From assembly GCF_021028975.2 (NCBI RefSeq), contig NC_059437.1, forward strand, positions 32,860,001 to 32,924,000: a stretch of 64,000 nt of DNA, given 5' to 3'. This stretch comes from Sphaerodactylus townsendi (taxonomy: Eukaryota). This document shows, piece by piece, positions 1 through 64,000 of the stretch. The notes below the pieces were generated by a model. It worked only from the letters and a program-made list of their open reading frames with translations. It did not search any database and was not told the origin of the DNA. The position numbers and the translations under genes are program-made. The first letter of the stretch is position 1, and every line of letters starts with the position of its first letter.

Positions 1-126
1 ACTTTTGAGTGAACATGCTTAGGATTGTATTGCCTATGTGGAAACAGTTTTACAGCTCAGACTCAAAGGCTGCTTGGCTGATAAACTTGTTATTCCTTAC
101 AGTGCAAGTCACAAATGGGCACTAAG

Positions 127-141
127 GTGCCACCTAGCGGC
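127..141 (-). promoter_or_regulatory. CTCF-like motif
   Basis: Reverse complement reads GCCGCTAGGTGGCAC, close to the CTCF core consensus. Motif match only. Confidence 0.5.
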
Positions 142-890
142 TACTTATATTAAGCCCTTCAGCAGATATTAGGACTCAAGTTTGCGTGTTTCTTTCTACA
201 AGCCACCACTTTCATGGGCTAAGAAGTCCAGGCTGTGTAGATGTCTTTGGAGCTCCCAGAGCAATCTTGGCTGATCAGAGATATGCCTCGTTTTCAGAAG
301 TGTCTTTAACAAGGACTTCATTATTTTATACTTGGTTAATCCAAATAGGAGGTATTGCATGGCTTTTGTATTGTGATTTTGCAATGGAAACTGCAACATC
401 GAAAAGCAGCAACTGTGTTATCCCAGAGCATGACACAAACACTGCATTCCTGACTCAGTGGAGGTGCCAACAGCTTATACGTTTCATCTTTTACAGATGC
501 TGATTTGATTCACTGTCTCATGTCATCCTGCATTAGATTTAATGTTTATTCTACTCTGTTGTTTTTTGTTGGAAGCATCTCACACCTATTTTAGGTGAAC
601 GAATGCCTCTTTTCATTGGATTTACTTTGATTGGATCTTGCTTCATAGCAGCCTTTCTTTGTAGCATCTCCTCCACCCCTTCTTTTGTGTATTTATCCCA
701 GGCTGATGGATATCAATTTCTAACCATTCGAGGCAGTGAGCTCTGACTCACCAAAACACATGCTGAAATAAATTGTTTATGCAACCAGATTCCTGTGTAA
801 TTTTGTTATGACCAGTTTCTCTAGTTTTGAAATGGTTTAACTTTAAACAAAGACAAGGCATTTCTCGCACACCACAGCAGGAGTCCCCAG

Positions 891-1027
891 CAGTGGTAGG
901 ATTCAAATAATTTAACAACCGGTTCTGAAAGGACTCAGTGGTGGGATTACAACCATTCTCTGAACTAGACAAAAAATTAGCTACCAGTTCTACCGAATAG
1001 GTGCGAATAGGCTGAATCCCACCACTG
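891..1027. mobile_element. hAT-type MITE
   Basis: TIRs CAGTGGTAGGATTCA / TGAATCCCACCACTG with an exact 8-bp TSD GTCCCCAG (883-890, 1028-1035). Confidence 0.85.
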
Positions 1028-1599
1028 GTCCCCAGTCTTTCTGAGCATGCTGCACAAAATTATCACACAAGGTGCTGAGGGCAACCACAAAATGGCTGCT
1101 GCAGGAGGTGGAGCCAACAAAAAATATCAGGGAGCGAGGTAGTGCATATTTCTAATAAAGTCTCTTCAACATTTCAGACAGAATTGATGCAACCATGTGG
1201 GTGAATGCTTCAGATAGGATGCTCTTCAAATGAACACATTGCTTAAAATATTTTCTTGCATACACGCAGCTTACTTTCAGTCATTTTCTGTATAATTTCA
1301 TAAGAACTTTTAATAAGACAAACAAAAACAACAAGTAGAAGTATACACACAAACACTATACTATAAAGGGGGAAAAGGAGGGCTCCTGATTTCTTCTGCA
1401 CTACTAGAACACGGCCCGGAAACCACACAAAACCCCAAATAAACTTCTGTTTAATCCATTTACACAACAGGGACGTCATTTTTGGAGGGTTTTGTGACAA
1501 ACTAAATAAGCAGTGAAAACAAACTCGACACAGCCTTTCTAACAATTGCTTCCTCTCACTTCCCGGACCCTCTTTTTCTCCTCCCTTCGACACCACCGA

Positions 1600-32073
<30,474 letters not shown>

Positions 32074-33795
32074 GCCAGTTTGGGTTTCTCTGCATGAACT
32101 GGAAGAACAACCCATGGATTTACATTTTGCTGTCTGATTGACAATTGGATCATGTCATCTCAGCAAAGCCATCCAGTTCTGGTGATGGAAATTGCCTTGA
32201 TGCAGTACCATTGAAAAGTAACTTTGTGCTGCAATATCTGCCTTGGGTTGAGAAGGGGACTCTTCTGAGCATTGCAAGAGGGCAAGTGATGTGCAATAAA
32301 CTGCATCTGCGCACAAAGAATACTGTCTATACAAAAACCCCTTTGCTTCAAGGAGGTTCTGTGCTTCTCAGGCAGAGGTTTCTGGGATGGGATCTCATTG
32401 GGCGGGTGGCTGCCACTCGCCCAGCCTTACTGCTTGAGTTTGAATGTAGAGATCAAGAAGGCTTCTCATGCACTGGGCATTTGCTTTTATGGGGATCCTA
32501 CTTGCATGCAGCTGCGGACTTTGTTACCAGCTAAGATTTTTTGCCTGCACTCTGTGAAACTTCAATCAACCAGATGTGCTGCTGCTTCTGACCTAGGGTA
32601 CTAGTCTTCCCTTGTTTGTTGTCTCTCCAGTATAAATGCCTTGAGTGCCTTTAATGTAATCCATTGTACTCCAGCATCACCAGCCTCAGGGTGCTTCTCT
32701 TCACTCACTGATACCCTGACATAGGATGGAACTTCGGCTGCTTCATGTCAGTCCTGGCACTATCATGGACTACAAACCATCTCCTACAGAAACCACTTGT
32801 CTGGGCAGCGACTTACCAAATGGAAGTCATTTCAAGTGCATGCCAGAGTCAGTGAGTGCATCTGCAGGAAGATGAGGGTTCGGCATTTTCTTCTCCTCGG
32901 TGGGGGCTTTTGGTCTATCATCTTCCTGCCTCCACTGAGAGGATTGCTTGATAGGCTTGCAACAGACCTCTGACTCGCCTGAAGCTGAGCTGGTGACAGT
33001 GGATGTGCCACTACAATGATTAAGGCTCCATCTGCCCTGCTCCAAGAAAAATGATTGACAGTGGGCCATGTGGGAGAGAGGGTTGTTTGATTCTCAGCAA
33101 ATGAACAGAAGCCTTGAAGGGCTTGGAAAATGGTTTTTATAGTGAGGTACAAGATTTCCAGGGCTGAAAGTTACCACTGTGTGTTTGAAATGAATGTCTT
33201 TGTAAAGTATTTAAAATGTCAGTATGACTTTCTGGGAAGGAGAGCCCGCTATAGCCCATTAAAGGACTGAAATCCCTGGTAAGTACATGTTGTCACTTCA
33301 GAAATATGTGACTCCAGGCTTCTCATCCAAGGAAAGGAGGTAAACATTGGGGCAGAGCTAGATTCCTGGAAGGCAACAGGGCAGGATGGGCTCCAGAAAA
33401 GGGCTGTACTCGAAGCCCAGCGCCTGGCTGGCTACACAGCCCACTTTAGTATGAAGCAATAAGTGTGATAGTTGTGCTTGCGTGGTTGGTTTTAAGTGCC
33501 AAATCTTTTGTGAAGGAGACGGGATGATTAACCTGTCCTATCCCCATCTCAATCTGGGATGCAAAAATGTATCTCATAAATGTGTTTACTGGGTTTATAT
33601 GTTTGGACAGGTTATTGCAATGGCACTTTGTGATAGTTTACCGAATTATCCAGTTGCACTTTCTATTCAACCACAGCTGTATGACATCTGGAAACTCCAC
33701 TCCATACCTTGCTGTTTGGGAGGATTTTGTGTGTGGCTTTGTTTTGTAAACCCCCACCCCAAATTGTAAAATTTCAGTAAAGATTAAAAGCCTAG

Positions 33796-33801
33796 AATAA
33801 A
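33796..33801 (+). terminator. PHKA1 polyadenylation signal
   Basis: AATAAA followed by a GT/T-rich downstream element (ttgtttcgttttgtgtttttt), about 1.7 kb after the stop codon. Confidence 0.7.
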
Positions 33802-34479
33802 ATACCTCTATTTAATCATTGTTTCGTTTTGTGTTTTTTTCATGCACTAACTGGTTATGGCAAAATTAGAACTAAACCTATGAGTGGGCTGAAATGTAGC
33901 ACTGAATTATTAATAAAGAATTATTAATGACAAGTACTTTACTGAAGTGGAAACATGGCTGGTAAATCTCCAGAGTAGCCTTGGGGAGAGTTTTTTCCAG
34001 TTTAAGTATATGAAACTGTTTTAAATAGAGTCAAACCACTGATCCTTCTAACTTAGTCTTCAGGTAGTGGTTTTTGTGGGAGAGCGATCTTTTGGAACTT
34101 TTGCTATTAGAAATCTTTTTGCTAGAGATCAAGTATGATCCTTCTGCAGGTGTTTGCCACACAGCCACAGCCCCTTCATAAATTTGATCTATACTTGAGT
34201 CAGCAGTTACACCCAGGGCCCAATTTGTCTGTGACCATCTTGGTAATCCCAAGCGTAATGAATAGACCCTCTTCAAGACTAGCTACAAAGTTTTGGGACT
34301 GTTTTGGGGAAACTGCTGACAGAAGTGGAAACCCCTATAATTATGCTCTTATTTATGTATTAAATTTGACTTATACCTTACCCTTTCCCTGTAAGACTGG
34401 GATCAAGGTGGCTTCCAGTATGATAGATTATGATGCATTACAACATAAATATAGAATTAAAACATATAATTTAAAACCA

Positions 34480-35150
34480 AAAAGCTCCCTGGTCCTGGTT
34501 GAGGGCAACCAGATGATTTTAGGCCCAGGGACCATCAATAAGTCATTCCCAGAAGAGTGTAATGCTCTTTGGGGGGGTATACCAAGAGGGGCAGTCCAAC
34601 AGATACGATGGTCTCAGGCTGTTGAGGGCTTTAGATGTACCAAAACATTGAATTTGATCCAGTATTCAATCTGGAGCCAGTGCAACTGGCAGAGCACAGG
34701 TTGCATATGTGCTCTTCATAGGGTTCACATAAGGACCCACACTGTTACCCTGGATGCAGTCTCAATATTGGGAAAATTAGCTCAGAGCAGACTGCTTATT
34801 AATAATGCAAGAGGCTGGGTAGGGAATCTTTAATACCAATGTATATAAAGATACCTGTGAATAAGCACTCTGTGAATAAGCACTCTATGCCAGGGCCGTA
34901 TGGTAACAACAACACCGCATTCTGGACCAGTTGCAGTTTCTGAAACAACTTCAAGGGCTGTCCTGCACAGAGTGTCTAACCTAGAAGTGACAGTTGCATA
35001 GATCCCTGGCCAGATTGGCATGAGGCACCTAGGGGAACAGCTGCTAGGCTTGGAGGAGGTGGGAAAAATGCCCTCCTAGCTGTGTGATCTGGGCCTCCAG
35101 TGAAAGGGTGGCATCCAAGATTATACCTAACTCTTGATCAAGGGAGCTGA
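34480..35150 (-). mobile_element. Degenerate L2-like LINE reverse-transcriptase fragment
   Basis: Frameshifted minus-strand peptides LGIILDATLSLEAQITQL and YATVTSRLD match the C-terminal region of L2-clade RT. Confidence 0.7.
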
Positions 35151-35339
35151 AGAGTGAGTTCGAAACACTCTGCCTGTCCTCAGAGGCATTCTGTCTCCCA
35201 CGATTATGTGATATGAAGCCACAGACGTGGGGTGGCATTTAAAAAACAACAACCCAGCACTCGCCACTCAACTGTAGTGAAAGCCTCGGAGGTGATTAAC
35301 AGCCATAAAAACATGGTTCAGTGGCCTCCATTCGAAAAA

Positions 35340-35720
35340 GAAGTTTCTTCCTTTCCTATTGAAACTACATTTCCCAGAATGCCGCGCTAGAGGAAGTCTT
35401 TACCTCTCTAGCGCCCGTCTAGGACTTAGACTTGCGTCGCTAGCCCGGAAACAGCCGACCGGCGGGCTACGGGGGCTCAAATGGCGGAGTCGTCTACCCC
35501 ACCACCGGTCTATGTGTACAGTCCCGAGTACATCGCGCGGTGTGACATTCTCTGCAAAGTCCCACAGCGGGTGCGTGGCCGGAAGTGGGTCGAGAGGCCG
35601 GGGGATAAGCCATGTTTACCTTTGGTCGCGGGGCAAATACTTCGTAGAGTGGAAGGGGTTGGTGCATCAGCCGTAGTTGTTGCTCTGCAGGGAGGGTTCG
35701 CGTTGTCCTTACCGAGTCTC
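35340..35720 (+). promoter_or_regulatory. HDAC8 CpG promoter with ZNF143 (SBS), YY1 and ETS motifs
   Basis: ACTACATTTCCCAGAATGC at 35364-35382 (ZNF143/SBS), CAAATGGCGG overlapping the ATG (YY1-like), CCGGAAGT at 35579. Confidence 0.75.
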
Positions 35721-38700
35721 AGTCTCTGTAAGTTATTAAGGGCTGACTGTTAGCCAAATTTAAGTGGATTCCGCGCAGGGAAAACGAGTTCATTTATAAC
35801 GATTGCAACTCGTTATAAATATGCTGTGCGGAATCACTCTTAGGCCCCTTCCGCACAAGCAGAATAATGCACGTTCAATCCACTTTCAATGCACTTTGAA
35901 GCTGGATTTTAATGTGCGGAATAGCAAAATCCATTTTCAAACAATTGTGAAAGTGGATTGAATGTGTGGAAGGAGCCTAAGTCTTACACACGCCCCAGTA
36001 ATGGTTGTATTGTTTATGTTTTCATCTTTCCTTTTAAAAAGCGGTATGCATGGTTTTCTGTTCCTCCCTGATCCTAACAAATAGTAGGCTGAGAGAGAAT
36101 GGCTGGCTTGAGGTGAGCCACTCACGGGTGCAGGGAGGATTTGAATCTGGTTCTTTCAAAAACTCTAGCCATTGCACCGGCCTCTCTTTCTCCATGCCAG
36201 TGAATAGCACTTATAGAGAAGCATAACAAGGGTGTGACAGGACACCCCCACCTACTTTGAAGATGTTCCAGTGTGTGTAGAGTTCCAAATACATCAGAAA
36301 CTATGTTAAAACATAGACCCTGTCCTGCAAAGCAGGTGCTGTCTCATCTGCTTTGGTGGTTGCGTGGTGTGAGAGGTGACATTCTACTGGTTCAGGTTTT
36401 CCTACTGCTGAACTCGTAGCAAGTTGATGGGATGATGGAAACTGTACCAACTGATTATCTATTGTGAAACTGATAAAGATGTCTTGGAAGGGACCTGGTT
36501 TGGGTACTTATGCTCCTTGTGAAAAGAAATACTACATGGGCAGAAGAATGTGTATAAAAGGTGCTTTTAATTCAGATTTCAGTACAGATTGAAAGAAGTG
36601 TCAAATAGTTTTTGTTGTTTACTATGATTCCTCCCAAAATTACTGGCTAAATGAAGAAACTAATTTCCAGTTGAGCCTGCAAAATATAGATTGGGGGGTC
36701 TGTGCTGTAGTGTTTAAAGCAGGAACAACTTTTCTTTACACTGTGTAGGTCATAGATGGCTTATGTAGCGCCTTGCCCTGCATGTATGGTCTAAAATCTT
36801 TTTGATAGCCAGCAGAGGGGGATGACATTGGCACAGTAGTGCTTGGTGTTATGCATGCACTGAAAGGAGAGTGTGCTGGGCTTAAGATACTATAAGGCCA
36901 ATTTAATTATGTTCAGAATCATTAAGGACTTGGACTGTCTTAGCAAAGCTTAGTCTTACACACAATGTGGTTAGATTGTCAGAGTAGGATCTGGGAGGCC
37001 CACATTCAAATCCTTGCTCTGTCATGGATGCTTGGGGTGGTTATACACTCTCAGCTCAAATTTCTTTGCTAGGTTGTTGTGAAGACAAAATGGAGAAGGT
37101 GACCATATTGTAAGTCATTTTGTGTCCCCACTTGGAAGAAAAGTGGGGTATAAATGAAATGAACATTTCAAAAAGTTTTTAAAAGATACGTTACTCTCTT
37201 TGTACATCTCTTCCCTACAGGCCAGCATGGTGCATTCCTTGATCAAAGCATACTCCCTGCTTGATCACATGAGGTAGGTAAAAACAGCAAAGTTTACTAG
37301 GGGATCTGCTGGATCTGTTTGAAGATTATGAACATTTCTGCCAGTTGCTGTGGGATTTTGGTCTTTCGAGTTTTTTATTTTCTGAATGCTGACATTATGG
37401 ACAGCTCATATAATTTGTGTAATTCATAGTATTCAGTAATATATGGCAAGATTTCCTTTGCTCAGAATTGAATGTTATGTCACCTTAGAGCCAAAAAGCT
37501 TGCCTAGACAGGAGGATGCAAGTAAGCATCCTCTGATCAAATGCTGAGGGGATCCTAATGTCCAACTGGGCATGTGCCCTGTTCTTATGGCCCAGAACCT
37601 TGTTCTAGCCTGCTTTTTTCCATGCTGATCATGATGCAAAGAATAAGCTTTGCCTCCTCTTGGTTTTCCTAGGATAGTCCGGCCCAAGGTGGCTTCCATG
37701 GAAGAGATGGCGAGCTTCCATACGGATGCCTACCTGCAACATTTACAGAAAGTCAGCGAGGAGGGTGATGATGACCATCCAGAATCTGTGGAGTATGGCC
37801 TAGGTGAGGAGCTCATGGCCTAGGTGAGTCCCATGCCAGAAGGCAGGGGAGTGCAACCAAATGGAAAATTTCTGGACAGTCAGTATGCTGGGGACCCACT
37901 AACATCAGGGGCCCCTTCATGCCTTACTACAGCCCTTCACCCATGATCTCTGCAGGTTATGACTGCCCTACCATGGAAGGGATCTTTGATTACGCAGCTG
38001 CCGTGGGAGGAGCCACCATTACAGCAGCCCAGTGTCTGTTGGATGGCAAGTACAAGGTAGCAATCAACTGGCCTGGAGGGTGGCATCACGCCAAGAAGTA
38101 AGGAAGCATCTTTTTGTCTCATCTTTTCTAGCTGAATTATGCCTGGCAGTAGGAGGAGAAATACAGCATTGTGAAATGGAGAGTTGCATTGTTTGTTTGT
38201 TTGTTTATGTGATTTTTTAATTCTGCTCAGAGTGGCTTGCAACAGTGTAAAAACAATACAGTGATAATAATAAAATTATAATAATACACTAAAACATATA
38301 GAGATGGTTCTTAGTCCAACCAAGGATGGAACGGCTCAGAAAGTTCCCAACCCTGTATCCTAAACAAATTCAACACAACAAAACAAGAGAAGGGAAGGGA
38401 AAAAAAGGGAAGCTATGATGGAAACATTCTCATTGCTGTCCTCCTGTAGGCCTAACAGAACAGAGAGGAGTTCAGTAGGGCTCTAGTCTCCTTTGACAGA
38501 GTGTTTCACCAGGCCGGGGCCAGAGCCAAAAAAGCCCTGACTCTACTTGAGGTCAGCTGGACATTCTTTGGGCTGGGGGCCACCAGCAGAGCATAACATT
38601 CTCTGTTGTATGTTTCGGAGTGGGAGAGGAGGTTGGTTGAATGGCACAATGAGCATACAGAGCTCTGAAGAATTGGAGGCTGAAGCCCAGCTTGCTACCG

Positions 38701-41700
38701 ATGTGCCTAAGTCTCCAGGTTATCTGCTTTAAAAACTGAGAATGTCCCATCTTGTCTGGCAGAATGGCAATAATAATAATGCAATAATATAGTTTTCCTG
38801 TATTGCCTCCTTTTTCATAAAGGTTAATCTTTCTTTAAGAAGAGCTGCCTTCTCTCTTCCCACAAATGGATCAGGAGTTCAGTTCATCAGCAGCGCAGAA
38901 ATAATTTGGAAGCTGCTAATAGGTCCACCTCTCAGCAGTGATGTTTTGCTTGCAGGGATGAAGCTTCTGGCTTCTGCTACTTGAACGATGCTGTTCTGGG
39001 CATCCTGCAGCTGCGGCGGAAATTTGACCGGGTCCTCTATGTGGACCTGGATTTGCATCATGGGGATGGTAAGTAGCCTCCTGACACTAGTCTCATTGTT
39101 GCCTTCGTCAGCTCCCATCCCTTTTTGCACTGAAATGAGCTAAATCGGGGTTCTCTTGGCCCAACAGTGGACTTGACGGCTGCCTCCCCTCCACCCCATC
39201 CTCCCAGTTCACTAAGGCGATTTTGGTTCATGTCTGGTTCATGATTTTACTGTTGTCAATGAGTGAAGGGCTCTCCTCTCTTAGCTAGTGGTACGTAAGT
39301 GCAGCAAAGTCAGCGTGCCTATCCAGAACATGCTGTTGGAGTGGGGTGTCTATTGTCCCCCTCTCGATTTAGGTGGCAGTCGAGTTGCAGCTCCAAGGAA
39401 CTTTGTCTCAACTTTGAACAAAGTAAGTTGTTGCCTGGCTGGAACGAGGCCTCATTTATACCCAGTTTCATACTTGCCACTCCTCAAAGTTCTATGGCAT
39501 ATTTCTTTTTGAATACATTTCTCCCCTTGTGATCCCACATTTTTTATTTGGTTTGTGCTGCGGTTGTCTGAGAAGCTCCCCTGTACCTTCCACATTTCAA
39601 CATGTCTTGAAGTTATCTTAATTTGTGTTACTATGGGAATGAACTTTCCCATTCTGGGGGCCGCAGCTGTACAAGGTAGGACCTTCTGATGCCACTCCCT
39701 GCTTTTCAAAGTCAGGACCCATTCAGGCCATGTTTGAGCTGGGCTTCAGATGGGTATGGAGTTGGGTCAACTTCTGCCCCCCATGAATCTCTTTTCCGTT
39801 CTACCTGTACCTCTGAGAATGCCTCTTCTTGGATTGGCCCCTTATATGGTGAGTCCATGCGTAACTGATGCCCATGTTGTATGCAGAATGGTTAGCATCT
39901 CCTTCTGTGTCTGACTTTCTCTTGCCCACTCAGGTGTTGAAGATGCTTTCAGTTTCACTTCCAAAGTCATGACAGTCTCTCTGCACAAATTTTCACCAGG
40001 CTTTTTCCCAGGCAAGTGATCCTTTGTTACACTGAGAACTTCTTCCCTTCATTTCATCCATGATTATCCCTCCATAACCTCCTGTCTCCAAACTCCACTG
40101 CTTTTGGTGAGGGAAATGGGATTTAGAAACTGCAATGTGGTTTGTTGTTTCCATCTTGCAACTTGTAGGTACATATGAAGCTTTTTGATACATGGGAATC
40201 AACAACATGCAAGAGGCAGGCCATTTCTTTAACTGTGTTTTCCTTGGGATTTGCATCAGTCACTTTGGTTTTCTTGGGTAATGTTCCCAGAGTTGAATGT
40301 GTGGCTGCTGGTCCTTGGATTTACGTGCAACAACTTTTGCTCTGCCAAAGCCTCTTCTTGTTTTGCCAAATTAGCTTTATTGTGAAATACAAAGCTGCCT
40401 TAAGCCACTGGCTCACCTGTTCATGTAGGTGAATGCTAGATGTGTTGCACCCACAGTTAGAATGATGCAGCACTGCAAAGAATGACATGGTGTTGGTCTT
40501 GCAGAGCTCTGGAGACTGCATTGCAAGTACTATGGACCAGGGCAGGACACAGGGCACATCATCCCTTGTCCTCCGCTGGCTGGCTCCTCTTGCCCTTGGC
40601 AACCCCTAAGTTTTTTCAGAATGTTTAGATAGAATTTGCGTGAGCCTGATAAATAGGGACCATAAGGCTCTATCAGCCCCTACCAGCATGGCCAATTGGC
40701 CATGCTGACAGAGGCTGATGGGAATTGTAGTTCCTGAACATCTGGAGAGCCGCAGGTTCCCTACCCCTGGCCTAGAGAGACTGTCCCAGGTTCTGGAGGG
40801 TGGTAGGGAGTGAGCTCCAGTCCCAGCCTTTCCTTGCCACTGCGCTTTTGGTGACAGGCAGTGCCCTCAGTTGAGTTAACTCGCCAACTCATTTTGTTCA
40901 AGGCACCTGCAGAGCAAAGGGTGGTGACCGTTTGTATATCTGACATTGCAGAAAGTACCCTACATGCCCTTTCTCTCCCTCACTCCATCTGTCTTGTCTG
41001 AGTCTTTGACATTCTCTTTTTTGTCTTGCACAGGAACAGGAGACGTGACTGATGTGGGCCTGGGGAAAGGGCGCTATTACAGCGTCAACGTGCCCATCCA
41101 GGATGGCGTCCAAGATGAGAGATACTATCAGATCTGTGAAGCGTAAGAGTCAGAGAACCCTACAGCTGGAAGTGACCGTATAGGCTGTCTAGCCCAACGT
41201 CCTTCCCTGCTCATTTCAAGGAATGCAAAATTTGAATGTATTGGAGAGATGCTGTCCACTCTCTGCCTGAAGACTTCCAATAAAGAAGACCCCCCACCGC
41301 TCCGATAATTTGTTCCATTTGTCAAACTATTCTTAGTATTAGGATAGGGGTGTCAAACATGCAGCCCAGGAACAAGCTGGGCTCACCAGGGCAGATTGGC
41401 GGGGGTGGGGGAACAGGTTGCCTCAGCTGGCTTGTGGGCCTGATTAGCCCTCTCAAGGCAGCCATCTACCCTCCTGCAGACTCACCAGTCCAGGCGACGC
41501 ACCAGTGCTGTTCTGGAGCCAGCCAAGGCAGCCACTTCCCCTCTCAGAGCCCGGCCCGACCAAGTAACATCTATGTCATATCCGGCCCTCGTAATAAATG
41601 AGTTTGACATCCCTGCATTAGGAAGTTTCTCCTCTTCTATTCAGCTCTCCTCAGAGGCCATCAACGCAGGGCTTCTCTTCCCTCAAAGTCTTCCCTGGAT

Positions 41701-44700
41701 CGCCAGTTTTTCCTCTTCAGCATTTAATGTATCAACCGCAAACCCCCTATCTTCCCCACCTAATCTTTTGCCTACCTGCCTAACTTGGGGGAATTAGCAT
41801 CTTCTGCATTGCCCAGCATGCTGCTGGTGCTCAGGCTGTGTTCCGCTGCAAGCAGTATCTAGTCGGGAAGTTGAGTGGTTGTCCTTCTAGCCTCACTGTA
41901 CACAAGCAAGATACTTATTGATTATTCAAGTTAAGTCTCTAGGATTGGCCTTGAACACTCCTAGAGTCTTTGTGTATGAGATTTTAAAAGGTTTGCAGCT
42001 TTTATTGCTCCCTAGGGGGCATCTCCTTTGGCTTTCACAGGAGAAATGTAAGGGTTTGTCTTTTCCCAGCTTCCCTCTCACTTGACCTTTTTCTTCTAAA
42101 TTCTTGGCAACAAAAATGCACTTTAGGCTACTTGTTCCTGGGGGAACAACGTTGACCTGAGTTTGTCAGTTTTCAGGGAGAGACAGAGGCCTACATGAGG
42201 CAAATACTTGTGTGCCAGATACTCTAGCATGCAGTAAACCTAGAGTTCCACAACATACTTAAAATGGCGAAAGAACCCAGGGTGCCTGTTTGTTTGTATT
42301 TCAGTGACACACTCTCTTCGTGCCACTTCCAAAGAAGCATGCGAGGTGTTAGCCTGTCTTGTTCCTTGCAGGGTGCTGAAGGAGGTCTATGTGGCATTCA
42401 ACCCTGAAGCTGTGGTCCTGCAATTGGGAGCTGATACGATTGCTGGTGACCCCATGTGCTCATTTAACATGACCCCCGTGGGTGTTGGCCAGTGCTTGAA
42501 ATACGTGCTGCAATGGAAGCTGCCGACCCTCATCCTGGGAGGAGGTGAGTGGGGACAGAGTCTTCCAGGGCATTGTGAGTGATGAAGACACTGGGCACAG
42601 TGCAGTAGCATGTTCTCTGCAGCTGTGTTGTACAGCTCCCAGTCCTTTCAGTGGGACCTGCAGGAGAGAACTTCCTTTTGGATCGTGCCTCTTGTGGTCA
42701 CTTGCCTGGTTTCTGAGTGGGGGTGGTTTCAGGCAATTCTGCCTGAACAGGAGGCTGTCTTCAGAGATCAGCCCCAGGATATGCATGGCAGAGTGCCTTT
42801 CCTACTGTACAGCTAGCTGCTAGGCAGAAAGAAGGACTTTCAGATAAGAGATAAGTTTTTGGAGAGACCTGAGCCCTAAAAATAATTCATGTAGGTTTTT
42901 TTGCCATTAAACCATTAGCTAATGTTGTTTAAATGTCAGAACCAAGTTCTTGGGATCCCTGAGAACTACTAAATTACAGACCTTATTCTCTATTTGGTAG
43001 CTGTATGGCAGTCTCAGCCATTCTTTTTTGGTTGCCAAAGTGCTATCAAGTTCATTGCAATCATTGTGACTTCTTGGTACCTTTAGCGAACTTGCAAAAT
43101 CCAGGTGATACAAGTACAGTTGCTAGGCCTGCGTTTCTGGAACTGAAAATGAAAAACCTTATTTCCGTGGAGCGCAAATGCAAAGGAATGTTTCTGCTTA
43201 CCACGCATTCCCATCATGACTGCCTGTCTTTTCTTCTTCCTGAACTGACATTCCATTCTGGATACAGGAGGATACCATCTGGCTAACACAGCTCGCTGCT
43301 GGACATATTTGACTGCGGTCATTCTTGGGAGAACGTTATCCTCCGAGATCCCAGATCATGAGGTGAGGCTCTGATGTGCCTTCTCTTCCTCTGTTCACAA
43401 CAGCAGAGTCATTTCAGGTCCTGACCATTTAAGGCAGTCTTGTTGAAAAGCAATCTGATAACAATGGCACACTGTCTCAGCAGAAGCCGGCTGGCTGGTT
43501 CTTAAAAAAACAACAATCTTAGATAATCTGCGTCTTTTCCCACGAGTTCTCAAAAGCCAGTCAGGTTCCCTGGGCTTCCCTGTTTTCATTAAAAACTTTT
43601 TAGTATTAAAGACAAAAAACCAAATAAAAAACCCTGCCTTGATTTAGATCTGGGTCTTTGGGGGTAACTTAGAGATTGAGGGCATAAGTAGATATGACAT
43701 TGGGAGAGCTGTGAATAGATGTTGTGCAAGTTTTCAAATACTAAATAGTAGCAGGATCTGGACCCTAAATATGAACAGGAGAGAGGCTAATATCTAGTTT
43801 TCCTGCTATCAGTTGGCTCTCCAGAAGTGCTCTTCCCCTGAGTCAAATTTACAGGTTCTACACAGCTTGCCCACTGTCCCATTTACATCCTGCTTACTAG
43901 GATATTGGTATGCACTGAACATTGAACTGTCTGAGATAAATATGCTCAGGATACAATTCTGCATTTTCAGCTCAAACCTTTGCTCAGCTCAAACCTTTAG
44001 GGTAGGAAGGTGCAAAATATATTGTCAAGTCAAATTCTGTGAAATGCGAAAGCACCTAGAAGACCTAAATAAACTTTCAATCTTGCACCTTGCTCTCCTT
44101 TGTCTTTTCCTGCACATTGGTCTGGTTTTATTTTCTCATATTCAGATTCTGCTGAAATTCTGGGATGGTGTTCATATATTCATGGCACAGTGTTCCCTAT
44201 CGAGTTCTGACAGCAGCTTGACTTCTGCACCCATTTTCAAAGAGGGTGGGGGGTGGAAAGCTGTAAATAAAAAGTACTCATATACAATGCCCACAGGTGT
44301 CTCAGTTGTGCTTACCTAGCTGAGAAGTCTGAATTGGCAAACTTTTACTGAAAACACCCATTCAGGGGTCTGCAACCTGCGGCTCTCCAGATGTTCATGG
44401 ACTACAATTCCCATCAATTCCCATTGGCCATGGTGGCAGGGGCTGATGGGAATTGTAGTCCATGAACATCTGGAGAGCCGCAGGTTGCAGACCCTCAGTC
44501 AACCAGAGGTGCAAACAGGCTTACCCATGAGAAGGAGGCCAAGGGATCAAGGGCAGGGAGAAGAATACAGGGAGCATAAGGATTGGCTGCCCTCCCCCCA
44601 CATGGGGAGGTAAGCGGCCTTTTTGCCTTGACCAGCAGGGATGCAGCTGGGTTGGGGGAGGCAGGCAGACTGCTCAATTTCATTTGCTTTCCCCCAAGAT

Positions 44701-45960
44701 CTTCACATGAATCTTGCCCCACTATACCCTTTACAACAAAAACAATAAGTGAAATTGAAACTTCATCCATCATGTGTTGGACCCTCTTTGTTTCCGAGTG
44801 CTTTGTGTCAGCACGAGGACCCAAGCGAAGAATTTTAAAACAAAGATGGTCCAGCATGTGGCAGATGGAGTTAACAATTCTACTTAGTTCTTTTTGTTGA
44901 AAAGGGTATTCTACCTGCCAATAAAGGCTTGTGACTGACTACCTGCCAGAGATAGTGCAGCATTTCTGACCGTTATCCTTTCTCCCCCTCCCCCTTCCCC
45001 CCCACCCCCCGGTCCATTTTCAGTTCTTCACAGAATATGGCCCTGATTATGTGTTGGAAATCACACCAAGCTGCAGGCCAGACCGCAATGATCCTCAGAG
45101 AATCCAGGACATGCTCAGCTGTATAAAAGGTGAGGGCTCTAGCAGAGCAGGCCTGGCCCCTCCTCTCCGGGGGCAAAGGGGGTGCGGGAGATTGAGAAGC
45201 CTCTTGGGGTAGACATCGAGCTTGCACTTCATTCACGGGAGAAGTCCATTGGGGTTGGAGTTCACATTGCGCTCACTGTGGATACTGTTCAAAGTGCTTT
45301 TTATCCTACGCCCAACAGCTTTCCTGCCTTCAGCAGTTTTAGGTTGCAGAATGCATGATTCCATGTCAACCTGCCCCCCTTTCCAGAGGCTAGATCTGCT
45401 GTGAATGGGACATATTTCTAAATGGGCTGCTGGGAATTGGGGGAGGGGTTCTGGCACCAGAATAACAGGATGTGGATCAGCCCACAAATCCTTGTCATTG
45501 TAAAGTACTATATTTCAAATACAGAAGCCTTTAAAACTTCTAATTTATCCTGAAAGCCACTTTCCTACCCCCTTCCATACCTCCAATCAAAGGAGTCCTT
45601 TTGTCTCCAATCAAATCCTCCCTCCTAGCTGCTTTAAGCTTCTGTTGGAAAGGACAGGCAAAATACAGATAGCTGACTTCCTTCCCTGCTGGGGCATAAA
45701 ACAATTTGGAAGTTATAACCCCTCTTCCCTAACGCCCAGGTTCATTCCCCCTCTTCTCTCCCAGTGGCTGTGCTTTGTGAGGAAAATACCTATCTGAAGA
45801 TTGAAGAATGGCTGTCTAGTGCCATCAGTAACTTGTCCCTCCATGCTCCCTCCCTGTGTCCCGCCCCCTTTTTATGGCTGACTCAGCCTTCACCTCCAGG
45901 CTGAAGAAGGGCTTTGTGAATGTTGCTCTGTTTGCAGGGAATTTGAAGCATGTGGTGTAG
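35481..45960 (+). CDS. HDAC8: Histone deacetylase 8 (11 exons, 370 aa)
   Basis: Exons 35481-35570, 37221-37273, 37673-37803, 37956-38097, 38956-39068, 39934-40011 (GC donor), 41034-41142, 42372-42544, 43268-43362, 45024-45129, 45938-45960 (1113 nt). Motifs [56 protein letters not shown] and C-terminal GNLKHVV* are diagnostic for HDAC8. Confidence 0.97.
35843..35977. mobile_element. Harbinger-like palindromic MITE
   Basis: GGCCCCTTCCGCACA...TGTGGAAGGAGCC flanked by TTA/TAA (TWA-type target). Confidence 0.7.
40671..40769. mobile_element. Truncated copy of the ACTACAATTCCC palindromic MITE
   Basis: Shares the GGCTGATGGGAATTGTAGT...CATCTGGAGAGCCGCAGGTT end with the other copies. Confidence 0.7.
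41345..41615. mobile_element. hAT-type MITE inserted in a CR1 remnant
   Basis: TIRs TAGGGGTGTCAAAC / GTTTGACATCCCTG; TSD TATTAGGA / CATTAGGA. Confidence 0.7.
44363..44495. mobile_element. Palindromic hAT-like MITE
   Basis: CAGGGGTCTGCAACCTGCGGCTCTCCAGATG...CATCTGGAGAGCCGCAGGTTGCAGACCCT fold-back. Confidence 0.8.
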
Positions 45961-46373
45961 GCGGGGAAGGACAGCTCTTACCATTCCTCATGGGCCGGTC
46001 AGATTGAGAATGCTGCAGTTTTCTGCTGCTGGTGAACTTCAGAAGAAGATACTGCTACTCCATTGCTACTCCACTGCTATGACCATCGATGCTGTTATCA
46101 ACTTTTTAAAAGTAGTAGTAAATTCTTGTGAGGGGACTTGCTATGATGGTTTTTAAGGAAGGGAGGTAGCATTTCTGTGTGAGGCTTCGGTGGTCAGTTT
46201 TGTATCTTTTTATCTACTTTGTAGGGACCCCAGGTACAGCTTGCCTGTCAAATGGCAGGGGTCTGCTGTACCACTGGGGATGAGAGGGTGGGCCTTGGGC
46301 CTTCTGCCTCTTGGATTGGCTGCCTCCTCACCAGAGGGAGAGAAGTGTCTTTTAAAAACTGTTTGAATTTTAA

Positions 46374-46379
46374 AATAAA
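46374..46379 (+). terminator. HDAC8 polyadenylation signal (candidate)
   Basis: First AATAAA about 410 nt after the stop codon, followed by T/GT-rich sequence. Confidence 0.6.
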
Positions 46380-47397
46380 GTATTTGATATATTTGCTGCC
46401 TGGGTTTTTTTTGCATGGTCCTCCAGAGGTTCTTCTGATTGTCTGATTCCCCATACCACATTGGGCTGGGCACTATCCCCTTTTGCTTTTTTTCAGTGTA
46501 CAGTTTCTCAGTGTCCATAGCAACCCATGCATCACTACTAAATAATCTTTTTTATTGTATAGTATTGTGGGGAAATGGAGGGCACAAAGTTCTCACAGCA
46601 AGGATAGAGACACCCTGGGAACTTTGATTGAAGCTACCAGCCCCAGTTCCCTCCAGTCCATTTGAGACGTGATACCTTTTAAAGCTCTCAATGGCAGGAG
46701 CCCACATTCTCGAAGGGACCGTCTCTCACAATATGAATCTTTGCAGTGGCTTCAATCTTCCAGTAAACTCTCTTGTCTGTTTCCTTTGCTCAAGCAAGCA
46801 AAATCTGTTGCAGTTGAAGGTCTTTTGAACAGCTTGTATCAGGCCATTAGGAATGTTCCCATCCTTGTAGCCTTTAGGGAACTATGCAGGATGTCTTGAG
46901 AGGAGGACATTTGAAGATGAGGGGTGTGTGTGTGTGGGGGGTGTGTGTGTGGAGTGAAAATCCTCCTTCCTTGTTTCATCTCACATTTACTTTCACTTCT
47001 GCTAGTTTGTCCCTCCTTCTGCTGCCCGTTCTTTCATTTCAGCAGTCCTTTCCAACCAGACTGAGCCCCTAGAGGAGCCGTTATCATACAAAAGGATAAT
47101 AAAAATCTGCCTCTTGCAGAGAAACATTCATTTCAGTATATTAATTATCAGTGATTGCTTCCACTGTGGTCTCCTTCTCGTTATGGTATTCTGGGGATTG
47201 AATTTGTTCCAAGTGAGCTGTACCCAACACTCTCTAAGACATTGTAAACTGAAACACATCCTGTGAAACACCCATATTCATTTTAACTAAAATCCAGCTT
47301 GATGAACTGTTCAGGGGATTTAAAAGCTTGCTCGGTGTTCTGGGGTTGGTTGTAATAAAAACGTATCACACAATTGTAATTTTTTTTTTACTATTGA

Positions 47398-47526
47398 CTA
47401 AGCTACAATTGTTTGAATGGAAAGGGCTCTGGTATCAGTTGTCAGCCATATCAAACCCCATAAACGAGCAATGGGGTCATTACAACTGAAACCAGAGTCC
47501 TTTCCATTCAAACAATTGTAGGTTAG
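47398..47526. repeat. Inverted repeat (about 45-bp arms) upstream of the RPS4X promoter
   Basis: CTACAATTGTTTGAATGGAAAGGGCTCTGGTATCAGTTGT pairs with ACAACTGAAACCAGAGTCCTTTCCATTCAAACAATTGTAG. Confidence 0.8.
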
Positions 47527-47619
47527 CTCAGACTAGCCCAGACATGCAGACCAAAAAAACCAAAGATCTTGCAGAACATCCACTGTACGAAGTTACCTAT
47601 CAGTTACCAATGATCGTGA

Positions 47620-47818
47620 GAGGGTGCCGCGGATTGTCCCCAGGCGCTACCCGTACGCCGAAAAAGTTGCCATCCTGGAGTGGGCCGCTAGGTGACGCCG
47701 CTCACTGTCCCTCAGCCTTGGTCTTCGTGGTTCTTTCACGACCGCCGTAGGCCGGCTCTCGGGTCGGATATCCGCTCCGGAACGGAAGTGGCGGCCCTTT
47801 TCTCGGCAGAGCGCGGCC

Positions 47819-47830
<12 letters not shown>
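47620..47830 (+). promoter_or_regulatory. RPS4X promoter: TCT/5' TOP initiator, tandem ETS/GABP sites, CTCF-like site
   Basis: CCCTTTTCTC pyrimidine tract at 47795-47804 just before the ATG; CCGGAACGGAAGTG at 47777-47790; GCCGCTAGGTGACGC at 47684-47698; CpG-rich. Confidence 0.85.
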
Positions 47831-53339
<5,509 letters not shown>

Positions 53340-53385
53340 GTCCCTGGAATGCTGGCACAAAGATCTACCCAAAGTCCCTTTGACA

Positions 53386-53391
53386 AATAAA
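53386..53391 (+). terminator. RPS4X polyadenylation signal
   Basis: AATAAA 46 nt after the TGA, typical short ribosomal-protein 3' UTR. Confidence 0.85.
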
Positions 53392-55423
53392 ACCTTTTCC
53401 AAACATTGCTTGGGATCTGTATTCTCTCTCCCACGACACTCTGGTCTTGATTTGAGGCAGAAACCCTCTCAAATGGTAAACTGCTTGATTTTTTGCTTGA
53501 TTTTCAGTTAGAAAAGAATGGTGTTTTGGTTGCTTAGAAAAACTGAATCCTCACTGCTATGGTAAGGCCAATCAAAGGCAGCTTCTTATGCTACTGAAAA
53601 TAATGTAGAAGTCAGTGTCATCAGCTGTATCTAAGATAGTGCCTACAAGTTTATATTTTGCAGATGATTGTATGTTCCTGGTTATGCTAAGACTAGGCCA
53701 TCAGTAGTATAACAGACCATTTTGCTTGGCAAATATAGCAGTGAAGGCAAGCTCCTTAAGCACTGGCAAATGCCCTTGGGCTTAGTGCTTCAAGGCAAGG
53801 TGGTGGGTGTGGTTTATTTTGTACCCCTGCCTTTCTCCCCACTGGAGCACAAAATCAGTTTACATTGTTCTCCCCTTCTCCATTTCATCCTCACAGTGTG
53901 GGATTTAAACTGGGTCTCTCAGATCATAGTCTGACATCTTAACTCCTTCAACTCACTGCCTATCATTACCTTTGTCCAGTTGTCACCTGGATCCAAGACT
54001 GTCTTCTTAGAAGCCTGTAACCCCAAAGAAGAGAGGGCTGCTATTTGAGAATGGCTGGAGGCGGGGTCAGTGTGGGCAGCCCCAGCAAGCCGGCTCATTA
54101 GAGATGGTCCTGCTGGTTCTCACTTCCCTTAGCAAGTGCTTTTGCTGTGGTTGTCAGAAAACTCTGAACAGCTGCATATTTTGAACAGATATTTATCTCT
54201 ACCTACACCTCATCCTTAACTTCATTGCTGGGAGGCTTTCACAGATGCAACCAGTTACCCAGCGATTAAAGCGTCCCTCTTTGTTTTATTAATGAAAGGA
54301 CTGAGACAGATTATGTGAAAAAGTTTCGCTTTGAGGCTTCACTCCTTTAGAAAAAGGCAGTGATCTAGGGGCATATAAGGTGCCAAAGGTATGCAAGTTA
54401 GGCAGAGGAATCAAGTTGATGGCTGGGAATCACCAGTTGGAATGCAGCAGTGTAACTGTTGGCTGCTCCCGACAGTCGCCTTGAGTAAATGATATACTGT
54501 AGAAATGGGAGACATGGGGTGGGTACTGGGGGGGGGGGTTTCCAAGAGGTCAACACCACTAAATTCTAGGCAACATATCTTGACAAACCACAATCTTTTC
54601 AGAGTAGGCTTTCAATACTTCTGTGATGTCATTGGGGGGGGCATCCTGTTTAGGGTCCAGTGTCTGTCATGTCTTTGGAGGGGGAGTGAGGTGATCCTAT
54701 CTCTACCTGAGAGTCATTGAGGGGATGAGGTTTGCTCCTGAAACAGTGGGCTGTGCAACTCTGGCCACAGCAGCAACCGGTGTTACCCCTTGTAACCAGC
54801 TGCAGCTTCTGACACATGATAGATTACCCATGTTGTGTGTGTGTGGAGGGGGGGGGGTCCAAACTGGTCTTCCTTCAGGTGCTTTCCAGAGTTGGAGCAG
54901 GTAACAAGTCTCCAGGTATGCAGAGGCCCATCAGTGCTCAGTAGCAGGTTGCAAGGCCTTTTAAGGCAAGCTGTTTTCCTTGTTTTAAAGCTGCTGTCCT
55001 CACCTGTAAAGAAAAACAGTTGAATTGAAGCAGTGTTCTTAATGGGACCCTGACTGCTTAGCGGGTGTGCTACAGGTGGAATAAGGGATGTTTTCAGAAA
55101 AGGCTAGGGAAGATGGACATGCAACTACTAGCTGCTCCTGGGGAGAAGAATAATAGAATGATTTGGGGTCTGAGTTGCTAGCTGTCTGATTGATCAGTGG
55201 CTGGAGTGGAAGAGTAATGGAGAATCCTCAAACAAAGGTTTTTTATTGTATTATTTTTTGTAGAGAGGAGTAGAGGTGATAGCAGTAGAGCCACTGATAC
55301 GGAGTAAGGATTTTCTTTAAAATAAAGATAACCCCCTCTTTGCCCAGTCCAGATCTAGAGTTCCTTACCCACCTTACCTGTGCACGCCTTCAGCTTGCCC
55401 AGAGGGAAGGAGGACTTGGCCTT

Positions 55424-57724
55424 CTACAGATTACACTGGGGGTGATTCTCAGCTTCTGAGTCTTCCTCAAAGTCCTCAGGATAACTGCTCAGCCCCCATT
55501 CATCCTCAGAGTCTGCAGGAACAATGAAACAGTTTGGCACCAATGAGAGCAGGGGAAGGAAGGGAGTTTTGTTAGATAGCTAGTAAGCTATCTTCTTCTC
55601 TGTGTAGGGGAAAGGAAATCAATTTTGCCAGATCGCAGTGTGGATCAATTTGCAGTGGGTATACCTATGCTATTACACCTGCCCTGCAAATAAATACCTG
55701 GAAGTGAAATTTCTCTGAGGTGTGGGGGGTGGGGTGGGGCTGCCTCTACTGAGTATTAAAGGGAGGGGAATCCTTCAGCCTGTTTACCTGTTTTAACAGC
55801 TGTCAACAAGAACCAAAACAGGGGACTTGAAATGACAGTGTTGTGACTGAGGAAGCATGGCTTCTGTCCCCCAGTTGCCTGGCCTGATCACATTGTCATT
55901 GGGAATGCCCAAAGGAGATGGGCAGGAGCCATATAGGTGGATCCAGAAGTGAAGTCCTAGGGAATTACAGTACTGGCGGGGACTTGCCACAACAGAATGA
56001 AAGCATGATTTAGCTTAGAAATTGTAGAACTGCAACTACATGACAGGCATTTTTATATGACATCAGGATTAGAGTGAAACAATCTTGAGGTTTTTGTTTT
56101 AAGATGCCAGTTGGCATTCGAAGGTAGAGTGGAATAATGATTAGAGCAGGGATGTCCAACTATGGTGCTTTAGATGTCCATGGACTACAATTCCCATCAG
56201 CTGCTGGCACGGCCAATTGGGACTGATGGCAATTGTAGTCCATGAACATCTGAAGAGCTGGATTAGATTATCATGCTAGGATAATAAAGAGGCCCAGATC
56301 TGAATCCCACACTTGCCATAACAGCTTATCAATGAGTGGCTAGTCACTCTGAGCCTAACCTGCCTTGCAGGATCGACTTATTGACAGAATAAAAGGGAGA
56401 AGGATATTGTACGCCACTTCGGGTCCCCATGGACAAGGAAAGGAGCAGGGGAATGTCTCGGCAGGAATCACTAATATTTGCAAGAAAGCATTTTGATTCT
56501 TGGTTATTTTGGTTCATCATGGAAGGCTTCAGGCCACGTTGGCTGCCCTGTACTTCTTTCAGTGTCCCCTGGTGCATTCCTTTGCTAAGCCTTGACCCAC
56601 TTACCAGTTTCAGAGGGTGTCTCTGTGGTCTCTGTAGCATCCTCATCAGAACTGCTGCTAAGTGAGGATGTGCTGGTGGTTTCAAAGTCTTCTGAGTAAT
56701 CAGAACTGCTAGGGATGCTAGAGACCTCATCTGGGTCCGTGTGTTTAGTGTGCTGCTGATAAGCACAACGTGGGATAGGTATTACCATTCGGTCCGTGTC
56801 GCCTTCGTAGCCCAGTGGGCCTGTCTGGTGCAGTCCAGGTGGGCTGAGCCCATGACCATCTCCATCATGTGATGCTTCCAGACGTGACTTGTTCAGGACG
56901 TGGATTTCTTGATGGAGAAGGAAGAGTCTGAGGTGGTCCTGAACATACTGGATGTTGAGGATGGCACCAGCACTGGGCCTGTCCTCTGGATCCTTTTGTA
57001 GGATAACTTGGACCAAACTATGCAGAGCTTCCGAGTAACACTCTGGAACAGGAGCATAATCCTCTTTCACGATTTTGTTAAACAAGCTGCCCAAACTGAG
57101 GCCACGAAAAGGGGGCTTCAGAGCACACAGCTCAAAGAGAACACAGCCCATTGCCCAAATGTCTGACTTGGAGCTGTAGGGCACATCCTCGCAGAGCTCA
57201 GGGCTCAAGTAATAAGGGGTGCCCACAAAGGTGCTTGCCAAGTCAATGGTGCTATCCATGACCTTCGAGATGCCAAAGTCCCCCAGTTTCAGCATCCCTG
57301 TCTTTGTGAGGAACACGTTTGATGCCTTGATGTCTCGATGCAGGATCTTCAAGGAGTGGATGTACTGGACAGCCATAACCAGCTGCACAAACCACTCCAA
57401 GATGGTGGGCTCAGGGAAGTAGCCCTCTGTCTTCATCTTGATGTGCTCGTCCAGGGAGCCATTGTCACAGTAATCTTGGACGATGAAGACATGATCCTGC
57501 TCCGCATCAAAGAAGTGGTCATGGCATGCCACCACATGGGGATGCCAGAGCGTGCTCAAGATGGCCACCTCTTGCAACACAGCTTCCTTGTTCTGCAGTC
57601 TCTTACTTGGGTGAATCTTGACCTTCTTCACAGCAAACAGTTGCTTTGTCCATGTGCTCCTCATGAGAAAAACCTCTGCACTTGCACCTTGGCCGATCTT
57701 GAGGATTTTCTCGTAGTTCTCCAT
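55424..57724 (-). CDS. NIMA-related (NEK family) Ser/Thr kinase, NEK12-like, about 402 aa
   Basis: Coding exon 57724-56605: acceptor tttctcctag|ggagaATGG with strong Kozak context, donor actg|gtaagt. It contains a complete kinase domain: [60 protein letters not shown] phase-compatible second coding exon 55512-55424 adds [32 protein letters not shown] family assignment is strong; the specific orthology is not verified. Confidence 0.88.
56147..56262. mobile_element. Diverged copy of the palindromic MITE (in NEK-like intron)
   Basis: CAGGGATGTCCAAC...GGACTACAATTCCCATCAG...AATTGTAGTCCATGAACATCTG. Confidence 0.7.
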
Positions 57725-59269
57725 TCTCCCTAGGAGAAACATCACACCAGGTGACCATGGTTAGGAGGCACCTCCACTGCCCCACTGCCTGTCTTTGTGT
57801 CATTGGCCTGGAGGAGGGGTGGAAGGAAGGAAGACAGGCAGGTCAGGAGGAGGGGCCTCCTGGAGGAAGAGCTTTTTTATGCCATCATTTTGACTTTGGC
57901 TTGGACCAGAGTGGGAGTAGCAAGGTTGGTGTCATTGGCTGAGGACAGAGGTCCTGGGTGAGAGCTTGCAGCTGAGCAACCAGGGTCAAGTACTACATCA
58001 TAGAAAAGACTATGACTCTGGGACCTTATGGGCCCTGGGCTGCTGTGCCAAGGTTGCTGCTATTGGGGTAGGAAAGTGATACAAGAGGCCTGCTTTGCAC
58101 CTCTGTTCTTTAGAGATGTGGTGTGACCCTTTCCAGCACATAAGATTACATGAACATGTGCTTGAGGCATCAGGGCAGCCATAATGATAAACAAGGGGAC
58201 TTTGGTTTGCTGCAGAAACACAATTTCAGGATCATCTTAGAATGTCACAAAGGACAGGCACGTTGTCCCACGGAGCCAAATTAAAGGGTTTCAGACACTA
58301 CTACTTAGTTGAAGGTGATTCTATACTGCATTCTCAGTTTCAAAAGGAAACTTACCGTGTTTTTTTTAACGAAGCAATAAAAATGACAGGACAAAAGCAG
58401 CTGCATATCTTGCACAAAAAGCTACAATCACAGATGGAAATCTGCAAGGCCACAGAACAAAATGAAGCTGTGATCAAAAGACTCCCATTTGCAGTCTCAA
58501 AACCTTGGGGTGGGAGCTGGGAAAGGAATGTGCTTCCCTGATACCTGATGCTCATCCACTGTCAAATCAACCTCATTTCCAACACTGAAATCACCCAAAA
58601 GACCTTTTGGAGATCTCCATGCACTTCTTTGGTTCTCACCATCCTGAATAATCCACATCTTCACTACTAACTCCATCTCACTCCCAGCAAAATAGGACTC
58701 GTCCTGATACTAATTTCTGGCTGAGCAGCCTCCATGGGTTACTCTGTTCAGGTGTGGCTCACTCTGGGGCAACGGGTATGCCAGCTTCCACCACTGGCAT
58801 TGCTGGCCATGTATGAGCAAAATGCGCCCGGCAGTACAGGACTTGTCCTCCGTGGCACTCCCCCTCATCAGACTTATTTTTATTCATTCAATGAGATAAA
58901 AACAACATAAAAAGCTAACAAATATAAAAATATTAACATTGCAATATGAAACTAATATGTAGCTTGCACCCCTAAAGGCCTGCCTATCCACCCCAGAGTA
59001 GGACGTCCTTCCTTCTATTTCCAGAGCTTTCCTTTTACTCTTGGCTTCTGTGCAGGAAGAAAGATGGGGTGCTAATGGTAAGGATCAGCATTCATTCTGT
59101 TTCCCAAGTAGTGAAAAGCTTCACCAGCCAAGCTGCTACCAAAGACGCAAGAGCAGGTCCAGCCAGTTAGTCTGATCAGTTGGCAACCCTGTCCTGCAAG
59201 CCGGAGTCACCCTGGGTTTCCATACCGTGCCTCCTGAACTGCAAAACCCAGCCTGGAGGAAGCTGACGC

Positions 59270-60020
59270 AGCAATTCCTTGGGCTCCGGAGCTGTTCATA
59301 AAGCGATGATGTGCGACCAAGCGGCGCGAGCAAAGGGGGCTGAGGAGCCAAGTCTGGCCGGGACCCCGGCAGGAAGCAGCTGCAGATGCCAGGAAGGCCT
59401 CTCTTTGGCCTTCACCTGCCTGCGCCTGCAGAAAAGCTGCAAAGCTTGGCTGGCCTTGGATGATATGTCATAGCGTCTCTATGGCAACACAGCCCAGCTC
59501 CCCGGCGTCACTTACTCCAAGGCTCTGCTGCGGCCAGGTAGAACGACGAGAGGTAGGAGGCGGGGGTGGTAGTGGAGCAGCCTCGGAGTGCTTCACTTTG
59601 CCGTTTGCACCACCCACGATTACGCTGTGTTTTTATTTTGCCCCTTCAGGGCTGGGCCTCCCCAACGGCCAGAGAAACACAGTGGGCCGCGGGACTCGTC
59701 TGCATTTGAATAGAAACCAGTTAATCTGCAGTGCGCGCCTCCACCCCGGAGCAGCGGGCTGGGCGGAAAAGCAGCCGAATGCGCCCTCTCCGACTGCCAC
59801 AAGGCGGCGCTGTTTCCCCACCGATGCGGGCCGGGACCAGAGAGGGCGGGGCTGCAGATGTTCCCCTGTGTTTTTTTCTATAGGCAGTAAAGGGTACATT
59901 GTGTTCGCCTGCGGTCCTGGGAAAGCAGCTGTGTTTCTGGGATCGCTCCCATCTGGCATGGGGAGCCCTGAAGGATGTCCCTCCAAGACGGAAGCGCCGT
60001 TTCCTGCTTCGATCGGCATC
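59270..60020 (-). promoter_or_regulatory. CpG island, putative promoter/non-coding first exon of the NEK-like gene, with RFX X-box
   Basis: CpG-rich block 1.5-2.3 kb upstream of the kinase ATG exon; minus-strand donor gga|gtaagt at 59516/59515; X-box GTCTCTATGGCAAC at 59475-59488; GC boxes. Confidence 0.65.
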
Positions 60021-60732
60021 TTCCTAAAAAATCTCCAGCCCAGGGTTGGAACAGATAACAGGGTGCAAAGAAAGGCACTAAGGAAGACTCTCACCTCACA
60101 GGTCTCCTTATTTTTCACAGCTGAGTGACAGGCAGAAAGTTACCAGGAACAGAATTCTGCACTGTTAAGCAAATTTTTGCATTTCTGCCTGCAGTGGCAG
60201 CCCTGGAAGCAAGAATAGGCCTGTTGGCTGTGGGAATACTTGGCAGGTGATGCCCATGTGTGTTGGGACTAGGTAGTAATCCAAACAGCGGGCATCATTG
60301 CTCTCATAGTCTTGCTTCTTCCAAGGAAGTGAAATTTGACCCCAGCTGCTCCTCAGGCAGGGCCTTGAAGATAACAGGTTTCTTCGGAACTAGACAGGGA
60401 GAAAGTTCACTCACCCCAAAGGAAAACAAATCACGGAAAATCTGTGTTGTCCCTGCCAAAGAAATGGTACAAGCTGTGGTGCTGTAGATCTTGCGAAAGA
60501 TACCTGGTGAGACTGTTTGATGTGTGTGCCATGAGATGAGGCATGCCATTTCTAGTGCATGCTTGAGCTAGGCAGCCTCCCACCAGCTGACCCCCAAAGA
60601 TCTAGCTGTTAAACAAGTTAAATGTGAGAAGCAAAAGGCTATGGCAGGGGGAATGGAAGCACTATCCTGGGGACATTCTACTTGCCCTAAAAGTCTTTTG
60701 CTACCAGCATACAGAAAGCCAAAACTTAAAAA

Positions 60733-61148
60733 CAGAGGTGTAGCTGGGCCAGAGTGTGCCCGGTGTGCACTCTGTTTTCTGCCCCTTTCTGCGGCGCCCC
60801 CCTCCCGCCACCCCCTCTCTTACCTTTGCTAAACAGTGCAGGCTGGAGAAGCAGCCTGTTCCCTTCAGGCTGAAAATGGCCTGGTGGGAACTATACTTCC
60901 CATGAGACCTTGCGAGCCCCAAGGTCTCATGGGAAATGTATTTCCCACCTGGCCATTTTCAGCCTGAAGGGAACAGGCTGCTTCTCCAGCCTGCACTGTT
61001 TAGCAAAGGTAAGTGGGGGAGGGACGCTGCAGGGGGGCACCATGGGGGGAGGGGCATGGAGGGGGGCCGTGAGGGCAATTTCCCACCCTTCCAGGTACGT
61101 GCCCGATGCAACGTGCACCCCCCGGTTCCCCTGGTAGCTACACGTCTG
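60733..61148. mobile_element. hAT-type non-autonomous element with an internal 94-bp inverted repeat
   Basis: TIRs CAGAGGTGTAGCT / AGCTACACGTCTG, degenerate 8-bp TSD (CTTAAAAA/CTCAAAAC); internal arms 60819-60912 and 60920-61013. Confidence 0.7.
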
Positions 61149-61809
61149 CTCAAAACCCAAACAAACCTCAGGATTCTGAATTTGAATGGGACCCTGTCTA
61201 CTTTGCCCGGCTGAGGTGAGATCCCGGGGGCAACCACTGCAGGGATCAGGCTACCAAATTTGAGATCTGTGGTCCAATATCTCTAAGGATATAATACTGA
61301 AGGATCTGGTCTACTTGTGTCTTCGTTGTGGACAGTTCTTTAAGAATTTATCCTGTGGGCTCCATGAGGCACAAGAAGTGGGGAACTTGATGATTGTGTA
61401 CTTCTGCACATTCTGGTGTTTCTGGTACTTGGCCTGCTTCCCTCCTAAGTTCCAGGGCCACTCTTGAACCTGGCAGGAAGGAGAGCAGGGTGTTTTCATG
61501 CACCAGTTGCCCTTTCACAAGACTTTGCACTTTTCAAAACAAGCTGGAGGAGGAGGAGGGGAACTCTGCTTTGGTGTTCTGCTTCTGTTGGCTCAGGAAA
61601 TCTGCATTTCAGTGTCACAGGCCACACAAACAGGAGTCCCAGCCAAGACAGGAGCTTTCATTCTTGATTACCTGTTTCCCACCTACTCACATGCCTAGGA
61701 AAGGTCCTCAAGAATCAAGTTGCAGCTTTCCTAGATTTACTCAAATCATCCTAACTGTGAGGGCTTGACCCTGAAGGAGAATTCCTCATGCACAGCTCTT
61801 TCCCTCCTT

Positions 61810-62067
61810 GAGAGCCAGGGTTGGATTCCCCACTCTGCCACTTGAGCTGTGGAAGCTTATCTGGTGAACTAGATGAGCTTGTGCACTCCCAACACATACC
61901 AGCTGGGTGACCTTGGGCTAGTCACAGTTCTTTAGAGCTCTCTCAGCCCCACCTACCTCACAGGGGGTTTGTTGTGAGGGGGAGAAGGGAAAGGAGTTTG
62001 TAAGTCCCTTTGAGTGTCCTTGCAGGAGAGAAAGGGGATGATATGAATCCAACTCTTACTTCTTCTC
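61810..62067 (+). mobile_element. Squamate tRNA-derived SINE
   Basis: B-box-like GGTTGGATTCCC, GGGTGACCTTGGGCTAGTCAC core, CTCAGCCCCACCTACCTCACAGG body and CTT-rich tail; a reverse copy at about 30400-30600 and fragments at about 36960-37160 and 56290-56440. Confidence 0.65.
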
Positions 62068-62294
62068 ATGAACAATTGTAGGTGTGGATAATGTTTGTGT
62101 GCCCCAGACGACTCAGAAGAAGGCAATCCCATCTCCAGCTTGTCAGAGCCTATAGTTCAGGGCAAAGGGTCTTGCTCTAGATGGCAACGTTTAGCTCAGT
62201 TGAACATTGCCAGGTGAGTGGTGAACCTGAGCAAAACACTAACTGCTACTCTGCATGAACCAAAGTCACAATTCCTGGGGGATGTGGAATGGCA

Positions 62295-62450
62295 GAGTAT
62301 AGCCCAATTTTGTCAGAACTCGGAAGCTAAGTCAGGTCAGCCTTGAAAGGGAGACTTCCCAGGAAGACTCTACAGAGGAAGGCAGTGCCAAACCACCTTT
62401 GCTTAATCACTTGCCTTGAAAGCCATTTGCTGGGGTCGCCATAAGTCTCT
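62295..62450 (+). mobile_element. 5S rRNA-derived SINE fragment
   Basis: Degenerate 5S-like head (gcccaatttt gtcagaactcggaagctaagtcagg); reverse fragments at about 9500-9640 and 17640-17750. Confidence 0.5.
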
Positions 62451-64000
62451 CTCACACACACGGAGGAGGGGAGAATGATGTTGTAAGCTGCTTTGTGTTG
62501 GAAGTGAAGGACTGTACACTATTTCCTGCCTCAACCACAGAGGGAGTTTTACCAGTAAGCCAGATGCTTGATACGGACATAGGGATTGATACCTTTGCTC
62601 TACCATGCTGGCACTATCCCTTTGAAGTTAGACTGATAGGGACTTCCTTCCTTCAGGCTCACTCCTCCTTGCTCCTCTCTTCCCTCACGTCTCCTGCACC
62701 AGGTGTGTAGAGAGGATGGATGCTGACTGACTGCATCCATCCCCATCCAGCTAGCTAGATCAGATTAGTGAACCTCGCTCTCTACCTTTCTATTTAGAAT
62801 GGAGTTCACTAATAAATACTCTTTTTAGTAGATTAGAAATTACAAATGACTCTGACTTTTCTTTGTGCCAATGCATGCACACACATGTTTGGGGATGCTT
62901 CGCTGTGCTTATGCCTCCATGCAATCTGCTTGTAATGCTAAAGTATAATCTCTCCAGGGAGATTATCCAACCCTTTAGATCCACATTTGGGAGACAAATA
63001 GGATATAAATATTTGAACAAGTGAAAATTATTTCCTGCAGAAACACCACCGGCAGTGAAATAAGTCCCTGCCATGCTTGTGTGTGGTGTGGTGCCCAAAT
63101 GTTAGTTGTTGGATGTTCTGGGGAGCCTCGAGTGCAGCCAGGTTGCATTTCTCAAACCATGACACAGCCAGGCTGAATGCATCCCAGCAATCCCTGCAAT
63201 GCTGTCCTTGTGACTCTCAGAGATTTCTCCTGGATCAGCAGGAATCTCTGGGAGTTGCAAGGATCTGCCCATGTGAACCGGCTCTAAGGAAATGCAATAT
63301 GGTGCCTGAGTTAACTTCAGCTGAAGCAAACGAAAGAGAAGATAGAGCGCAAAACAATATGACAGCAACGGAGAAAAATGTTCTCAATTTTGCATTGTTA
63401 TGTAAGCAGACCCCAGAGGCGGGGGAGATCGGAACACCCTGAAAATGTTGAGGCTTGTGGGCTCGGAGGCTGGAGCCAAAAGCCTTTGCGGCAGAAAGTT
63501 GGCTGCGCCTCATCACCGTGTTCCCTTTTCAACTTGCCCGGCTTTACATTACATAACAGGATCATATTATCCCACAAGATCACTGTCTTATTTCAGCAAC
63601 AGCAGCAAACAGAGTCTCCAACACAAGTTTGGCACAAGTCCTCTTTGTTATTTGTTTTGCCCTGTCTGAAGCGTTCTCCGCACAAGAGTGGGCTTGACTG
63701 GAAGGAATTTGGATTGATGGGGCAAAGTTTTTTCCACTTTGCCCTGTTTCTGTAATAGGCAGTCATGAAAATCCACAGACCCCATTTGCGTGCAAGTGCA
63801 GCGGACCATCAGAACCGAGAGGAGAGAGATGGGCTGGGCTATGGCAGCTCGCTCAGAGATGCTTTTGGACAAAGTTGGGTCTCTGCTTTTTCACCTATGC
63901 ATGTTTGAAGACCAGGAGTTAATATCAGGTTGTATTCAACAAGGCTGCCCTGGAACCATTTTGCTAATGCCCAGCCCCCAACCCTGCCATTTTAATTACG

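What the first reader, a model, noticed from the sequence alone, without database searches (positions are those of the whole stretch)
55424..57729. Intact NEK-family kinase gene, with a single-exon kinase domain, at a locus where humans have no NEK
Seen: an uninterrupted 373-codon exon encodes a full NIMA-type kinase domain with all catalytic residues (VAIK-like Lys, alphaC Glu, HRD, DFG, SPE), but an atypical glycine loop GQGASA (no aromatic residue, third Gly replaced by Ala). It lies tail-to-tail with RPS4X. Known: human NEK1-11 kinase domains are split over many exons, and no NEK lies next to human RPS4X (ERCC6L/PIN4 follow). Inference: this is a little-studied NEK paralogue, probably the lineage called nek12 in fish, of possible ancient retrogene origin and lost in mammals.
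Basis: partly seen in the sequence, partly recalled or inferred. Interest (0 to 1): 0.75.

Follow-up and report, generated by a model that had tools for sequence, protein, structure and literature searches.

The report
Gecko NEK12 kinase with decayed tail
This gecko gene belongs to nek12, a little-studied kinase lineage shared with sponges, fish and platypus but not found here in birds, crocodiles or placental and marsupial mammals; it likely works in building sperm tails, and in this gecko the kinase part is intact while the conserved end of the protein has decayed.

Summary
One 1,120-nt exon (57724-56605, minus) encodes a whole NEK kinase domain with all catalytic motifs and the loop GQGASA, tail-to-tail with RPS4X. 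The protein is already annotated, as 'Nek5-like' of the gecko Sphaerodactylus townsendi.

It is the orthologue of fish nek12. Its clade includes sponges, cnidarians and probably a choanoflagellate (98/94 support). A vertebrate origin from NEK1/5 is rejected (AU p=3e-81). Platypus and echidna keep the gene; no bird, crocodilian or therian copy appeared in the searches.

Two corrections. The gene is not fully intact: a premature TAG in exon 2 and a dead last exon (two deletions, two stops) remove about 60 conserved residues, while the kinase shows no excess change. The odd glycine loop is a family trait (0 of 170 aromatic), and the single exon is shared with frogs and fish.

Zebrafish nek12 marks round spermatids in two datasets, and the gecko's upstream CpG-rich region holds an X-box-like site. 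A role in flagellum or motile-cilium building is therefore likely but untested. No paper on vertebrate nek12 was found.

The parts
56605..57730 (-). Large coding exon (acceptor AG ends at 57731, ATG at 57724): whole kinase domain (res 4-260), a following helix to about res 285, and a disordered Ser/acidic linker
   Evidence: identical to RefSeq XP_048370373.1 over all 373 residues
55378..55511 (-). Second coding exon (phase 1) with the acidic YPEDFEE motif; it runs 46 nt past the premature stop to a GT donor at 55377
55424..55426 (-). Premature TAG; the codons after it still match other geckos (KAKSSFPLGKL)
   Evidence: tblastn of four gecko orthologues reads through it
54875..55003 (-). Decayed last coding exon (LETCYLL domain remnant). 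It is 129 nt against 137 nt expected from Eublepharis, with two frame changes (inferred 1-nt and 7-nt deletions), TAA at 54963-54961, TGA at 54933-54931 and the old stop at 54877-54875
55242..55247 (-). AATAAA in intron 2, a candidate new polyadenylation signal after the premature stop (others start at 54290 and 53818); use not shown
59100..60000 (.). CpG-rich region, likely promoter; donor-like sites at 59515 and 58355 (minus) suggest non-coding first exons (inferred)
   Evidence: GC 0.59-0.60; CpG o/e 0.46-0.74 against 0.12-0.32 around it
59475..59488 (+). X-box-like (RFX) site GTCTCTATGGCAAC, the only exact match in the window to GTHNYYATRRNAAC
   Evidence: 1 match; 0.28 expected; 20 of 100 shuffles reach 1; consensus as printed in bioRxiv 10.1101/2020.08.21.260547
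47819..53339 (+). RPS4(X), the tail-to-tail neighbour

Best explanation
This is the gecko orthologue of nek12, an old animal NEK lineage, encoding a likely active Ser/Thr kinase that likely acts while sperm flagella and motile cilia are built, and in this species it has lost the conserved C-terminal helical domain that would likely dock it to a partner. Shown: the orthology, the intact catalytic motifs, the tail lesions, and no excess change in the kinase. Inferred: (1) RFX-type transcription from the CpG-rich region in spermatids and ciliated cells; (2) an mRNA that escapes nonsense-mediated decay, because the new stop lies only 46 nt before the last junction or is followed by an intronic polyA signal; (3) activation by phosphorylation of T165, which aligns with NEK1 T162; (4) in full-length orthologues, a tail distantly related to the NEK1 domain that binds CFAP410. 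My odds: orthology 0.97, lesions real 0.85, active kinase 0.8, flagellar or ciliary role 0.6, tail homologous to the NEK1 CID 0.4.
For: Orthology: the ranked hits run from geckos, turtles, squamates and amphibians to monotremes and fishes named 'NIMA-related kinase 12' (354-693 bits). Human NEK1 scores 248, and on the kinase domain alone sponge proteins (306, 295) outscore it (243). The careful tree gives the nek12 clade 98/94 and rejects grouping vertebrate nek12 with vertebrate NEK1/5-named domains (AU p 3e-81). Deep members are named as Corticium, Oscarella, Xenia, Sanderia, lamprey and Microstomoeca. Kinase under constraint: 0 lesions in 373 codons, against 17-35 expected at the exon-3 rate of 2-4 lesions per 43 codons. 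None of 12 relative-rate tests against other geckos was significant (p 0.36-1.0). Expression of the zebrafish gene: round-spermatid marker, 53% vs 7% of cells (PMC12759076 Dataset EV3); early and middle round spermatid marker (PMC8961980); one of 614 genes up in rpgrip1l mutant trunks, where the Foxj1a motile-cilia programme is activated (PMC11466456). X-box-like site in the CpG-rich region. Tail versus NEK1 tail by hhalign: E 0.001, reversed control E 0.41.
Against: No expression, splicing or activity data exist here for the gecko gene. The zebrafish marker lists hold thousands of genes. nek12 occurs in only 1 of 5 supplementary files of PMC11466456, in differential-expression sheets, so no hit came from a Foxj1-target list. 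One X-box match per window arises in 20 of 100 shuffles, and its conservation was not tested. The tail homology has an HH probability of only 22%; the tail model is weak (pTM 0.32). The loop lacks the aromatic residue of NEK1 and NEK7, so activity is not assured. No vertebrate NEK4 or NEK11 was in the trees, so the sister group is open. If the tail were essential for targeting, its loss would be hard to square with an unchanged job.
Confidence: 0.6

Rival explanations
1. Same orthology, but the protein works outside cilia (post-meiotic cell-cycle or chromatin steps in spermatids), or mainly as a low-activity scaffold.
For: The glycine loop has no aromatic residue in any of 170 family members scored. 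Round-spermatid expression fits many processes. The kinase survives loss of the tail.
Against: All catalytic residues are invariant in 25 orthologues from Lingula to gecko. The zebrafish gene rises with the motile-cilia programme in a somatic tissue. An X-box-like site lies upstream.
Confidence: 0.17
2. The gecko gene is dying: the tail lesions are the first stage of pseudogenisation and the kinase exon is open only because too little time has passed.
For: Five lesions in the 3' coding part. The tail is also eroded in other squamates and in monotremes. No bird, crocodilian or therian copy was listed. The gecko's end branch is somewhat longer than Eublepharis's (0.081 vs 0.057).
Against: Four lesions in 43 codons against none in 373 (P about 3e-8 even if only 2 are counted). 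Relative-rate tests show no acceleration. There are 3 departures at highly conserved columns, against 1-3 in five other squamates.
Confidence: 0.15
3. The tail lesions are assembly errors or a rare allele, and the species normally has a full-length nek12.
For: Only one assembly sequence was examined; the lesions were not checked against reads.
Against: Three nonsense changes and two deletions cluster in about 550 nt, while the neighbouring 1,120-nt exon has none. The dead exon also carries many missense changes, 61-71% identity to other geckos. Both RefSeq isoforms end at the same stop, though they come from the same assembly.
Confidence: 0.07
4. A recent retrocopy of NEK1, NEK3 or NEK5.
For: Intronless kinase domain; NEK1 is the closest solved structure by sequence; RefSeq names it 'Nek5-like'.
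Against: AU p 3e-81 against that grouping; orthologues reach sponges; the same exon boundary appears in frogs and fishes; about 43% identity to NEK1 against 46-83% to nek12 members.
Confidence: 0.01

Closest known systems
Zebrafish nek12 (zgc:113355, ENSDARG00000037174) and RefSeq fish 'NIMA-related kinase 12'
   Same: Same clade; same small-residue glycine loop, single large kinase exon with the same phase-1 boundary, and two acidic YxxDFE motifs.
   Different: The gecko protein ends at 402 aa and lacks the helical LETCY domain that fish, amphibians and turtles keep. No paper on its function was found.
Human NEK1
   Same: Best human and best solved match (43%, 248 bits). T165 aligns with NEK1 T162. 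The acidic region is followed by a helical tail with weak profile similarity to the NEK1 C21ORF2/CFAP410-interaction domain (PMC10185812 passages).
   Different: Separate clade and about a third of the length. Loop GQGASA against GEGSFG; Cys67 where NEK1 has Tyr66; Gln83 where NEK1 has the Met80 gatekeeper.
NEK7 / NEK2 'Tyr-down' autoinhibited kinases
   Same: NIMA-type catalytic domain (E 1e-51 and 1e-46).
   Different: The beta-4 tyrosine (NEK7 Tyr97; PMC5511132 passages) is Cys in 97 and Trp in 15 of the 120 best relatives and Tyr in only 4, so this switch likely does not operate in vertebrate nek12.

Membership tests
NEK (NIMA-related kinase) family | N-terminal kinase domain whose best matches are NEKs (criterion in PMC2031824) | tested here: met
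   The top 16 PDB sequence hits are NEK1, NEK7 and NEK2, ahead of PLK and STE20 kinases
NEK (NIMA-related kinase) family | Catalytic Lys, alphaC Glu, HRD, DFG, activation-loop Thr, xPE | tested here: met
   K33, E52, HRD129-131, DFG149-151, T165, SPE174-176; invariant in 25 orthologues
NEK (NIMA-related kinase) family | Ser/Thr kinase activity | not testable with these tools
   Sequence only
nek12 subfamily | Groups with proteins named NIMA-related kinase 12, roughly following the species tree | tested here: met
   Jawed-vertebrate clade 100/99, whole clade 98/94
nek12 subfamily | Small-residue glycine loop without an aromatic residue | tested here: met
   0 of 170 loops aromatic; 170 of 183 stored records matched the pattern
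nek12 subfamily | C-terminal helical LETCY domain in the protein | tested here: not met
   Present only as a dead exon. This shows descent from the family but makes the gecko protein a tail-less form
nek12 subfamily | Conserved synteny with fish nek12 | not tested
   No other vertebrate genome was available; only zebrafish chr14 is known
NEK1/3/5 clade | Monophyly with vertebrate NEK1 and NEK5-named kinase domains | tested here: not met
   AU p 3e-81. A NEK3 is represented only if one domain of the Sigmodon fusion model is NEK3, which is inferred
NEK4 or NEK11 orthologue | Monophyly with vertebrate NEK4 or NEK11 | not tested
   No verified vertebrate NEK4 or NEK11 sequence was retrieved. Indirect evidence against 1:1 orthology: no therian protein outscored invertebrate nek12
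NEK1 CFAP410-interaction domain (CID) | Helical C-terminal domain after an acidic stretch, homologous in sequence or fold | tested here: inconclusive
   hhalign E 0.001, probability 22%, reversed control E 0.41; low-confidence four-to-five-helix model
NEK1 CFAP410-interaction domain (CID) | Binding to CFAP410 | not tested
   No CFAP410 sequence was in hand
Recent retrogene | Nests inside a parent gene's clade, lineage-restricted, wholly intronless | tested here: not met
   Own deep clade; two 3' introns and a shared exon boundary in frogs and fishes

The most novel reading that the evidence does not exclude
nek12 is a twelfth NEK subfamily older than animals (choanoflagellate to platypus), a flagellum-building kinase with a NEK1-CID-like docking tail. 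It has been dismantled tail-first in amniotes: eroded in squamates and monotremes, fully shed in this gecko while the kinase stays under selection, and lost outright and independently in therian mammals and in birds plus crocodilians. It would be a natural experiment on what NEK tails do and on how amniote sperm came to do without an ancient flagellar kinase.
Probability: 0.4. Interest if true: 0.62.

Novelty: new member of a known kind. Interest (0 to 1): 0.45.

Why it matters
NEK biology is written around the 11 human genes. This is a named but apparently unstudied lineage, misnamed Nek1/3/4/5/6-like in tetrapod and invertebrate annotations. It can be knocked out in zebrafish or Xenopus, where it is intact. 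If it builds flagella, its loss in therians and archosaurs bears on how amniote sperm and motile cilia changed. The gecko allele shows that the kinase can stay constrained without its conserved tail. It remains an ordinary kinase fold in a known family, so it is a gap in the inventory rather than a new mechanism.

Tried and rejected
Sequencing runs: no RNA holder was listed for the kinase exon. Four holders of unknown kind come from one study and may include the assembled sample, so they are not used as evidence. No read-level view of expression, splicing or the lesions was obtained.

Genome: none is held for this window, so flanks beyond 64 kb, ERCC6L/PIN4 synteny and dN/dS could not be computed.

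Tail domain: no usable ESM Atlas hit; no Pfam family outside the kinase in 7 orthologues; only weak PDB sequence hits, best PlcR at E 0.013, taken as chance; no Foldseek match at E<=0.001; VIA best Z 3.0. None of this shows a new fold.

Literature: 'nek12'+'NIMA' gave 3 papers and 'nek12' gave 10, none by title or abstract about a vertebrate nek12. 'NIMA-related kinase 12' gave 0, the gene-loss search 0, and '113355'+'zgc' only unrelated papers. PMC10810531 supplements hold no nek12. Zebrafish neighbour coordinates were not found.

Earlier scan notes: nothing on this gene.

The X-box pattern was written after seeing the site, so one search is the fairer test. No complex prediction was run, because no partner sequence was in hand.

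Rejected: recent retrocopy; glycine loop as a sign of decay; ERCC6L inside the window (no Pfam hit in the 6 ORFs tested between 58191 and 63755; nothing recognisable by eye).
Full report
OBSERVATION. On the minus strand an acceptor ends at 57731, ATG is at 57724 and a GT donor starts at 56604, giving a 1,120-nt coding exon. It encodes a full kinase domain (Pfam Pkinase res 4-260, E 2e-64) with K33, E52, HRD, K133, N136, DFG, T165 and SPE. AlphaFold models the two lobes confidently apart from the activation segment (res 152-182) and res 207-213; residues 287-402 are low-confidence and likely disordered. Exon 2 starts at 55511 and stops at 55426-55424. The neighbours on the plus strand are a phosphorylase-kinase regulatory subunit (Pfam KPBB_C; PHKA1 by inferred synteny), HDAC8 and RPS4 (stop 53337-53339). 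The human order PHKA1-HDAC8-CITED1-RPS4X-ERCC6L-PIN4 and human NEK exon counts are recalled, not tested.

IDENTITY. The exon product is 100% identical to XP_048370373.1, 'Nek5-like', of Sphaerodactylus townsendi. The best 120 of 3,785 hits are geckos, other squamates, turtles, amphibians, lungfish, coelacanth, echidna, platypus, cartilaginous and bony fishes (many named 'NIMA-related kinase 12'), Lingula, Branchiostoma and unnamed records. Human NEK1 scores only 248 bits. The scan of 50% representatives added deeper members. I looked up 20 of its 150 rows; the named ones include Corticium, Oscarella, Xenia, Sanderia, Lineus, Liolophura, Babylonia, lamprey and Microstomoeca roanoka (a choanoflagellate, recalled), and several stayed unnamed.

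PHYLOGENY. Quick trees of 95 and 74 selected kinase domains and a careful mixture-model tree of 31 all give one nek12 clade apart from NEK1 and the NEK5-named domains (98/94; jawed vertebrates 100/99). Forcing vertebrate nek12 together with vertebrate NEK1/5 is rejected (p-AU 3e-81). The choanoflagellate is a long branch, so its place is less sure, but it also has a weak tail match (iE 5e-4). No verified vertebrate NEK4 or NEK11 was in the trees, and the outgroup was not monophyletic, so the sister group is unresolved.

DISTRIBUTION. No bird, crocodilian, marsupial or placental protein appears among the 120 rows or the 108 rows of the tail search. None of the 32 unnamed proteins placed falls where such a copy would; within amniotes they group only with gecko and platypus. 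This is not proof of loss. One search was cut at 354 bits, one search is word-based and missed monotremes and most squamates, and a fast-evolving copy could hide in a 50% cluster.

FAMILY TRAITS. Of 183 stored records, 170 matched a glycine-loop pattern and none has an aromatic residue at the loop tip. NEK1 and NEK7 do. The loop is therefore a subfamily signature, not decay. The beta-4 position equal to NEK7 Tyr97 and NEK1 Tyr66 (PMC5511132 passages) is Cys in 97, Trp in 15, Tyr in 4, Phe in 1 and unscored in 3 of 120. The gatekeeper position is Gln83.

SINGLE EXON. Among 22 records printed, ten are short (378-430 aa) products. All ten run through the kinase and acidic linker and then read 'GK' into unrelated sequence, as the gecko ORF does at its G|GTAAG donor. 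They group with gecko (1), frogs (2) and ray-finned fishes (7). The single exon and its phase-1 boundary therefore likely date to the bony-vertebrate ancestor (inferred from ORF calls, not from genomic alignment). Five full-length vertebrate proteins on 1.9-2.6 kb Logan contigs are likely spliced transcripts.

Other geckos continue about 60 residues further. Here the TAG sits inside exon 2, with conserved codons after it and a donor 46 nt further on. The last exon survives at 55003-54875 but is 129 nt instead of 137, changes frame twice and has stops at 54963-54961 and 54933-54931. At 2-4 lesions per 43 codons, a neutral 373-codon exon would carry 17-35; it has none. None of 12 relative-rate tests was significant. 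The tail is decaying while the kinase is kept. A stop within about 50 nt of the last junction usually escapes nonsense-mediated decay (established rule, recalled), and an AATAAA lies in intron 2, so a stable mRNA is plausible. The lesions rest on one assembly and were not checked against reads. A tail profile (built from 23 fish, amphibian, turtle and invertebrate tails) scores Pelodiscus, which was not in the training set, at 117 bits. Monotremes score about 30 and have lost the last helix, geckos score 17-29 on the last helix only, and other squamates under 17. Salmonids also end early. Tail erosion has thus recurred.

THE TAIL. The intact tail is predicted as four to five helices with low confidence (pLDDT 69, pTM 0.32). 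Profile comparison of 36 nek12 tails with 16 NEK1-type tails gives E 0.001 and probability 22% over 56 columns; the reversed control gives E 0.41. In NEK1 this region binds C21ORF2/CFAP410 and is needed for ciliogenesis (PMC10185812 passages). Homology is suggestive and binding is untested.

FUNCTION. Zebrafish nek12 (zgc:113355, chr14) is a round-spermatid marker in PMC12759076 (Dataset EV3, 53% vs 7%; also in the chromatin gene-activity list EV7). It is also a marker of early and middle round spermatids in PMC8961980, where cilium terms are enriched in spermatids. It is modestly up (log2FC 0.79, p-adj 0.018) among 614 genes in rpgrip1l mutant trunks, alongside nek10, where the Foxj1a programme is activated (PMC11466456); its hits were only in the differential-expression file. 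In the gecko, a CpG-rich region at 59100-60000 holds the window's only exact match to the X-box consensus. One match per window is not rare (20 of 100 shuffles); it is its position in this 0.9-kb region that is suggestive. NEKs as a family are tied to cilia (PMC2031824). Best mechanism: an RFX-driven kinase of flagellum and motile-cilium assembly, activated on T165, likely without the Tyr-down switch, docked through its tail in most species and working without it here.

WHAT I SAW OF EACH PAPER. PMC2031824: part 1 of 4. PMC8961980: part 2 of 4, passages, supplement rows. PMC12759076: passages and supplement rows (file 6 not searched; file 4 cut when stored). PMC11466456: passages and supplement rows. 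PMC10185812, PMC5511132, PMC12419110 and bioRxiv 10.1101/2020.08.21.260547: passages. PMC10810531: supplement search only. All others: search listings. No paper on vertebrate nek12 was found. Subscription papers, bioRxiv supplements and unsearched supplements may hold more.

VERDICT. Real, already annotated under a wrong name, and an orthologue of a named but apparently unstudied gene. New here: its depth (sponges, probably choanoflagellates), its patchy amniote survival, the spermatid link pulled from supplements, and a tail-less allele with a constrained kinase. Novelty: new member of a known kind; interest 0.45.

Noticed in passing
window 45962-47800: No room for CITED1, which I recall lies between HDAC8 and RPS4X in human: the gap is 1.8 kb and its longest stop-free frame is 113 codons. 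Possible loss or relocation in this gecko.
   Followed up: partly
window 60806-61026: Long inverted repeat, 107-nt arms, 92% complementary, 7-nt spacer; likely a small DNA-transposon-like element.
   Followed up: no
window 56168-56255 and about 44380-44490: Short hairpin repeat (33-nt arms at 56168-56255) in nek12 intron 1; a similar element is seen by eye in HDAC8.
   Followed up: no
window 59300-64000: No recognisable ERCC6L or PIN4 exon within 6 kb upstream of the nek12 start codon; the next gene may lie beyond the window.
   Followed up: partly
P0200, P0201 (Ostrea, Saccostrea): Oyster nek12 models are fused to a calpain (1,145 and 1,144 aa) in two genera and lack the last tail helix; a real fusion or a shared annotation read-through.
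   Followed up: no
PMC12759076 Dataset EV7: Zebrafish nek12 and pin4 both show round-spermatid chromatin activity with similar fold change, although pin4 RNA marks spermatogonia. This could mean they are neighbours sharing open chromatin, a weak synteny hint.
   Followed up: no
P0094, P0096-P0100, P0103 (salmonids): Salmonid nek12 models end before the LETCY helix, another apparent tail truncation.
   Followed up: no
window 34126-34833: 235-codon stop-free frame between the phosphorylase-kinase gene and HDAC8 with no Pfam match; possibly a retroelement fragment.
   Followed up: partly
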